A model generated the notes under the pieces. That model was not told the DNA's origin. It did no database searches and saw nothing but the letters and a program-made list of their open reading frames with translations. From IMG/VR virus record IMGVR_UViG_3300046314_000711: DNA of 64,000 nt. The stretch is one strand, 5' to 3'. How positions within the stretch are numbered: position 1 is the stretch's first letter; every line of letters begins with the position of its first letter. Origin of the DNA: a virus. This document shows positions 1 to 64,000 of this stretch, one piece after another. A program made the translations under genes and the position numbers.

Positions 1-132
1 TCGATGGTGATGGCGCTAACAATCAAATAAGTAACTTTAGACTAGTGTGATGCATTGTTGCCCACTTTTAAGAGTAAGAATAGAGGTAGAGGTCGTAAAT
101 ACGACCGTGAGTACCAACGCAAGAAGAATTTG

Positions 133-220
133 GGATAAATGGCTGAGTGGTCTATAGCACTGCGCTTGAAACGCAGCGAATCGAAAGGTTCCGTGGGTTC
201 GAATCCTACTTTATCCACCA
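133..220 (+). tRNA. tRNA-Ser(UGA)
   Basis: GGATAAA/TTTATCC acceptor, CTGCG-CTTGAAA-CGCAG anticodon arm, long variable arm, GGTTCGAATCC, CCA. Confidence 0.93.
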
Positions 221-224
221 ATTT

Positions 225-315
225 GGAGTGTATAGACCGACAGGGTTCGGCAGCTGTTTGGAAAACAGTTAACTGACGTAAGTTGGTTGTGATTCGATTT
301 CACTACACTCCTCCA
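225..315 (+). tRNA. tRNA-Ser(GGA) with 8/4 acceptor/T-stem geometry
   Basis: GGAGTGTA/TACACTCC 8-bp acceptor, 4-bp T stem GTGA-TTCGATT-TCAC, anticodon loop TTGGAAA, long variable arm, TCCA end. Confidence 0.85.
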
Positions 316-322
316 AAAATGT

Positions 323-436
323 AGCTGCTCCTGCTGGGTTGGGAGTCCTGAACAGGGTAGTAGCTGTTCGATTCAGTTGTACGTACTGTACGCGTAAATC
401 CACACGGGACGGAGAGGTTCGAATCCTCTAGCAGCT
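323..436 (+). ncRNA. tRNA-like RNA with two T-arms and no anticodon loop
   Basis: AGCTGCT/AGCAGCT closing stem, outer T-arm AGAGG-TTCGAAT-CCTCT, inner T-arm AGCTG-TTCGATT-CAGTT within a GTCCTG/CGGGAC helix. Confidence 0.6.
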
Positions 437-447
437 TCACAGTTAAT

Positions 448-522
448 GCCATTGAAGTGTAGAAAGCGACACACTTGTTTCGTAATCAAGAGAGTGGTGG
501 GCAGGTCACCACAATGGCACCA
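448..522 (+). tRNA. tRNA-Thr(CGU), non-canonical T-loop
   Basis: GCCATTG/CAATGGC, loop TTCGTAA, T-loop GGCAGGT, ACCA. Confidence 0.85.
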
Positions 523-595
523 TCTATAAGAGTTTTCGTCCCCTGCGATAATTCTTTTAAATGGTCTGAAATAGTTTGACTATATAAGATTATAC

Positions 596-741
596 GCCCT
601 GATAGCAAAGAGGATAATGCACTCGCCTTTTCTGAGAGGATACAGACCTCTCTCCACAGGAGATTCTCACGAGTCTCCTGTCCAGGAGGATAACTCCAAA
701 AGGTAAGCGAGAGACCGTCCGTTCGAATCGGACTCAGGGCA
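596..741 (+). tRNA. tRNA-Thr(GGU)-like with 73-nt structured insert in the anticodon loop
   Basis: GCCCTGA/TCAGGGC acceptor, CTCGC-CT-[629-701]-GGT-AA-GCGAG, T-arm GTCCG-TTCGAAT-CGGAC. Confidence 0.8.
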
Positions 742-752
742 CACAAAATTTA

Positions 753-825
753 GCCACCTTAGCTCATCTGGTAGAGTACTGGTTTTGTAATCCAGAGGTG
801 GCCCGTTCGAGCCGGGCAGGTGGCA
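753..825 (+). tRNA. tRNA-Thr(UGU)
   Basis: GCCACCT/AGGTGGC, loop TTTGTAA, T-arm GCCCG-TTCGAGC-CGGGC; no encoded CCA. Confidence 0.9.
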
Positions 826-834
826 CATCACACT

Positions 835-908
835 AGATCCTTAGTTTAAAAGAAGAACTCCATCCTTACACGGTGGTTGCGGCGGGGCGGTACCGTCAGG
901 ATCTACCA
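835..908 (+). tRNA. tRNA-Val(UAC), non-canonical T-loop
   Basis: AGATCCT/AGGATCT, loop CTTACAC, T-loop GGCGGTA, ACCA. Confidence 0.85.
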
Positions 909-915
909 AATTCAA

Positions 916-989
916 GCTCAGTTATTTCAGTGGTAGAATAATTCTTTGGTAAGGAATAGACGGGAGTCCGATTCTCCCACAGAGCACCA
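916..989 (+). tRNA. tRNA-Thr(GGU)
   Basis: GCTCAGT/ACAGAGC, loop TTGGTAA, ACCA. Confidence 0.85.
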
Positions 990-998
990 CACATTTAC

Positions 999-1075
999 AC
1001 GACTGTATCATAACTGGATAATGACCAGCATTGCGAGTGCTGAGTATGGAGGTTCAAATCCTCTCGGTCGTACCA
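999..1075 (+). tRNA. tRNA-Arg(GCG)
   Basis: ACGACTG/CGGTCGT, CAGCA-TTGCGAG-TGCTG, GGTTCAAATCC, ACCA. Confidence 0.88.
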
Positions 1076-1106
1076 ATAAATAAACACACGCAAATTTACA
1101 GAATAT

Positions 1107-1198
1107 GGTGGAATGACAGAGTTAGGCTTATTGTGCGTTCCTGCTAAGAACTGCGCTCCGAAGGGGGCACGAGGGTTCGAATCCCTCTTCTACCACCA
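1107..1198 (+). tRNA. tRNA-Ser(GCU)
   Basis: GGTGGAA/TTCTACC, loop CTGCTAA, long variable arm, ACCA. Confidence 0.92.
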
Positions 1199-1205
1199 TT
1201 CATAT

Positions 1206-1285
1206 CCGCCGGTACGCCGCCTGTCCTCGAAATAGGAGAAAGCTAACTGGATAACATGCAGGTTCGAATCCTGTCCGGCGGTCCA
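1206..1285 (+). tRNA. tRNA-Arg(UCG)-like with rearranged arms (D-loop-like sequence 3' of the anticodon arm)
   Basis: CCGCCGG/CCGGCGG acceptor, CCTGT-CCTCGAA-ATAGG only 7 nt after it, then AGCTAACTGGATAA, canonical T-arm, TCCA. Confidence 0.7.
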
Positions 1286-1364
1286 TTTCGTATCACTTGC
1301 CAACACTATTGGCAGTGGGTATGCTTACTTACTACTAAATAGTCTAAACAACTCTCCCACTAAT

Positions 1365-2492
1365 ATGTCCTCACTACTTCAACGTCTTTCTCTAATGGCT
1401 GGTGTCACTCTCACCGAAGCTCAACTGCTGCCAAAACCCGAGTCGAGTACTTTGGACTCAGCTGATGGTAAATATACAGCTAAAAAGCTTAGTGAAGCTG
1501 CTAATGAAGTTGGTTGGTACGTAACTAATGCAAATGACAAAGAAGTTGCTGGTCCAATGAGTGAACTTAAAGCTAGAGTGAAAGCGAGAGAACTTGGCGG
1601 CGATGCAAACGGATTTGCAGTTAGTTACGTGTCTGATTATGATAATCTCCGGGCGAATGAGAGTACGGAGATTAATGAAGCTGAAGATCACTACTTTTTC
1701 GGAAGAACTTCACACGACAGGTTTAAATCCAAGGCTGAAGAAATCCACGGACCAATCGCCAAGGGTGATCGCAACTCATCTGGCAATACTCCATATTACG
1801 ACAAAGCTGGTAAACAAATCGGTCACCACAGCATTGATGGTGAAGGCGACCACACGTACCGTGTATACGCCAAGCCTTCTGTTAAAGAAGCAACTAACAC
1901 TATGCAACGCTACGGCCAGAAAATCATCCAACGAGCAAAAGAGAAAGCCGCTGCTGAAAAGAAGCTAGAAGCTGCTAAAAAAAGTGTAAAAGAAGCTACT
2001 GGTAGCAACACACCATATGGTGATTTAGCTGACTGGAAAGCTGCAGCAGCTAAAGCAGGTCTCGAAGTTTATTCACAAGGTGCAGCCGATGGTAAATACA
2101 CAGCTAAGAGAGACGGTGAAGTATACGGGCGTTTTAACAAAGAATCTGGTGAAGGTTGGATTCACTCTTCTGCAATCGTGGAGGATGCTAACTATGATGA
2201 CGAAGATGAAGATGTTCCAGAAGGTCCGTTACCACAAGGTCTTGCTGAAATCGCTCGCCATCTTGGCTTCAAAACATTAGACACACGCAATAGTGACAGC
2301 CTCGACTTCAAAGAAGTTTCTGTAGGTGGTGTAAAAAGTGCACTACTAGCTGCGTACAATCTTGGCAAAACACAAGCTACTGCTCAAGCAACGCCTGCTG
2401 AACAGCAGCCGCAGTCTGGCGGTCTTCCAGTACCGCAGGGTCGAACATCTGCTGACCACCAACAGGCAGGCCCTGTTGGCATCGCCCGTTAA
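1365..2492 (+). CDS. Probable late or internal head protein with repeated (L/I/V)xEA motifs; C-terminal DUF6900-like segment
   Basis: TAAATA upstream; LTEA, LSEA, INEA and VKEA motifs; TLDTRNSDSLDFKEVSV motif. Confidence 0.55.
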   Translation: MSSLLQRLSLMAGVTLTEAQLLPKPESSTLDSADGKYTAKKLSEAANEVGWYVTNANDKEVAGPMSELKARVKARELGGDANGFAVSYVSDYDNLRANESTEINEAEDHYFFGRTSHDRFKSKAEEIHGPIAKGDRNSSGNTPYYDKAGKQIGHHSIDGEGDHTYRVYAKPSVKEATNTMQRYGQKIIQRAKEKAAAEKKLEAAKKSVKEATGSNTPYGDLADWKAAAAKAGLEVYSQGAADGKYTAKRDGEVYGRFNKESGEGWIHSSAIVEDANYDDEDEDVPEGPLPQGLAEIARHLGFKTLDTRNSDSLDFKEVSVGGVKSALLAAYNLGKTQATAQATPAEQQPQSGGLPVPQGRTSADHQQAGPVGIAR

Positions 2493-2495
2493 AAT

Positions 2496-2517
2496 GACCC
2501 GCTTAGGCGGGTTTTTT
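2496..2517 (+). terminator. Intrinsic terminator
   Basis: GACCCGC-TTAG-GCGGGTT followed by a T run. Confidence 0.85.
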
Positions 2518-2989
2518 AATGTATCGACCTTTTAAAAAGAACTATATGGTAATCGTAGTGAATTAAACTTTTGATCGATATGATTCTAATATCAAGTGTC
2601 TTGTTGTACTGTGCTGTTCAATGTGGGTTGAATACAATATTCCTTTTGCAGCAAATGCGACGAGTACTTCGTAGAGGGCGATTGCTTGCCCGCTTTGGGG
2701 TGGCAACTATTGTGCTAATCAACACAATCCTAATCATCACACTTGCTGCTATTTCAATCGGTATCCTTTGGTAATTTTAGTGACCAAACTTTTCATCGTT
2801 GTTGCAGGGAATATCGTCAGCGATCTCAATGAGGACGCTCCTAACGCAGTTGAAGTATTTTCATCCTATGAGACAGCGGAAGCATTTGGTGCTCTGTATG
2901 ATTACTATGATGTGAAAGAACGTGATTTGGACCCTGTTGTCCACAACCAGGTATTCAACTAAACTACTATCCTTACTTAAAAGGATTAT

Positions 2990-5134
2990 ATGACAACCCC
3001 AGTCCAATTTGGTGGTCGTGACGCGCGTGTATATCAGGTACTAGCTCGCAATGAGGTATTGCAAGCACTCAAAGATGGTCACAGTCGAATCTGTGTTGTG
3101 TTACCGACAGGTTGCCATGCAGTTGATACGAAAATTTTAATGTATGACGGGTCAATCAAAGCTGTGCAGGATGTTGTAGTGGGTGATAGATTGATGGGCC
3201 CTGACAATCAGCCTCGTAATGTATTGCAGTTGGCTCGAGGTACTGAGCAGATGTATGATATCGTACCTAAGTCTGGTGACGTGTTTAGAGTCAATGGTGG
3301 TCACGTACTTTCGCTAAAAACCGTTAATGAAGGTACGAGTAAATGGCGACAAAGCCCTTGTTTTTTAACAGGAACTGAAGTTGTTAATGTTACTGTTACT
3401 GATTATTTGAGGTGGTCTACTGACAAAAAACGATTGCATAAAGCATATCTAGCTAACAAATTAGAATTTACTGAACAAAATCATAAAATCCCAGCATATT
3501 TAATGGGAGTATACCTCGGGGATGGAAGTAGTCGCTCGGGTGTTAGCATTACTACCATGGATGCTGAAATTGCAACAGAGTTGACAACATTTAATGATCT
3601 ACACAAACTCCGCACGATAAAACGTGAAATGCATACTCCAAATAAAGCGTCTGTGTATTTCCCTGCTGGTACAGGTCGTGTGGGAGATAATCTTTGGAGG
3701 AATGAGCTTAAACAGTTAAGCTTATTTGGGGTCACTTCTCATCATAAATTCATTCCACCTGTTTACAAAATTGGTAGTGTAGAACAGCGCTTGCAGTTGC
3801 TTGCTGGACTGATTGATACAGACGGTTCTGTCTCAAAAAACACAGTAGAGTATACAACAGTTAGCAAACAACTAGCGCAAGATGTGCAATTTGTGGCTCG
3901 TAGTTTGGGCTTTCGGTGCAATATTAAAGTATATGCTCGTAAGAATAATTACATATGCTACACAATGCATATATCAGGTGCGGGTCAAGAACTCATCCCC
4001 ACTCGATTAGCGAGGAAACAATTAACTGCACGAGCACAGCGTAAGGATGTTCTTAAAACGAGTTTTGAGGTCGTGCCTGTAGGTATTGAACAATATTATG
4101 GGTTTACTGTTGATGGGGATAATCTCTATGTTATGGGAAATTTTTTCGTAACCCACAATAGCGGTAAAACACTTACCGCTGGTATTATCATGGTCGCATC
4201 CGAATTACGTACCATTCTTGGTATTCCAGTTGGTCAACCTCTCCGCGTCCTAATGATTGCTCATAGGCATCGTTTACTGAAGCAAGCTGAAGACTCATAC
4301 AGCGCTGCAGGCATTACCGTGATCAAAGACCACAAAAATACGCCATTTCAAGTGGGGTTCACAGGTACTTGCGACAGTGTTGTCGTGTTTAATACACTAT
4401 CTACGTTCAGTGACGTACCAAAGGATCTCTGTTGGGATATTGCCATTTTGGATGAGTGTCATCACGAGAGTTGCCTGACATTTCAATATAAGCTAGAGCA
4501 AATTAGCGCCAAACCGATCATTGGTCTTACAGCAACTCCGTTGAGAGCGGATGGAGTATTGTGCAAATTCTCGAAATTCGTCGAAACGATCTCTCGTGAA
4601 GACGCTGTCGCAGCTGGTTACCTTGCGGATAGTCACCTATATTCATTCATTGACTCCCCAGCCCGTGAGCACGTTGACATGGTGATGGATATCATCAACC
4701 TCAAACAAAGTGTGCTCGGTCAGACGATGGTATTCGTCCGCACAAAGCAGGAAGCGATTGACGTCACCTCTCGTCTCGAAAAGCTGGGACTGACAGCAGT
4801 TGCTCTTGTCAATATCAAGGAAAAAACACTGAACGAAGAACTGGCTAATTTCGAAAAAGGTGCAGTGCAGTTTGTAGTGTCATGCAATAAAATTGGTGAA
4901 GGTACAGATGTCAAGGGTTGTGAGAGTGTGATTATTGGGCGTACTACACAAAGCTTGCCACTGCTATCGCAAGTTATTGGACGCTCGGCACGGAATGATT
5001 GCGAATCTCACATCTATGAGATTATTAACCCACTATCCAACAGCAACATTACAGCTAGTGATATACTGAAGCCGCAGCTGCATGAAATCTGGTACAAAGT
5101 TCGCCAACAGTGGCGTCACCACACTGTTGTTTGA
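2990..5134 (+). CDS. SF2 (DEAD/DEAH-like) helicase containing an intein
   Basis: Walker A LPTG|SGKT split by the intein, DECHH, GLTATP, QVIGRSAR. Confidence 0.9.
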   Translation: MTTPVQFGGRDARVYQVLARNEVLQALKDGHSRICVVLPTGCHAVDTKILMYDGSIKAVQDVVVGDRLMGPDNQPRNVLQLARGTEQMYDIVPKSGDVFRVNGGHVLSLKTVNEGTSKWRQSPCFLTGTEVVNVTVTDYLRWSTDKKRLHKAYLANKLEFTEQNHKIPAYLMGVYLGDGSSRSGVSITTMDAEIATELTTFNDLHKLRTIKREMHTPNKASVYFPAGTGRVGDNLWRNELKQLSLFGVTSHHKFIPPVYKIGSVEQRLQLLAGLIDTDGSVSKNTVEYTTVSKQLAQDVQFVARSLGFRCNIKVYARKNNYICYTMHISGAGQELIPTRLARKQLTARAQRKDVLKTSFEVVPVGIEQYYGFTVDGDNLYVMGNFFVTHNSGKTLTAGIIMVASELRTILGIPVGQPLRVLMIAHRHRLLKQAEDSYSAAGITVIKDHKNTPFQVGFTGTCDSVVVFNTLSTFSDVPKDLCWDIAILDECHHESCLTFQYKLEQISAKPIIGLTATPLRADGVLCKFSKFVETISREDAVAAGYLADSHLYSFIDSPAREHVDMVMDIINLKQSVLGQTMVFVRTKQEAIDVTSRLEKLGLTAVALVNIKEKTLNEELANFEKGAVQFVVSCNKIGEGTDVKGCESVIIGRTTQSLPLLSQVIGRSARNDCESHIYEIINPLSNSNITASDILKPQLHEIWYKVRQQWRHHTVV
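3113..4159 (+). mobile_element. Intein with LAGLIDADG homing endonuclease (349 aa)
   Basis: Starts CHAVDT, ends VTHN followed by Ser; LMGVYLGDG and LAGLIDTDG motifs. Confidence 0.93.
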
Positions 5135-5165
5135 CCCCAACCAACATTTCTAATATAGTACTCGC

Positions 5166-6197
5166 ATGATTTCAAACAAACACTTCCCTATCCTCGACTT
5201 AGTTAAATTTGAGTACGCCCATGTAACTCACATTTCACAGGCTAACATAGACTGTACTATTACTTTGGTTCGTGATGGTGAAGCAGTGAAGTACCCACTA
5301 CCATCTAGCATTTCGTATCGTCTGCGTAAATCAATCGGCAAAGTGGCGAGGTTTGCCACTCCTCACCCAATCTGCGTAGCTTGGGTGGGTGCTCGCATTG
5401 TATGTGCTGAGTGTCCTGATAAAAACGCTCTACTATCTGCTCGCAAGAACCAGTGGAAGAGTCTGATCGAAATTAATGTCACAGCATTTAAACCCCCAAC
5501 AGATGCTTACTTCGATGGTCAATACGTCTACGCGCTAGATGCTGGGCCAGAAGTATTTGATCGTAACTACGGTGTGGTTAAGTTAAGCGCTTGTTTTGAT
5601 TTGTACCACTTAAATGATATCGCATGGACAAATCCAGCACGTGCTTGCTTTGCTTACAAGAACGGACACAATTGGGTCGCTACTGCCCCTTGTACATCAG
5701 CTGCTGGTAGTTTTTTGCAGTTAGTGGTAGATGATGTCAGTGCTAGTACAGCTGCTGTATTTGACTCAATGGCTATGATTGATGCAATTCGCTTTGTCAA
5801 TCTACGCTTTGTTAATTACGCAGCAGGTCGATTAGCTGATGCGTTCGACTTTGAGGCAATTGAGCCGCTAGGTCTGCCGTTACTGATGATTGAGCACGGT
5901 ACATTCAATCTCGGGGAATTAACTCCAACAGTGCAGATGACTTGTCCTGCGCCATTGACATTCTCACAAACACTGGCTTGGTTAATTGGATTGCACCAAC
6001 GTGTGACTACGCTCGATCAGTTCATTACATTGAAAGAAGCAATTAGAATGCTATTGTCTAAAGGTTGCACCCGCAGCGCTGCGGTAATTGGGGAGGGTGA
6101 GGAACTAGCTGACGGTGCTGTAGATCTATCGAAGAATGAGGTTGTGTATTCTGCTCGCAAACAGTTCAACGGTATGGCGGTAGTTCAGTTCGTATAA
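5166..6197 (+). CDS. Hypothetical protein
   Basis: 343-aa ORF, no recognised motif. Confidence 0.75.
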   Translation: MISNKHFPILDLVKFEYAHVTHISQANIDCTITLVRDGEAVKYPLPSSISYRLRKSIGKVARFATPHPICVAWVGARIVCAECPDKNALLSARKNQWKSLIEINVTAFKPPTDAYFDGQYVYALDAGPEVFDRNYGVVKLSACFDLYHLNDIAWTNPARACFAYKNGHNWVATAPCTSAAGSFLQLVVDDVSASTAAVFDSMAMIDAIRFVNLRFVNYAAGRLADAFDFEAIEPLGLPLLMIEHGTFNLGELTPTVQMTCPAPLTFSQTLAWLIGLHQRVTTLDQFITLKEAIRMLLSKGCTRSAAVIGEGEELADGAVDLSKNEVVYSARKQFNGMAVVQFV

Positions 6198-6260
6198 CTA
6201 CGTGTGTTGCCCCCTTTTTCAAAATCCATATAATTGATCAATCTTTTAGGAGTTCTCAAA

Positions 6261-7289
6261 ATGATCGTTCGTACCCCTCACCTGGTTTCTGCTCCTGTTA
6301 GCGAATCTCGTATCGTCCGCAGCAAGTTAATTTCTCCCATCATGAACGATAAGGGATTGATCGGAATGAAAGTTGATAAGTCTTTCGATGTACCATTCGC
6401 TTCCTCGTCAAGTGAAGCTCGTCAGGTAGCAATTGGAGTTGATCCAGTTCAAGTACTAAAGCAGTATGAGAATGGTCTCTTTCACATGGCTGATGATCAA
6501 GTAGTTGACTACCGTCCCAACTCGTATGTGGGATTTGTCCACAACCCAGCCGCCCTAGCTGAGTTAACAGCTCGTATTGGTTTTTTGAAACAAGGTAATG
6601 TCCTTGTTCCACGTAACCGCACTGCCCAATTTGAACACGAAGCATTTGCGAAGGGTGGAGTATTTGATGTTGACGTCGGTTTCCGTTGGAGTGCCTTCTC
6701 ACCAGAGATTGATTCTCATTTCGAGATGATGCGAGCACTGTGCGCTAATCAGATGATTTTTGGTAAAGGTACAGTAATGTCCCGTAGCATTCCGTTGATT
6801 TCAGATTGGCAAGCCAATATGGCTATCAGCAACGACGTTCTGAAACACATCTTCCGCACTACAGTAACAGGTCGGTTGAATGATATGCCAGAAGAACGCG
6901 CATCGCTAGCAGATGCTCGCTTTTTGGAAGCAGAAATTTCTCGACGTCTTACAGATGATGAAAAACTGACAGCAGCCAGTGCCAAGTTCTTGTCAAACTT
7001 GATGGATAAAATGTCGTTTATCAAAGAAGTTCAATTGCCCAAATCACTCACTACTAATGATGTGAAACGTATTCCAGTACCTATGTCGGTATATGATGCA
7101 ATGAACATTGCAACCGAACTATCCACCCACCACAGTGATAACACACCATCGAATAAATTGAAAGCATTTGCCGTGTCGTGTATTTTTGATAAAAAGCGGC
7201 AGTCGAACATTTCTAGTGAAGAAATCTTCACTACAACTAATACATTCAACGATCCGGATCGTGCGTTCTGGGGTGAAACGGTTCACTGA
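6261..7289 (+). CDS. Hypothetical protein (possibly DUF932-like)
   Basis: AGGAG RBS before ATG 6261; MRALCANQM resembles the R.VC.NG motif. Confidence 0.6.
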   Translation: MIVRTPHLVSAPVSESRIVRSKLISPIMNDKGLIGMKVDKSFDVPFASSSSEARQVAIGVDPVQVLKQYENGLFHMADDQVVDYRPNSYVGFVHNPAALAELTARIGFLKQGNVLVPRNRTAQFEHEAFAKGGVFDVDVGFRWSAFSPEIDSHFEMMRALCANQMIFGKGTVMSRSIPLISDWQANMAISNDVLKHIFRTTVTGRLNDMPEERASLADARFLEAEISRRLTDDEKLTAASAKFLSNLMDKMSFIKEVQLPKSLTTNDVKRIPVPMSVYDAMNIATELSTHHSDNTPSNKLKAFAVSCIFDKKRQSNISSEEIFTTTNTFNDPDRAFWGETVH

Positions 7290-7290
7290 A

Positions 7291-7722
7291 ATGCAATTTC
7301 GCAAACGAGACCTAAAGTACTTCAATCGTGCGTTGGGCCTTGCTCATACTAGCACATATGGTGTCAAAAACATCAAGATTGGGGCTACTGTTGTTGACAA
7401 ACGTGGAAATACTTACGATGGGTGTAACAGTAAAAAATCCAACCCACTCCAATATCACCACAACAAGCGGCGATTTGACATGCACATCCATGACGGAATC
7501 ACCCACACTCTACACGCAGAAATGGCAGCAATTAAGTTAGCCATAAATAAGCGTATTGACCTAACAGGTGCATCGTTGTATGTTGCACGAGTGGGTGGCA
7601 AAGAGTCTTCTTACGGAATGTGTAGACCTTGTGCAGCGTGCATGGGTGCTGCTGTTGCTGTTGGAATCACTGATATTTTTTACACAACAGAATGTGGGTA
7701 CGCCCACGAGCGAATACAGTAG
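7291..7722 (+). CDS. Zinc-dependent cytidine/dCMP deaminase-family protein
   Basis: HAE and RPCAAC zinc motifs, KIGATVVD. Confidence 0.85.
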
Positions 7723-7792
7723 CACCTGGTGCTGTATAGTTTCAAGCGAATACGCAATACTACAGGGTGCCAAAAGCACCCTTTACTTTTAT

Positions 7793-8374
7793 ATGATGAA
7801 CATTAATACAAAAATCCTGACCCTGGATATGGCTGGGGTACCTCGACGATGGGAAGACCTTGAAAAGGTAGTTGAATACTATGCGAAAGATAAGATTGCG
7901 TGGGACATTGGTGACTTTACTTACACCATGCGTGGTGGAATTCAACGAACCTCTGGTCTGCAGAGTGAGATTACTGTTCGTAGCATTGTCGCAATCAAAG
8001 GTACGGAGCACTTAGTTGGCAAGGAGCGCACCCCGGTACTCTCTCGTCGTATGTTGTTTTCCCGTGATCAATGCACGTGTGCGTACTGTGGAGTAAAATA
8101 TGACGAACGTCAGTTGGAGCAAGAACACGTCATCCCACGTGCACAAGGTGGCAAGTCTACCTGGACTAACTTGGTGACTGCTTGCTACCACTGTAACGAC
8201 GTTAAAGGCAACCGCACCCCAGAACAGGCAGACATGCCTCTACGATACTTACCTTTTGTGCCTTCAAGATGGGAAATGTTGCTACTGTCCAATCGCAACA
8301 TCTTGTCAGACCAGATGGAGTTATTGATGAGTAAATCAAAACATTTAAGAACACACCCGCGAGGAGGGGTATAA
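7793..8374 (+). CDS. HNH endonuclease (McrA/HNH_5-like)
   Basis: [10 protein letters not shown]...[10 protein letters not shown]...[15 protein letters not shown]. Confidence 0.9.
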
Positions 8375-8376
8375 CA

Positions 8377-8919
8377 ATGACGGTAAATCAAAATTTCGCA
8401 AACGTATTTCAAAATATGCAGAAAATCGTCGAAGATCGGCAAAATGGGATCCGTATGACTGATAGTGTGATTGTATTTGACGACCACCTCAACCCATTAA
8501 GTATTGGATACTCATGTTGTGTTGAGTTGGAAGGAATTACATTCTCGTCTGCTGATCATGCACTTCAGTATCTGCGCGCAATGGCCTTTCAAGATCGTGG
8601 AGCAATGGCACAAATTGCTCATGCACCATCTGCAAAGTCTGCTCGCGCGGTGCAGATTGCTCGATTTAATAACAATGCGTGGCGCAGATATGAACACCAA
8701 TCGATGCAACTCGTTACTAGTGTGAAAATCAAACAAAATAAGGTTGTCAGAGAAGCACTGAAGATGACAGGCTCTAAACGATTAGTATACGCCTCTAAAC
8801 ACGACATTTATTTCGGCTGTGGTCTTAATATGCTTGATGATAATATTCTATACCCACAGTTCTGGTTGGGTCAGAATAAATTAGGACAGATCCTCGAGCA
8901 GTGTCGTAAGTCTGTGTAA
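8377..8919 (+). CDS. NADAR (YbiA/DUF1768)-family protein
   Basis: FSSADHALQ..RA, TGSKRLVYAS.HD.YFGCG, WLGQNKLGQILE. Confidence 0.8.
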   Translation: MTVNQNFANVFQNMQKIVEDRQNGIRMTDSVIVFDDHLNPLSIGYSCCVELEGITFSSADHALQYLRAMAFQDRGAMAQIAHAPSAKSARAVQIARFNNNAWRRYEHQSMQLVTSVKIKQNKVVREALKMTGSKRLVYASKHDIYFGCGLNMLDDNILYPQFWLGQNKLGQILEQCRKSV

Positions 8920-8946
8920 ATACGCATAACATCAATATGCACTGAC

Positions 8947-9822
8947 ATGATAATACAAGAGGGTGGCCACGCAACCGAACAATGGGGTACTACACGTGCT
9001 AATCAAGCGGATATGCAAGCTGCCTTGCAGTTTATGTCTAAAGCATCTGGTATTCCTGTTGAGGAACTGCGCGCTGGGTTGCTTGGTAGTACAGAGCTAA
9101 CTTTGCTTGGATTCCGTCCCGACAGTGGTGATGTCGATATCGCTATTGACCTCAACGAGTATGACATGGCTGAGATACATAATAAAGTTCTTGCTGCTGT
9201 GAGTGGCGAAGGTACACTCGCATCAGGCCTCCGTACTGGCTCGTACGCGTGTCCTGTCGGCAACAATAAAAAGATTCAAGTCGACTTTATGTATTTCGAT
9301 AGTGTTACATGGGCAAAATTCATGTACCATAGCGACGAAGGACGCAACAGCAAGTTTAAAGGTGTTGTCCGCAATCAATTATTGATGGCGTGCGTGCGTC
9401 ACATGATTCACCCAGGTGATATGATCATCAAAAACGAGGCAGGAGACATTGTGGCCCGTGCTAGCCGCTCCATCGATCCCAACAAGGGAATGCGCCGTAT
9501 TTTCAAGATGGTATCAATCAATAAACGCACAGGCGCGCCAAATAAGTCACTGGGTACTGCAACTCCAGCTGAAATCCGCGCTCGTTATCCTGACGCTAAG
9601 TTTATCGATCGTGAAGATTTGGTTAACGATCCCACAACACTTGTTAAAACACTATTTGGTGAAAATATCACACCAACAGATGTTATGACAGTCGAAGATT
9701 TGATCGCAGTTGTTCGTACAAAAATAGCAGACCCTAAGTTACGTGAGGTTATTGGACTCGATGCAGCAGCTCAATTGGATCAGTCTAATATTCCGTATCC
9801 ACTCGCACTTAAAAATCTGTAA
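8947..9822 (+). CDS. Pol-beta-like nucleotidyltransferase, probably a late gene
   Basis: LLGS...DSGDVDIAI and QVDFM motifs; TAAATA upstream. Confidence 0.65.
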   Translation: MIIQEGGHATEQWGTTRANQADMQAALQFMSKASGIPVEELRAGLLGSTELTLLGFRPDSGDVDIAIDLNEYDMAEIHNKVLAAVSGEGTLASGLRTGSYACPVGNNKKIQVDFMYFDSVTWAKFMYHSDEGRNSKFKGVVRNQLLMACVRHMIHPGDMIIKNEAGDIVARASRSIDPNKGMRRIFKMVSINKRTGAPNKSLGTATPAEIRARYPDAKFIDREDLVNDPTTLVKTLFGENITPTDVMTVEDLIAVVRTKIADPKLREVIGLDAAAQLDQSNIPYPLALKNL

Positions 9823-10298
9823 AAATTAATAGTTGCCTACACGATCCAAATCAGGGATACTTGACCCAAGTTTAACTATTTGGAAACATCAATGACAGCT
9901 ATTTCTACGATGCCGAGCCGAGTTATCGCAGCGTATGTGGACTCTCGTTCTCCTCGTACATCGTTTACTCCATCTCAAGTTTCGCACCGCGCTGCATACC
10001 AAGCATTCCTTAAAACTGGTAAGTGGACCACTGGTTGTCCTTTCAAGTTGGAGTGGCCGTTTGTATCGGTGCCAGCACTGTGTCAAACGCGTCTATTGGA
10101 CTATTATTTAACCCAGGACACTGACCTACATAAATAAGTACGCAATCCACCGCCGTTGATAGACTACTTGGAGCACATGATGAGTGTGAATTGTGAGTGC
10201 AATGCTCAGTTAACAATTCAAAACACCAGCTCCATATTCACCCTGTCTATCACATATAGTTGATCCAATTTGGTATCAACGTTTTAACAGGAGAAACT

Positions 10299-11003
10299 AT
10301 GCTAACACTCACGCGACTACCGTCGGTATCATCGTTCGTCATTTCGAGAAATGTGTTTAACGCATCACCAATTAATCGTCGAGGCTTTTTGCTTCGGTAT
10401 TGGTGGTTAACACTTGCCGCACTTGTGATTTCACTAGCTGGTGTTGGTTATGCGTATCAACAAGCGATTGTGTGGTGGAACACTGAAATCTATCTCAAAA
10501 AGCAAGTTGCAGATATTGATACTACTGATCCAGTTCTCACAAACGCGCTCGTTAAATGGATTAAAACTCGTGCATCAGGCGTGCCAAATGTTAATCCAGA
10601 GATGATTCAACAAATTGTGGTTACTGCTTTTCAGGAGAGTGGCGATCGCCAAGTGGATCCGTTATTGACACTTGCTGTTATTACTGCAGAGAGTCGATTC
10701 AACTACATGGCCACTAGTCCAGCAGGAGCAAAGGGATTGATGCAAGTTATCCCATTTTGGCACAAGGATAAAATCAGTGCAGTTGAGGTGTATAACCCAA
10801 CAGCTAACATTAAAGCTGGTACCAAAATCTTGCGTGAATACTTAAATGCGTCAAACGGAGATGTGAACAAAGCTCTACTGATGTACAATGGGTCTGTTGG
10901 TATCCCTGGTGCAAATTACGATAAAAAAGTATTGCAGCACCGTGCTGAACTTTCTAAATTTATAGAGGACCAGATTCGGTTAAGTTATGGAAAAAAAGCC
11001 TAA
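10299..11003 (+). CDS. Membrane-anchored lytic transglycosylase (SLT domain)
   Basis: N-terminal TM helix, AESRFN, GAKGLMQV, ALLMYNG. Confidence 0.9.
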   Translation: MLTLTRLPSVSSFVISRNVFNASPINRRGFLLRYWWLTLAALVISLAGVGYAYQQAIVWWNTEIYLKKQVADIDTTDPVLTNALVKWIKTRASGVPNVNPEMIQQIVVTAFQESGDRQVDPLLTLAVITAESRFNYMATSPAGAKGLMQVIPFWHKDKISAVEVYNPTANIKAGTKILREYLNASNGDVNKALLMYNGSVGIPGANYDKKVLQHRAELSKFIEDQIRLSYGKKA

Positions 11004-11409
11004 AAAATACTCATACCATCGGGATGCGACGCTGCCAAGAAACGGAGAGATATGGGTTTTTGGTAGTAACGCTGCTGGCCGGCACGGTGCAGGTGCTGCA
11101 AAAGCTGCGTTGCAGTATGGTGCAGTGTATGGAGTGGGGGTTGGATTAGTGGGGCAGTCTTATGCACTGCCTACGAAAGACAAATCCATACAGACACTGC
11201 CACTTAATGTAATCAAATCTCACGTCGATGATTTTTTGAAATTTGCAACTAACCACCCCGACCTTATATTTTTTGTTACCAGGATCGCCTGTGGACTTGC
11301 TAATTACGTAGATTCGCAGATCGCTCCTATGTTCGTCAACGCTCCCATCAACTGCAACTTTGCAGAGCAGTGGCAACCATACCTTGAAAATGACACAACT
11401 TCGTTCTAA
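10987..11409 (+). CDS. Conserved phage protein, A1S_2505-family (macrodomain-like)
   Basis: EIWVFGSNAAGRHGAGAA, YALPT, FFVTRIACGLA. Confidence 0.7.
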   Translation: MEKKPKKYSYHRDATLPRNGEIWVFGSNAAGRHGAGAAKAALQYGAVYGVGVGLVGQSYALPTKDKSIQTLPLNVIKSHVDDFLKFATNHPDLIFFVTRIACGLANYVDSQIAPMFVNAPINCNFAEQWQPYLENDTTSF

Positions 11410-11812
11410 CCCAATCGGGCTTGATTTCGAGATTCTCGAGCGAATTACAGCTGGTCTAAAACTCACTGGTGAACAGACTAAAGCGATTGCAGAAAATGAA
11501 TACGATATCCGTGGTGCTCGTGCTGGTAATACGCCTGACGGCTTCTGTGTACTTGGTTTACAGTTTCGTAGCACTACCGAATCTGTCAAGGCACTGTTGC
11601 ATAAAAAAGAAATTGATCGGCTATCTGGGTTGATAACACAACGTGGATTGACGGTAATGGTAGAATCAGTTGCTCACATTCGTGGAAAATTCAAAGTTGT
11701 ACTCGCTGCTTGTAAAGGTAAAACGAAGTTTGATAAACGTGAAGATTCTAAGAATGTGGATATTGATAAACGGTTGCGTAGGGTTGTAAAATCCCAGCAA
11801 ATTTTCGAATAA
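11390..11812 (+). CDS. smpB: SsrA-binding protein (divergent)
   Basis: AGLKLTGEQTKAI, LLHKKEIDRL, KGKTKFDKRE. Confidence 0.85.
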   Translation: MTQLRSNPIGLDFEILERITAGLKLTGEQTKAIAENEYDIRGARAGNTPDGFCVLGLQFRSTTESVKALLHKKEIDRLSGLITQRGLTVMVESVAHIRGKFKVVLAACKGKTKFDKREDSKNVDIDKRLRRVVKSQQIFE

Positions 11813-12159
11813 ATACAGCGAACTAATCTCATTAGGTAATGACAGTAAACCCCAAATCTTCTCGCCCTCACGAAGTTGCAAAACTAGTTGAAGAAGTATC
11901 CCTCCTGACGGACGACGAAGCTTTCTCGTTGCACGGTATTGAGTATTACACCGACGGTACTCTATATGATGATATTGAAGGTATTGAATACGAGTCGCTC
12001 GCAGCTTGGGCTGAGGTTCAGATCTCGATGGCATACGACGCAAAATTTCAAAAGCGTCAAGCTCATCACGCTTACGAAGATTAAATCTGTTGTATACACA
12101 ACAGCATCTACTAGACGATTCCTAATCTCTTTTAAATATCGTGTTGCAATACACGCACT

Positions 12160-12867
12160 ATGTCAATCCAACTAACTCCCCCATCCATTGCAACTGTTAC
12201 AGCGGTTGTTAAGTTTTGCAAACAGTTTTCTGTAGATGTTATAAAACTTACATCTACATCAGCTGCTGCCATTGATGATGTACCGTCTCTGTTCATCATG
12301 TTCGATGGTGTGTCGTATGCTGGCCCTGATTTGCTGATTAATAGGATCCGTGATTTATCTCAACGCCTTACACTTGATGGAGCGACGGTGACTGTTGTAA
12401 CTGGCGGTGCTGAGGACAAACCGAAATCCCTTCAAATTAAATCTGGTAAATCTACATTCGATTTCCGTCTTGCAAACGACCGGTCGAATGATCGGATTCC
12501 AGCAAAGTTCACTGGTTCATTTGCTCAAGAGCTTGAGCTAACTCGAGATGACTTAACTGCAGCAATTAATGCAGCTAGTTCAATTGGTGCTAAACTAATT
12601 ACATTCTCGGGTGACAAACATCTATCACTCTCAGCACTAAGTGAGAGTGAGACGTATACTGCAGTGCTTAGTGACGTTAAAACGAACTCCAAATTCCAAT
12701 ATAACTATACAACAGAATATTTGGCTGCTGTTGATAAAGTGCTACCAAAAACCATCAATACAGTCCTGTTTGATATTACAGCTAAAGGCCACATGCGGGT
12801 CCAATTGCCAACAGAGTTGAAGCAGGTTGCTGCTTCGGTATTTTTACTTGACGTGAAGAATCGCTAA
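12160..12867 (+). CDS. Putative DNA polymerase sliding clamp (gp45-like)
   Basis: 235 aa with a two-domain clamp-like pattern, next to RNase H; weak similarity by eye. Confidence 0.5.
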   Translation: MSIQLTPPSIATVTAVVKFCKQFSVDVIKLTSTSAAAIDDVPSLFIMFDGVSYAGPDLLINRIRDLSQRLTLDGATVTVVTGGAEDKPKSLQIKSGKSTFDFRLANDRSNDRIPAKFTGSFAQELELTRDDLTAAINAASSIGAKLITFSGDKHLSLSALSESETYTAVLSDVKTNSKFQYNYTTEYLAAVDKVLPKTINTVLFDITAKGHMRVQLPTELKQVAASVFLLDVKNR

Positions 12868-12868
12868 T

Positions 12869-13258
12869 ATGTTCTATACAACGAAAATTGCTGATGACCT
12901 CAATGAGAGGTTGCTGACCATTGTTCATAATCTCAATGTCCGCATTGACGAGCTGGAGGCAACAATTCCAACTGCAATCAAGCAAGCTATTGAGGCGCAT
13001 GAACTCAGCAAGGAAGTTCGTGTTCAACGAGCAGCAGATGAACGACATGCCAGTGATGCGCCTTTTGTTGAGGTGATATCGTCTGGATATGATCCAGAAC
13101 TTGGGGTGCAGATGCAGCTTGATTGGAATGCGGCGTTCATCAAGGAACTCAAAGGCAAAGGGTATCGTGGTCGCTCCGAGCGTGACATCGTCAACAAGTG
13201 GTTGGTAGCAACTCATAAACAACTCGCAGAACAGTTTGAACAGGGTGACAAAGTATGA
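12869..13258 (+). CDS. Hypothetical protein
   Basis: 129-aa ORF coupled to neighbours; LDWN.AFI..L...GY.G motif. Confidence 0.7.
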   Translation: MFYTTKIADDLNERLLTIVHNLNVRIDELEATIPTAIKQAIEAHELSKEVRVQRAADERHASDAPFVEVISSGYDPELGVQMQLDWNAAFIKELKGKGYRGRSERDIVNKWLVATHKQLAEQFEQGDKV

Positions 13259-14289
13259 AGGTTGATAACTTATTGTTTGACGTTTCAGGTATGCTGTACC
13301 GCACGTACAATGCACTACAAGCTACACAAGGTCGTACAAACGTGCGTAAGCAGATTTTGGATGATGACGATGATGGTGGTGAAGAACTACCAGATATTGG
13401 TGGAATGGCTCTACACTCCGCTCTACAGTCGATGAATAAATCGTACAAGCAGTTTCAACCAAAACGTGTAGTTGCTTGTTTCGATACGCCTGGTAACTGG
13501 CGCAAGAAATACATGGAGAGTGGTCTATCAGTCTCCCGCTTGAAATACAAGGGACAGCGCCGTAAGGATTTCACTCCTACGCAACTAGCTGCTTATTATA
13601 AATTTCTTGATCACATTAATGAATTTCAAGAAATACTAACGACAATGACTGGGATCATTGTATTGGCGGCTCCACTATTGGAAGCAGATGACTGCATCGC
13701 AGGTTGGGTGCAACAATATCCTGATGAGGTGAATGTCATTCTCACCGGGGATAGTGATATGCACCAATTGATTACTAATACTACTCACGTGTGTGATTAC
13801 AAAACCGCTGAGCTGGTCAAAATGGATGATCCAGAGTTTTATATTTTCGAGAAGTGTTTCCGTGGTGATATGGCCTCCGACAACGTCGCAAGTGCGTACC
13901 CTGGCATTCGCTCTACGAGGTTGAAAAAAGCGTACACAGACAAAATCGAACTCGTCAACATTCTTGAAGAGCAGTGGCACAATCCAGTTGCATACCCTCT
14001 TCCAGATACAGAAGACGATCAACCACGAGTAGTCAAGGTCAAAGAAATCCTCGAAGAAAATCAAATGTTGATCGATTTGAGTAAGCAACCTCCCGCGATT
14101 CGCACACTAATGGAGAAGGTTGTTACTACCAACCGTGATGCAATCAAGAAGTTTGACTTTTGGAAGTTCTCTGCGTTCTGCACAAGAACAAAATTAAAGA
14201 AGATCTCCCAGGACCTTCAAACATTCAGACCACTCTTAATAGGCGGACATGGAATTAAACAGCGACCACTCACTACAACAATTGAATAA
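13255..14289 (+). CDS. T4-like RNase H / 5'-3' flap exonuclease
   Basis: FDVSG, CFD...NWRK, YKGQR, EADD, TGDSDMHQL, GDMASDNV. Confidence 0.9.
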   Translation: MKVDNLLFDVSGMLYRTYNALQATQGRTNVRKQILDDDDDGGEELPDIGGMALHSALQSMNKSYKQFQPKRVVACFDTPGNWRKKYMESGLSVSRLKYKGQRRKDFTPTQLAAYYKFLDHINEFQEILTTMTGIIVLAAPLLEADDCIAGWVQQYPDEVNVILTGDSDMHQLITNTTHVCDYKTAELVKMDDPEFYIFEKCFRGDMASDNVASAYPGIRSTRLKKAYTDKIELVNILEEQWHNPVAYPLPDTEDDQPRVVKVKEILEENQMLIDLSKQPPAIRTLMEKVVTTNRDAIKKFDFWKFSAFCTRTKLKKISQDLQTFRPLLIGGHGIKQRPLTTTIE

Positions 14290-14458
14290 AGCAGTTGAGC
14301 AGATGCCAGCATTGTGGGCTGCGTGCCGTGACGATCCAGCAAATCTAAATCACTTGTACACACTACTGGGAAGTGTTATAGTGTCTCTGGTTTCGATCAA
14401 CGACCGACTTTCATCAACTACTAATAAGTAAACTAATCTTTTACCAAAATAATCACAA

Positions 14459-14815
14459 ATGACATACGATAACCGCGACCCGATTGAAATTCCAATTGAA
14501 ACAGAAGAGCAAGCTCAATTACTTGAGATGATGTTTCGAGAAAAAGCAGTAGCAAAAGTAAACGCAAACCTAATTGCTCTTGATGGGATTTCTAAACCTG
14601 AAGACGTTCCAGTAGACGGGATTGAGTGCCAGCAGTGTGGGGATGATGTGCCCGCTGATCGAGTTAAAGCATTGATGTGCACAGTCCAAGTCGGTGAGAA
14701 ACAAATCTGGAAAGCAAATCCAAACGCATTGATTTGTGTACACTGTGCTACAAAAAATGAAAAAACAGGGAAGCAATTCTGGCATGGCGCAAAAGAAGAA
14801 TCCAATCCTTTCTAA
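14459..14815 (+). CDS. DksA/TraR-like C4 zinc-finger protein
   Basis: ECQQCGDDVPADR...ICVHCA preceded by a helical region. Confidence 0.65.
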   Translation: MTYDNRDPIEIPIETEEQAQLLEMMFREKAVAKVNANLIALDGISKPEDVPVDGIECQQCGDDVPADRVKALMCTVQVGEKQIWKANPNALICVHCATKNEKTGKQFWHGAKEESNPF

Positions 14816-15200
14816 GCTGCAAAAAGAGCTTGCGAAGCCCGCACGCCCTTCTAAATTAATTGCACTAAAGCGCACATTAACGAAGAAAGCGAATAAGACG
14901 CAGTTGAAGCCAAACATGCACAACATGAGTGATTTCAAAGATGCTACGGCAATGGCACTATCAGACAAGTTTCCATTTGGAAAGTATAAGGACAAGACCC
15001 TCCGACACATTATCAAGACAGACCCAATGTGGTTATCGTGGATAATGAATAACTCAGACGGACGTATTCGATTGTGTAGTGAAGCACAAAAGCAGATGGT
15101 AATGTTTGCTGTGGCAGAGTCTGCGGATATCCCAGATGGTGATGAGACGGATATTGAAGTTGGTGAATGGGGTGGTGTAGCATATGAAGACACATTTTAA
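14784..15200 (+). CDS. Hypothetical protein with FGKYK motif (DUF3820-like)
   Basis: FPFGKYKDKTL..I...DP.WL.W. Confidence 0.55.
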   Translation: MAQKKNPILSKLQKELAKPARPSKLIALKRTLTKKANKTQLKPNMHNMSDFKDATAMALSDKFPFGKYKDKTLRHIIKTDPMWLSWIMNNSDGRIRLCSEAQKQMVMFAVAESADIPDGDETDIEVGEWGGVAYEDTF

Positions 15201-15208
15201 GGAAAACT

Positions 15209-15571
15209 ATGACAGTAGCAAAAACATATATTAAAGTTCGTACAGAGTTCGAAGGATTTCACTTTTATCCTGGTGCTGGTAAAATTGACCCTCGAATCAC
15301 ATTTCTCGAAAAAGAGCATAGACACATGTTCAAGGTAGAGGTCAAAATCTCCGTCACCCACCAAGATCGTGAGTTGGAATTTTTTTTAACTAAATGGGCA
15401 TTGCAGGAGTTTATCCAAGCAGGTAACCAAAACCATATGTCTTGTGAAATGATAGCGACTAACATTTTGCAAAATCACCTGATTCCAACGTATGGTGACC
15501 ACCGTTACTACGAAATTGTCGTATCGGAAGACGGCGAATCGGATGGAATCGTCGAATGGGTGGGTACATGA
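15209..15571 (+). CDS. QueD-like (6-pyruvoyl-tetrahydropterin synthase-like) protein
   Basis: FEGFH, HRHMF, DRELEF, SCEM, VSEDGE. Confidence 0.65.
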   Translation: MTVAKTYIKVRTEFEGFHFYPGAGKIDPRITFLEKEHRHMFKVEVKISVTHQDRELEFFLTKWALQEFIQAGNQNHMSCEMIATNILQNHLIPTYGDHRYYEIVVSEDGESDGIVEWVGT

Positions 15572-16023
15572 GTTACGATCGTCCTCAAGTATGGCGAGCA
15601 GGCGCTGTTCCGTACGCAGTTGACCCTGACACAGGTGAAATTGAGATGTTGTTCATGGTACCAGCTAGTACTGACTACAACAAAGATATTCCTGAATTGA
15701 CAATGCCGCAGATCGCAAAAGGTCGCATCGAGCGGTTTGAAAATCCACTCCCAGCAGCTATCAGGGAGTGCATTGAAGAATTAGGTTTGGTCGAAGCAAA
15801 CATTGAAACGATCATTGAAGGCGGGGTGGTATTAGGTCGCACCCACATCTATGCATTTAAGGTAAGGGATAAATCAAACTTTATCGATTTCTCCAGCGAA
15901 ACTGCATCCACACTGTGGTTGACCCACGATCAATTTATGGATACTGGTCGCGAGTTGCATAGGTCTGTGGTAGATAGTTTACACAATCAAATGGTAGAGA
16001 AATACTTCACCGAGCTCGCGTAG
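15568..16023 (+). CDS. NUDIX hydrolase
   Basis: KGRIERFENPLPAAIRECIEELG Nudix box. Confidence 0.85.
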   Translation: MSYDRPQVWRAGAVPYAVDPDTGEIEMLFMVPASTDYNKDIPELTMPQIAKGRIERFENPLPAAIRECIEELGLVEANIETIIEGGVVLGRTHIYAFKVRDKSNFIDFSSETASTLWLTHDQFMDTGRELHRSVVDSLHNQMVEKYFTELA

Positions 16024-16062
16024 TCATAAATATCGAAATACCTCGTATTTTAAAGGACTTTT

Positions 16063-17427
16063 ATGAAATTATTACAAACACTTGTTGAGGCTGTTGCTTC
16101 AAAATCGAAAATGGCTGCACAAGCCATTTTGCGTGATCAGGAGAAACTGGACTTTATCTCTAGTATGGCTGCACAACACCTTAAGAAAACATTTGGCGAC
16201 GATTTGCTCGATACTCCAATGGCGATGATCACTCAGCAAGCTCGTTCGTATCTTGATGCTACTCTCGAGACTCGGTTGAATAGGGGCGATCTCGAGCAAG
16301 TTACAATGGCAGTTGTTGGTCAACTTCGTTCTCATTTAGGTGAAAGCGCAGATGTCGAGCTGACTGAAGGTAAATTGGCTGAACTTGATCTTGATTTTGA
16401 CGAGTTGAGTGGTTCAGAGTTTAAGAAAAAGTACAAGTGTACCAAAGCTGAAATGCGCAAGAAGGTTTCGGAGAGTGACGGTGTGACGGAAGATGGTGGT
16501 GAAGAACTCGAAGAGGCCATCGGCGATCAATCTGTACTTGGTACTCCTGGCCAAGAGCAATCTGTTGAGACGGTGTTTCACCTAATCCTTGCAGATGATA
16601 TTGATGCGTATGACGTGATGACTCGTCCGCAAGGTCCAATGCAACGTCAAGCTGCAAAGATTATTCAACGCATGTACGACAGCCATGCAGAAGGCACTGG
16701 CTTACATGGTGACGACGACGTAGAGCAAATCATGCTCAATGTCTATGAGGATATTGAAATGACCTACGGTGAAGGTGCTGGTCAATCTCCATTTGAATCT
16801 GTCCAGGAAAGTGCTTCAGATCAATATGACGTGACAGACGAGAATGCTCCTCGTAGTGATACCTATTTCACTGGTACTCGCAGTGAGTGCAACGCATGGA
16901 TTAAACAAAATCGCAATAACGACGCATATGCAGATTGTGAATTTAGTGCGATTCCTAGTGACGACAGTGAGGAGTTGGAAGAAGCAACTCGTGGCCGTCC
17001 TCGTAAAAATCCTCCGAAGGAAGAAAAAGTTCCTGGTAAGCGCGGCCGTCCAGCAAAAACTACAGCTATTTCTAAACCTGCTGCTAAAAAAGTTGATGAT
17101 AGTGACGAAGATGACGATAAGAAAAAAGTATCTTCCAAAGCACTTGCTAAATCAATGGAAAATGATGATGGCGAAGATGACGCTGATGCAAAAAAAGCTG
17201 ACTCTGCTGCGAAAGATGCTCCAAAGAAAATTGTCGATACGTCTATCAAGCCAGATCAATTAAACAACGCCAATAAAAAGCTATCCAAGCAAATCCAACA
17301 TGCTGTCCACACATCAAGTGCGACATCGGCATTTGAATTAAGTAAGGAATTACGCTCTACATTTAAAAACATATCCTCAGAAGAGGTTAAACAAGCGTGT
17401 GTGATTTGGAAATCTGAAAATAACTAA
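16063..17427 (+). CDS. Probable internal head protein; acidic, with AT-hook-like motifs
   Basis: TAAATA and RBS upstream; LVEA, LGES, LTEG and LEEA motifs; RGRPRK and KRGRPAK. Confidence 0.55.
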   Translation: MKLLQTLVEAVASKSKMAAQAILRDQEKLDFISSMAAQHLKKTFGDDLLDTPMAMITQQARSYLDATLETRLNRGDLEQVTMAVVGQLRSHLGESADVELTEGKLAELDLDFDELSGSEFKKKYKCTKAEMRKKVSESDGVTEDGGEELEEAIGDQSVLGTPGQEQSVETVFHLILADDIDAYDVMTRPQGPMQRQAAKIIQRMYDSHAEGTGLHGDDDVEQIMLNVYEDIEMTYGEGAGQSPFESVQESASDQYDVTDENAPRSDTYFTGTRSECNAWIKQNRNNDAYADCEFSAIPSDDSEELEEATRGRPRKNPPKEEKVPGKRGRPAKTTAISKPAAKKVDDSDEDDDKKKVSSKALAKSMENDDGEDDADAKKADSAAKDAPKKIVDTSIKPDQLNNANKKLSKQIQHAVHTSSATSAFELSKELRSTFKNISSEEVKQACVIWKSENN

Positions 17428-17449
17428 CAGAAAAGTTAGATATTGTTAC

Positions 17450-17482
17450 AAGTACAGGCTCATTGATGAGCCTGTACTTTTT
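17450..17482 (+). terminator. Intrinsic terminator
   Basis: AAGTACAGGCTCA...TGAGCCTGTACTT plus T run. Confidence 0.75.
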
Positions 17483-17776
17483 GCTGATGTTGGTTGTACC
17501 CATATAAATAGAATTGCCCCTAAAATAGTCATAGGAGATATCGAATGGCGCTTTTATTCCGCATCGCAAAATATGCATTCCACCAGGTTATCGTTACAAT
17601 CAATGGTATTGATACAGATGTTGTAACTGCCGAAGGTCACACAATCATCATCAGCAATTAGCAAATTGCGACTCTTGATAAAGCACCTATACTGGGTGCT
17701 TTTCCCGTTGCAGATTTACAATCCACTATAGCCCCCTATTGTGATAAAGTGTACTATTTGAGATGAGTAAATACTG

Positions 17777-18160
17777 ATGACTACAGCAAACTTTTACACT
17801 TCTATGGATTATACATATAAAATTTTACGGTCTAGTAAGGAATTCAACGTCATGGAGGTTGAGTTTAGTGCAGTTGATTGTGAAACAGTTGTTGCAGGAA
17901 TGCCACTTCCAGTTGAGGGACAAAACTACGTAGATATCATTAAAGCTTACGCTCCTACTCATCACTGGACCCGAGCGAAGCAGGTGACTGTTGATGTGCC
18001 TGTTGGTGAGGTTGGTACCCTGAATGCATCACCTCAGCAACTACCAACTACTCAGCAATCAGTCATCTCACCAGTAATAACACCAGATGAGCGTGCTGTT
18101 GTGGAATTGCGTGCACAAATTCAGCATGTGCTAGCTGATATGGCAGGGAGTGTTGTATGA
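17777..18160 (+). CDS. Hypothetical protein
   Basis: ORF after TAAATA, overlapping the next gene. Confidence 0.65.
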   Translation: MTTANFYTSMDYTYKILRSSKEFNVMEVEFSAVDCETVVAGMPLPVEGQNYVDIIKAYAPTHHWTRAKQVTVDVPVGEVGTLNASPQQLPTTQQSVISPVITPDERAVVELRAQIQHVLADMAGSVV

Positions 18161-18654
18161 TATGTAAACCAGTAGCAGCATTTGGCTATGTTGTATTCTT
18201 AGCATCACTAGTGGATGGTGAGGTACATACGGTTAATATCACATCACAAGATGGTGCGTATACTAATGGGTATTACTACTACTATGAAGGTCTCGCGAAG
18301 TTTCATTCAGTTGATACTAATACTGACTTGCCAGATCGAACGATAGGTTGGTTGAATAAAGAACATTCTGATGCAGGTACAACAGCTCCTGGTACCGTCT
18401 CGATTACTGCTGTGGGTGATACGTCTTGGGTGTGCATCCCACTAACACACAACGTATCGCTTCCCCCTAGTCTAACCAGCCTCACTCTATCTTCTAGCGA
18501 CACCGGAACATTCGCACAAGGTTCGGACTTGTTTTTGGTGAAAGGCAGCGTAACTGTTGCCGGTAGGGTGTTTGTTGGTCCTGCTCAAATTCGTGTTCGA
18601 TCGGGAGATGTGCAGTACACTCCCACTGAACCATCACATTTACTGAAGTTCTGA
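18157..18654 (+). CDS. Hypothetical protein (beta-rich, possibly cupin-like)
   Basis: ATGA-coupled ORF. Confidence 0.6.
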   Translation: MICKPVAAFGYVVFLASLVDGEVHTVNITSQDGAYTNGYYYYYEGLAKFHSVDTNTDLPDRTIGWLNKEHSDAGTTAPGTVSITAVGDTSWVCIPLTHNVSLPPSLTSLTLSSSDTGTFAQGSDLFLVKGSVTVAGRVFVGPAQIRVRSGDVQYTPTEPSHLLKF

Positions 18655-18655
18655 C

Positions 18656-19396
18656 ATGCAAACGCACACTTGGCACCGCACTGTAGTATCACTGGTCGGT
18701 ACTGCAGTGTGCATACAACAGTTGTGGGTTAGTGCACCCTGGTATCTATTCGCAGTTTCGTACTTGATATATTATGCAATCGCAATTGCCTCTACAGTCG
18801 GGTACCACCGTCTCTTCAACCACAACACATTTAAATGCAAGCAACGGTGGCACTGGTTATTTGGTATAATCGGATGCATTGGACTTAATTCAAGTCCATT
18901 TCACTGGTCTGTGGTACACTCAGGTCACCACAAGTACTCGGATACGGTAAGCGACCCATACGACTCGTCTTGGAGGTTTTTCTTCCGTCTGAAAGACAGG
19001 TCACTCAAAGTTTTCAGAAATGATATTAGGTTAGCACGACAACCACTCCATGTGTTTTTCGTTGATCACTCTTTCACGATCAGCTTACTATATGCAACAA
19101 GCGCGTATTTTTTATTTGGTTGGATGGGATTGGCATTTCTATACTTCATTCCTGTCGGACTGTATATAATGGGCGTAGGTGTGCACACACTAAATGCTCA
19201 TAAGGACAGTGGTCCGCGTAACATATGGTGGATGGAGTTCATTGTCCCGATGGGTGGAGAATGGTTGCATCAAACTCATCACCAGAAGCCTTGGTTAGAA
19301 AACTTTAAGACGGAACAATTTCACTATGACATCGGATACACCATCATCAACCTCATTAGAACCGATAAACGACATTCCGGAACTTCACGCACTTGA
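18656..19396 (+). CDS. Fatty-acid (delta-9-type) desaturase
   Basis: His boxes YHRLFNH, HSGHHKYSD, GEWLHQTHH; TM segments. Confidence 0.9.
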   Translation: MQTHTWHRTVVSLVGTAVCIQQLWVSAPWYLFAVSYLIYYAIAIASTVGYHRLFNHNTFKCKQRWHWLFGIIGCIGLNSSPFHWSVVHSGHHKYSDTVSDPYDSSWRFFFRLKDRSLKVFRNDIRLARQPLHVFFVDHSFTISLLYATSAYFLFGWMGLAFLYFIPVGLYIMGVGVHTLNAHKDSGPRNIWWMEFIVPMGGEWLHQTHHQKPWLENFKTEQFHYDIGYTIINLIRTDKRHSGTSRT

Positions 19397-19568
19397 TGTG
19401 CAATATAAAACATCAATGATTGCCAAGCGTCCAACAACCTGGGACTTATCGTTTACTACACCACCATTGCTGTACTCTGCTGATAATATAGCAGCATTGT
19501 TAACGAAATTGCAGCCGTAAACTACTGCCGAATCTTTAGTTCGGCAGTTTCACGCCGCTCACACATAT

Positions 19569-20516
19569 ATGAAATACTATTACCACAGAGGTGGGTTATG
19601 TCCCACTATGACATCTCCAGACCATGCTGTCAACATAATCGATCGAACGCAGACGATACTACCTAACAGCTCAATAGCAGTATACACACCTATTGGCAAG
19701 TTAATAACGCCAAAATCAGTTGCTGAGTTATTTCACACTCGTGCATCGGAGATTATCACAATAGCAGCTGGCCGTAAAATTGCTGTAGCTTGGAGTGGAG
19801 GAATTGACTCTACATCTATTCTTGTTGAATTTTTAAAACTCGTACCGAATGATCAGCTGATGGTATTGTTGAACGACTTTTCCATTCGCGAGTATCCGGA
19901 CTTCTACACTCGATACATCGATGGTAAAATAGAACAGCGCTTGTTTGATTTATACTCCGACAATTTTATGGATACGTACATTGACGATTGTGTTATTGTC
20001 ACTGGTATTTTGTTCGATAGGGTAATGGGGGATTCCTTGTTCCATGCGCTAACAGAAGAAGATTTAAAAATGTCCACAGCATCTTTTCTAAATTCTGTCA
20101 ATGCGACAAGCAGAGAGATGTATTCCACCCTGTTTGCTGCGTGTCCTCGTCCGTTAGAGACTCTCAAAGATATAAGTTGGTGGCAGAGCTATGCGCTCAA
20201 CTGGCAAAGTGGAGAAATGGTTTGGTTGCTATTGAGTGAAAAGTTGCGTCTCGAATCTAATATGTTTAATTTTTGCACCAGCCCGGATTGGAATGATTAT
20301 GCTGTATCAGCTCCCATGGAGGAGAAGTGGCCAGGATACCAGCAAAAACACTACAAATGGCCTTTGAAACAACACATATTTGAGTTTACACACGATAGTC
20401 AATATCGTGATAATAAATGTAAAGTTTTTTCATGGCGGCGGTATCGAACACCAGAGCAATGGAAAAAAATTCCAATTTATATTACAACTGACTGGAAACG
20501 AGGATATGCAGCATGA
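19569..20516 (+). CDS. PP-loop ATPase (asparagine synthase/QueC-like)
   Basis: AVAWSGGIDST. Confidence 0.65.
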   Translation: MKYYYHRGGLCPTMTSPDHAVNIIDRTQTILPNSSIAVYTPIGKLITPKSVAELFHTRASEIITIAAGRKIAVAWSGGIDSTSILVEFLKLVPNDQLMVLLNDFSIREYPDFYTRYIDGKIEQRLFDLYSDNFMDTYIDDCVIVTGILFDRVMGDSLFHALTEEDLKMSTASFLNSVNATSREMYSTLFAACPRPLETLKDISWWQSYALNWQSGEMVWLLLSEKLRLESNMFNFCTSPDWNDYAVSAPMEEKWPGYQQKHYKWPLKQHIFEFTHDSQYRDNKCKVFSWRRYRTPEQWKKIPIYITTDWKRGYAA

Positions 20517-20971
20517 ATACAAATATTGAGTTCAAGCGAGAAAGATTGAATGCGATCCGGCCACATATCGACGGATTGTTAGACTTTAACTACGATGAGC
20601 TCACGCTCAACAAGCACGTTATTAAACTCAATCCTGACTGGGTTAAGTATGATCAATTAGAACAAGAAAACAAGTTGATTATTTTCACAGTTCGCCACTC
20701 GGGTGTGTTAGTTGGGTACAGTTTTTTTATAGTTGATACACACCTACACTATAAAGATTTGGTCGTTGCTAATAATGATGTGTTGTTCATTCGTAAGGAC
20801 TATCGGCAGGGGATGCTTGGGATTAAATTTCTGAAGTTTTGTGACGCTGAATTACATCATGTCGATAAGATTGTGTGGCACGTGAAAGACGCTAATGATT
20901 TTAAACCTATTCTACATAGAATGGGGTATAAAAACGAAGATACTCTAGTGGGAAAGTTGCGCGTAGGGTAA
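20513..20971 (+). CDS. GNAT-family acetyltransferase
   Basis: NDVLFIRKDYRQGMLG...LHRMGY. Confidence 0.75.
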   Translation: MNTNIEFKRERLNAIRPHIDGLLDFNYDELTLNKHVIKLNPDWVKYDQLEQENKLIIFTVRHSGVLVGYSFFIVDTHLHYKDLVVANNDVLFIRKDYRQGMLGIKFLKFCDAELHHVDKIVWHVKDANDFKPILHRMGYKNEDTLVGKLRVG

Positions 20972-21008
20972 TGTTAGTGCCGGCCCAGTAAATATTGTTA
21001 TATTTGCT

Positions 21009-21599
21009 TTGATTGGGCATTGTGTGACCTGGCTATACCAACGAGTAACGATTCCAAACTATGAAGCACTAGCTGCGGAACTCAAATCAACCTTTGATGT
21101 ATTGACACGCAGTTACACTAGTGTCCAGCGCACCCAATTGTATATTACCTTATATGCTCATGAGATGTTGCCACTGTCTCCATTGTTGTACTCGTTCTTG
21201 AAATCTATTGGGCTACTCAACCGCTTTATGAAGAGTATCAATAGTACTCCAAATATCACTGTATCAAATATACTTCACATCGATTCCCCAAATAATTCAA
21301 TAAAGTATTCGTTCAACCTTCCCCTAAGTGATTGTAATGGTACCTACACAGCTTTTTATGCAGCTGATTCACCGCTTGTACTATCACCTTCAGGTAGAAA
21401 TTTAATTGCTCCACCTGGAATGGTTGAGCACGAGATAGATAGGGTGGAGTGTTCTACACCTATGTTCATTAATGCTAACACGCCCCACATGGGGGTATCA
21501 ACTAGACCTGGGCGGCTACTAATGTGTATTCGGTTTACTCCTGAATTAACTCGCCTGGAAGTCCAGCATATATGTAGCATCTTGAAATTCGCAGAATGA
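21009..21599 (+). CDS. Putative 2OG-Fe(II)/cupin-like oxygenase
   Basis: LHID...FNLPL...PH.G...R pattern. Confidence 0.5.
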   Translation: MIGHCVTWLYQRVTIPNYEALAAELKSTFDVLTRSYTSVQRTQLYITLYAHEMLPLSPLLYSFLKSIGLLNRFMKSINSTPNITVSNILHIDSPNNSIKYSFNLPLSDCNGTYTAFYAADSPLVLSPSGRNLIAPPGMVEHEIDRVECSTPMFINANTPHMGVSTRPGRLLMCIRFTPELTRLEVQHICSILKFAE

Positions 21600-21712
21600 G
21601 AAGCATAACTTTGATCTGAGTTGATAGTAAAATACATGCAAGCGCACAAAATTGACATGACGTGGACCTAATTGCTACTAAATACAGTGGTAACAATAAA
21701 GGGTATTTTAAT

Positions 21713-24277
21713 ATGGCAACTTTTCAACACAGTTCGATAACGGGCGCAGACGTTCATAGCGTAGTAGCGTTTACAGCAACATCTACGTCAGCTCGTGACG
21801 CGCTATCGGTGGCAGCAGGTGATATCGGTAAGGTTTGCCGGGTCACCGCCGATAACACATTTTACATTTTAACAAGCACTTCTCCAGCCGTCTGGTCCCC
21901 GTTCAGCCCAACACCGTCTCTAGCTACTGTAGCAACATCTGGTGCATATGCTGATTTAACTGGTGCACCGTCTCTAGCTACTGTAGCAACATCTGGTGCA
22001 TATGCTGATTTAACTGGTGCGCCAACGATTCCTGATGTGTACACTCTACCAACTTCTTCCACATTGGTGCTAGGTGGTGTGAAAGTAGACGGTTCGACTA
22101 TCGACATTAATGGTAGTGGGGTTATTAGCGTAATAGGTGGTAGTGCTGCAACTCCTACAGCACGCGGTGCTGTGTACGGATCTGTAGACAACTTGGAAAA
22201 TACTGGAATCGGCAAATTCGCTCAAGCTACTGTTTCTACCACACTAACAGGCGATCGCAACACATCTGTTGGTGTATATTCACTGTATTCAATAACATCC
22301 GGTAATGATAATGCTGGTCTTGGTCACAATAGCTTACGTGGTTTGATATCGGGCAATCAAAACTCCGGTTTTGGCGCGTACTCGCTAAAAGCATTGACCA
22401 CTGGAAATCGAAACGTCGGTTTTGGTGCTCAATCTGGTGCAAATATTACAGGAGGCTATGGTAACATCGCGGTTGGCGTATTAGCACTCGATCAGTTGCG
22501 CGACGGCAGCCAAAACATCGCTATTGGTCAAGATTCACTAAAAGCACTGCGTAATGATGGTAGTACATACAATCAGCATTTCAATATTGCAATCGGTGCA
22601 TGGAGTGGTACAACCTTGACTTCAGGATACGATAACATTATTATCGGTACTAATGCAGAACCTTCCAGCGCCACTGTAAGTGGTGAAGTAACACTAGGTA
22701 CTACTACCTCCGTCAATAGATTCAGAATACCTGGCATTGGCTTGGATATTTCCAAAGCTGACGCCCAGGCAAACCACGACGGAAAAGTACTAGCATGGAG
22801 CACTGCTGCAAATTCCAGTGCTGGTGGATTTGTGTGGACTACCCCATCTACTTCGTACACCCTGCCAACAGCTTCTACGACAATATCAGGTGGTGTTAAA
22901 GTTGATGGTACCACAATTGCAATTGACGGCAGTGGCGTTATTAGTAGTATTGCTAGTGCTGCAGCTACTCCTACTGCATACTCGAAGCGCTTGATGCTTA
23001 CTGGCTCATCCACGATAGCTGGTACTGGTGCATCATCGTACGCCAACTCTTACGCCGGTAAACTAACAACTGCAATGACTGCACGTGGTTGGACTGTTGC
23101 GAATACAGGCATTTCAGGAAATGCGTCGCAAAATGTGATCGATAGATTCTATACTGATATTGCTCCTTTCAAACCTGATGTTGTAATGATCGGATTGACA
23201 ATTGCAAACGAAGGTATTTCGGGTAACGTCAACTTCAATAATGGTAAATTTGTTGGAGTGCAAACATACCTTAAAAACATATACAAGTTGGTTGATATGT
23301 GCAGGCAGATTGGTGCAAAAGCAATAATTGCAGGTCAATTTTCTCGTAACGAATATAACGGTAACGACTACGCATTTGCAAAATTTGTTGACAAAGAGCT
23401 ACAAACATCAAATATCCCTTATATCTTGTTGATGGGAACTGTTGATGACGGCACAGGTAATTACAAAACATTCATGACACCTGACGGCGTCCACCCAAAT
23501 AATCTTGGTCACGAAGCAATGTATCGTGCAATACCGCTATCGATGTTTGATAGAATACCAAACGGATTCCAGTACTGGGATGTTGACTATCCAAGCAGTG
23601 GCGTATATTTGAGTACTAATGACAACGTTGCATCCCCTATCAATATTCCACTAGATAACGTCAATAACGGTTATACAATTAGTTCATTGTCTGTTGAGCC
23701 AATTGGATGCTATTCAGTTGCGTTCTGGATTAAGAAGCGTAGTGGAGCTGCGAATGGACTCGCCTTTTTTGCTGCAAACAACAACGGTACCACTGGTGCT
23801 CCATTGCGCCTCCGTCAAGCAACTGGTAGTGAGTTGTATGAACTAGCAACTGGTGGCACAATCGTAGCTTCCGCAGTTAGTGCAGCAGATTTGCTTCCTC
23901 ACCACGTTGTTATAACTTACGAATACCAAGCAGGTCAATCTGTTGACGTAGCTAGTTTATACATTGACGGCGTGCTAATCGGTTCCGCTAATACTAACTT
24001 CGTAGGACAAAATCCATACTCATTCTCTCTGTTGGGTCGTCCAGACAATGCTGGTGTCAACGCTGTTGGTTATGAGATCTCTAAATTTGGTGCATGGAAG
24101 TCTGCACTAACACCTGATCAAGTTAAAGAAGCATACAGAGGTCGTTACCCTAAAGGTGGTTGCATTGCGTACTTGCCATTGTCAGATGCTAATACTGTAC
24201 AAGGTATTACATTGACACAAGTTGCAGCGTCTGATCGACTAGCAATTGTCAACAGTGCTAACATCGTATCGGTGTAA
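21713..24277 (+). CDS. Tail fibre / receptor-binding protein with SGNH hydrolase and LamG-like domains
   Basis: LATVATSG repeats, GGVKVDG repeats, N.A.G beta-roll repeats, GSS/DGVHPN SGNH motifs, LYIDG. Confidence 0.8.
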   Translation: MATFQHSSITGADVHSVVAFTATSTSARDALSVAAGDIGKVCRVTADNTFYILTSTSPAVWSPFSPTPSLATVATSGAYADLTGAPSLATVATSGAYADLTGAPTIPDVYTLPTSSTLVLGGVKVDGSTIDINGSGVISVIGGSAATPTARGAVYGSVDNLENTGIGKFAQATVSTTLTGDRNTSVGVYSLYSITSGNDNAGLGHNSLRGLISGNQNSGFGAYSLKALTTGNRNVGFGAQSGANITGGYGNIAVGVLALDQLRDGSQNIAIGQDSLKALRNDGSTYNQHFNIAIGAWSGTTLTSGYDNIIIGTNAEPSSATVSGEVTLGTTTSVNRFRIPGIGLDISKADAQANHDGKVLAWSTAANSSAGGFVWTTPSTSYTLPTASTTISGGVKVDGTTIAIDGSGVISSIASAAATPTAYSKRLMLTGSSTIAGTGASSYANSYAGKLTTAMTARGWTVANTGISGNASQNVIDRFYTDIAPFKPDVVMIGLTIANEGISGNVNFNNGKFVGVQTYLKNIYKLVDMCRQIGAKAIIAGQFSRNEYNGNDYAFAKFVDKELQTSNIPYILLMGTVDDGTGNYKTFMTPDGVHPNNLGHEAMYRAIPLSMFDRIPNGFQYWDVDYPSSGVYLSTNDNVASPINIPLDNVNNGYTISSLSVEPIGCYSVAFWIKKRSGAANGLAFFAANNNGTTGAPLRLRQATGSELYELATGGTIVASAVSAADLLPHHVVITYEYQAGQSVDVASLYIDGVLIGSANTNFVGQNPYSFSLLGRPDNAGVNAVGYEISKFGAWKSALTPDQVKEAYRGRYPKGGCIAYLPLSDANTVQGITLTQVAASDRLAIVNSANIVSV
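21912..22020 (+). repeat. Perfect 54-bp tandem duplication (PSLATVATSGAYADLTGA x2)
   Basis: Identical units starting at 21912 and 21966. Confidence 0.9.
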
Positions 24278-24310
24278 ACTATAAGGAGTGTAAAAATCAA
24301 TACCTCTGGC

Positions 24311-24703
24311 TTGAAAACAATCATAGCAGGCTCACGTGGAATTACTGACTATAATATAGTCCACAAGGCGATATACGAATCGCCTTGGGTAATTACTGAA
24401 GTGGTGTCTGGTGGTGCTAGAGGTGTTGATACACTTGGCGAACAAGCGGCTGCCGCATTCGCCATCCCTGTGAAAGTATTTCCAGCTGCTTGGGCCACAC
24501 ACGGTCGAGCAGCTGGTCCTATTCGCAACCAAGAAATGGCTGAGTACAGTGATGGACTCATCGCAATATGGGACGGAGTAAGTACTGGAACTGCGGATAT
24601 GATCAGACGAGCGGAACGTATGAAGTTACGCGTTCACGTGATCAATCTGTCAACCGTGCCTGTGAAACCGTGGTACGATGATATGGATGAGTTTGGGTTT
24701 TGA
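24311..24703 (+). CDS. SLOG/YspA-like (DUF2493) protein
   Basis: IIAGSR, VSGGARGVD, AGPIRNQEMA, WDGVSTGT. Confidence 0.85.
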   Translation: MKTIIAGSRGITDYNIVHKAIYESPWVITEVVSGGARGVDTLGEQAAAAFAIPVKVFPAAWATHGRAAGPIRNQEMAEYSDGLIAIWDGVSTGTADMIRRAERMKLRVHVINLSTVPVKPWYDDMDEFGF

Positions 24704-24713
24704 AAAATAACTG

Positions 24714-24892
24714 TTGACCCACTTTTCAAAATGTGTTACATTTAACTTATCGGTTCGCAAGAATGAAAGTTTGAACTAACCTGTTGACCAGATTTCGAAA
24801 ATGTGTTACATTAGACAAATCGGTTGATAAAAAAGATTTTTCTCCTAAACCATGAAAAATCGTTGACCACAAGAAGAGTTTGCATATATACT
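24714..24892 (+). promoter_or_regulatory. Three tandem sigma70-type promoters upstream of the tRNA operon
   Basis: TTGACC-17-TACATT at 24714 and 24784; TTGACC-18-TATACT at 24863. Confidence 0.8.
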
Positions 24893-24929
24893 TAAAAGAC
24901 TGATTAATTTAACTTAAAGAGAAACTAAA

Positions 24930-25037
24930 ATGAACGCCGTATTACTGAATCAACAACCGCTCTGTGCGCAACCGAATTATTGGTTGCAGCAAGCCTTTGT
25001 GCATTCGTTTTCCGCTAGTTCTGTAGAGACTCTCTAA
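24930..25037 (+). CDS. Putative 35-aa leader peptide
   Basis: AGAG RBS-like site; MNAVLLNQQPLCAQPNYWLQQAFVHSFSASSVETL; terminator follows. Confidence 0.5.
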   Translation: MNAVLLNQQPLCAQPNYWLQQAFVHSFSASSVETL

Positions 25038-25065
25038 TAGAATAAAAAGCAAAAACAAATTTCAC

Positions 25066-25093
25066 AAGGGCTCCCTACAAGGAGCCCTTTTTT
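25066..25093 (+). terminator. Intrinsic terminator or attenuator before the tRNA operon
   Basis: AAGGGCTCC-CTACAA-GGAGCCCTT plus T run. Confidence 0.85.
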
Positions 25094-25152
25094 ATTGAGC
25101 GATCGTGCACAATAAAGTGATGTTCATTAAAAATTAAAGAATATTGTAGTGC

Positions 25153-25225
25153 AGAGTGTTGGTGTAATTGGCAACATACAGAATTCCAAATTCTGCTGAT
25201 TTCAGTTCGAATCTGAAGCGCTCTG
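25153..25225 (+). tRNA. tRNA-Trp(CCA), no CCA end, acceptor extended by flanking inverted repeat
   Basis: CAGAA-TTCCAAA-TTCTG, TTCAG-TTCGAAT-CTGAA. Confidence 0.88.
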
Positions 25226-25260
25226 CACTGCAATATTTGCGAAGAAATAGTTTTCTTTGT

Positions 25261-25344
25261 CCGTGTATAGGCTAGCCTGGTCAAGTCACTCGTTTTGGGG
25301 GCGAGAGTAGTAATACATCGCTGGTTCGAATCCAGCTACACGGA
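25261..25344 (+). tRNA. tRNA-Pro(UGG) with long variable region and extended acceptor
   Basis: CCGTGTA/TACACGG, CTCGT-TTTGGGG-GCGAG, canonical T-arm. Confidence 0.85.
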
Positions 25345-25360
25345 CAAAGAAAATTAATAT

Positions 25361-25445
25361 GGGGTGTTATACCGTTAAAGAGACGGTCCGGATTGTAAAC
25401 CCGGCGCTTTAAGCTCAGATGGAGCATTACCATCACACCCCACCA
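25361..25445 (+). tRNA. tRNA-Tyr(GUA), non-canonical D/T loops
   Basis: GGGGTGT/ACACCCC, loop TTGTAAA, T-loop AGCATTA, ACCA. Confidence 0.8.
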
Positions 25446-25463
25446 AAAATTAGTAATCTGTGC

Positions 25464-25538
25464 TGTGGTAGAGGCGTCTTGGTGACAACCGCGGAACTGT
25501 TAATTCCGATTAGCGTGTATCGTTCACACGTACCACAG
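25464..25538 (+). tRNA. tRNA-Asn(GUU)-like, degenerate T-loop, extended acceptor
   Basis: CGGAA-CTGTTAA-TTCCG, TGTGGTA/TACCACA. Confidence 0.65.
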
Positions 25539-25563
25539 CACAGATTACTTAATAAAGCATTGC

Positions 25564-25642
25564 TGGCATATAGCTCGGTTGGTAGAGCGCTCAGTCTGGA
25601 CCTGAGAGACGCACATAAGTCGTATACATAGGTTTGAATGCT
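25564..25642 (+). pseudogene. tRNA-Pro-like 5' half with degenerate 3' half
   Basis: TAGCTCGGTTGGTAGAGC D-arm and CTCAG-TCTGGAC-CTGAG present; no T-arm or acceptor partner. Confidence 0.5.
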
Positions 25643-25663
25643 ACTAACGAAGTCAGTATTTTT

Positions 25664-25738
25664 CTCGGTAAAGCGTTGATGGCGTCGCACGTGTTTTGGG
25701 AACATGAGGGGAAGTTTCGAGCACTTCTACCGAGACCA
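25664..25738 (+). tRNA. tRNA-Pro(UGG)
   Basis: CTCGGTA/TACCGAG, loop TTTGGGA, ACCA. Confidence 0.85.
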
Positions 25739-25746
25739 AGTTTTAT

Positions 25747-25818
25747 GGGGGCAGCAGTGGGCTGCGGTTCTGCCTTGCAAGTAGAATGTCTAGTGGGATT
25801 CGATTTCCCCGGCCTCCA
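25747..25818 (+). tRNA. tRNA-Ala(UGC)-like, atypical D-arm
   Basis: G3:U70 acceptor GGGGGC/GCCTCC, TTCTGC-CTTGCAA-GTAGAA, GGGA-TTCGATT-TCCC. Confidence 0.65.
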
Positions 25819-26198
25819 CACATTTTCGGATAGCACCTTGCTATCTCTCAATCCACTGAATAGGTCGGTGGCGTGTTAATCGACTCTGCACACGCAGGGT
25901 TTTCAGTATCTACGATAAAGGTACGGCTAAGTTGTAATGCTAAAGAATTTATGCGCGATATGTCGAAAAGTGAGACAACTGCCTTTGACGCAGTACCAAA
26001 GAAGGGGCAGTACCTTCATCGCGTTCCAACTTATAGGAGATACTGTGAAAGCATTTGGTTCTAAACGAGCATACCACGACTGCCGAGTTTATCGTGCAGG
26101 ACGTGGTAAAAAGATCCTCTTCACCACTGGTGTCAAGAGTCGCAAACACGGTCGCAAGACTGTAATATTGCAAGATGGTGAGAATTGATAGAGATTGC

Positions 26199-26278
26199 GC
26201 CCCTGTTGACAAATTGGAAAAGTCGTCTTTTTTAGAAAAAGAAATATTTTGCAGGTTCGAAGCCTGTCGGGGGCACCA
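26199..26278 (+). tRNA. tRNA-Leu(UAG), short variable arm
   Basis: GCCCCTG/CGGGGGC, loop TTTAGAA, ACCA. Confidence 0.85.
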
Positions 26279-26697
26279 AGTTTACAAGGAGATCGCAATA
26301 TGAGCAAAAACGCAAAAAAGATCGCAGTACTAGAATCACGTATTGCAGAGTTGGAAGCAGAAATGAAGATGTCACTTCAAAGGAAGTTGTCTGGTAAGGT
26401 GGCATTTGATGTACCTGGCTGTCTTCGCAAGATTGCCGATCTGCGTAAAGATGTCAGCAACCTGAAGTGAGAGTGCGATGCCATCATAATGATGGCACTA
26501 TTTTATGTCGTAGATTAGTGGAACCTGGAAAGCATCCGTACAAATGTGGACTGGAGGGCGCAACGAGTTGTTTGAAGCTAGTGGAGTGGCCACAAAGCCA
26601 GCAGAATCAATCTTCGTATGCTTAAATCGCTGTTCTTGGGTGAACGGAGACACTGTGTTGTGTAATGGTGCAGTCGACATAAAATAGTTATAATTTT

Positions 26698-26780
26698 GCG
26701 AGTGTGGTGGAACGGGATACACTACTGTCTTAAACGCAGTCGCCCGTAAGGGATTGAGGGTTCGAGTCCCTCCACTCGCA
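26698..26780 (+). tRNA. tRNA-Leu(UAA)
   Basis: GCGAGTG/CACTCGC, loop CTTAAAC, long variable arm. Confidence 0.92.
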
Positions 26781-26801
26781 CACATTTTTAGACTTTATTG
26801 A

Positions 26802-26885
26802 GTAGGCGTGGCAGAGCGGTCGAATGCGCGGGATTGCAATCCCCGATCCTTAAAGGACACGTCAGTTCAAATCTGACCGCCTACT
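26802..26885 (+). tRNA. tRNA-Cys(GCA) with long variable arm and extended acceptor
   Basis: GTAGGCG/CGCCTAC, U73, loop TTGCAAT. Confidence 0.85.
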
Positions 26886-26902
26886 CAATAAAGTTTTTAT
26901 AT

Positions 26903-26979
26903 GCCCCCGTACGCTAAGAGGTAGTGCGACTGGACTTAAAATTTAGTGGCTGGGAGTTCGAATCTCCACTTCTTCACCA
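26903..26979 (+). pseudogene. Chimeric tRNA-Leu(UAA) with non-pairing acceptor
   Basis: 5' GCCCCCG cannot pair with 3' CTTCTTC-ACCA; anticodon and T arms intact. Confidence 0.6.
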
Positions 26980-27010
26980 TTTATAAATAACAAACTGTTA
27001 ATAAAGTACG

Positions 27011-27628
27011 ATGAAACTCCAACATATTCTTGATGAAATGGCGTACAAAACCACTACACAACATCCTGAGTTTCCTCAGGAGCAAGTGGATGGATTTGCA
27101 AAATGGATACAAGATGGTAGCGTTGCTCATCCTGTCGAAGGCGGTAAATTCAAAGTCCTGCAAAAAGAATTCGCTTTCGCATTGTTTCGTGCTAGAGATG
27201 AAGCATTGTTGGGGTGGGTTTTGCTTGATGCTGAGAAAACTGAATATGGAATATCTGCATATCCTCTAAAAAACATCCAGATTCTACCAAAGTATCGTAA
27301 CACTGCAGCAATTGTTGTGCTGATAAACGCGATGCGGCTGATACTCAATCGCCCCGTGTTGATAGATAATCCAATATTTTCCGGTGGACAATCACTACTA
27401 AAAGCAATTATCGCTCGACCAGACACGATGCCTCGAGTTAAAACGATTAATAAACGCACAGGTGAAGTTAAACAATATACTGATATGGATTTAGTATATG
27501 ACGATACGATAGCAGTATTACTAGAACAACTCCATTGGAAACTAACTCATTGTGATATTCTCCCAGGAGGATATAGTCGAGACATTGTGCTTGAGTTTTT
27601 CTCAACCTACACTACTGACTTGATATAG
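27011..27628 (+). CDS. Hypothetical late protein
   Basis: TATAAATA at 26982; MKLQHILDE N-terminus. Confidence 0.7.
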   Translation: MKLQHILDEMAYKTTTQHPEFPQEQVDGFAKWIQDGSVAHPVEGGKFKVLQKEFAFALFRARDEALLGWVLLDAEKTEYGISAYPLKNIQILPKYRNTAAIVVLINAMRLILNRPVLIDNPIFSGGQSLLKAIIARPDTMPRVKTINKRTGEVKQYTDMDLVYDDTIAVLLEQLHWKLTHCDILPGGYSRDIVLEFFSTYTTDLI

Positions 27629-28021
27629 GACTTGACGACACATCAGTTTTCACTATATACTTGATATTAATGCACCTCTCAAGCTTCAACCGGTTACCCG
27701 AATTGCCGGTATTGCTCAAACTGAGAAGATGTGTTTAGGGCTTTACCCTATTCATATCAACCACATCTACTTCTGATCGCGGGTAGACATTCAATGCGGC
27801 AGGTATTCAAGCGACACGGACCGTCGTCCGACTACATCACTGACTTCCTATCTGGTGGAAACTACTTGGGATTAAGGTCTGTGAGGACATAAGATTGAAT
27901 GTCTCTGTTGCGGGACAGAGAACATTCAGCAGGGCACTAGGTGATATACCAAGTTGTGTAAGCACTACCCTGCTGAATGTTAAAGTGCGGTATACGCAAT
28001 ATACTTTCATAACCTACTCAT

Positions 28022-28498
28022 ATGTCATTTATTGCCACAGATTATATCAACCATACTGCAGTGCAGCAATTTACTGTCGTTAGCTCTGCGGCTGCAGAAG
28101 CACGTCCCCACTTATCATTTATGGCATGGTTGAAAGAGTACCGCACATTTTCAATTGGACTACCTCGACAAGTTGGAAAAACAACAGCACTGCTGGCGGT
28201 GTCAAATGAGTCTACTGCTATCATCTTCCCGACACCCTTGATGTTGGCTTATGTTAAACGTAGCCGCCTCTCTGTATCAGTTGGTCTCTACGATCCTGGT
28301 AGTTTTGTAGAGTATGCATCGTCGTATCACACGTCGAGTAATTCACCCAAACTAACTCAGATCTTTATGGATGAATTTGATTACATACCTACTCACCAAG
28401 CGGAACAGGTAATGAATGCTATAGAGATGCTACAGCATCGTGGCGGATTGGCGGACGATGTGTTCATTCTGAAGGTTGGCACTCCACCTTTTTGCTAA
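28022..28498 (+). CDS. Hypothetical protein with P-loop-like motifs
   Basis: PRQVGKTT and IFMDEF. Confidence 0.6.
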   Translation: MSFIATDYINHTAVQQFTVVSSAAAEARPHLSFMAWLKEYRTFSIGLPRQVGKTTALLAVSNESTAIIFPTPLMLAYVKRSRLSVSVGLYDPGSFVEYASSYHTSSNSPKLTQIFMDEFDYIPTHQAEQVMNAIEMLQHRGGLADDVFILKVGTPPFC

Positions 28499-28526
28499 AT
28501 ACTTAATATTCGTACAACTGTTTTAT

Positions 28527-29861
28527 ATGATGAGATTTATTGACTATTTAATTGAAGCGTCTTCCGGCGTGGATATGTGGGACAAGTACTACAAGGGTCG
28601 TCGGGTAATGACGACTATCAAACCGAAGGGGGCACAGTTATATGACGCTAATACCAATAAAGCAATCCCAGGAAAAAAACTGAGCGGTGGACACGAAGTG
28701 CTAGTTATTGGTGAGTATCCATTGCTACCAACACCGTCTCCAGCAGATATGGCACCTGGTTCGCGGTATGATTTGCGTGTTGGAGCTACTGATCCAGCAA
28801 ATGCTGCGTCAAAAGCATACCAACAGCGCAGCACTCCAGGTAATGACCCAAGTTTCGTTGACGTTGAATACAGTACTCGCACTAAAATTGCAGTGTACGA
28901 TGATGGTCACCAAAGCGTGTATCTTGTAAGCGTTAGTGATATTGCTAAGCCACTTCAAAAGAAGTTGTTTGTGTCACTAAAGCCTCAGAAAGTTTTAGCA
29001 GGCCGAGGTAAAGTTGAAAACGGATTCGCTGTGTTCCCTACATTGACTGCGTATAAGACAGAGTTGATCGCTGGAATTGAACAGTGTTCTGATCTGTCTA
29101 AGGAAGTTAAAGCATATTTAACGACATTGGTGATCGATGGAAGGAATGCAAGTGCTGTTCAACCAACGTATGACCAAACAGGAATTTCGAATAGCGTGCC
29201 ATCATACAATGCGCTAAACAATGATTTCTTGGAGATGATTGGCCCATTTGTAGTTGGAAAGAGTGGAAAGGTAGAAATTCCATTACGCGACAATGAGGCT
29301 ATGATTGATTTTAAAGTTGGTGGGGTAGGTTTTTCTTCAAAGCGTGCAGCCACAGTAGCAAATACACTAAAGTGTGGTGATGTGATTAAAGCACTTGGAG
29401 GACAAAAACTCAATCAGATGGAATTTTCATATCAACTCATGTCAACTCTTGCAACTGCTACTGTAAAGCAAGCACCAGCCGAACTGACAAACTTATTTAA
29501 TAGTAGTAAGTTCGCTTCGGAAATTGCTCAATTTGCTAGCGAACGAGTGTTCAAAAACAAGCGATCCACATGGCTTCCAGCAAAATCTGACTGGTCAATT
29601 GAAGATAACTACAACATGCAGATGACTACTATTGAGAAGTTCGTTAACCAGTGTGTCGCTCAAGGTTCTATAAATTTTGACAAATACGTCAATGAAGCAT
29701 TAATGGATGTGGGCGTAGTAAAAATGCAAATTAATCCACGCACTGGTGCATTGGATAAAATCGCGGTAACCCAACCTGGTTCAATGACTGCTTCTAAAGT
29801 TGGAATCCGGCACAAGGGTCGTGGATTCAAAGGCGGTGAACGTATGGGGTTTGTTCTGTAG
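28527..29861 (+). CDS. Hypothetical late protein
   Basis: TAAATA upstream; MRFIDYLIEA N-terminus. Confidence 0.7.
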   Translation: MMRFIDYLIEASSGVDMWDKYYKGRRVMTTIKPKGAQLYDANTNKAIPGKKLSGGHEVLVIGEYPLLPTPSPADMAPGSRYDLRVGATDPANAASKAYQQRSTPGNDPSFVDVEYSTRTKIAVYDDGHQSVYLVSVSDIAKPLQKKLFVSLKPQKVLAGRGKVENGFAVFPTLTAYKTELIAGIEQCSDLSKEVKAYLTTLVIDGRNASAVQPTYDQTGISNSVPSYNALNNDFLEMIGPFVVGKSGKVEIPLRDNEAMIDFKVGGVGFSSKRAATVANTLKCGDVIKALGGQKLNQMEFSYQLMSTLATATVKQAPAELTNLFNSSKFASEIAQFASERVFKNKRSTWLPAKSDWSIEDNYNMQMTTIEKFVNQCVAQGSINFDKYVNEALMDVGVVKMQINPRTGALDKIAVTQPGSMTASKVGIRHKGRGFKGGERMGFVL

Positions 29862-30060
29862 TGCTAACTTATCCTGAACTTGCTGCACTAGGCTTTTGTC
29901 CAGTGAAGAACTACGGGTGGATGAAAGCTTTCCCTCGGGGCTTCCGTCTTCCGCTATCCTGCCCAGCAGATCTATACAAAAGGCTCCCGCTGCAGATCCA
30001 GATTTTCTACGACTCTCCTATCGTTGATGGTAAGCGAGCATTAAAACGCCAACTAACCTG

Positions 30061-30830
30061 TTGACCTAAACTCAAACTGGCGATATAATGCTCCCTGTGT
30101 CTGGGAAATATCGCTGGTAAATAAAAGACTTGTAAATATTTTCAAATATCTGTTGACTTTAATAGAAAACGGTATATAATAGACCCTAATGCAGTGATCG
30201 AGCTGCTAAACAGAGTTCTTTAAAAAGTTGCTTGTTAGCGTCGTAATCTGGGATACCATGCTCGCCTGGTAAGAGTGTGAGGTAGTGGTCGCCAGCCACA
30301 ATAGATGAGGTTCGACTCCTCCACGACGCTAATAAGCAACTTTTTAAAAGATTCTGTTGACCTTAAAAGATTTTAGGGGATAATAGACGTACAGATAGTG
30401 ATCGCACTACTAATAATAGAGTTCTTTAAAAAGTTAGTTTGTTGTGCTGAAAGGTCCACCCACTGTCTTGTGGGGAGAAGGTAATAAGAAAGTTATCAGA
30501 TCCGTTTGATAGCAGAAATAACTTTAACAAACGAAACTTTTTAAAAGATTCTGTTGACCCTAGCCAAAATTGGGGTATAATGGAGACTAAGCAGTGATCG
30601 AGCTGCTTGATAGAGTTCTTTAAAAAGTTAGTGAAACCGCTGTTCATAGTGACGCCAGCTGAGATGCTGGGTAGCGCCAAAAAAGAACGAACAGTGGGAT
30701 GACTTGGATCATACCAAGCGTATCACAAAACTTTTTAAAAGATTCTGTTGACACATACTGAAAAGTGTGTGATAATAGACCCTAAGGCAGTTAAGACTGA
30801 TCACAGTAAACTGCAAAGTTCATTAAAAAT
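30061..30830 (+). repeat. Tandem array (about 200-nt period) of promoter / hairpin / boxA / cargo-RNA units
   Basis: TTGAC at 30061, 30153, 30357, 30554, 30748 with (T/G)ATAAT 16-17 nt later; GTTCTTTAAAAA at 30215, 30421, 30615; AACTTTTTAAAAGATTCTGTTGAC three times. Confidence 0.85.
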
Positions 30831-31174
30831 CTAAAGTTACGAAACAGTAGGATTAGTAGTGTCCATCTGATAATGAGTGGCAAATGGTTCGAAGTGCACC
30901 ACCCGCGCAGTAATTGCCAGGGGAAGTGAATACGGGAAGCCATACGGGAAGTGTAAGTCAGTCCAGATACTTGTAAATGCAGGAGGTCTAAAGACCTGAG
31001 CGACCGCAGCAATGTGGGAGAGATACTGGGACCGTTTGAAGCCTTTAGTGTAATAACACATTCGTAACTAATAGATTTTGTTCTTTAATAATTTACCGAG
31101 TGATATTCCTCTACATCGACTTCACAGTCCAATGTCGGGAGACAGCTGGTGGTTTAACCGCCCGGTTGGAGGAG

Positions 31175-31408
31175 TCATATTCAAATATCGAGTAAGCGAG
31201 GAGTGCAACCCAACTGAAGACGGCCACTGCATAGCCGAGCCGGACGCGGTATTTGAATATGATTATCTATGCGACGATAGTGACTAGGGCGCTTCGGGGT
31301 CTTCGACAATAGCATAGAATCATATTCAAATATCGAGTAAGCGAGGAGTGCAACCCAACTGAAGACGGCCACTGCATAGCCGAGCCGGACGCGGTATTTG
31401 AATATGAT
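31175..31408 (+). repeat. 89-nt direct repeat (31175-31263 = 31320-31408); the spacer unit recurs near 32060-32141
   Basis: Identical sequence blocks read directly. Confidence 0.9.
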
Positions 31409-32260
31409 AAAGGTGAATGGGTTAGGTATGTCACTGCCATAAGAACGCGGCATGCTGAGTTGGTTCAATTCCAACAACTTTTGTTCAATATGAATCCATG
31501 TGACAATAGCGCGCAACGATAGCATGGAATCATATCAAAGGATAATCGCAGGTAATGGCAAGTTGGTAGGCCATCCAGTTAATTCTGGCGCTGTAGTCGG
31601 AGGTTCGAATCCTTCTTATTCTTTGATATGATCGATGAGTGTTCGAGTAGCCGTGATGTTACTCACAGGGCAAGTAATCATCGTATGACATCTCGGAAAG
31701 ACGGGCTTCATATTTAAGTACTCCTTATAGGATCGTGCATTGGTAGTTCAAGCAGGGGAAGTTTGTAGTACTTAAATATGGTAAGTCGGTTGTTTGTGGG
31801 TCATAGAGAATTGCAGTAAGTTGGTTTAGCGACCTTCTGAAGATTCTCAACCGGGGCTGCTACTCCAAAGGTAGATACTGGGACTCGGAATCTCAGATAC
31901 AAACAACAATTCATAGCAAAGGATGTTGCAACATTCTAGCGAGGTCGCAGGCAGTAATACAGCCCCTTCCGTTCGATTCGGAGTTATGGATGACTTGGCA
32001 TATTCAAATATCGTAGGTGATGATAGTACGCTGGTTACGGTGAACTTCCCTGATCTGAACGGTATTTGAATATGATTATCTATGCGACGATAGTGACTAG
32101 GGCGCTTCGGGGTCTTCGACAATAGCATAGAATCATATTCATCCACAAGTCTCTTGCAACGGGGATTACAACAGGGGAATTAACCCTAAACGTGTTGCAG
32201 CGTTGACCTCTGGTAAGGAGGTATAGCTTGAATTAACAGGGTGGATGAATATGATACTTT

Positions 32261-32343
32261 GGAGAAGGAAAGCTGATGGCTTCAGCACCGAGTCTGTAAA
32301 ACTCGTCCTTCGGGGAGAGGGTCGGAACCTCACTTCTCCACCA
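32261..32343 (+). tRNA. tRNA-Tyr(GUA), atypical
   Basis: GGAGAAG/CTTCTCC, CGAGT-CTGTAAA-ACTCG, T-loop GTCGGAA, ACCA. Confidence 0.75.
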
Positions 32344-32544
32344 AGTTATGACGCAACGTGAACAGCAAAGTTCTTAATGTCATGTGCAATGGCGATAGTA
32401 GAGACTATCCAACGGGTGGTGAGTACGCTCCACATCATGTATTACTAGAAATAGTTTTCACATGTAGTAAAAGTTATGTTATAATTACTACATGTGAAAT
32501 TGGTCTAATTAACCAAAATTACAATCGAGAGTAATTAACTCGAT

Positions 32545-32674
32545 GACCCTTGCATAGTTTATTCGGCAAAACGTAAGAAATGTTGGTTCGATTCCAACCT
32601 ATGAACTCTGTTCGTAGTCGTCTAATGGCTAAGACGCAGGAGAGGGTGGTTCGAAGCCACCTGCAAATAGGGTC
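32545..32674 (+). ncRNA. Nested double-tRNA-like RNA
   Basis: Outer D- and T-arms surround an inner T-arm, closed acceptor-like hairpin and D-arm. Confidence 0.7.
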
Positions 32675-32784
32675 GCAAATTTGTCAGTAAAGAGAGTAAT
32701 TCTGAGTTCTGCAGGACTTGCATTAGGTAGTGATACCCGCGCCGCGATGCTGGCGGATAGAATTACTCTCTTTAGTGATTGATT

Positions 32785-32879
32785 ACAAATTAAAGTGTAT
32801 TTTATAGGTTCGATTCCTAAAGGGCGACGGTCGATAATTTCAAAGTTACTCTAAGTGGTTTAAGTACACTTTAATTTGT
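32785..32879 (+). ncRNA. Y-RNA-like (permuted tRNA) element
   Basis: 16-bp terminal stem enclosing T-arm TAGG-TTCGATT-CCTA and then D-loop-like TAAGTGGTTTAAG. Confidence 0.55.
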
Positions 32880-33188
32880 TAGTCAGTAGGTAGGCTTAGG
32901 AGCAGCCACCCTTTAATAAGTGAGACGAAGGCACGTTGAAACATTGTAATCTGGTGTAGGGCAGCAATCCAGATGAAAGCACAATAGGATTTTTGGTAAT
33001 GTTAGATAACAAACTCAAAAGGTTTGCTGACCCAAAAATCACAGTACGGTAACTTCGCTAGTTACTAAAGCAATGGGATAGCTTCCCTGAGTGCGAGTTT
33101 CGCGTGAGCCACTTGGTTAAGTACAGAGGCACCCCAGAAATGGTAAGGCTGACGTTCTCTTTGGCGTAATAGCAAGCTAACTAACAAA
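32875..33188 (+). ncRNA. RNA containing a 23S rRNA H43/H44 (L11-binding) mimic
   Basis: GGTAGGCTTAGGAGCAGCCACCCTTTAA (32889-32916) and GCGTAATAGC (33164-33173) inside a closing stem. Confidence 0.75.
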
Positions 33189-33858
33189 AATATGATAAAT
33201 AGTCTATTCTAAATATGGGTACTCAAAATATCCGTTCTTAGAGGGTGCAAATCCCTAGATACCTCGGGTTACCGACTGTTGAAGCGGAGTGCTAGGTAAA
33301 AACAGGGTAGACTTATCATATTCAAGTTTTATTTTGTATGGCTCGCAAAATTCGAGACTCCCAGCAGATAGAACTTGAATATGATAATGTTCGAAAGTTA
33401 TCATAACGGAAGATGAGCAAACTCGAGTAAAACTCATCAAGGCACACTTTGGTGAAGTTTAAACGACTTCCAATGCTGAACCACTATACCACTGACTGGA
33501 GGATATCCGCGCCGGAGTCGTCCTTCGGTTGTATAGTTGAATACATTGAAAGAATTGGTCAAGCCCAGTCAAGCCCAGTCAAGTTGTAGTTTATTGAAGA
33601 ACACCAATGTATTCAACTATGCTATAAATTGCGGGGATGAAAATGGAAATGTCGTTCGCCATTATAGAAAACACCTCTGCCTAAGCTGTAAATAGATGGT
33701 CTGGACCCCATCGGCATGCTTTGAGTGTCCACTGATAAATAAGGTTTTGCTGGTAAGAATACGTCGTAAAAGTGATTTTACAGAATTTAGAAATTTATTC
33801 TGGTTGTCAATAAAAATCTCTATCCTCCAAAGCAGGGCCAGCAAATTTATAATTTAAC

Positions 33859-33991
33859 GCGGTTGATGGCTAACTAAATTATTTCAACTCCGGATGAGAA
33901 GTAACGAGGTATCTTAGCTGTTAATAGTCTAACTTGTGATTGAATGTACAATAAATCACGAGTCGGGGTGCAAATCCTCTCAGCCGTACCA
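33859..33991 (+). ncRNA. Enlarged tRNA-like RNA ending ACCA
   Basis: GCGGTTG/CAGCCGT acceptor, GGGG-TGCAAAT-CCTC T-arm, expanded D and anticodon regions. Confidence 0.5.
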
Positions 33992-34213
33992 ATATTCCCC
34001 CTATAGCCTGACGCAAGGGAGCCAAGAGCATGATGCAGTCGCGCTGCACGCCTCAGAGCATGAGAATGATGTTCCTTTCCGGTGCAAGCAGTCCGGTCCA
34101 ATTTTGCGATGCAGACGCGCAGCCTCTCCATTTCACGGAACAAAAGCTCGCAGGGTAGTTAGATAGTTCTGCACCGTTGGGAAAAGACCCCTTAGGCCCA
34201 ACACCAGATAAAT

Positions 34214-34316
34214 GCGCTTGTAATTCAGTGGTTAGAAGGTCACCCAGCTATGATGGCACGATACGCCGTAAAAGCACTGGCTCTGTTGGACGTGGGTTCG
34301 AATCCCACCAAGCGCG
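34214..34316 (+). tRNA. tRNA-like RNA with extended anticodon arm (identity unclear)
   Basis: GCGCTTG/CAAGCGC, canonical D and T arms, about 50-nt anticodon region. Confidence 0.65.
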
Positions 34317-34596
34317 CTATATTGAAACACACTGGCGATTCTCGTATGAGGGTCGTTATTTGGTGCACAAGTGTAACAGTGTGTTTCAATATGGTATAGT
34401 GTAATGAGAATGCACGGGAGCGCCACATAAATCTCTTTGACTAGAGTGGTGGAACAAGTTTCAAGTACGGTAAAACCCCGTAAGCCATATTTAAACGTAC
34501 TGATGAGCTGATGCAATTTCAGCGAAACTGTTGGGGAGCCATTACAATGATTTGCTCTTGTAAAAATATCCAACAGTATACGTAGAGGATAAGCGA

Positions 34597-35106
34597 ATGA
34601 AGTTGTCTGACATTTTATGCAGTGTCCACATCGTGGAGGCGCTAACGACCCGAGTTCCTATCACATGGGAACAATCTACCCCAGCTACTATTACTGGCAC
34701 TGGTGTCATTGATGGTGTAATAATAACACTAACGATATCGTCCCTAGTGTACAGTGGGTACAATGGTTGTAATCTAGCATTTGCTACTGATAAAGATGGT
34801 GAACCTGTTGAGGTGTTCCGAAACGAATTTGGGCAAAGTGCATCTAAAATTATTGGTGCTGTTGTTAATGGATTCAATGAGAAATTGACTGATTTTAACT
34901 TCGACTTTTTGTGTCTTGCAGCCAAAGACAACGTTGATAAGCGAGCTTCGCTTTATCTAATGATAGCTGAACGATTTGCACGTAGTCGGCAGATGCATGC
35001 TAGAACTGTTGCATACGGAGAAAACAAAGTTGTTATTATGATTAACCACGACCTTCCTCTCGATTTGATTAAAAAACTAGAACAACAAGGTAGTAGTGTT
35101 GATTAA
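34597..35106 (+). CDS. Hypothetical protein, paralog family A
   Basis: GAGGA RBS; KIIGAVVN...FDF...AKD..R..LY...ERFAR shared with 45156 and 49064. Confidence 0.75.
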   Translation: MKLSDILCSVHIVEALTTRVPITWEQSTPATITGTGVIDGVIITLTISSLVYSGYNGCNLAFATDKDGEPVEVFRNEFGQSASKIIGAVVNGFNEKLTDFNFDFLCLAAKDNVDKRASLYLMIAERFARSRQMHARTVAYGENKVVIMINHDLPLDLIKKLEQQGSSVD

Positions 35107-35166
35107 ATATGGTGTGCCACTGGCAGTGATGAGTGAATTAAAAAATAATCTCAAGTAACGCATTTA

Positions 35167-35241
35167 GCATTCGAGGTGTTAATAGATACATTCTTCGCTT
35201 CCACCGAAGAGTTCCCGGCGCGATACCGGGCGAATGCTCCA
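35167..35241 (+). tRNA. tRNA-Gly(UCC)
   Basis: GCATTCG/CGAATGC, CTTCG-CTTCCAC-CGAAG, U73-CCA, T-loop CGCGATA. Confidence 0.82.
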
Positions 35242-35674
35242 GAATTAGTCGGAGTAGCTAACCGAAAAGTAAACAGTAGATGCGCCATGGTTGCTCGGCG
35301 ATCTTTGCGGTGATCCACCGCGTCAGCCCGCAAGGTTGAGAAAAACTGCAGTAAAAGTCTGAAAGTAGAGCAATCAGAATTTGAGCACAAAGTACAAGTG
35401 TAATAGAGTAAATATTATCATCAGTACTTTGTGCAGTGATGGTAAATATTACGTCTGGTGATGAAGACGATGGCTTCCCACCTACGGATGTAATGCCATT
35501 CGAGTGTGATACCTTTAACCCTCTGGATCCGTTTGCAGAAGCGAAGCGTGGGACAGTGGTGCAGGAGTTAGATATGGACGAAGAGTCGTTTTGGCGACTC
35601 TTCCAGTAAAAATTGGGCAAGTGGTGCAGTTACGACAGTGTGTAACTGGTTCTACCACCAATACCCGATACTTT

Positions 35675-35757
35675 GGGCCGCTGACATATGCAAATTGGCA
35701 CAGCTACTCGGCTTAGAACCGAGGTTTTTCCCGGTTCGAGTCCGGGGCGGCCCACCA
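35675..35757 (+). tRNA. tRNA-Leu(UAG), short variable arm
   Basis: GGGCCGC/GCGGCCC, CTCGG-CTTAGAA-CCGAG, ACCA. Confidence 0.85.
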
Positions 35758-35794
35758 TTAATCTTAAAATAAGACAGGTAATCACATCTTAGTT

Positions 35795-36583
35795 ATGCAG
35801 AATAGAATATCAACAGCTACAAAGCAACAAATTATCGATATGTTCACTCAAGGGATGTCTAGAATGGATATTTCGAACCAACTGGGTTTGGAGTGGAAAC
35901 AGGTCGATTATTGGTGTCGCAAACAAGCTCGAGTGTCAGAATTAGCAACCGAAGTTGACTTTTCACCTAAATTGTTGCAAGCAGTTGGTGAGTACTACGC
36001 ATATTTACTTGGAGCATATCTTGGTGATGGGTATATCAACAAAGAGCGCTATACCTGGAAAATTAGATTTTCATGTGACGTGAGGTACCCAGGCGTTATA
36101 AACGCACTTACGCGAGCACTAGTGCAATTGGGGTTTGTAAACGCAGCATGCTGTAAAACTGGTAGCGATAATTGTGTTGAAGTGTACGCATACGGAAAAC
36201 ATATCGCAGCAATGTTCCCTCAGGTTGGTCCAGGACGAAAACACACAAGACGGATCAACCTCGACCATTGGCAACAACAGATTGTTACAAAGTATCCCCA
36301 ATATTTTGTAAGGGGGTTGTATCATACTGATGGGTGTAGATATATTCACACGGACAAAAAAGGCGATAAAGTATACCAATCGGTTAAATACGCATTCGTC
36401 AACAGATCGAAGGACATTATTGATCTATTTTGTGGAAGCTGTGATCAATTAGGAATCGGATACAGAGTCACAACTAAAAAGTTCATTGCTCTGACCACTA
36501 ATGAAGTTGCAATAGGTTGGGTGATTCAACTCGGCCGCAAAAACGAAGTACTAAAGCTGGAGAAGTTTTTAGGGCCAAAGTAA
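35795..36583 (+). CDS. Free-standing HTH + LAGLIDADG homing endonuclease
   Basis: N-terminal HTH, YLLGAYLGDG and VRGLYHTDG motifs. Confidence 0.85.
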   Translation: MQNRISTATKQQIIDMFTQGMSRMDISNQLGLEWKQVDYWCRKQARVSELATEVDFSPKLLQAVGEYYAYLLGAYLGDGYINKERYTWKIRFSCDVRYPGVINALTRALVQLGFVNAACCKTGSDNCVEVYAYGKHIAAMFPQVGPGRKHTRRINLDHWQQQIVTKYPQYFVRGLYHTDGCRYIHTDKKGDKVYQSVKYAFVNRSKDIIDLFCGSCDQLGIGYRVTTKKFIALTTNEVAIGWVIQLGRKNEVLKLEKFLGPK

Positions 36584-36655
36584 TAAATAACATTAAACCA
36601 AAACAATGGCGCATTTCTAGTTGGGCGTCTATACAAATTTAACTAGCACAAATTT

Positions 36656-36735
36656 GGGGCACGGGGCTGCTTGGGGTGGCCACTACACTTGCACTGTAGA
36701 TATTCAGCTCGGTTCAAATCCGAGGTGCTCCACCA
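36656..36735 (+). tRNA. tRNA-Ala(UGC)
   Basis: GGGGCAC/GTGCTCC (G3:U70), CTACA-CTTGCAC-TGTAG, ACCA. Confidence 0.9.
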
Positions 36736-37452
36736 AATTTGAAGTAGGACACAGCACTGTATGGCTACAATGTCAACATACAGGCTTCAAATCACTATTC
36801 GTTAGTCGAATCACCCAATGGAGGCACATGGTGTAAAACTTACCCTCCAATTTTTTAAAGATAGTCATATCATATTAGCGGCACGCTGGAAGGACAGCGT
36901 AGATGCAATACAGAAACAAGCATCACAATAGTGGGGGCGTTCACACACCAGTTAATACAGCCTCGATGTCCAAGAGATTAATTACCTCGCTTCGGACTGC
37001 AAAACCACCAGATTGTGCTGAGAATGCATTCAGAGGTAAGTAGGCGAGCACTGTGGACGCACATCTCGACGGAGGGCACTGCTAGGGTGTGCTGACTGGG
37101 AATCAAGCCCCGGACGCTAATATGATATGATTTATGACCCTCCCATTAGGGATGGTAAGCGAGCTCTCAGTGACTCTGCTAGGTGAAGTAGTTGGTGACC
37201 AAACAGACCGCCTTGGTCGGTGGTAATGTGGAATCCTAAACGCTTAAAAACTCCTGACAATAGGCCTAACCGGCCATACGATAAGGAACACTAGTAACGC
37301 TCTCGTTTCCCATAGCAGTTCACTCTGCAAAGGGTCGCCAAATAATCCATTCTCGGTTTAAGGTGAAGCACGCCCGAGCACCAACTTGCAAAAGTTGTAT
37401 AAAACCCAATTACAAGTGACACGACTGGTGATGGAAGCCAGTCACAAATTTT

Positions 37453-37647
37453 CCCGAGGTAGTTCAGTGGATGGTTGGTAATCAGTGGTAAGGAACGCCC
37501 ACTACGGTTATCTTCCCGCAGATTGTGGAGTAGCATTGGTTAGTAATCAGCACGCGGCTGACGAATCTGATGTGGCAAGTCTCTCTGTGTAGAACGCTCG
37601 TTCTCTAAACGAGAGGTCGGTGGTTCGAATCCACCCCTTTGGGACCA
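37453..37647 (+). tRNA. tRNA with about 120-nt D-loop insert; anticodon UCU (Arg) or shifted CUA
   Basis: CCCGAGG-TA-GTTC...GAAC, CTCGT-TCTCTAA-ACGAG, canonical T-arm, ACCA. Confidence 0.65.
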
Positions 37648-38079
37648 TATAAAACACATTCCGGGCTGTCTCCAATGGCGTACGGATCTCCGCAAGGCTG
37701 TACGGGACTGTAGCAATGCAGTCGAGGGGTGTGAATGTGTTTGTAATAACGGGCAACGTGAAGGCCCTGCTGATAGGTTTAAATGGCCTTGATCGAAGGT
37801 ACGCCGGACTACCACAACTCTTGACTGTTATCAGACTAAACAGTCACCATATAAAAATACTATTGACGGGTAGACCCTGCATACACCGCAGGGCATCTAT
37901 TCGGTTCCCTGGCAGGGGCGAACCTTGTGTTGTGCCAGCAGCGCAAGCAGTATTGATAGTGTTTTTATATGGTGATAGTGGGTCGAGAGTTTGTAACTTG
38001 ATTAAGTTCGGGGCGATCTTGATTTATAGTCCGAGCGTAAAACTGTGGGATCTTTAGTCCCGCAGATGTAAGCGAGCAA

Positions 38080-38460
38080 TTATCCTTGTTCAGCTATATA
38101 TTTAGCTATTGTTTCGGTCGAGGCATCCCCAGTAGAACAAACAAAATAACCAGATGACTAAAATATACAATTCTTCCAAAAATGTTTTCTCAGTTCGGAG
38201 CTGTGTAAGAACCAAACTTTTGCAGTAGTCGTTTGTTTCAATAATCTGACAATTTGTGAAACTGACACATTTGGCGAGTAATCAACCAGTAAATGGATAT
38301 GATCTTTGTCCACTTCCATTACTTGTATTTTGAAATCGGCTGTTTGATTTGTTAGTATTGTATCTTTGATGGTCTGTATTAGTTGTGGCTTAGACAGAAG
38401 TTTCTTTCTATACTTGACGCAGAACACAATATGGCTTTTGAGTGTAGCTTTTCTCCCCAT
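38080..38460 (-). pseudogene. tnpA: Y1 HUH transposase with in-frame TAG at the conserved Trp (F*SSGYF)
   Basis: HIVFCVKYR, DHIHLL; after the TAG at 38158-38160 the frame continues SSGYFVCSTG...KYIAEQG. Confidence 0.85.
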
Positions 38461-38529
38461 TTTGATGGTATATTTTCAATTTTGTATAAATATATTTATG
38501 TCAATCAAATCAACTGCATAAATAATAGT

Positions 38530-39804
38530 ATGAAACAGCTGCTCGCTTACAAATATAGGATTTACCCAACAGAAGACCAACAAATCCTTCTGAGTAAAAC
38601 CTTTGGCTGTAAACGGGTAATATTCAACCATTACCTAAATGTGCAACAAACAAATTTCAAGAACAAAGAAAAGCACCTGAGCAACTATGACATCAATAGA
38701 GACATTACTAAACTGAAGGATGAGAAGGACTGGTTACGGGAAGTAGATTCTATTGCATTGCAGATGGCAGCAGAAGACCTATCGTTGGCATATGACAATT
38801 TCTTCAAATCAACTACTGGTAAGAGAAAGGGTCCGAAGATAGCGGCTCCTAAGTTCAAAACCAAGAATTCTCGGCAGTCGTATAGAACTCGTGGGGTTCG
38901 TATCAATGAAAATGGTTCTTTACAAATACCAAAACTAAAAGCAGTAGAAGCAGTCATCCATAGAGAAATTCCAGGTGATTCGACAATCAAATCAACAACC
39001 ATATCAAAGAATACGGATGGAAGATATTACGCATCGATTTTAGTTGAAACAGAAGTAGCATTAAAGCCAACGACTGGTAGAGAAGTTGGTTGCGATGTGG
39101 GTCTAAAAGATTTACTCATCACTTCAGATGGGATAAAATTCAAAAGACCGAATGATTTGCTAAACATTGTGAAAACAAAACAATTGTTGAAGGCAAAACA
39201 AAAGCAGTTTGCAAGAACTGATAAAGGCAGTGAAAATCATGAATCAATTCGACTCCAAGTAGCAAGATTGTACTCAAAGATCACAAGACAACGAAATGAA
39301 TATTATCATCTAGTATCAAACTACTTAGTCGATAATTATGATTCCATCTACGTTGAAGATTTGTCGAGTAAGAATATGCTACAAAACAGGAAGTTGAGTA
39401 GAGCAATTCACGAGGCAGCATGGGCCACACTGACTGGAATGATTTCATACAAATCAAATCAGGCAGGTAGGACATATCATCGAATTAGTAGATGGTATCC
39501 GAGCAGTAAGACTTGTAGTTCATGCAATTACAAACTTGAAAAGCTCGATCTTGGAACCCGAGAATGGACTTGTCCTAACTGTGGAGTCTTTCACGATCGG
39601 GATCTAAATGCAGCAAAGAATATACTTCGTGTTGGTCAGATTGACTGCTACGAAGAGGTAATAGAGTCGCAAGCAACAGGCGATTTGGAATTAAAAATTC
39701 CATTGGCCCTACAGAAAATGACTAGTAAAATCGAGAGATCTGGCATATGCTTGTCAGTTGGTTATGGGAGTGGGCAAGCTGCACGATCTTTAGTCGTGCA
39801 GTAG
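38530..39804 (+). CDS. tnpB: RNA-guided endonuclease TnpB
   Basis: AYKYRIYPT, RuvC D/E/D (GCDVG, VEDL, DRD), zinc finger CSSC...CPNC. Confidence 0.93.
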   Translation: MKQLLAYKYRIYPTEDQQILLSKTFGCKRVIFNHYLNVQQTNFKNKEKHLSNYDINRDITKLKDEKDWLREVDSIALQMAAEDLSLAYDNFFKSTTGKRKGPKIAAPKFKTKNSRQSYRTRGVRINENGSLQIPKLKAVEAVIHREIPGDSTIKSTTISKNTDGRYYASILVETEVALKPTTGREVGCDVGLKDLLITSDGIKFKRPNDLLNIVKTKQLLKAKQKQFARTDKGSENHESIRLQVARLYSKITRQRNEYYHLVSNYLVDNYDSIYVEDLSSKNMLQNRKLSRAIHEAAWATLTGMISYKSNQAGRTYHRISRWYPSSKTCSSCNYKLEKLDLGTREWTCPNCGVFHDRDLNAAKNILRVGQIDCYEEVIESQATGDLELKIPLALQKMTSKIERSGICLSVGYGSGQAARSLVVQ

Positions 39805-40033
39805 TTGACAGTGGTTCGAACAAAAGCGGAAGCAGCCAGGCGAACTCATAGAGTTTGGATAGTGTTGGGACGGCAGAAATTCCCACTACCTATTGTCATC
39901 ATATAAAAATGTACTGTCCTACCCAAAGGGTGGCAGACAGTGGTTGGAAGGATCTGCTCGTTATCTATCTGATGGATGCACTCGGGTTGCACCGATGCCA
40001 AAGGACGATGATTGTAGTACATTTTTATATGAT

Positions 40034-40154
40034 TAGTTGGTGATGTAATTGGTAAACATAAGCGGTTAGAGGAATTTATCTTCGAGAAGGACGCCAAAAC
40101 CTTTCCTCGTAAACCGCTGGCAAAGTGTGGGTTCGAGCCCCATCCAACTTTCCA
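40034..40154 (+). tRNA. tRNA with 41-nt anticodon-loop insert (GUA if removed)
   Basis: AGCGG-TT-[40068-40108]-GTA-AA-CCGCT; D and T arms intact; TCCA. Confidence 0.65.
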
Positions 40155-40318
40155 TATAAAAGTTAGTTCCCATTTGGAGGTAGAACACTGCGTAATCCCA
40201 GTATAGCGCATTGGTCGAGCTAACTTTTATATTGTCCATATTTGAGTGTATTGCTATCGCACAAACAGTATTCCGGAAAACGGCCCACAAAGCTTAGCTG
40301 GGTAATACACTCAAATAT

Positions 40319-40432
40319 GGGGAGGTAGCTCAGTTGGCAGAGCAACGTAATCGAATGCAGAGACAGGCCGGCTTTATGGCTCTGTTAGTAGATATGCGCA
40401 TGTCGGTGGATCGTGGCCACCCCTCCCCACCA
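40319..40432 (+). tRNA. tRNA-like RNA with extended anticodon arm
   Basis: GGGGAGG/CCTCCCC, canonical D-arm, about 45-nt structured anticodon loop, ACCA. Confidence 0.65.
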
Positions 40433-40526
40433 TATATAGAATTATGTGGGCCACATCCTGTGGTTCATATGCAAACTGTCTTTAAAATTAATGGTCTTAG
40501 GCAGTGACCAGTACAATGGAAATAAA

Positions 40527-41327
40527 ATGATGTATAACAACAAGTGTGTAGTTGCTGCTAAGGCAAACGGTAAAGTTCTCCGCGAATTTAAAGATACTAT
40601 TTTCGTACCCTTTGGTAGTGAGTATTCACTACTAATCAAAAATCTAAACTCAGTCCGAGCAATTTTTAACATCTATATTGACGGTGATAATGTTGTTCCA
40701 GGTGGACTTGTTCTAGCTGCTGGTCAGGAGATTGATCTCGAACGCAGCATCAAGAACGGAAATCTCAACGAAGGAAATAAGTTTAAATTCATTTCTCGCA
40801 CAAGTGATATCGAGAATCACCGCGGAATAAAGTTAGAAGATGGTATTATTCGGATCGAGTACCAGTTTGAAAAGGTGTATCAACGCCAAGATGGTATCCA
40901 ATGGAATACTGACTTATACGGCTGCCCAATCACATTCGGTAATGCGCAAGTACCGCAAAGTTCTATTGTGCGCGGAATGAGTAATATCAACATTGCTGGA
41001 TCTGCGAATTGTGTTGCAACATTAGATGGTGGTGCATCTGCGCAGAATATGACAATGCTCACTGCAACCGCACAATCCGTGAATGATGTTGGTATTACTG
41101 TACCAGGTGGCAAAAGCGAGCAGAAGTTTGATACAGTGTCTTGGTTCCCAACAGAGATAGAAAAGCACACAATTGTGCTCAAAATACTTGGTGAGACCGC
41201 CGACAACAAACCTATTCCAACTCCCGTGACGGTGAAAAGTAAGCCCAAATGCACAAGCTGTGGTAAGGTGAACAAAGTTGGATCAAAATTCTGCAACAGT
41301 TGTGGCACTGGTTTGGATCTGTTTTAA
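40527..41327 (+). CDS. Hypothetical protein with C-terminal zinc ribbon
   Basis: Beta-rich N-domain; CTSCG...FCNSCG. Confidence 0.75.
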   Translation: MMYNNKCVVAAKANGKVLREFKDTIFVPFGSEYSLLIKNLNSVRAIFNIYIDGDNVVPGGLVLAAGQEIDLERSIKNGNLNEGNKFKFISRTSDIENHRGIKLEDGIIRIEYQFEKVYQRQDGIQWNTDLYGCPITFGNAQVPQSSIVRGMSNINIAGSANCVATLDGGASAQNMTMLTATAQSVNDVGITVPGGKSEQKFDTVSWFPTEIEKHTIVLKILGETADNKPIPTPVTVKSKPKCTSCGKVNKVGSKFCNSCGTGLDLF

Positions 41328-41434
41328 CCATCTCGCATATATAGTAGTATCGAGATCAAGTCTTCCAGAACTTTTTTAATCTGGCTGGACACCGCCAACG
41401 GGGAGTCTGTAAGCTAACAGTTGGAAAGATTTAT

Positions 41435-41508
41435 GCAGGCATGGTGTAAAAGAAACTCATAACTTTGCCAAAGTTAAGTCCCCGGAGCATTACCGGGTGC
41501 CTGCTCCA
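41435..41508 (+). tRNA. tRNA-Gly(GCC)
   Basis: GCAGGCA/TGCCTGC, loop TTGCCAA, TCCA. Confidence 0.85.
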
Positions 41509-41534
41509 ATCACAATAGTATGTGTGTGCATAGA

Positions 41535-41608
41535 CGCGCAGTAGGGAAGTAGCTATCCCACCTGGCTCATAACCACGGAGGTCGCTGGTGCAAATCCAGC
41601 CTGCGCAT
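41535..41608 (+). tRNA. tRNA-Met(CAU), initiator-like, extended acceptor
   Basis: C1:A72 mismatch, loop CTCATAA, GCTGG-TGCAAAT-CCAGC. Confidence 0.75.
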
Positions 41609-41627
41609 CTATGCATACTTACAAAAA

Positions 41628-41733
41628 GGGGTAGGTTCAGCAACCTTAAAATATGGCTGAAGTCAATGGGCTTGCCCAACGATCTCAAACTGGAGTTGTT
41701 GCCCAGTTAAAACAAGCAGCTAACAACTACCCC
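41628..41733 (+). ncRNA. CAGC-motif small RNA candidate (copy 3)
   Basis: GGGGTAG/CTACCCC terminal stem followed by TTCAGCAACC. Confidence 0.5.
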
Positions 41734-41791
41734 GTTGTGTACAAAGTGATAGTGATAGATAGTGGAATAATATGATGCAAGATGGCTGCGC

Positions 41792-41874
41792 TCACCAGTA
41801 GAGGAATTGGTAAACTCACCTGACTGTTAATCAGACGCTTAATTGCACTGTTGGTTCGAAGCCAACCTGGTGAG
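41792..41874 (+). tRNA. tRNA-Asn(GUU) with long variable region
   Basis: TCACCAG/CTGGTGA, loop CTGTTAA, canonical T-arm. Confidence 0.85.
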
Positions 41875-42551
41875 CACAGCTGATTTTGCATCGCGATAGA
41901 ATCCCCCTTAGGACCGTTTGATGTCAACGGTAGGGTGGCGTAGGCTGCTCAGGCGTCCGAGTAGTTGCCGTTAGCAATAGGCGTTATTACACTGCTTAAC
42001 AAGCTGTGGTGATGCTGCGGGATAATGAGCAGACGCTCCGATAAGGCGCCTCCGGATTTGTAACCGGATCATTTTAAAATACTCAAAATGACCGTCAACT
42101 ACTGCACGACCAAAGATCCGGCAGTTTTACGTACACACCCGATAAATATAATAAAAACTCAAACAAAATGACCATCTTTTCTTGGATCACTAAACCGCTG
42201 CGCGACATTGCCGCCTTGCAAACTCAGCACGATCGCATAGCTCGACTAGCACTTGACTTGCAAACGCAGTGCAATGATCGTGATGACTATATTAAACAAC
42301 TGAAAGCTCGTATCGATCACATTGAAGGCGTGATCAGAACTCACACGTTCTAACATCACTCGGTATTGCGGCAACGATGGGTTGAGCACAATACCCCAAT
42401 CCCTTATGATAGACTTAATACTACACCAACAGAGCTAGTAACCGAGACAACTCTGCTAATGACAATAAACTGCTGACAAAGTCGATAAATTCCTTCTCAG
42501 GATTTGCAGTTAGTTGGGTGTGGTACTTTATTAACTACCAATGGAGTTTAC

Positions 42552-43066
42552 ATGACAGAATTTTTCCTAGGCCTTGTAACTGGCTATTTGTTTACGTGGC
42601 CAGCAATCGCTATATTGATCGCATTGGGTATCATGTTCGAATCAGCCTCGAGTCACGCAACAGCAGCTTTCCTTGGTATCGTTGCAGCAGTTAGTGCGTA
42701 TTTTACTTCCAGCTTGATATCCAATCAATGGTGATGTATATTGTGGCGTACTTTGGACTGGGATTTGCGTGGAGCATCTGGCGTTACCGTCGACACATAA
42801 AATCGATCGTCGAGCAATACCGTAACGACGATCGATTTTATGTGCGTAAAGGTGCTGCTGATCGTCTACATCCGCTGGCAATGTTGAGCACATTAACTGC
42901 CTGGGTAATCATCTGGCCATTCAGCATGGTTGAGAACTTGGCTGGTGATGTTATCAACATGATCCGTACTGCTATCTCGACTGTGTTCCGTAGCGTGTAC
43001 AACCGCATCTACGAATCTGCTGTGCGCGACTTGCTGCCAACGCCTGTTGATGGCACTGAAGTATAA
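42552..43066 (+). pseudogene. Membrane protein apparently split by a 1-nt frameshift
   Basis: Adding one T in TATTTTAC (42699-42706) fuses the two hydrophobic ORFs. Confidence 0.5.
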
Positions 43067-43090
43067 TAGTTTGAAAATTGAAAGAAACCC

Positions 43091-43525
43091 ATGAGCCTTA
43101 TTACAGAAATCAAGTCTGCGCAGTTGACTGCTCGTAAGGACCGAAATGGTCCAATGGCATCACTGCTAACTACCCTCATCGGTGAAGCAGAAATGGTCGG
43201 CAAGAATGCTGGCCGTGAAGTGCTTGATGCAGAAGTGGTTGCAACAATCAAAAAGTTTATCAAGAACATTGACGAAACAATCAAAGCACTTGGTGTGGAA
43301 GATGCTCGTGCACAGGCTGCACAAGACGAACGCGTTGTTCTGGAACACTTTCTACCGCGTCAAATGGACGAACAGCAACTGACCGAAGCAGTGACTGCTA
43401 TCAAGGCTGAACTGAATGCTGGACAAAAAGATATGGGCAAAGTGATGGGTCTATTGAAGACACGACACGAAGGCCAGTATGATGGTAAGATGGCTTCTAC
43501 TGTGGTCAAAGCAGTACTCGCCTAA
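43091..43525 (+). CDS. GatB/YqeY domain protein
   Basis: LEHFLPRQM, KDMGKVMG, DGKMAS.VVK. Confidence 0.9.
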   Translation: MSLITEIKSAQLTARKDRNGPMASLLTTLIGEAEMVGKNAGREVLDAEVVATIKKFIKNIDETIKALGVEDARAQAAQDERVVLEHFLPRQMDEQQLTEAVTAIKAELNAGQKDMGKVMGLLKTRHEGQYDGKMASTVVKAVLA

Positions 43526-44217
43526 ATAGAGATACGGAGGTGCGACAGCCCAATAGGTTCCACATTTTGTGGGTCACCACTGTCGCTTTATATGTTGAGT
43601 ACACACTCGGTAACTGGTATAAATAGAGATGGGTGGTTACACCCATACACACATACACAGGAGTTATACCAATGTTTTTACTAGCATATCTAATCGAAAA
43701 AATCAAGAAGTCTTTCAAACCCACCACTTACGGTGAAGAATTGGAAACATTCGTTGTTTCTCACAACCCATCTACATCAGCTGATGTAGAATACTGGATT
43801 ACCCAGTATGATCGTAGACAACAACGTGCCCGTGGTGGTATGTTTAGTTATCGGTAATATTTTTGTCGATACATTTCATACACACATACAGGAGAAATCT
43901 AAAATGGCTACTACATCTAAATCTGCCGGCAAATCCGGCTTTGAAATCCGTCTCGAAGTTCTGCAGATGGCAAAAGAGCTTGTCGAAAAGCAAGCTAAAC
44001 TAACTACTGACTTCGCTACCCAAGCATTCACACTTGCTATTCAATCAAACCAAGCTACTATTAACCAGTGGAAAGAATTTTCTCCCGCTGCTCTTACCGT
44101 AGATGAAGTAATGGCAAAGGCAACTGAGCTATATAAGTTCATTGCCCCAACAACTACAACCAAGTAATATGACCTTTTTTACATCCCACTCGAAGTGTTC
44201 CCGATTGTGTACATTAC

Positions 44218-44589
44218 ATGAAGGAGAACACAATGAGCAGAACTTTCCGAAGAAAGAACTACGAGGCTGAAAACAATACCTCGTGGGATGTGCAAGGCCG
44301 AAAGACAGCTGGGTTTTATACTGAGCGCGTATCCCACTGGGTTGCTAGTGGTCAGTACTTCCATACGTACGAGATCCCGACAAAAGCACAGTTCTACAAA
44401 AAATATACTTGGGCACATGGCGAAAGCAAGTCCGCGAACAGTTGGAGTCCGGGTCATAGCTTTCGTCACCCACGCATGACTCAAAATCGAGCTATCACGC
44501 GACGAGAATTGCATAAATATCGCATGATTCCTGACTATGAACCAATGGTAGAAGCGAATCCTCGCAGCTGTCGTTGGGATTGGAGTTAG
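44218..44589 (+). CDS. Hypothetical basic protein
   Basis: AAGGAG RBS before MSRTFRRK (true start probably 44233). Confidence 0.6.
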   Translation: MKENTMSRTFRRKNYEAENNTSWDVQGRKTAGFYTERVSHWVASGQYFHTYEIPTKAQFYKKYTWAHGESKSANSWSPGHSFRHPRMTQNRAITRRELHKYRMIPDYEPMVEANPRSCRWDWS

Positions 44590-45155
44590 AAAAGGACTAC
44601 AAGATGAGCACAGAGCAGGACAAAGTCAAGCATAGCAAGCGGATCCACAACAAGCAAACGCGTACTCATCGTCAGTGGACGCTATCGAAACAAATATTCA
44701 AAGAAGTGGTAAAAGAGCCACACGTCTATCACAAGAGATCATTCGCAACCTGTGGTAACAGCAATTGCGTAATGTGCATGAATCCACGTCGCGCAACAGG
44801 CGAGCTCACTATTCAAGAACAACGATTGTTTCAAGATCGACTACAGGAGTATGTTGAGCACAAGGACGCTTTATGTGATGATTGATTTATGAGCAGTTCT
44901 GCCCGAATTCCGGTCTGGTAATAGACAGAACTGCAATAGTGGAGTGGACAAAAGAACGGTGCATGTGGAGCGAAGGTACGTAAGCGTTGAAGCATGCACT
45001 TGCTGTAAGGAATGCCTGATTTAACAGGACTCCCTAGTGTCTAAGTTAGGGTTAATAGCCTACTACTAGCGGATGCGTAAGTTCGAAGCCGGAACAGCGG
45101 GCTCAAACCTCCCAGGTAGGTGGAAAGCCTACACAATATTAGGATATTTTTGGCA

Positions 45156-45656
45156 ATGAAAATAACGCAAATATTAGAAAGTTTTCCAGTAATGGAGATG
45201 CTGAATACGAGACTAGATGAACCAGTTGTGTGGGAGCAAGAGCATCAGCAGGATATCTGCAAGTGTTCAATCGATGGTGGAAGCATTAATCTCAAACTGG
45301 TGATATCAGCCATAACATATAAGCAGTTATCAGGATTGCGAGTTGGTTTCTTATTGTGGAACGGTACTGATTATGTTGAACACATTGGAGCTGTATCAAC
45401 GATCAGTTCTGCAAAAGTAATTGGTGCGGTTACAAACGCCCTGCTTAATCGGTTAAATGAGTACGAGTGGGATTTTATTGTAGCAGATGCAAAAGATGCT
45501 GTTCCAATCCGGATGAAGTTATACACTCGCATCGTGGAACGAATCGCTCGGTCAAATAGTTGGCAGTACGGTTCTGGAGTTGTTAACAATATAGGGATTG
45601 CAGTAGTCTCTAAACAGTATAGTTGTCAAGACATAATCGATAACATTCAACATTGA
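45156..45656 (+). CDS. Hypothetical protein, paralog family A
   Basis: KVIGAVTN...WDF...AKD..R.KLY..IVERIAR. Confidence 0.75.
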   Translation: MKITQILESFPVMEMLNTRLDEPVVWEQEHQQDICKCSIDGGSINLKLVISAITYKQLSGLRVGFLLWNGTDYVEHIGAVSTISSAKVIGAVTNALLNRLNEYEWDFIVADAKDAVPIRMKLYTRIVERIARSNSWQYGSGVVNNIGIAVVSKQYSCQDIIDNIQH

Positions 45657-46102
45657 GCACAATCTCATAAACTTGTAAAGTAAGATTTTAAACACTGAAA
45701 CGCACAAAGGTAAAAAATGAAACCAACCAAAACTTTCAAGCTCAGCAAAACGACCAAACGTATGATGTCAACTCTAACCAACGCAGAAGCGCGCAATGAA
45801 TTTAAAAGAATTATGATCCAGGGGCAACTCGCTGCTCAGGTTGTAATCAAAAAAGAAAAAGCAGATAAGTAAACTCTGTTTAACCAGATCCAGGGGTGGA
45901 TCCAGCAACATAAATTAAAATGGACTGATAGTTTGATAATTTCCAGCTTGTCTGGAAACTCGACTAGATATGTGCCTGTCCAGACATGACAGAGATATGG
46001 CAGAGAATGGTAGGCTCTGCATGAAAAAAACAAGCACACTGAAAAGTGTAAAGAATTGCTAAAACAATTTGCATCGACCGCACCACCCCGTTAGTTATTT
46101 TA

Positions 46103-46226
46103 GGGAAGCTTGCAGCCAACTTTATACACTAGACTTTTAATCTAACCCGTAAAAAGGCTTCCCGTTTAATTTTAGGGTTACTTCCAGCCACCATCTTCAT
46201 TTGTACTGAAAATAAAACAGTAACCC
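46103..46226 (+). ncRNA. Two tandem CAGC-motif small RNA candidates with anticodon-like hairpins
   Basis: GGGAAGCT/GGCTTCCC (46103-46163) and GGGTTACT/AGTAACCC (46175-46226), each with CAGCCA after the 5' stem. Confidence 0.65.
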
Positions 46227-46251
46227 GGCTTATATCAAGGAGCACATAGAC

Positions 46252-47685
46252 ATGACAACAGCAACATTTGCACACGCAGTTTTAACTCAACCAACTACAA
46301 CAACCAATGGCATGAAAGCATTCGCTGGCACTGGTAACGCTTGTGTTCAACTTTTCTATGCGATCGGTGCGATGCGTGGTAAAGACGTTATTCCATTGTT
46401 TAAAGCAGCCTATGCAGAAAACATGGAAATTGCACTGCGAATCGCACAATGGAGCCGTGACATTCGTGGTGGAGCAGGAGAGCGTCAAATTTTCAAAGAT
46501 ATTCTTGCTCACTTGGAAATTACGAATCAAGATCAGCAAGTACGAGCACTAATCGATAAGATTCCAGAAATTGGGCGTGCTGATGATATGTTGATCAATT
46601 GGAAGACAGTGGGGGTTCGTAACTATGCATTTACTGTATATGGGGAACAACTTCGCAACGGTAATGGACTATTCTACAAATTCCTACCTCGTGAAAAAAG
46701 CGCAAAGAAGCGTCTCGCAGCAGAACTCCGTTCATTCTTCGGATTGACTCCTCGTCAGTACCGTAAGCTGGCTTCTGCTAATACTACTGTTACCGAAACA
46801 CAGATGTGTGCGAAGGATTGGGATAACATCAACTTTAGCCACGTGCCTTCTGTTGCTGCCTCACGTTACAAAAAAGCATTTAAAAGAAATGCTCCCGTTG
46901 TGTTTACTGAATATGTTGAAAAACTGACCAAAGGCGATCCGTCCGTAAAGGTAAACTCAAGCGCAATCTTCCCGTACACAGTGATCAAAGGCTGGCATTC
47001 TTCTCGCATTGATCCAACGATTCGTGCTCATGTGAATGCACAGTGGGCAGCACTACCAAACTACGTAGGTAATGCGAGTATCTTGCCATTAGTTGATGTA
47101 TCTGGTTCGATGAATTGCCCAGCTGGTGGAGACACTTCAGTGACTTGCCACGATGTTGCACTATCACTCGGTCTGTACCTGTCTGAAAAGAATACTGGTA
47201 AGTTTAAAGATATGTTCCTGACGTTCTCCGAAGATCCTGAACTACTGCACCTAACTGGTGACGTGATGGATCGTTTGGAAACAATGGATCGTAGCAAATG
47301 GGACATGAGCACTGACATTGTCAAGGCACTTGCTAAGATTTTGGAAGTCGCTGTTGCTGGTAACGTACCTCAAGGTGAAATGCCAGAAATCTTGTGTGTG
47401 ATGTCCGACATGCAATTCAATGAGGCAGCAGAGGCAAACGATAGTGCGATGGAAAGCGTGCGAACTCAATATGCTGCAGCCAACTACACATGCCCAAAGT
47501 TGGTGTGGTGGAATCTAAATCACAAAGGTAACGTACCTGTGACAGCCAATGAGCAGGGCGCAGCACTTGTATCGGGGTTTAGCCCAGCGATTGTAGCAAG
47601 CATTCTGAGTGCGGATCCAGATGATTTCACACCATATGCATTAATGATCAAATCCGTCTGTGTACCGCGATATGATGTGAAATAA
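46252..47685 (+). CDS. DUF2828-family protein (helical repeat + vWA; Ro60/TROVE-like architecture)
   Basis: TTNG, RDIRGGAGER, VPSVA, MIDAS DVSGSM, FLTFSEDP, SDMQF, WWNL, VSGFS. Confidence 0.85.
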   Translation: MTTATFAHAVLTQPTTTTNGMKAFAGTGNACVQLFYAIGAMRGKDVIPLFKAAYAENMEIALRIAQWSRDIRGGAGERQIFKDILAHLEITNQDQQVRALIDKIPEIGRADDMLINWKTVGVRNYAFTVYGEQLRNGNGLFYKFLPREKSAKKRLAAELRSFFGLTPRQYRKLASANTTVTETQMCAKDWDNINFSHVPSVAASRYKKAFKRNAPVVFTEYVEKLTKGDPSVKVNSSAIFPYTVIKGWHSSRIDPTIRAHVNAQWAALPNYVGNASILPLVDVSGSMNCPAGGDTSVTCHDVALSLGLYLSEKNTGKFKDMFLTFSEDPELLHLTGDVMDRLETMDRSKWDMSTDIVKALAKILEVAVAGNVPQGEMPEILCVMSDMQFNEAAEANDSAMESVRTQYAAANYTCPKLVWWNLNHKGNVPVTANEQGAALVSGFSPAIVASILSADPDDFTPYALMIKSVCVPRYDVK

Positions 47686-47713
47686 GGTGCTCTAACGTAG
47701 TTTGGAGCATGTT

Positions 47714-47821
47714 GGGACTCTAGCATAATTGGTAGTGCTGGGAACTCTTACGGAGCATCTGCACAAGCGGGTGTTCAAAATAATTCCTAAGGCCTCGGTT
47801 CGAACCCGGGGGGTCCCACCA
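47714..47821 (+). tRNA. tRNA (Ile/Met, CAU if spliced) with 32-nt hairpin insert in the anticodon
   Basis: GGGAA-CT-C-[47748-47779]-AT-AA-TTCCT; intact D, T and acceptor; ACCA. Confidence 0.75.
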
Positions 47822-47825
47822 AGTT

Positions 47826-47849
47826 AAAAGGCTCCAATTGGAGCCTTTT
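47826..47849. terminator. Bidirectional intrinsic terminator
   Basis: AAAAGGCTCC-AATT-GGAGCCTTTT between convergent units. Confidence 0.85.
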
Positions 47850-47850
47850 C

Positions 47851-48201
47851 TTATTTGCAGTGTAATCCGCTTGGATCGAATGTATCCAAAAATTTAACAC
47901 ATACCCATCGAGCAACGGTTTTTCGCCATGAATCTTGCTCCGTGCAGCACCACATGCTTAGTCGTTGTGTTACTAACCACTGTCGTGGTAGTTCCAGAAA
48001 CAAAATCGACATTACAAATATATTGACAAGCACATCAACGAGTGCGAGTAAGCCAATTACTGGATAACCCAGCACAAGTGCGGGAAGAGAGATAGTGTGA
48101 TTATCTTTTGCTCTAACTAGCGCACACCCCGCAAGGTAGAACATCCATAACACATATAGCGATCCAATAAAATACAGTACCGTCCAACCTACATAGTTCA
48201 T
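47851..48201 (-). CDS. Membrane protein
   Basis: Two hydrophobic segments; DPSGLHC C-terminus. Confidence 0.7.
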   Translation of the reverse strand: MNYVGWTVLYFIGSLYVLWMFYLAGCALVRAKDNHTISLPALVLGYPVIGLLALVDVLVNIFVMSILFLELPRQWLVTQRLSMWCCTEQDSWRKTVARWVCVKFLDTFDPSGLHCK

Positions 48202-48980
48202 TTCACATCTCCTTTTTTAAATAATTGCCATAACCACATCCCAGCCGGTAGCAACAGTGTTGACCATATCCACTGCATGTGCTCTTTCAACATTGCAAGT
48301 AGCCGCTGTTGTGGTGCGATCTCCACCGTTATAGTACTCTCAAACGTCTTAATAGACCGTTCTGCACGATCGTTATCTACAGTCACGATTGCGTTGATGG
48401 ACAAATGTATATCGTGCTTACCAGGTGGTGCACCTGACAGATCCCACTTCCACTCCGTAATCTCCGTCTCTGATAGTGCTTGACGATCTGGTGTAAGCGC
48501 TAGTACCTTAAAGTCTGGTGCAAGTAGAGTGACGTTGAGTATTTTCGACACCTGTATCACTGCTCGTGTCGAACTGTGAGTAGTTGTTGATATAGCAACT
48601 ATATTTGGATCGATCCGCAGTACAGCGTGTACTGTATCATTAACATTGGCTGTGGTAGGTGCTTCAAACGTCATCGTAGCACTTTTTAACTGAGATGACA
48701 CTAGATCCGCAGTCTGCTCCACGGTAGCACCTACTGACTTTGGTGCGATGTTGAGTTGTTTTGCTACTTTGTTAATTAGCGTTGGTGTAGATACAACCTT
48801 TGCGAGAGTACTCGAAGTCTCGCGCTCATTGACTGGTGCTGATGTAGATCCTGCATTGGTAGACTGACGCAATATTTCTTCAACATTAATATTGAGTGCA
48901 GTAGCTGGTGCTGTGGTAATCATCGGGAGTTGTGAACATCCTGCCAGTAGAGCTACAATAAATAAAAGTGTTCGTTGCAT
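48198..48980 (-). CDS. Putative lipoprotein with C-terminal TM
   Basis: Lipobox LLAGC; TAAATA upstream on the minus strand. Confidence 0.7.
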   Translation of the reverse strand: MQRTLLFIVALLAGCSQLPMITTAPATALNINVEEILRQSTNAGSTSAPVNERETSSTLAKVVSTPTLINKVAKQLNIAPKSVGATVEQTADLVSSQLKSATMTFEAPTTANVNDTVHAVLRIDPNIVAISTTTHSSTRAVIQVSKILNVTLLAPDFKVLALTPDRQALSETEITEWKWDLSGAPPGKHDIHLSINAIVTVDNDRAERSIKTFESTITVEIAPQQRLLAMLKEHMQWIWSTLLLPAGMWLWQLFKKGDVK

Positions 48981-49063
48981 GATAATTCTCGTATGAGCAA
49001 CTATTTACTACTAGTATGTTGCGACTGCACACATGATTGAAACAAGCAATAGAAAGCAAATCG

Positions 49064-49579
49064 GTGAAAATTAACCAAATACTAAATCAATTAGCAGAGG
49101 CGAATTTTGATACTAATCTCACTAATCTGTCCTCGTGGCACAAAAAATCTGATGCAAATACGCATCTCCGTGTAGGTCAGTTAGGAGAGCTTAGTGTAGT
49201 GGTGTCGGTTAAATTTACTCACATTGCTCCACTCAATCTCATTGGAGCGGGTGTTGAATTTGGCATACTTGCACCTGGTGCTACAGAATACGCTTACGAC
49301 ATTGGTTCGGCACCAACTGTTCCAACAGGGCAAATATTTGGTGCCGTAATCAATGTGTTGCGAGGAGATCTGCCCACCCACTGGGATTTTATGTATGCAG
49401 AAGCAAAAGATAGTGTCCCAAGACGAGTGCGCTTGTATACTGCATTATTTTCTCGGTTTGCTTCACATTACAATATGGTAGTCGGGTCCGTGGCTGATCG
49501 ACACAGTGGTGGCGTAGTTATGGCACGGCAGCAGGACATGGAGCCGATCAGGCAACTTGCTTCACAGGTATTTCGGTAA
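49064..49579 (+). CDS. Hypothetical protein, paralog family A
   Basis: QIFGAVIN...WDF...AKD..R..LY..LFSRFA. Confidence 0.7.
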   Translation: MKINQILNQLAEANFDTNLTNLSSWHKKSDANTHLRVGQLGELSVVVSVKFTHIAPLNLIGAGVEFGILAPGATEYAYDIGSAPTVPTGQIFGAVINVLRGDLPTHWDFMYAEAKDSVPRRVRLYTALFSRFASHYNMVVGSVADRHSGGVVMARQQDMEPIRQLASQVFR

Positions 49580-50163
49580 TGGATGCAATCAACCCAGGCC
49601 GCTTGCAATACTTTCCGGAGTATTATACTCAATTTGATTCTCCTGTTGTATGGGAAGAAAATACGTGCATCGATACAGTACTGTCCAGCAAGTATAAAGT
49701 GCAGTTGACATTAGATCAAGTTATCATAGATAATATTTTGGGGATTGTTCCGCATATTGCGATATGGGACGGGGTACAATTTATTGAACAAGTAGAGTGG
49801 ATTGGTAAACCATACGAATGGTTCGATGAACAGAAATCTGATATGGCTAACATCGTAGGGGCTTGTGCCAATGCGATTTTATCTGAAATTGATCACCAAA
49901 GTTGGCAATACATAGTTGCAATTTCCCCAATTGCTATGCGTGATGTCCCTACCAGTTTATTGCTTGAAGTAATACGAAAACGAAAAGGAATGGGGATAAA
50001 TGATTATGAAACATCAACTACACGATATGTAGGCGCTGCCAAAAATAGTGCCCCTGGTTTTGTGATTAGTGATCACCATCTACAAGGGATCGCCGCCCAA
50101 TATGATTCGACTTTCCAACCCAATTTATCTCAACCAAATCGCCCACGGTGGCGCATGTCGTAA
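49579..50163 (+). CDS. Hypothetical protein, distant family A member
   Basis: PVVWE, NIVGACANA, WQYIVA. Confidence 0.6.
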   Translation: MDAINPGRLQYFPEYYTQFDSPVVWEENTCIDTVLSSKYKVQLTLDQVIIDNILGIVPHIAIWDGVQFIEQVEWIGKPYEWFDEQKSDMANIVGACANAILSEIDHQSWQYIVAISPIAMRDVPTSLLLEVIRKRKGMGINDYETSTTRYVGAAKNSAPGFVISDHHLQGIAAQYDSTFQPNLSQPNRPRWRMS

Positions 50164-50177
50164 TATTTTAGCGCACT

Positions 50178-50786
50178 ATGAACAACCCTTACTTCCCACC
50201 ATCCATCTACGGTCACGAGTACGATTTTCTTAAGCCTAAAGTCAAATCTGCAAAAGGGACAAAGCCTCCAAAAGACAAAAGACCAGTGAACTGGCGCGCT
50301 GGTAAAAAATGTACCTGTGCACTAGCTTGTATTACACCATCGGGGCGGGTGTTAATCTGCCACCCAACTAACGGTCCATTCAAATTCGGCTGGGGGTTTC
50401 CAAAGGGTATTAAGGATGATACCGATGCTGATGAAATCTCCGCCGCCCGCCGAGAACTGCGTGAAGAAACTGGAATAGACCTACCCGATGATATGCTGTA
50501 CATCAATTGTGGAACATTTGATTATACTAAGGAAAAGGTGTATCGTCTGTTTGCGGTGAAACTTGATTATGAAATTGACATCACTACACTGCACTGCGAA
50601 TCAATGTTTACAGATAAGGACGGTACTCAAAAACCCGAGATTGACAAATATGATCTTGTTAAGCTCGATCGTTGTTACAAAGATATGACGACAAAACAAT
50701 CCCTTGTGGTTAAGTCGTGTCTAGCAACACTCCGTGCTACATTGCGGGGTACTGCGAAAGACACTCGTGTCGATTGGGTACTATAA
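50178..50786 (+). CDS. NUDIX hydrolase
   Basis: WGFPKG...AARRELREETG. Confidence 0.88.
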   Translation: MNNPYFPPSIYGHEYDFLKPKVKSAKGTKPPKDKRPVNWRAGKKCTCALACITPSGRVLICHPTNGPFKFGWGFPKGIKDDTDADEISAARRELREETGIDLPDDMLYINCGTFDYTKEKVYRLFAVKLDYEIDITTLHCESMFTDKDGTQKPEIDKYDLVKLDRCYKDMTTKQSLVVKSCLATLRATLRGTAKDTRVDWVL

Positions 50787-52011
50787 GTATTCTCGTTGGA
50801 ACGGAGCACTACGAATGGCGACATATGAATGGACGACAGAGGATACCCAACTGTGGATACACGAGCAGTATCTGAAGCTAGAAGATATGCAGTACTATCT
50901 GAAGACCACAGTCGAGTGGTTGGAAGATAAAGGAATCACTGACAATAGGTTGGTATTTGTGTGCTCATTTATGACAATTATCTGGGTCAATCATCTACGT
51001 GGTATGTTGACGTCAAAGCGAGAAATATTTGAGATACTCGAAATTCCTCAGTGGGAGGATGTTAGTGATCAATTGTATATTCTCCCGAATGCATATGTTG
51101 CAATGAACTTGGAACACGAAGAACTTTTAGAGTTGGTTATTCGCAACAAAATTAAAATATGAACTTATTACCAATTACCCTTCAATCGCTCAGCACTCCA
51201 ACAGAACCTACCGATGAACGACGAATCTTAGAAATGTTAAATGAAGTGAATAGCGAGCTTGACAACTTACTGAGCCATTTGGATTCGATCCTTACTACTG
51301 ATACATCAAAATGAAGTTATCTAGTCAACTAACACAGTTGTATGAAGAAATGTGCGGTGCGTGCTCGTACGATGTTGTGGCGTGTGACGAAGCAGGGGAG
51401 CGATGTTTTAGCTGGGAGCCACAAGCAGTAGCATGGGACACGTGCGGTATAGTAGAAAAACACTTCTTCAACCCTGAAACTGGCAAATACAGTAGAGGAT
51501 ATGATGATGTCCGACAAAAACTCCGCGAAAGTTTAGCTGGATTAAATGACGCGCTCGACAAGCATGAAGACCCGTATCTTCAGGTACATGCTCAGTGGTG
51601 GGGTGCGATATGGGGCGCGCTGGCAGAAGAATCGAAGAAAAAATGAACGATTACTTTACTGTTGAAAATACTGGCTGGTCTGATGGTGTTAGCTGGTTTG
51701 AAGTTAAACAAAATCGCTTCGACGCCCGTTTTCCAACGTATGAGACCGCATTAGAGTATATTGAACGCAATTGCACGGACGACTCAGCCATACGATGGCG
51801 AATCGCTCACATCGTCGTGATACACTTTGAGGATGGGTTTACCGTGACGACAAAATATACGGAGATCAAATGATTGAAATAATTATTCGTGGTCCTAGTG
51901 GTGCAGTCTCCATCGACCGAACTAAAGATTCGGCAATTTCCCGCCGCTCAAACTAAATGAAATACTAGAAGGTGTGTGCATCAAGCAACAAATGGTCGAT
52001 CAAATTAAAAG

Positions 52012-52040
52012 TTGACCACTTATATTGAGGTGGTTAAAGT
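52012..52040 (+). promoter_or_regulatory. Sigma70-type promoter of the amber operon
   Basis: TTGACC-17-TAAAGT. Confidence 0.65.
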
Positions 52041-52078
52041 AAAAGCATATATACATTCATCAACCAAAGGATTTTAAA

Positions 52079-52438
52079 ATGTTGTAGATTTCTCACAAAA
52101 CATACTGCTACGTGTTCATCCGGACGGATATTCCATTAGCACAGCAAATCGTGCAGGCGAATCACTCGACCCTTCACGCTGGTCTTTTAGCCGGGCAATC
52201 CGGTCATAGTTATACACAGACCCCTTCTATAGTTTTATTACAGATTTCGAACGAAGCAAAGCTACTCAAAGCTCACGCTCGCATCACGTCCCTCAGGATT
52301 CCATGTGAGATTTTCTTCGAACCAGATGGCGAAGCTCTTGGATACGAGTCTTCGTTTACCTCTTTTGCTACTATTCCTGTGGCAGAAGAACTTCGCGCCG
52401 AGTTTCGGCAATATAGACTTTGGAGATCCCCACTATGA
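52079..52438 (+). CDS. Peptidyl-tRNA hydrolase (PTH2-like) with in-frame TAG at codon 3
   Basis: AAAGGA RBS, then ATG TTG TAG ATT in frame with YVFIRTDI..AQQIVQANH...FFEPD...TSFAT.P. Confidence 0.8.
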
Positions 52439-52740
52439 CTACTACCCTAACTACACTACCAGCTTTTGCAACCATGGATGACTACAAAACATGGAGAGCA
52501 GCATGGAGAGCAGAATACGCTCAACTAACACTCGACATTCGTGTTGCAAAGATTAAGCTACGTAGCACTAACCGTGAATACTCTGCCACAGGTACATCTG
52601 CACTGTACATTGCTACTACCGCAGCTCGCTGCCAGGTAACGAGCCACAGCAAACGAGCTAATAAGGCGATTGACACTCGCCATGCTTCAAAAGTGCGTGC
52701 AGCAGAACTATATGCAGCTACGCACGTGGAGGTGGCATAA
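52435..52740 (+). CDS. Small basic helical hypothetical protein
   Basis: ATGA overlap, GGAG RBS; Y.TWRAAWRAEY..L...IR..K. Confidence 0.75.
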   Translation: MTTTLTTLPAFATMDDYKTWRAAWRAEYAQLTLDIRVAKIKLRSTNREYSATGTSALYIATTAARCQVTSHSKRANKAIDTRHASKVRAAELYAATHVEVA

Positions 52741-52741
52741 A

Positions 52742-53305
52742 ATGTGGTAGATTGACAAGACTGAGCTCGAAGCTCAAATGAGGACTTGTTTTCAGTTCAA
52801 GACGATCGATATGCTGGACCACGGAAACATGGTCCACGCAGCATACATGCAGATCGTTGGTGATATTGAAAATGACAATCTGTCCAAGTATCCAGCGTGT
52901 ACAGCGCAGATTTGGCACAAGTATCGAGCGACTTTGCCAAGCCTTGAAACAATCCGGTTGTACCATGTGTATCACGATTGTGGCAAGCACTTGTCACTGA
53001 CGATTGATAACGAAGGCCGCCGGCATTATCCAAACCATGCGGAGCACAGTTACCAGCTGTTCTCCAAGTACAATGATGATGTGGTGGCTGCTACACTTAT
53101 CAAACACGATATGCACCTGCACATACTGCGTGGTGAAGAGCTTTGTCAGTTCCTTAAATCATTCGACTACATTGGGATTTTGTGGCTGACTGCATCAGCA
53201 GAGTTGCATGCAAATGCGGAAATGTTTGGCGGTTATGACCAAACCTCTTTTAAGATAAAGTTGAAACAGATAGAGAAAGCAGGTAAGCGATTGCTTTCTA
53301 CGTAA
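52742..53305 (+). CDS. HD-domain phosphohydrolase with in-frame TAG at codon 3
   Basis: GGAGGTGG RBS, then ATG TGG TAG ATT in frame with YHDCGK...HYPNHAEHS...LIKHDM. Confidence 0.8.
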
Positions 53306-53310
53306 GATGC

Positions 53311-53384
53311 GCCCATGAAACTTTAAGGTGAAGTGTCAGTCTCTAAAACTGGAAAACTCGGCTCGGTACCGAGCATGGGCACCA
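53311..53384 (+). tRNA. Amber suppressor tRNA(CUA)
   Basis: GCCCATG/CATGGGC, ACTT/AAGT D-stem, TCAGT-CTCTAAA-ACTGG, CTCGG/CCGAG T-stem, ACCA. Confidence 0.88.
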
Positions 53385-53443
53385 AAGTACTCACCTGCGC
53401 ACGAATAGCGCACCACCCTCAATTATCAATGGAGACATTCTAT

Positions 53444-53869
53444 ATGCAAGACGTTAATCAACAACCAGTTAGTATCACCACCGCCACGTGGACCGCAACT
53501 CAGGTTCCGCATGTGTGGCAAACGGTGGATGGTAAATTTGTCTGGACAACCGAAACTGGGAGCTCTGGTGATGATATCCTATATCCAGATATTCCTGATG
53601 CAGTTCGTGCAATGAATGTCTACAACTTCTTTGTGTTGGAAGGTCTCGGAGAGCGTTTGCGCACAGAAGTATTCAATGTAACATTCAAAAAGTCTGACGG
53701 CACACTGCGAACAATGCGTTGCACTTCTAATCCATCAGCATTTCCAGTGCGCGAATCAACAGAACCCACAAAGGCTTCCAATCCTGATGTCCAGGTTGTG
53801 TTTGACCTCGATAAAAAAGCTATCCGGTCATTTCGACGGGATAGCATTGTGAGTTTTACAGTGGCTTAA
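53444..53869 (+). CDS. SH3/WYL_2-like (DUF2693-like) protein
   Basis: VTFKKSDGTLRTMRCT...VFDLDKKAIRSFR. Confidence 0.7.
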   Translation: MQDVNQQPVSITTATWTATQVPHVWQTVDGKFVWTTETGSSGDDILYPDIPDAVRAMNVYNFFVLEGLGERLRTEVFNVTFKKSDGTLRTMRCTSNPSAFPVRESTEPTKASNPDVQVVFDLDKKAIRSFRRDSIVSFTVA

Positions 53870-53874
53870 CAGGT

Positions 53875-54216
53875 TTATGCTGCTGGCGAGATAATACGTG
53901 TGCGGAGGTTGGTGATTTTGTCATCGACCTCTTTCACTTTTGCATACTCGAATGATGTTGGATCGAGAGTGCTTAGCAAAAAGATTCTAAGAACCCGAGG
54001 TAGGAGAGACTGCTCTTCAATCTGCTTAATCTCAGCCTGTGCCATGCTCGAATCTAGTAGCGACAGTGTAGTACTATCCTTCGGAGTGTTTGTAATCGTA
54101 TACACTCCGTTGTCAAGGGTCTGCGATACCCAGAAGTAACGATTGTAGTCGATCCTGTGCTTGAGGTGATTAGTATTTTGCCAGCCATTTGAATAATTCC
54201 TGTATGTTATGCGCAA
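53875..54216 (-). CDS. Putative tail-fibre assembly protein
   Basis: Coupled downstream of the fibre gene; C-terminal coiled segment. Confidence 0.45.
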   Translation of the reverse strand: MRITYRNYSNGWQNTNHLKHRIDYNRYFWVSQTLDNGVYTITNTPKDSTTLSLLDSSMAQAEIKQIEEQSLLPRVLRIFLLSTLDPTSFEYAKVKEVDDKITNLRTRIISPAA

Positions 54217-55637
54217 CGGTTTGCGACTTCTACTTGCATCTTTTCGACATCACAGCGTTCTGCAAATATGTGGTAATAGCAATTGATTGCTCCAGTATTT
54301 GCACTATTGATGATGAATATCTTATTATCCCAAACGCCAGCGACGATCAAATCCTGTGGGGCGCCAATTGCAGTCAAGCTAACCGTGATCGATTCTGGGT
54401 CTACTAACTTAGTCCAATATTCAGGTAACTCAATTACACTAGATGTTGTCTTACCGCGGACATACACACCATTTTCTCCTCCCTCTAACGATCCATGGCG
54501 CAACATCATATCAGGCTTGGTTGGATGCGGTATCAAGAAGTTTTTCGTTGTAGCGCTCAATGTACCAACAATCGTTAAGTCACCAGACATTGTATCACCA
54601 GTCTTGCTTACGAATCCAGACGTCGTTGCATCGGTAACAATTGATGTTGTTACTCCATTGATACGTCCGTACAATCCTGTTGTAGTTGTCCAGAGATCTC
54701 CATCTAACGGAGTGGTTGGTGCTACCCCGTGTGGTAATCGTATGGATGTGACAGATAGTGATCCGGATGCATCACGGCTAGCAATTGTGTTCGCAGTATT
54801 GCTCGCTGTTGCATTAGAAGATACGTAAGCAACCCCTCCGACTGCACTAGTGGAAAGTCCAACGCCAGACACACCAATCTCTGCAATGCCGGCTGATTGA
54901 GTCGATGTTGTTGTAATTGCCAAATTAGCCGAACCGTCAAATATAGCAGTACCAGTCACAGCACCTGTTAGCGTAATTGTGCGTGGCGTAAGTAGTTTGG
55001 ATGCTGTCGTTGCGTTCCCTACTAGTGCACTGGTTACAGTTGTAGCAGTGATATTATTAGCAGAAAAACTTCCAGATGCATCGCGGCTAACAATTGTATT
55101 CACAACATTAGTTGCAGTCGCGTTTGACGAAATAGTGGCTGTAGTTCCAACAACACTTGCTGTAAGACCATTACCAGTTACATCGATTGTTCCTATGTAT
55201 GTTTGTGCACCTGCAGCTGTTGTTGCAATTGTTAAATTAGTTGAACCATCAAATGTAGCAGTACCAGTTACAGCACCTGTTAGAGCTATTGTTCGAGGAG
55301 TGAATAACCGAGATGCTGTCGTGGCGTTTCCGGCAACATTCCCTGTTAGTGATGTGGCAGTAATCACATTGGCTGCAAAGTTACCAGTAGCGTTTCGCAA
55401 TACAATCGAATCACCTACGTTGGATGAACTGGCGGCGGCTGGAGCAGTTCCAAGCGCTACCCAAGTGATAGGCGAGGCGCTGGTTAGAATCCAAAACGTA
55501 TTCGTGTCGATTTCCCAAGCCACTTTACCACAATCACTCAGTGCCAGTGTCGTCATAGCACCCCGTGCCGCAGAGTTGGAAAATTCCCACTTGTAAAAAG
55601 GGTGGTTATCAGATGGCAGTAAACGGGAATGAAGCAT
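54207..55637 (-). CDS. Tail fibre protein with C-terminal chaperone-like domain
   Basis: GNATTA..L.TPRTI repeats, RDASG repeats, KNFLIPHP...LEG; TATAAATA upstream. Confidence 0.8.
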   Translation of the reverse strand: MLHSRLLPSDNHPFYKWEFSNSAARGAMTTLALSDCGKVAWEIDTNTFWILTSASPITWVALGTAPAAASSSNVGDSIVLRNATGNFAANVITATSLTGNVAGNATTASRLFTPRTIALTGAVTGTATFDGSTNLTIATTAAGAQTYIGTIDVTGNGLTASVVGTTATISSNATATNVVNTIVSRDASGSFSANNITATTVTSALVGNATTASKLLTPRTITLTGAVTGTAIFDGSANLAITTTSTQSAGIAEIGVSGVGLSTSAVGGVAYVSSNATASNTANTIASRDASGSLSVTSIRLPHGVAPTTPLDGDLWTTTTGLYGRINGVTTSIVTDATTSGFVSKTGDTMSGDLTIVGTLSATTKNFLIPHPTKPDMMLRHGSLEGGENGVYVRGKTTSSVIELPEYWTKLVDPESITVSLTAIGAPQDLIVAGVWDNKIFIINSANTGAINCYYHIFAERCDVEKMQVEVANRCA

Positions 55638-56396
55638 ATTGCACCAGCTTTTGATCAGTCGTAGTGGCTATTTATACCGAGGGTACTTGTGGTTGAGCCC
55701 ATTTACCAAATTCACTATATTAGACAACACGCTTCACTACTTTAAAGCAAAATTTATGACAACAATTGCTCAACAAATCGCAAATCTCCGCGCCGCATTG
55801 TTCCAACGAGACTGTACAATGGAATATGTTGACGACGTTCAGAATGGTGTCATTGCGACCCTAAATCAACAATGGGTTCCACTGACTGCAGAACAACAAG
55901 CTGCAAACTCTGCTGCACAATGACTGATATCATCCAAACGAAATCTATGAACGGAGTCGTGTTCACTCTCGGACAATCTGTTCTGCGTCCGCTAGTACAC
56001 GGACGTAGTGCATTCATTGAACAACGAACTGTCACACGGATTGAAAACGGTCGCCTGTACCTCGACAACAGCAAGGTAGCAATCAACTGTCCAGAAAGAC
56101 TGTGGGTACTTTAATGCTAAATGAAATGATGCAAAATCGCATTGCAGCACTTGTGGTTGCAGTGCACGAAACTGAATACTACACCAACCTATTCGAGCGT
56201 GTATGTGGACCCGCTACGTATCACCTACACACAAATCCGAATGCAATTTCATTGCTGAATAACTTTTGGTTCGCTTTACCAGATAGCAAGTCTATCCGCA
56301 CGCCAGTGTTCTTTCAATTGTGTAACATTATTGAAGATGCAGGTGAGGTTGATGAATACGACGACCGGTACAGTGCACCATTCTAATTTACAACAT

Positions 56397-57143
56397 ATGA
56401 AAAACCTAATTAAAAAACTCTGGACACGCAATGGGACTCCACTGCACAAATCCGTCAAGTGGGTGGTACAGGATCAGTACAGCAAGCTCGTGCGCGATAT
56501 CGAAATTCGACTAGTGAAATGGCAGGGTGGGTATAAGTGCGTTGATTGTGGTACGACTGATACGCGGTTCAAATCCGGTCTGTATGAAGGTAATGTCAAC
56601 GGCAAACGAATGATGGTTCAGTACACTGGAGGATACTATCATTCAATTGGTAAAACATTGTGTCCACACTGTTTGTTTGATCGCATTGAGCAATACTGGT
56701 GGGATCAACCTCCGCTGGCTCCGTCTGTGTTTGGCGATGATAACTATGCATTTACAAAAGACGAAGGTCCGTATCTATCGAACACATCCAGTGGAGTGTA
56801 TCCTGGTAAGTGCTATTGGTATGGGGATGACTTATATGTTGCAGAGGGTATACGAGATTGGGATAATCCTGGTGCTAAAAAATACTTTGGGAAAGCTGTG
56901 GTCATGTTTGGTGGAGAGCACTGGAACGGTCACGCTACTAGCTTACATGCGCTACAACAGCTACTAACAAAGACGGGTGTACTCAAGACGAACCGTTTAG
57001 TAAATTCGAAAATGACTGTTGAAGGTGCTAGTGCTATGGGTGTGCATATCCGAATGCACTCAACGCAGTATACAGACGGCTGCGTTACTGGTGATGCTCA
57101 ACCAGTAACTGAAATCATACAAAAGGTGAGACGAGATGACTGA
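56397..57143 (+). CDS. Hypothetical protein with CxxC motifs
   Basis: CVDCG and LCPHC. Confidence 0.6.
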   Translation: MKNLIKKLWTRNGTPLHKSVKWVVQDQYSKLVRDIEIRLVKWQGGYKCVDCGTTDTRFKSGLYEGNVNGKRMMVQYTGGYYHSIGKTLCPHCLFDRIEQYWWDQPPLAPSVFGDDNYAFTKDEGPYLSNTSSGVYPGKCYWYGDDLYVAEGIRDWDNPGAKKYFGKAVVMFGGEHWNGHATSLHALQQLLTKTGVLKTNRLVNSKMTVEGASAMGVHIRMHSTQYTDGCVTGDAQPVTEIIQKVRRDD

Positions 57144-58054
57144 ACACGAATATACTGCTTTTAAGTTTGCTGTAGTTAATCAACGCGCGATCATAGCAGC
57201 CAAGCAAGCACTTGCAGATGAGCAGCGGGAAGTACTGAAGACAATGTTGGAAGATTGTCCGCACACCGAACTGAAACGTGAAAGTTCGTACTACGAAGGC
57301 GACTACTACAACAAAGCTCACACAGAGAGTTGGAACGCCTGTACACTTTGTGGTAAGTGTAGTGAAAAAACCTTTGAGCAACTAAGTTATTACGGTTGAC
57401 CGTATGTTGCAAACACAATAACTACATTGGATAGTGTATACAAATCTCACAACACCTGTGAGTTGTTTTACAAATTTTAGGAGTACACTCAAATGAACTG
57501 TTGTGATGATTTCGGAAACTGCACTCAAGGTCGTAACTGCCCAATACGGAATGCTGCAATCGAACGACGCAATCAGCAATTAGCGGCTGATATGCAGACT
57601 CAGACAGAGCGGTATGTATCTTGGATTTCAGACAAAGGTCTTGGAATGCTGATGTGTTTGGGAAGCAGTGTCTTTGTTAGTTCCATGATTGTACTAGGTG
57701 TAGTGGTAGCATTTAGTAGTTGACCTTTTTGATTAAATAGGGTATAATAACCCTATTGACAAACAAATAGGAGTTCAAGATGGCACGCTTTGAAGCAGTA
57801 TTTGACTGTGGGGATGACGATCGTCTTGCAGAGTGGAAAGTAGTTGAGTGGACCTACGATGATGGTTACGGAAACCGCTTTGGTAGCAAAGTTGCACCCG
57901 CTAACAATAAGTTGGATGCACAGCAGCAAGCTGCTATCCTCAACGCCGCACTGGAAGTTGAGTTAAATGGTATGCAAGAATGTGAGTTTGATTGTTGACT
58001 TTTTGCTAAATAGGTATACAATATACAGTATCGCAACCAAAATAGACCCTGATT

Positions 58055-58303
58055 ATGATCGCACATACCATCCAAGAACTCTCTCGTATCATGTGGGAAA
58101 TAGACCCGATGCATACATCATGTTGGGGTAATCCAGGAATGGAGAATGAGTATGAGAAGATTGCTGGGTATGCAATTCAGTTATCTGCTACCATGAGCAA
58201 TGAGGAAGCGTTGAAAAAATCAATCATCGACTGGTTTGATGAATATCTGTATAATTATCACAAGGATGATATTCTAAAATGTCTATATTACAAGAAGCCC
58301 TAA
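58055..58303 (+). CDS. Hypothetical protein, paralog of 58671-58919
   Basis: Shared ELSR...DPM...ME.EY..IA...WFDEYL. Confidence 0.7.
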   Translation: MIAHTIQELSRIMWEIDPMHTSCWGNPGMENEYEKIAGYAIQLSATMSNEEALKKSIIDWFDEYLYNYHKDDILKCLYYKKP

Positions 58304-58671
58304 ACGATTTATCTGCCGCAAACTACACACCCGGACAAAGCGCTGCTGTCAACACTGTCGATGGTTGGCAAATTGTTAAATCAGGCCACGGTTTAGAGCG
58401 TAATGTCGAGCGCTCTGCTGAGCACCAAATTGATGAACTCATTGCGCGAATAGTCAAGCGCTTAAAATCTCCACTACAGCGGATCACTCGGTCTGGCTTG
58501 TATATGTTTTTTTCCAAGGGTTTAAATCGCGGTGCGATTTGTAATATTGACTTCGCAGCCCCACAGTTGCGAATTGTAACAATTCTCGACCCGGGACACG
58601 ACTGGGCTCGACCTGATACTAAAAAAGTATTTATCGAGGGTGTCGCACCTATAATGATTGAAATCGATTAA
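58279..58671 (+). CDS. Hypothetical protein, possibly a BECR/RelE-like RNase
   Basis: GHGLER..ER near the N-terminus and RIVTIL strand. Confidence 0.4.
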   Translation: MSILQEALNDLSAANYTPGQSAAVNTVDGWQIVKSGHGLERNVERSAEHQIDELIARIVKRLKSPLQRITRSGLYMFFSKGLNRGAICNIDFAAPQLRIVTILDPGHDWARPDTKKVFIEGVAPIMIEID

Positions 58672-58919
58672 TGATGCACGCCAACGTGAAAGAACTTTCG
58701 CGACTTTTACACGATGCTGACCCAATGGGTACTTGCTGCAATGTTAACTCAGATATGGAGGACGAATATGATCAGATTGCGTCCACGATACTCGAGTATG
58801 CCGAACACATGAGTGACTCGGCAGCAGTAGAAAAAGCGATTGTATACTGGTTTGATGAATATTTGTTTAATCGCCACAAAAAAGAACTTCTCCACTGCAT
58901 CCCATCTAACGAATTTTAA
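58671..58919 (+). CDS. Hypothetical protein, paralog of 58055-58303
   Basis: Same motifs as 58055. Confidence 0.7.
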   Translation: MMHANVKELSRLLHDADPMGTCCNVNSDMEDEYDQIASTILEYAEHMSDSAAVEKAIVYWFDEYLFNRHKKELLHCIPSNEF

Positions 58920-59207
58920 CAACCTGAAAGTCTAAACTGTTTATTACTATTCTCGAAGTGGTTGCACTAACTGCAGTTGCTGCCATTGCTTTTGTTGCAT
59001 TTGCTACAGTGTGGTTGTACAGCATCTTTGCACTATTCGGTGTGGTTGCACTACTTGGTTTAATATGGTTGGGTAACGCTCGCTTCAGTGTGACTCATAA
59101 TGGAGTAAAAGTAGGCACATACACTCGTAAGGGTGGATTTCGCGAACTCTAACTGTTGACCTTTTCCTTATTTTGTGGATAATAGGGGCATCTAAGGAGA
59201 AATCGAT

Positions 59208-59675
59208 ATGTCTACCACAAATAAGATGTTTGCAAAAATGCTCAACGATGCTATTGTAATCGCTACAAACGCACACGCTAGTCAATTCGACAAAGGTGGA
59301 AATCCCTACATTTTGCATGTGCTTGCTGTGATGCACAAACTTCGGTCTGATGATCTTGAATTGAAATCCATTGCTGCTCTGCACGACACCATAGAAGATA
59401 CGGATGTTACATACGCAGATCTGCGAGCAGCAGGGATGAGCGAACGAGTTATCGACGGGGTTCGTGCGTTGACAAAACAACGCGGTCAGACTTATGAAGA
59501 GTACAAAGCTGGGGTGTTTGGAAATGTGGATGCGATGCGAGTAAAACAAAAAGACCTAATGCACAATAGCGACATTCGTCGGTTGAAAGGTGTCAGTGAA
59601 AAAGACATCGCTCGGGTTGCAAAATACATGCAATTTTATACCGAAATTGATGCAAAGTTGAAAGAAGTAGCGTGA
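59208..59675 (+). CDS. Small HD hydrolase, (p)ppGpp hydrolase (SpoT/Mesh1)-like
   Basis: AHASQFDKGGNPYILH, ALHDTIEDT, VK.KD..HN; own promoter at 59156. Confidence 0.8.
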   Translation: MSTTNKMFAKMLNDAIVIATNAHASQFDKGGNPYILHVLAVMHKLRSDDLELKSIAALHDTIEDTDVTYADLRAAGMSERVIDGVRALTKQRGQTYEEYKAGVFGNVDAMRVKQKDLMHNSDIRRLKGVSEKDIARVAKYMQFYTEIDAKLKEVA

Positions 59676-59741
59676 CCATCACAATCCCAATAGCACTCAT
59701 ACTCTGTGTGAGTGTTTCTCTAATTGTTTTAAAGAAGTAAT

Positions 59742-60350
59742 ATGTTAAATGTACAGAAATTTATTGCTACTAATGGTCTCGACTCTTTGTCGGAACAGTT
59801 TAGCATTGATATTAAGAAATACGAAAATGGGTATGTAAAGCTTAATTACAGCCAAATTGATTCTCCAAAGTATCACCCAATTTGTGATGAGTGTAGAGGA
59901 TTAGTACTGCAGATATTACCTGACAACTCGTCTGTTGTTATATCTCGTTCGTTCAATAGATTTTATAATTTTGGCGAGGGGGATACCAAATTGTTTGATT
60001 TTTCAGATTGTTCAGTATATGAAAAAGCCGATGGATCACTAGTAATGGTGTCTTGGTCACCTGTCGATAACAAATGGATCATCGGTACTCGTGGAATGCT
60101 CTATGCAGAAGGGAGTTTCGGATTTTCATTAACAGCAGCTGGTGGGACATTTTATGATTGGATCTTAAAAGCAATGCAACTAAATGAGTCTCAATTCCAG
60201 TCATGTATGAGTGGGTTTTCTCAAGACTACACATACGTGATGGAGTTTTGTGGAATGGCAAACAGAATTGTTACACCATATTCTGATAATTTTATGGTAT
60301 TATTGGCTGTGGTGCACAATCAGACTGGAGCGGAACTTTTGTTAAATTAA
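59742..60350 (+). CDS. T4 Rnl1-like RNA ligase, N-terminal part
   Basis: ECRGL, RFYN.GE, motif I EKADGS, TRG, YVMEF...NRIV. Confidence 0.85.
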   Translation: MLNVQKFIATNGLDSLSEQFSIDIKKYENGYVKLNYSQIDSPKYHPICDECRGLVLQILPDNSSVVISRSFNRFYNFGEGDTKLFDFSDCSVYEKADGSLVMVSWSPVDNKWIIGTRGMLYAEGSFGFSLTAAGGTFYDWILKAMQLNESQFQSCMSGFSQDYTYVMEFCGMANRIVTPYSDNFMVLLAVVHNQTGAELLLN

Positions 60351-61200
60351 GTTTGCAATTATCGAAGTGCCATCGTTTCATTACACTGTCGCCACCAAGT
60401 TTTTCACAAAACGGACATTTAACTAATGGCCGTTTTGTTCCTCGAACTAATGCTGCTCTTGCTTCTACGATTGCTGCCGATATTTTTTTACCATATGAGT
60501 GATGTTTTTCTCCTCTCTTTCCGTAGTTACCGTTTTTCTCTCCAGTATTTCGCCCACTATCTAACCAGCGTTGCTTTACTTCATCTGAAGTATGCTTCCC
60601 GTAATTTGGATTATTCTCTCCAGAGAATCTTTCACTCATTCGTTGCTTGTGCTCTTCTGTATGATGCTTCCCGAACATAGGATGTTCAGCTCCACACTTC
60701 CCAAAAGGACTACGGGTTCCATTAGCAAACTGTTCTTTCATTTTAATCGACTTTAATTCTCGTTGCTCTGGTGTTAATTGTTTGACACCATGCTTTGCGA
60801 CATGTTCTTTTCTATTTTTAGACCGCAGTGCTCGTAGCTCTTCCGTCGTGGTGTATACGCGGTTTGGGAACTTTTTTCCAAAAACTCCATTCCCAACGCC
60901 TGGAGTAGATCCACCATCTATCCCATTTTCTAATATTTGGTTTGCCCACAGAGTGGATTCAACAATGTCTTCTTGTATAGAGAAATTCATGGCAAACTCT
61001 GTCAATGATTTTTCGTCTAAAAATAAACAATACCACAGCGTTGCAACAAACTTCTTTCCGTGCTTTGCGATGTGTCGTTTCCAATGAACTCCCGACCCAA
61101 CATATTTCTCTGGATCTTTTATTGTTTTACCGAAGTACAGTTTTCCAGTTTTTGTGTGCTGCTTGATGTATAAAAAAGTCGGTACGAATGTTGTTGACAC
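60292..61200 (-). CDS. GIY-YIG-type homing endonuclease with NUMOD3 repeats
   Basis: FLYIK...LYFGKT, YVGSG, repeated NP.YGKH.SEE-like motifs; TATAAATA at 61235-61242 (minus). Confidence 0.85.
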   Translation of the reverse strand: MSTTFVPTFLYIKQHTKTGKLYFGKTIKDPEKYVGSGVHWKRHIAKHGKKFVATLWYCLFLDEKSLTEFAMNFSIQEDIVESTLWANQILENGIDGGSTPGVGNGVFGKKFPNRVYTTTEELRALRSKNRKEHVAKHGVKQLTPEQRELKSIKMKEQFANGTRSPFGKCGAEHPMFGKHHTEEHKQRMSERFSGENNPNYGKHTSDEVKQRWLDSGRNTGEKNGNYGKRGEKHHSYGKKISAAIVEARAALVRGTKRPLVKCPFCEKLGGDSVMKRWHFDNCKLNLTKVPLQSDCAPQPIIP

Positions 61201-61247
61201 TTATTGCTGTCCTTATAATTGCATTGTTATGGACTATTTATACTAAA

Positions 61248-61781
61248 ATGAAAACCTTACCTCAAATCTGCGCTCAATTGCAGCAACAGGGAATGAATAT
61301 TCGATTGCCGTTTACGTATGCTGCTACAGATGGTGCGGCGTTGGTAAAGTTAGCCAATGATCTACCAAGACTACAAGAGGGGTTCGTTGTATACGATAAC
61401 AAATCTGGCCGTCGGTTAAAAATCAAGAGTTCGGTGTATGTTGCTGTCCACCACCTGCGAGGAAATGGAATTCCATCACAAGGTAAGTTGATGGAATTAG
61501 TACTTAAAAACGAACAAGCCGAGCTGCTAACATACTTCGCAGAATTTTCTGAATATGTGGCACCTATCGAGCAAGCACTTGAAATATTACTCACTGAAGC
61601 TGACCAACTGGTCGAGGCTACTCACGATCTACCGACTCAAAAAGACTTTGCGCTAGCAGTAAAGGATACTCCTCTTGCTCCACTGCTGTTTAAGACTCGG
61701 GCACTGCATAGTGGAGCTCGTCATACTTTCAGCCAATTAGACATCAACCTACAATGTAAGATATTGGGGAAATTCCTATGA
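61248..61781 (+). CDS. T4 Rnl1-like RNA ligase, C-terminal part
   Basis: Motif IV EGFVV, motif V RLKIKS..Y...H, QKDFA. Confidence 0.8.
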   Translation: MKTLPQICAQLQQQGMNIRLPFTYAATDGAALVKLANDLPRLQEGFVVYDNKSGRRLKIKSSVYVAVHHLRGNGIPSQGKLMELVLKNEQAELLTYFAEFSEYVAPIEQALEILLTEADQLVEATHDLPTQKDFALAVKDTPLAPLLFKTRALHSGARHTFSQLDINLQCKILGKFL

Positions 61782-62113
61782 CATCTGAAATCACGTTGAT
61801 AGAACCGACATCACTAGAGGGGAATCCAAGCGATCTTCGTGATACACTTGACATGGTAACCGAAGAATGTGCAGAAGTCATTCAAGCGATATCCAAAGTC
61901 AAGCGATTTGGACTCGATGATGGTTGGGGAAGTACGCAATCAAGTCGTCAACAACTGGAGACTGAGGTTGGTGATTTGTTGTGTCTGATCAGCATTCTTG
62001 TTGATAACAAAGTGTTAGACCGTGATGCTATCGAAGTCGCACGATTTAAAAAATCCCTCAAGATACAGTGGTGGGCCCCCAATGTTGCAAATTATTTCAA
62101 AGGTAAAATGTAA
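61778..62113 (+). CDS. MazG-like NTP pyrophosphohydrolase
   Basis: EECAEVIQAISK..RFG...ETEVGD. Confidence 0.8.
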   Translation: MTSEITLIEPTSLEGNPSDLRDTLDMVTEECAEVIQAISKVKRFGLDDGWGSTQSSRQQLETEVGDLLCLISILVDNKVLDRDAIEVARFKKSLKIQWWAPNVANYFKGKM

Positions 62114-62357
62114 TGTATCGATTTGCAGGATATTTGATCAAGAACCCAACCGGTGATGTGGTGCAGTATGCGCCCAATCGTGCTGTAGCAGAACAGTTTG
62201 CACAGCAGCACGGAATGTCAGTTGAGTCGATCGCTAAAGCATACGAATGGCGCGTTGGGTGGGCTGAGTCTGCACCACAATCAGATTCAGCACCCGAACC
62301 ACAGATTGATTTGCCACCTTCACAATAAAAATTGATACTAGCTATTTTGGATCACTT

Positions 62358-62960
62358 ATGAGCTACGACTTAAATACGTTTTCAAATACTCCAGCTGGTC
62401 AGTATTTGACACGAATCATCAACGAACGCAACCCAGGTGCAATGAAGAGTTGCAGTAATCGTATTCGTACGTTTAACACGAACGTCAATGAAATTGAGCA
62501 CGCTGTTGCAGATGGACACATGTCGGCGCACGTCGCTGCAAATTTATTGCGACTATTGCGAATTGACGCAACTTTGATTGAACTAGGTACTGATGTTGTG
62601 GAGGGTAAGTTCATCTCTCAACTGCTACGTAATGTGATTATTGGTCACATTAAGCGTGCAATCCGTCGTGTCACTACAATGCGGAAAATTGAAAGTGGTA
62701 ATGTAAATCTACCAAAAGTACGCACGAAAGGTGCTCGTACTGCGCCAACAGGTGAGTGGGATAATTTGTACAGTGTGTATAACATTCTTGGTCACACCGC
62801 TGGTGTTGAATTTGCTGATGGTAGATATTACCGTCAGTTCCCAATGTATGAAGATTTGGAAGATGGTACTACACCAGAACTGTTAATGGAACGCAGCAAT
62901 CGTCGCTGCTTGAGGCAAGGAAAGCAACACATGATGGAAAAGGAATCAAAAAATGGATAA
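62358..62960 (+). CDS. Hypothetical protein
   Basis: 200-aa ORF within the operon. Confidence 0.65.
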   Translation: MSYDLNTFSNTPAGQYLTRIINERNPGAMKSCSNRIRTFNTNVNEIEHAVADGHMSAHVAANLLRLLRIDATLIELGTDVVEGKFISQLLRNVIIGHIKRAIRRVTTMRKIESGNVNLPKVRTKGARTAPTGEWDNLYSVYNILGHTAGVEFADGRYYRQFPMYEDLEDGTTPELLMERSNRRCLRQGKQHMMEKESKNG

Positions 62961-63251
62961 CATCTTGACCCCAAGTCATGAGAATCTGTATGCTGTCGAA
63001 GAAATCGTAGTCTTTCGTAATGTGACACTCGTTCGGGCGGATAGTGCTGAACAAGCTGCGCAGCGAGCTCAGGATGAGTGTCCGATAAATTACTTCCAAC
63101 GGCATGTTGGCACCAATGTGTCTAATGTGTATAGTGTGAAAGAAGATGCAGATATCGTCAAGATTATGCAATCTACCGAACAACCAGGCATGACGCTGGA
63201 ACAATTTACCGATAGCCGTGATAAATGGCTGACCTCAACTATTCTCGAACC

Positions 63252-64000
63252 ATGAAATTCATTCGTATTAGCAGCGATACTCACTTAGAAGGCTTTTATG
63301 GCACGCCAGCTGCTAAACTCGTTGACAACTTCATTCCTGTTGATGAGCGGGATAGCGAGAGCGTGCTTGTATTGGCAGGTGATATTTCTAGCAGACCAAA
63401 CCAAGCAGCACAGTTTATCAAACAACTGGAAGACCGCTTCATTAAGGTAATCTACGTGTTCGGAAACCACGAGATGTATCACCACGTATACAATGATCTA
63501 CCAGATCAAATGTTTGAACAGTTTCGTAAGTATGGAGTACAGAATACGCTGTGTCCTGGGAATGATGTCAAGTCATTCGTCATAGATGGTGTAAAGTTTA
63601 TCGCAGGTACACTCTGGGGCGAATGCAGCCACAGACCTGACTACAATCAAGATATTCAGCGTGGTATTGCAGACTTTGAATACATTCGTGTTCGTGAGCA
63701 CGGTCGGGATGATTATCGTATGACACCAGCGTACATGCGTAGGATTTCTGGCGAGCATCGTCAGTTGATTCGAAACGAACTTGCTCGTGCCAACGAAGAT
63801 AAGGTGATCGTTGTGACACACCACTTGCCAACATATGATGCTGTGTCCATGCGTTTTCGCACGAGTACTGTAAATGGTGCGTTTGTTAATAACTGTGATG
63901 ACATTGTTGAACCCAACTGCGCACCCAATATGTGGATTTTTGGTCACACACATGACCACCAAGAGTTTGTGAAGGACGGTATCCTATACGTCGCTAACCC
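63252..64000 (+). CDS. Calcineurin-like metallophosphoesterase (runs off the window end)
   Basis: SDTHLE, LAGDI, GNHE, THHLP, FGHTH read from ATG 63252. Confidence 0.85.
   Translation, partial: MKFIRISSDTHLEGFYGTPAAKLVDNFIPVDERDSESVLVLAGDISSRPNQAAQFIKQLEDRFIKVIYVFGNHEMYHHVYNDLPDQMFEQFRKYGVQNTLCPGNDVKSFVIDGVKFIAGTLWGECSHRPDYNQDIQRGIADFEYIRVREHGRDDYRMTPAYMRRISGEHRQLIRNELARANEDKVIVVTHHLPTYDAVSMRFRTSTVNGAFVNNCDDIVEPNCAPNMWIFGHTHDHQEFVKDGILYVAN

What the first reader, a model, noticed from the sequence alone, without database searches (positions are those of the whole stretch)
46103..47685. CAGC-motif small RNAs carrying anticodon mimics directly upstream of a Ro60-like DUF2828 gene
Seen: two tandem elements, each with an 8-bp GGG.../...CCC terminal stem, then NN-CAGCCA, then an internal hairpin with a 7-nt anticodon-like loop. 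These are TAGA-CTTTTAA-TCTA (Lys UUU, 46130-46144) and TTCA-TTTGTAC-TGAA (Thr UGU, 46196-46210). A third, longer element with the same stem + TTCAGCAACC layout lies at 41628-41733. All three are followed by G. Stem sequences differ while pairing is kept. Known: Ro60 (TROVE + vWA) genes sit next to their Y RNAs, and tRNA-Lys(UUU) is the PrrC target. Inference: DUF2828 is a Ro-like protein and these are its partner RNAs, possibly presenting anticodon decoys to host anticodon nucleases.
Basis: partly seen in the sequence, partly recalled or inferred. Interest (0 to 1): 0.82.

Follow-up and report, generated by a model that had tools for sequence, protein, structure and literature searches.

The report
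Partner RNAs of phage Ro60-like protein
A large freshwater phage encodes a ring-shaped protein that folds like the RNA-surveillance protein Ro60, preceded by three small RNA genes that share one conserved "handle"; two of them display imitation tRNA anticodon arms (Lys, Thr), and this protein-RNA pairing recurs in very different phages but is in neither Rfam nor the papers I could search.

Summary
Window 46103-46163 and 46175-46226 are two units of an RNA family. The 41628-41733 unit is confirmed, and a fifth lies outside the window.

A covariance model built only from other phages' units ranks the two short units first and second in the 64 kb (E 1e-8 and 0.005).

Handle units lie on the gene's strand beside this gene in 68 of 80 metagenomic relatives. 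They also occur in cultured phages of Synechococcus, Aeromonas, Listeria, Campylobacter, Mycobacterium, Staphylococcus, Klebsiella, Citrobacter and E. coli. Some relatives' payloads are permuted tRNAs that score below threshold against Rfam YrlA.

These are most likely Y-RNA-like partner RNAs of a divergent Ro60. This is a new variant of a known kind.

Short payloads are biased toward Lys-UUU, Thr-UGU and Arg-UCU anticodon arms, which fits a decoy for anticodon nucleases but does not prove it. Binding is untested.

This scan has already reported the same RNA family on DNA of at least 49 other genomes.

The parts
41628..41733 (+). Dispersed handle unit (106 nt) between tRNA-Met and tRNA-Asn: GGGGTAGG-TTCAGCAA ... 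CTACCCC-G, with a long structured payload
   Evidence: Fold z -2.0. Same 5' handle and 3' end type as the long-payload units of relatives. R1 sees only a partial match (E 5.4) because of the long payload.
45893..46089 (+). Tandem unit A (197 nt): GGGGTGG atc CAGCAA ...
   Evidence: Fold -53.9 kcal/mol, z -3.2. 81% column identity with the unit in the same position of L030, with compensatory changes in two internal hairpins.
46103..46163 (+). Tandem unit 1 (61 nt): 9-bp closing helix, G-CAGCCA, anticodon-arm mimic UAGA-CUUUUAA-UCUA (Lys UUU type, 46130-46144), AAAAA, 3' helix, G
   Evidence: R1 gives 49.2 bits, E 1e-8, the top hit in the window.
46175..46226 (+). Tandem unit 2 (52 nt): 8-bp closing helix, UC-CAGCCA, hairpin UUCA-UUUGUAC-UGAA (Thr UGU type, 46196-46210), AAAA, 3' helix, G
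   Evidence: R1 gives 23.8 bits, E 0.005, the second hit in the window.
46252..47685 (+). Gene for a 477-aa Ro60-fold protein (helical-repeat ring plus vWA domain with MIDAS D282-S284-S286...T354...D386); Pfam DUF2828+DUF7788, PHROG 850 'RNA-binding protein'
47714..47818 (+). tRNA-shaped RNA with a 34-nt hairpin inserted in the anticodon loop, directly after the gene; probably in the same transcription unit, role unknown
   Evidence: Rfam tRNA 44.6 bits. Fold z -3.5. ARAGORN does not call it.
47826..47849 (+). Terminator-like hairpin followed by a T-rich stretch, closing the unit array-gene-tRNA-like block
   Evidence: It is the only terminator-like site in 45000-48300.

Best explanation
The units at 45893-46089, 46103-46163 and 46175-46226, with the dispersed copy at 41628-41733, are genes for small non-coding RNAs of a widespread phage family. 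Each RNA has a constant 'handle': a 7-9 bp closing helix of free sequence, a CAGC(A/C)A strand facing an A-rich strand, and a trailing G/U. Each also has an exchangeable payload.

The handle most likely docks the RNA onto the Ro60-fold protein encoded at 46252-47685, as the conserved stem of a Y RNA docks onto Ro60. The payload is then presented to a third party. Here two payloads imitate anticodon arms (Lys UUU and Thr UGU types), and relatives carry whole permuted tRNAs.

Shown: the elements, their family membership, the Ro60 fold of the protein, and conserved linkage on one strand across distant phages.

Inferred: transcription as discrete RNAs, binding to the protein, and function. My preferred function is interference with host enzymes that recognise anticodon arms, acting either as a bait for anticodon nucleases or as a platform for tRNA repair.
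For: Family and handle:
- My detector gives 114 units on the gene strand against 2 on the other in 80 related loci.
- 141 units are upstream of the gene, 49 of them within 100 nt of the start.
- The seven outer pairs are kept through 3-4 pair types.
- R1, built from other phages, finds the window units at E 1e-8 and 0.005.

Protein:
- AF2 pLDDT 94.3.
- The MIDAS motif is invariant in 111 homologues.

Linkage in the reverse direction:
- A handle pattern searched in IMG/VR gave 120 loci. 36 hold the gene, always on the unit's strand.
- Of 12 other records, 9 hold the gene elsewhere, including 3 of 3 complete ones.

Across clades:
- R1 hits at E<0.01 lie beside the gene in phages of Synechococcus, Aeromonas, Klebsiella, Listeria, Mycobacterium, Staphylococcus, Campylobacter, Citrobacter and E. 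coli.
- 31 of 32 of those hits are on the gene strand. They lie upstream in some phages and downstream in others.

Kinship to Y RNAs:
- Units in L025 and L073 carry a T arm, a closed acceptor hairpin and a D arm, and hit Rfam YrlA at 39.3 and 33.5 bits.

Payload bias:
- 45% of unique canonical-loop anticodon-arm mimics are UUU, UGU or UCU, against 9% of the 2148 tRNA genes in the same loci.
Against: - No expression or binding data exist for any member.
- The two short units fold only marginally better than shuffles (z -1.7 and -1.5).
- No sigma-70-like promoter was found upstream on the + strand.
- The units lack the GNCGAA motif that Ro60 is thought to read in YrlA and Y RNAs (PMC4201824), and Rfam YrlA does not hit the window units.
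- My detector requires pairing, so the 100% pairing is partly built in.
- Many of the loci are related, so counts are not independent events.
- Two sampled phages with the gene (Salmonella SE_PL, Aeromonas phiAS5) show no unit within 1.5 kb.
- In some relatives a handle encloses the gene's own ribosome-binding site, so part of the family may act in cis.
Confidence: 0.75

Rival explanations
1. Bait version of the mechanism. The ribonucleoprotein displays host-like anticodon arms that occupy, or are cut instead of tRNAs by, host anticodon nucleases such as PrrC/RloC or PARIS AriB. The phage's own, altered tRNAs keep translation going.
For: - The commonest short payload loops are CUUUUAA (24 units, 7 different stems), CUUGUAA (15 units, 5 stems) and CUUCUAA (9 units).
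- UUU, UGU and UCU are 8-fold enriched over tRNA genes of the same loci (Fisher p 2e-8).
- The commonest mimic, UUUGA-CUUNUAA-UCAAA, carries that hexamer.
- This phage's own tRNA-Lys has a divergent arm (UCCGG-UUUUUAC-CCGGU), whereas unit 1 has CUUUUAA-UC.
- Mimics have A31-U39 in 17 of 25 cases, against 26 of 108 for the phages' own Lys, Thr and Arg tRNAs.
Against: - Only 6 of 25 mimics carry UAAUC.
- AriB also needs D-loop contacts, which bare arms lack.
- The A-U-rich stems may simply reflect base composition.
- Unit 2 here has U32 and C38, so it is not host-like.
- Many units carry no anticodon-like payload at all.
- The host and its defence systems are unknown.
- An earlier check in this scan gave a 'bold reading' of a sister finding low odds.
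Confidence: 0.25
2. Repair-platform version. As proposed for cellular Ro60 with tRNA-like Y RNAs, the tRNA-like payload recruits tRNA-handling enzymes (RNA ligase RtcB/Rnl, kinase-phosphatase, CCA-adding enzyme, PNPase) to RNAs held in the ring. This would aid repair or clearance of damaged tRNAs during infection.
For: - The gene sits inside or next to tRNA gene clusters in most phages sampled.
- An RNA ligase gene is adjacent in Salmonella phage SE_PL, and an RtcB-type ligase lies 1.3 kb away in Listeria phage P100plus.
- The jumbo-phage survey describes the ROT/TROVE protein as a repair platform with a tRNA-like partner (PMC7824862).
- phiLo Ro60 with its Yrl RNAs binds host PNPase (PMC12135203).
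Against: - No ligase gene lies in the 12 kb around the window gene.
- Bare anticodon arms are poor mimics for enzymes that read the acceptor end or the elbow.
- The anticodon bias is not explained by this model.
Confidence: 0.25
3. The units act only in cis, as leader or operator elements through which the protein represses its own translation. They are not trans-acting small RNAs.
For: - The array lies in the 5' leader of the gene.
- In L030 (the closest relative, 78% identity) and in L064 a handle encloses the Shine-Dalgarno sequence and the ATG.
- Vibrio phage nt-1 has a CAGCAA hairpin whose 3' arm holds the ATG.
Against: - The window's own start region is not enclosed by a handle.
- Units also lie kilobases away among tRNA genes (41628).
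- Units lie downstream of the gene in phages of Mycobacterium, Staphylococcus, E. coli and Klebsiella.
- The payloads are conserved, structured and tRNA-like.
Confidence: 0.08
4. The units are processing or punctuation signals (RNase sites, transcript stabilisers), or decayed tRNA debris of tRNA-rich phage regions, with no relation to the protein.
For: - They lie in tRNA-rich regions with short U-rich spacers, as tRNA arrays do.
Against: - Linkage to the gene holds in phage families that share little else, and with changed gene order.
- It also holds at record level.
- The invariant CAGCAA strand and the A-rich strand are not needed for a simple hairpin.
- The strand bias is near-absolute.
Confidence: 0.05

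Closest known systems
Ro60 (Rsr/TROVE2) with Y RNAs, especially bacterial and phage YrlA (Rfam RF02553; Chen et al. 2014, PMC4201824) and Thermus phage phiLo Ro60 with Yrl1/Yrl2 (PMC12135203)
   Same: - The small RNAs are encoded within a few kb on the same strand, often in tandem upstream of the gene, as in phiLo.
- The RNA is closed by a 5'-3' helix with a conserved single-stranded motif next to its 5' strand.
- Relatives carry tRNA-like modules with a T arm, closed acceptor hairpin and D arm.
   Different: - By sequence the protein belongs to Pfam DUF2828+DUF7788, not TROVE. phmmer finds no PDB relative.
- The motif is CAGC(A/C)A facing an A-run, not GNCGAA.
- The window units do not hit YrlA at all, and relatives reach only 33-39 bits against a threshold of 69.
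- Arrays hold up to 9 units with many payload types, including bare anticodon arms, which are not described for Y RNAs.
- Chen et al. searched only near TROVE-annotated genes.
Class I (type-I) non-coding RNAs of dictyostelid amoebae (Aspegren 2004; PMC7919456; search pattern in PMC5054030)
   Same: - Size is about 60 nt, with a 6-bp 5'-3' helix that covaries.
- An 11-nt motif ending ACAGCAA lies directly after the 5' strand; the published pattern is GTTGRCCTTACAGCAA ... GTCAACTG.
- The interior is variable and the end is conserved as CUGU.
- The phage consensus is AGGAUnnnU(U/A)CAGCAA ... nnnAUCCUGUU.
   Different: - They are eukaryotic, have their own DUSE promoter, and were reported as unique to Dictyostelia.
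- The known binder is an RRM protein (Rnp1A), not a Ro60-like protein.
- I could not test whether dictyostelids encode a DUF2828 protein.
- The window's two short units read CAGCCA and end CCCGUU, so they fit less well than most relatives.
- The resemblance was a lead from earlier notes of this scan. I verified only the published pattern.
Phage tRNA variants that escape anticodon nucleases (T5 tRNA-Lys/Thr/Asn against PARIS AriB, PMC12409363; T4 repair of PrrC-cut tRNA-Lys)
   Same: They concern the same tRNA identities (Lys UUU, Thr UGU) in tRNA-rich phages. [quoted passage not shown]
   Different: Those are functional, chargeable tRNAs. The units here have no acceptor end, and most have no D or T arm, so they cannot decode. 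They would act, if at all, as baits or adaptors.

Membership tests
Ro60 / TROVE proteins | Ring of helical (HEAT-like) repeats followed by a vWA domain with a MIDAS motif | tested here: met
   - AF2 pLDDT 94.3, pTM 0.93.
- The top 13 Foldseek hits are all Ro60/TROVE.
- D282, S284, S286, T354 and D386 are invariant in 111 sequences.
Ro60 / TROVE proteins | Sequence signature of the Pfam TROVE domain | tested here: not met
   - Pfam reports only DUF7788 (2e-41) and DUF2828 (3e-23) at E<=0.1. The same holds for five cultured-phage homologues.
- phmmer against PDB finds nothing.
- A profile of 111 homologues reaches Ro60 chains only at E 0.02-0.12, over the MIDAS region.
Ro60 / TROVE proteins | Binds Y RNA on the outer surface and RNA 3' ends in the central hole | not testable with these tools
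   No binding assay and no complex prediction were available.
YrlA (Rfam RF02553) | Reaches the Rfam gathering score (69 bits) | tested here: not met
   - No YrlA hit in window 41300-48200 at E<=10.
- Relatives score 39.3 bits (L025, full model), 33.5 (L073) and 35.2 (phiM7).
YrlA (Rfam RF02553) | GNCGAAN0-1G motif near the 5' end (the proposed Ro60 contact) | tested here: not met
   The units have (U/A)CAGC(A/C)A in that position. The YrlA motif is as given in PMC4201824.
YrlA (Rfam RF02553) | tRNA-like domain: T arm, closed acceptor-like hairpin, D arm | tested here: not met
   The window units carry only an anticodon-arm-like hairpin or other structured payloads. The feature is met by units of relatives, including L025, L073, L019, Mycobacterium phage BobsGarage, E. 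coli phage SUSP1 and Klebsiella phi1_175008.
YrlA (Rfam RF02553) | Encoded within about 4 kb of the Ro60-type gene on the same strand | tested here: met
   Three units lie 26-360 nt upstream and one 4.5 kb upstream, all on the + strand.
CAGCAA-handle RNAs (undescribed family seen repeatedly in this scan) / dictyostelid Class I RNAs | 5'-3' closing helix of free sequence kept by covariation | tested here: met
   The seven outer pairs are paired in 40 of 40 units, with 3-4 pair types at two positions (with the caveat that the detector required pairing). The four window stems all differ in sequence.
CAGCAA-handle RNAs (undescribed family seen repeatedly in this scan) / dictyostelid Class I RNAs | Invariant (A)CAGCAA directly 3' of the 5' strand, an A-rich strand before the 3' strand, and an ending in CUGU | tested here: inconclusive
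   - CAGCAA is invariant in 40 of 40 model units.
- Window units A and 41628 read CAGCAA. Units 1 and 2 read CAGCCA and end CCCGUU rather than CCUGUU.
- R1 still scores them at E 1e-8 and 0.005.
- No Rfam family matched the units at E<=10. That result shows neither presence nor absence of kinship to Class I RNAs.
tRNA | Cloverleaf with acceptor stem, D, anticodon and T arms | tested here: not met
   Neither ARAGORN nor Rfam tRNA calls any of the four units. Only the anticodon arm is imitated.

The most novel reading that the evidence does not exclude
The handle RNAs and the DUF2828-type Ro60-like protein form an ancient ribonucleoprotein shared by phages of most bacterial phyla and by eukaryotes, with the dictyostelid Class I RNAs as its eukaryotic RNA partner. 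In phages it would work as a modular display stand whose exchangeable payloads, here Lys-UUU and Thr-UGU anticodon arms, neutralise host anticodon nucleases of the PrrC or PARIS type.
Probability: 0.15. Interest if true: 0.9.

Novelty: new variant of a known kind. Interest (0 to 1): 0.68.

Why it matters
Ro60 and its Y RNAs are conserved from bacteria to humans, where Ro60 is a major autoantigen, yet their function in bacteria and phages is poorly understood.

This finding gives the second, larger phage branch of Ro60-like proteins a candidate RNA partner. That branch has homologues in 708 cultured phage records, including Felix O1-type, P100-type and Campylobacter phages. The partner has a simple, searchable handle and many payloads.

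Several hosts are laboratory organisms, so binding, processing and knock-out phenotypes can be tested directly.

The bias of payloads toward the anticodon arms that known defence nucleases cut turns the old question 'what do Y RNAs present, and to whom?' into a concrete experiment.

The likeness of the handle to dictyostelid Class I RNAs, unexplained for twenty years, suggests a protein partner to look for there.

Tried and rejected
- Rfam at gathering score on the window, and at E<=10 on 41300-48200: only tRNAs, nothing on the units.
- phmmer of the protein against PDB sequences: no hit. Only fold comparison showed Ro60.
- blastn of the region against cultured phages: three tiny hits, not informative.
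- Sigma-70 promoter scan: no convincing + strand promoter before the array.
- R1 cannot find the long-payload units. The unit at 41628 gets only a partial hit at E 5.4, and unit A gets none. They rest on my stem-plus-motif detector and on the alignment with L030.
- I looked for a handle enclosing the window gene's own start, as in L030 and L064. There is none. The ACAGCAAC at codons 3-5 has no partner strand.
- I tested whether mimics generally carry the AriB site UAAUC. Only 6 of 25 do, so I do not claim a specific AriB bait.
- A literature search for DUF2828 gave five unrelated papers. 'Ro-like RNA binding' gave only genome announcements.
- I rejected a tRNA pseudogene reading (no acceptor, D or T arm) and a plain terminator reading (no U-run directly after the stems; the payloads are conserved).
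Full report
**Setting.** The window is the minus strand of a 109.8-kb virus record. The record is rich in tRNA genes: 16 in the window and 20 in the whole record. The finding covers the 150 nt before, and the whole of, an ORF at 46252-47685.

**1. The observation**

Reading the sequence confirms every stated feature at its coordinates.
- Unit 1 (46103-46163) has a 9-bp closing helix, G-CAGCCA, and a UAGA-CUUUUAA-UCUA hairpin at 46130-46144.
- Unit 2 (46175-46226) has an 8-bp helix, UC-CAGCCA, and UUCA-UUUGUAC-UGAA at 46196-46210.
- The unit at 41628-41733 has the same layout with TTCAGCAACC.
- All three are followed by G.

A stem-plus-motif detector added two more units. One is a third tandem unit at 45893-46089 (197 nt). 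The other lies 2.1 kb outside the window.

Folding alone is not persuasive for the short units (z -1.7 and -1.5). It is better for unit A (z -3.2).

**2. More than chance**

I fetched 80 loci from IMG/VR that encode relatives of the ORF (48-78% identity).
- At the stricter threshold the detector found 114 units on the gene's strand and 2 on the other.
- 68 of 80 loci had at least one unit.
- 141 units were upstream of the gene, 49 of them within 100 nt of the start, and 13 were downstream.

Forty short units aligned well. CAGCAA was invariant. The seven outer pairs were kept through three or four pair types at two positions. The detector demands pairing, so the percentage paired is partly built in.

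A covariance model of these forty units (R1) holds no window sequence. Run over the whole window, both strands, without filters, it ranked 46100-46167 first (49.2 bits, E 1e-8) and 46172-46230 second (23.8 bits, E 0.005). Nothing else was below E 0.4.

Unit A is 81% identical in aligned columns to the unit at the same place in the closest relative, L030. Two internal hairpins show compensatory changes.

**3. The protein**

- Pfam gives DUF7788 and DUF2828, not TROVE. PHROG 850 is labelled 'RNA-binding protein'.
- HMMER found 5616 cluster representatives at E<=0.001.
- An alignment of 111 of them shows an invariant MIDAS motif.
- That alignment gave an AlphaFold model with pLDDT 94.3 and pTM 0.93.
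- Foldseek's 13 best PDB matches are all Ro60/TROVE proteins.
- Sequence methods barely see the relationship.

The protein therefore has the Ro60 architecture but belongs to a separate sequence family.

tblastn finds that family in 708 cultured phage records. In mycobacteriophages the gene is already annotated 'Ro-like RNA binding protein'. Five homologues from distant phages are all DUF2828+DUF7788.

**4. Linkage of RNA and protein**

36 of them hold the gene within the fetched stretch, always on the unit's strand. Of 12 further records searched whole, 9 hold the gene elsewhere, including all three complete records.

*Across clades.* I fetched the gene's surroundings in 16 cultured phages.
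- Units were found on the gene strand 43 times, against 6 on the other strand.
- R1 gave hits at E<0.01 beside the gene in Synechococcus phage BUCT-ZZ01 (three units upstream, best E 2e-9), Aeromonas LAh_9 (nine hits), Klebsiella phi1_175008, Listeria P100plus, Mycobacterium BobsGarage, Staphylococcus S-CoN_Ph6, Campylobacter NCTC12673, Citrobacter KMM4 and E. coli SUSP1.
- 31 of 32 of those hits were on the gene's strand.
- The units lie upstream in some phages and downstream or between tRNA genes in others. The linkage has therefore survived rearrangement.
- Salmonella SE_PL and Aeromonas phiAS5 showed none within 1.5 kb.

**5. Payloads**

The 119 unique units of the first 80 loci fall into four classes.
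- 50-66 nt with one hairpin.
- About 90-100 nt with an anticodon arm plus a T arm.
- About 115 nt with an anticodon arm, T arm, closed acceptor hairpin and D arm. This is a tRNA opened between the D and anticodon arms and closed at the acceptor end.
- 130-220 nt with other conserved structures.

Units of the third class hit Rfam YrlA below threshold: 39.3 bits over the full model in L025, and 33.5 bits in L073. This ties the family to Y RNAs.

Among 196 unique short units from 200 loci, the commonest 7-nt loops are:

| Loop | Units | Different stems |
|---|---|---|
| CUUUUAA | 24 | 7 |
| CUUGUAA | 15 | 5 |
| CUUCUAA | 9 | 3 |

. Counting unique canonical arms only, UUU, UGU and UCU make up 45% of mimics against 9% of the 2148 tRNA genes in the same loci (odds ratio 8, p 2e-8, not corrected for relatedness).

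The window's units 1 and 2 are therefore typical members, of the Lys and Thr types.

**6. How it most likely works**

By analogy with Ro60, the constant handle docks on the protein and the payload is offered to something else. The analogy rests on four points: the fold, the neighbouring genes on the same strand, the closing helix with an adjacent conserved strand, and the tRNA-like modules. None of these shows binding.

I give 0.75 to 'partner RNAs of the Ro60-like protein'. What the payload does is open.

*The bait idea* has circumstantial support.
- This phage's own tRNA-Lys has a divergent arm, while unit 1 keeps CUUUUAA-UC.
- Mimics have A31-U39 more often than the phages' own tRNAs, 17 of 25 against 26 of 108.

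Points against it:
- Only 6 of 25 mimics carry UAAUC.
- AriB also reads the D loop.
- Unit 2 is not host-like.
- Many payloads are not anticodon arms.

*The repair-platform idea* is supported by the gene's habitual place in tRNA clusters and by ligase genes next to it in SE_PL and P100plus. It is also the view taken in the literature for cellular Ro60 (PMC7824862; PMC12135203).

*A cis role* is likely for some units. In L030, L064 and perhaps Vibrio phage nt-1, a handle encloses the gene's ribosome-binding site and start codon. This looks like an autoregulatory operator, but the window has no such unit.

**7. What is known, and novelty**

- Ro60 with neighbouring Y RNAs is known in bacteria and in 22 phages (PMC4201824). 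However, that search was limited to TROVE-annotated genes and to RNAs with the GNCGAA motif.
- Thermus phage phiLo has two Yrl genes upstream of its Ro60 gene, and the protein binds them (PMC12135203).
- I found no paper linking DUF2828 proteins to an RNA, and no Rfam family for the handle.

I therefore class this as a new variant of a known kind.

Following a lead in earlier notes of this scan, I checked the published description of dictyostelid Class I RNAs. They are about 60 nt, have a covarying 6-bp closing helix, an 11-nt motif right after its 5' strand, a variable interior and the end CUGU (PMC7919456). The published search pattern is GTTGRCCTTACAGCAA ... GTCAACTG (PMC5054030). This matches the phage consensus closely. 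Whether it reflects common descent, and whether dictyostelids have a DUF2828 partner, I could not test.

**8. Earlier findings of this scan**

The scan has already reported the same RNA-protein pairing on DNA of at least 49 other genomes. This report adds three things: the tally of payload anticodons, the comparison with the phages' own tRNAs, and the window's CAGCCA variant of the handle.

Noticed in passing
window 47714-47818 and 34214-34316; L202 4760-5020: These are tRNA-shaped RNAs with an insert of about 30-45 nt in or beside the anticodon loop (Rfam tRNA 44.6 and 45.2 bits, not called by ARAGORN). One lies directly after the Ro60-like gene. Synechococcus phage BUCT-ZZ01 has two such tRNAs after its copy of the gene, and they share one inserted segment.
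   Followed up: partly
L030 1475-1535; L064 2705-2768; L201 3426-3462 (Vibrio phage nt-1): A handle (stem plus CAGCAA) encloses the Shine-Dalgarno sequence and start codon of the Ro60-like gene itself. This looks like an operator for translational autoregulation. It is not present in the window.
   Followed up: partly
records G003 (114278-116778) and G005 (46811-49221): The Ro60-like gene is in two pieces about 1.1 kb apart on one strand (query residues 13-135 and 133-476 in G003; 5-119 and 143-475 in G005). This suggests an intron, an intein or an inserted homing gene.
   Followed up: no
2.1 kb left of the window (positions 19490-19547 of the reverse-complemented record): A fifth handle unit with consensus AGGAU...AUCCU ends and a Lys-like arm UUUGA-CUUUUCU-UCAAA, whose position 37 is a pyrimidine. 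It lies beside tRNA-His and tRNA-Met genes.
   Followed up: no
window 38383-39804: An ORF of 473 aa with the HTH_OrfB_IS605, OrfB_IS605 and Cas12f1-like TNB domains. This is a TnpB-type transposon nuclease inside the phage's tRNA-rich region.
   Followed up: no
window 41435-41505: A tRNA-like sequence found by Rfam (40.8 bits) but not by ARAGORN, just before tRNA-Met. Its T loop and D arm are atypical.
   Followed up: no
window 43091-43525: A YqeY-like protein (Pfam 9.6e-19). This is a family related to the tRNA-binding tail of GatB, encoded between the dispersed unit and the tandem array.
   Followed up: no
many short units, e.g. L070 2537-2598, L067 1267-1324, L214 3107-3161, L204 3403-3459: A second recurrent short payload, CUUUU-AUUGGAA-AAAAG and close variants, is shared by metagenomic phages, Klebsiella phi1_175008 and E. 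coli SUSP1. It reads as a Pro-UGG-like loop with A32.
   Followed up: no

What the first reader, a model, noticed from the sequence alone, without database searches (positions are those of the whole stretch)
52012..53384. Amber-gated operon: two genes with TAG at codon 3 plus their own suppressor tRNA(CUA)
Seen: one promoter (52012) precedes three coupled ORFs and a tRNA. Gene 1 has RBS AAAGGA then ATG TTG TAG ATT (52079-52090), in frame with the PTH2-like ORF. Gene 3 has RBS GGAGGTGG then ATG TGG TAG ATT (52742-52753), in frame with the HD ORF. Both ambers are at codon 3 in the same ATG-TNG-TAG-ATT context. A complete CCA-ended tRNA with anticodon CUA starts 6 nt after gene 3. The genome is not globally recoded, because long ORFs are intact in code 11 and several end in TAG. 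Known: PTH2 enzymes release peptides from peptidyl-tRNA; HD domains with HDxGK...H..HA motifs occur in tRNA/RNA end-healing enzymes; very short start-sense-stop minigenes (lambda bar) cause peptidyl-tRNA drop-off. Inference: a self-contained switch in which two tRNA-acting enzymes are made only when the suppressor is charged or RF1 is limiting. It could be a feedback loop on the suppressor itself, a sensor of translation state, or a route for inserting an unusual amino acid. I know of no description of this module.
Basis: partly seen in the sequence, partly recalled or inferred. Interest (0 to 1): 0.96.

Follow-up and report, generated by a model that had tools for sequence, protein, structure and literature searches.

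The report
Suppressor-tRNA-gated phage tRNA-enzyme operon
A large phage that otherwise uses the normal genetic code puts a UAG stop at codon 3 of two neighbouring tRNA-end enzyme genes and carries its own UAG-reading tRNA right behind them; dozens of distant large phages keep this lock-and-key layout, which gives their long-unexplained suppressor tRNAs a concrete target.

Summary
ATG-TTG-TAG-ATT (52079) opens a PTH2-fold gene. ATG-TGG-TAG-ATT (52742) opens an HD phosphohydrolase gene of the kind found in CCA-adding enzymes. A cloverleaf, CCA-ended tRNA(CUA) lies at 53311-53384. The genome is not recoded: in the 110-kb contig this start pattern occurs only at these two genes.

Among 68 distinct lineages of homologous loci, 65 have an in-frame TAG in one or both genes, usually at codon 3-4. 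These include the cultured phages RsoM2USA, GAP32, XacN1, ME3, Arash and pT24. The TAG is followed by A in 79% of cases and never by T. Two lineages instead need a four-base or +1 reading, and each has a nearby tRNA whose loop matches. One lineage is ungated, and its complete contig has no detectable suppressor tRNA. Natural fusions of the two proteins exist in both orders.

Best reading (0.8): the two enzymes are translated only when the phage suppressor tRNA reads through the stop. No direct evidence of readthrough exists. Why the gate exists, and which amino acid is inserted, are unresolved.

I found no published description. The XacN1 and RsoM2USA papers report no target for their suppressor tRNAs. 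This scan has already found the same module in at least 27 other genomes.

The parts
52012..52040 (+). sigma-70-like promoter candidate (TTGACC-17-TAAAGT)
   Evidence: Consensus scan gives 9 of 12 matches, not above the shuffled expectation. The same TTGACC-N17-TAACAT stands before the homologous operon in L036. Inferred only.
52066..52090 (+). gate 1: SD AAAGGA, ATG TTG TAG ATT (TAG 52085-52087 = codon 3)
   Evidence: Read directly. The identical ATG TTG TAG ATT stands in RsoM2USA and in L036.
52079..52438 (+). gene 1, PTH2-like hydrolase (119 aa if TAG is read)
   Evidence: The translation is open apart from the TAG. 17 of 24 family members hit Pfam PF01981, best E 5e-21. The AF2 model has pLDDT 90.5. 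The best structural matches are archaeal Pth2 and human PTRH2 (Bit1), TM about 0.7. Strand beta1 covers residues 8-15, so a start at GTG 52112 (residue 12) would cut it.
52435..52740 (+). gene 2, 101-aa protein of unknown function, coupled by an ATGA overlap
   Evidence: No Pfam or PHROG family. Present in the close relative L119. RsoM2USA has an unrelated gene in this position, so it is not a conserved part of the module.
52728..52753 (+). gate 2: SD GGAGGTGG, ATG TGG TAG ATT (TAG 52748-52750 = codon 3)
   Evidence: Read directly. Homologs carry M-x(1-3)-TAG at the same place.
52742..53305 (+). gene 3, stand-alone HD phosphohydrolase (187 aa if TAG is read)
   Evidence: Translation. H27, H78-D79, H99 and D123 are invariant in the alignment. 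The AF2 model has pLDDT 93. VIA Z 14.4 (rmsd 3.1, 160 residues aligned) to residues 248-446 of 3wfr/3wfo, against Z 10.5 for the next HD proteins. The family profile hits the same chains at E 1.5e-4.
53311..53384 (+). tRNA(CUA), amber suppressor, CCA encoded, loop CUCUAAA
   Evidence: ARAGORN, Rfam 44.2 bits, cloverleaf minimum-free-energy fold. 43 of 53 related phage tRNA(CUA) genes share the CUCUAAA loop. Its T-loop (CUCGGUA) departs from the usual UUCGAAU.

Best explanation
This is a lock-and-key translational gate. The operon (promoter candidate, PTH2-like gene, small unknown gene, HD gene, tRNA) encodes two enzymes that probably act on the 3' end of tRNA. One has the peptidyl/aminoacyl-tRNA hydrolase fold. 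The other is an HD phosphohydrolase of the type built into CCA-adding enzymes.

Each enzyme gene starts at a normal SD+ATG but has UAG at codon 3. With host RF1 alone, ribosomes would stop after a dipeptide. Full-length enzyme is made only when the phage's own tRNA(CUA) is transcribed, processed, charged by a host synthetase, and outcompetes RF1 at a UAG-A context that favours suppression. The tRNA gene lies 5 nt behind the operon.

Enzyme output would therefore track suppressor activity. The TAG sits in a non-conserved N-terminal position, so the inserted residue probably does not matter.

Shown: the anatomy, the conservation, the co-variation and the folds. Inferred: that readthrough occurs; that the enzymes act on tRNA ends; and the purpose of the gate. 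My preferred purpose is dosing tRNA-recycling or repair enzymes to the level of suppressor activity, or a feedback loop in which the suppressor reports the state of the tRNA pool.
For: 1. The segment after the TAG is translated.
- Between the window and RsoM2USA, 5 of the 9 codons between the TAG and Met13 of the HD gene differ only synonymously.
- The helix motif x-L-E-x-L-x-x-M is kept in the homologs.
- AF2 builds these residues into the fold.
- L037 has no in-frame start after its TAG before strand beta1.

2. The gate is conserved.
- Of 68 distinct lineages (92 loci), 65 carry an in-frame TAG in the PTH2-like and/or HD gene.
- The TAG is codon 3 in 52 cases and codon 4 in 26.
- The cultured phages RsoM2USA, GAP32, XacN1 ORF364, ME3, Arash and pT24 all have it.

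3. Some lineages have the TAG deep inside the HD domain: GAP32 at codon 48, and L049/L050/L062 on a column that is Trp in 42 of 64 homologs. There only readthrough gives a whole domain.

4. Context. The base after the TAG is A in 81, G in 16, C in 5 and T in 0 of 102 gate TAGs. For TAGs that end ordinary ORFs in the same loci the counts are A 44, T 44, G 39, C 30. From my own knowledge of the E. coli literature, a purine after UAG favours amber suppression.

5. The key co-occurs with the lock.
- ARAGORN finds a tRNA(CUA) within 6 kb in 40 of 68 lineages.
- It lies elsewhere in the complete genomes of RsoM2USA, G001 and G009.
- The ungated L038 genome is complete and has no detectable suppressor tRNA.

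6. Lock and key co-vary.
- L114 needs UAGG read as four bases or a +1 shift. The tRNA 480 nt upstream has CCUA in its loop.
- L080 needs CAUU read as four bases. A tRNA in the locus has the four-base anticodon GAUG.

7. Specificity. These are the only two such genes in the 110-kb contig. In the complete 344-kb RsoM2USA genome the N-terminal pattern occurs 3 times with TAG, two of them in this gene pair, against 3 for TAA and 3 for TGA.

8. The two proteins are functionally linked. Natural fusions exist in both orders: P0013, XacN1, L083, L086, L095 and L113 (HD then PTH2), and pT24 and L099 (PTH2 then HD).
Against: - There is no direct evidence of readthrough here: no protein, ribosome-profiling or reporter data.
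- Met13 of the HD protein is invariant, and a GTG at 52112 exists, so internal starts are possible and may give some protein without the tRNA.
- ATT follows the TAG in 45 of 102 cases. AUU can act as a weak start codon, so re-initiation after a two-codon mini-ORF is conceivable.
- In 22 of 68 lineages no tRNA(CUA) was found within 6 kb. Only some of these were checked genome-wide, and one 81%-complete contig (G010) gave none.
- The window's tRNA has an unusual T-loop, and its charging identity is unknown.
- P0001 itself scores below Pfam's PTH2 cut-off (15.7 against 23 bits), and the family lacks the GK and DAG-like motifs of canonical Pth2.
Confidence: 0.8

Rival explanations
1. Leader mini-ORFs without readthrough. 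ATG-NNN-TAG would be a two-codon upstream ORF, like the lambda bar minigenes or start-stop leaders, that tunes or couples initiation. The real proteins would start downstream, at GTG 52112 and ATG 52778.
For: - Gene callers start nearly all HD homologs at the invariant Met13.
- GTG 52112 opens a 108-aa ORF.
- From my own knowledge, SD + ATG + one sense codon + stop is the anatomy of the bar minigenes.
Against: - The codons between the TAG and the downstream starts are under protein-level selection: 5 synonymous changes in 9 codons, and a conserved helix motif.
- A start at GTG 52112 would remove half of strand beta1.
- L037 has no usable start there.
- TAGs inside the HD domain in GAP32, L049, L050, L062, L079 and L084 cannot be leaders.
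- This reading does not explain why the tRNA(CUA) co-occurs, or why it changes to a four-base anticodon where the lock changes.
Confidence: 0.08
2. Termination followed by re-initiation. The ribosome ends the dipeptide at UAG and restarts on the adjacent AUU/AUA/AUC codon without any suppressor. The nearby tRNA(CUA) would serve some other purpose.
For: ATT, ATA or ATC follow the TAG in 59 of 102 cases and ATG in 2. From my own knowledge, AUU is a known weak bacterial start codon.
Against: - 41 of 102 gate TAGs are followed by codons that are not starts, such as AAC, GTT, GGC, CTT and ACT.
- The internal TAGs and the four-base locks cannot work this way.
- The tight linkage with tRNA(CUA), and its absence from the one ungated complete genome, go unexplained.
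Confidence: 0.07
3. Ordinary partial code-15 recoding. The phage would read TAG as a sense codon in many genes, and these two are merely the ones noticed.
For: Phage suppressor tRNAs with recoded TAG are well documented (bioRxiv 10.1101/2021.08.26.457843; PMC13037316). The contig is only about 32% of the genome.
Against: - There are no other N-terminal TAG genes, and no excess of TAG-split ORF pairs, in the 110 kb.
- The same holds in complete RsoM2USA. TAG-split pairs inspected there are ordinary adjacent genes.
- The XacN1 authors read through 18 TAG stops and found nothing (PMC5852040).
Confidence: 0.03

Closest known systems
Stop-codon-recoded phages with their own suppressor tRNAs (TAG as Gln, 'code 15'; Lak, crAss-like and others; Borges et al. 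preprint 10.1101/2021.08.26.457843; PMC9523058)
   Same: A phage-encoded tRNA(CUA) lets in-frame TAG codons be read in a host that uses the standard code. The idea that this times or gates translation is shared.
   Different: There, a large share of genes, especially structural and lysis genes, carry TAG throughout their length. Here the code is standard and only two specific tRNA-enzyme genes are locked. The lock is usually a single TAG at codon 3-4 in a UAG-A context, with the tRNA beside them.
'Orphan' suppressor tRNAs of standard-code jumbo phages (XacN1, PMC5852040; RsoM2USA, PMC8504454; GAP32 'Sup-tRNA')
   Same: These are the same tRNAs, and in part the same phages.
   Different: Those papers found no target genes. 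They looked beyond the ends of ORFs, not at starts. The targets proposed here are XacN1 ORF364 (true start ATG AAG TAG), the unannotated PTH2-like gene and RsoM2USA_91 in RsoM2USA, and GAP32_397 to GAP32_399.
prfB (RF2) autoregulation through an early in-frame UGA (own knowledge)
   Same: An early in-frame stop makes the yield of a translation-related protein depend on competition at that stop codon.
   Different: prfB escapes by a +1 frameshift and senses its own product. Here escape is by a dedicated tRNA in the same frame, and the products are not release factors. L114, with its UAGG/+1 site, comes closest.
Synthetic suppressor-tRNA feed-forward loops that remove leaky expression (PMC7969014)
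   Same: The gene of interest carries an amber codon and is made only when a co-expressed suppressor tRNA is present.
   Different: That system is engineered. This one is natural and conserved across phage lineages.
PTH2 of jumbo phages (Iyer et al. 2021, PMC7824862; RaK2, PMC3622015)
   Same: The same protein family, predicted there to recycle peptidyl-tRNA during ribosome rescue.
   Different: Those papers do not mention the amber codon, the HD partner or the link to the suppressor tRNA.
Lambda bar minigenes (own knowledge)
   Same: SD + ATG + one sense codon + stop. Without suppression the gate would produce dipeptidyl-tRNA, which is a substrate of Pth.
   Different: bar minigenes are free-standing. 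Here the reading frame continues into a conserved protein.

Membership tests
Code-15 recoded phage | phage-encoded tRNA with anticodon CUA | tested here: met
Code-15 recoded phage | many genes with in-frame TAG; coding density rises when TAG is read as sense | tested here: not met
   Only two genes have it in 110 kb. Removing TAG as a stop lengthens ORFs no more than removing TAA or TGA does.
PTH2 (Pfam PF01981) | sequence match above the family cut-off | tested here: inconclusive
   P0001 scores 15.7 bits against a cut-off of 23. However, 17 of 24 aligned homologs match, with best E 5.4e-21.
PTH2 (Pfam PF01981) | Pth2 alpha/beta fold | tested here: met
   Foldseek top hits are 2zv3, 1wn2, 3erj, 1xty and 1q7s, with TM 0.65-0.71 and E down to 1.5e-5.
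PTH2 (Pfam PF01981) | hydrolysis of peptidyl- or aminoacyl-tRNA | not testable with these tools
   Invariant residues are D17, Q26, H29, P82 and T94. Most members lack the GK motif of canonical Pth2.
HD-domain phosphohydrolase, tRNA-nucleotidyltransferase type | H...HD...H...D metal-binding residues | tested here: met
   H27, H78-D79, H99 and D123 are invariant in 15 sequences.
HD-domain phosphohydrolase, tRNA-nucleotidyltransferase type | closest structure and sequence is the HD region of a class II tRNA nucleotidyltransferase | tested here: met
   Z 14.4, rmsd 3.1, 160 residues aligned to 3wfr residues 248-446. Generic HD proteins score 10.5 or less. The profile scores E 1.5e-4 against the same chains. 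That this region is the enzyme's HD domain, and its repair activity in E. coli Cca, are from my own knowledge.
HD-domain phosphohydrolase, tRNA-nucleotidyltransferase type | phosphatase or cyclic phosphodiesterase activity on tRNA 3' ends | not testable with these tools
Elongator amber-suppressor tRNA | cloverleaf, 7-bp acceptor stem, U33, anticodon CUA, A37 and A38, CCA end | tested here: met
   The loop CUCUAAA is shared by 43 of 53 relatives. It is not an initiator: it has a G1-C72 pair and no run of three G-C pairs in the anticodon stem.
Elongator amber-suppressor tRNA | identity of the amino acid carried | tested here: inconclusive
   Nearest-neighbour comparison with 367 other phage tRNAs gives no consistent isotype. 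One internal TAG falls on a Trp column. The 'Q' in database proteins P0019 and P0027 comes from gene calling with TAG=Q.
bar-type minigene / start-stop leader | short ORF that is independent of the downstream protein | tested here: not met
   The frame continues into conserved, structured residues.

The most novel reading that the evidence does not exclude
The module may be a self-referential homeostat with a dedicated 'reporter' tRNA. The PTH2-like and HD enzymes would act on tRNA 3' ends, including that of the suppressor, so their own synthesis would report the state of the tRNA pool and be limited by it. The family has also evolved natural four-base-codon locks (UAGG, CAUU) with matching tRNAs. 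That would make it a natural orthogonal codon/tRNA switch, and it could include natural quadruplet decoding.
Probability: 0.25. Interest if true: 0.92.

Novelty: new variant of a known kind. Interest (0 to 1): 0.82.

Why it matters
- It offers a concrete, testable answer to a question left open in print: what the suppressor tRNAs of standard-code jumbo phages (XacN1, RsoM2USA, GAP32 and others) are for.
- It corrects gene models in several cultured phages, where these genes are unannotated, truncated or split.
- It describes a natural equivalent of the amber-codon/suppressor-tRNA switches used in synthetic biology, conserved across phages of Proteobacteria and Bacteroidota, and possibly including natural four-base codon/tRNA pairs.
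- Laboratory phages of Salmonella, Cronobacter, Serratia and Acinetobacter carry it, so experiments are straightforward.

Tried and rejected
- **Amino-acid identity from 'Q' homologs.** P0019 and P0027 show Q at codon 3, but both were gene-called with TAG=Q. They are further TAG cases, not evidence for Gln.
- **Amino-acid identity from tRNA similarity.** The nearest non-suppressor tRNAs are scattered over Thr, Lys, Val, Arg and Met. No conclusion is possible.
- **Initiator-tRNA idea (TAG as a start codon).** Rejected. The tRNA has a G1-C72 pair and no G-C triplet in the anticodon stem, and the SD spacing fits the ATG.
- **Global recoding.** Rejected.
- **Complex prediction of HD with PTH2-like.** There is no result.
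- **Foldseek of the HD model against PDB.** No match at E <= 0.001; the link rests on the VIA Z-scores and the profile hit.
- **Rfam on the odd tRNA-like genes of L156, L159 and L147.** No hit. They were read by eye only, and L147 may carry UCU rather than CUA.
- **RF-1 domain gene in the contig.** None found, but the contig is only about 32% complete.
- **Literature.** Four searches and seven papers read in part gave no description of the gate.

Full report
**What is in the window.**
- A promoter-like TTGACC-17-TAAAGT site lies at 52012. It is a consensus match only.
- Gene 1 has SD AAAGGA, then ATG TTG TAG ATT at 52079-52090, and its frame continues to 52438.
- A coupled 101-aa gene runs 52435-52740.
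- Gene 3 has SD GGAGGTGG, then ATG TGG TAG ATT at 52742-52753, and its frame continues to 53305.
- Five bases later a 74-nt tRNA begins, with anticodon CUA and an encoded CCA (53311-53384). ARAGORN finds it, Rfam scores it at 44.2 bits, and it folds as a cloverleaf.

The window is part of a 109.8-kb virus contig estimated at 32% complete. It is rich in tRNA genes and has 43% G+C.

**Not a recoded genome, and not chance.**
- Removing TAG from the stop set lengthens ORFs no more than removing TAA or TGA does.
- TAG ends 7 of 79 long plus-strand ORFs, and TAG-split in-frame ORF pairs are not in excess.
- The pattern SD + ATG + 1-5 codons + stop + 80 or more open codons occurs exactly twice in the contig. 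Both cases use TAG and both are in this operon.
- In the complete 344-kb genome of the nearest cultured relative, Ralstonia phage RsoM2USA, the pattern occurs 3 times each for TAG, TAA and TGA. Two of the three TAG cases are the homologous gene pair.
- TAG-split pairs that I inspected in that genome are ordinary adjacent genes.

**What the proteins are.**
Gene 1:
- Read through the TAG, gene 1 is weakly PTH2-like on its own.
- Of 24 aligned homologs, 17 match Pfam PTH2, with E as low as 5e-21.
- Its model (pLDDT 90.5) is closest to archaeal Pth2 and human PTRH2.

Gene 3:
- Gene 3 has no Pfam family but has invariant H, HD, H and D residues.
- Its model (pLDDT 93) fits residues 248-446 of the tRNA nucleotidyltransferase structures 3wfo-3wfs at Z 14.4. 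The next HD proteins score 10.5.
- The family profile finds the same chains by sequence at E 1.5e-4.

The two proteins are fused in nature in both orders. That argues they work together. Their action on tRNA 3' ends is inferred from these relatives, not shown.

**The comparative test.**
I collected 92 homologous loci falling into 68 distinct lineages. Most come from 100-500-kb phage contigs.

- *Gate conservation.* In 65 lineages the PTH2-like gene, the HD gene, or their fusion carries an in-frame TAG. Counted from the ATG it is codon 3 in 52 cases and codon 4 in 26.
- *Cultured phages.*
  - RsoM2USA has ATG TTG TAG ATT and ATG AAA TCG TAG ATC. The PTH2-like gene is unannotated there.
  - GAP32 has the TAG at codon 4 of the PTH2-like gene and codon 48 of the HD gene, which is annotated as split ORFs.
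  - XacN1 ORF364, ME3_195, Arash gp84c and pT24_235 all have the TAG at codon 3.
- *The residues after the TAG are translated.*
  - Five of the nine codons before Met13 differ only synonymously between the window and RsoM2USA.
  - The helix motif is kept across homologs.
  - The models place these residues in helix 6-14 of the HD protein and in strand 8-15 of the PTH2-like protein.
- *Internal TAGs.* TAGs inside the conserved HD domain in several lineages can only be read through.
- *Context.* The TAG is followed by A in 81 of 102 cases and never by T. Ordinary terminator TAGs show no such bias.

**The key.**
- tRNA(CUA) genes make up 55 of the 422 distinct tRNAs in these loci.
- They lie within 6 kb in 40 of 68 lineages, often in two copies.
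- They lie elsewhere in the complete genomes of RsoM2USA, G001 and G009.
- Their loop is CUCUAAA in 43 of 53.
- L038 is ungated, and its complete 80-kb contig has no detectable suppressor tRNA.
  - L114's PTH2-like gene runs from its ATG into TAG, and the protein frame lies +1. This fits UAGG read as four bases. The tRNA 480 nt upstream has CCUA in its loop.
  - L080's HD gene reads ATG CATT GAC..., which is ATG CAT TGA in frame 0. A tRNA in the locus has an 8-nt loop with the four-base anticodon GAUG.

Lock and key therefore change together.

**Mechanism and its limits.**
The best-supported mechanism is suppressor-dependent translation: RF1 ends the dipeptide unless the phage tRNA reads the UAG. 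What the gate is for is inference. Three purposes fit.
- A delay or leak filter, as in a coherent feed-forward loop. The tRNA lies just downstream on the same strand and may be co-transcribed.
- Dosing of tRNA-recycling enzymes in proportion to suppressor activity.
- A feedback loop in which the suppressor reports the tRNA pool on which the enzymes act.

The inserted amino acid is unresolved. No release-factor gene was found in the held third of the genome.

**Rivals.**
Leader mini-ORFs with downstream starts, and re-initiation at AUU, are each given below 0.1. Neither explains the translated upstream residues, the internal TAGs, the non-start codons after 41 of 102 TAGs, or the tRNA co-variation.

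**Novelty.**
- The literature describes recoded phages (10.1101/2021.08.26.457843; PMC13037316) and PTH2 in jumbo phages (PMC7824862; PMC3622015).
- It also reports suppressor tRNAs without known targets. [quoted passage not shown] The RsoM2USA paper only speculates (PMC8504454).
- I found no description of this gate.
- Within this scan the same module has already been reported and followed up in at least 27 other genomes. My results agree with those notes and were obtained independently on this window's relatives.

Noticed in passing
L114:5054-5131 and L114:5600-5680: The PTH2-like gene needs UAGG read as four bases, or a +1 shift: ATG...AAC CAG TAGG TGC. The tRNA 480 nt upstream, called Arg-CCT by ARAGORN, has the loop CGCCUAA, which contains CCUA. 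This is a possible natural quadruplet decoder.
   Followed up: partly
L080:7319-7394 and L080 HD start (about 5990-6010): A tRNA with an 8-nt loop and four-base anticodon GAUG lies in the locus. The HD gene starts ATG CATT GAC..., which reads ATG CAT TGA in frame 0, and the protein frame is +1.
   Followed up: partly
L156:1484-1566 (-) and L159:1485-1563 (-): Non-canonical tRNA-like genes lie inside HD loci. Each has a 7-bp acceptor stem, a long D hairpin, a UUCUAAA or CUCUAAA loop and a TTCGA T-loop; L156 also ends in ACCA. ARAGORN and Rfam miss them.
   Followed up: partly
window 34214-34316 and 47714-47818: Rfam tRNA hits of 103-105 nt, far longer than a tRNA. This suggests inserts or introns. 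ARAGORN does not call them.
   Followed up: no
window 25261-25345, 26802-26886, 41792-41875: tRNA-Pro, tRNA-Cys and tRNA-Asn calls of 84-85 nt, which is unusually long for tRNAs without a long variable arm.
   Followed up: no
window 46252-47685: A gene of the DUF2828 + DUF7788 families, called Ro60-like by earlier first-reader notes of this scan (not tested here). Earlier readers also noted small structured RNAs beside it.
   Followed up: no
window 50178-50786 and 53444-53869: A NUDIX hydrolase gene lies upstream of the operon. A WYL_2 (Sm-like SH3) domain gene lies directly downstream of the tRNA(CUA).
   Followed up: no
L145:3500-3574 (Salmonella phage Arash, OQ632216.1 49176-49247): The tRNA annotated as tRNA-Phe in the record is called tRNA(CUA) by ARAGORN. 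The 'peptidyl-tRNA hydrolase' gp84c is annotated as a 50-aa fragment because of the codon-3 TAG.
   Followed up: partly
L098:10828-10906: A tRNA with anticodon UUA (ochre suppressor type) stands in the same locus as a tRNA(CUA).
   Followed up: no
window 53357-53363: The T-loop of the window's tRNA(CUA) reads CUCGGUA instead of the near-universal UUCGAAU. The close relative L036 also departs from the consensus.
   Followed up: no
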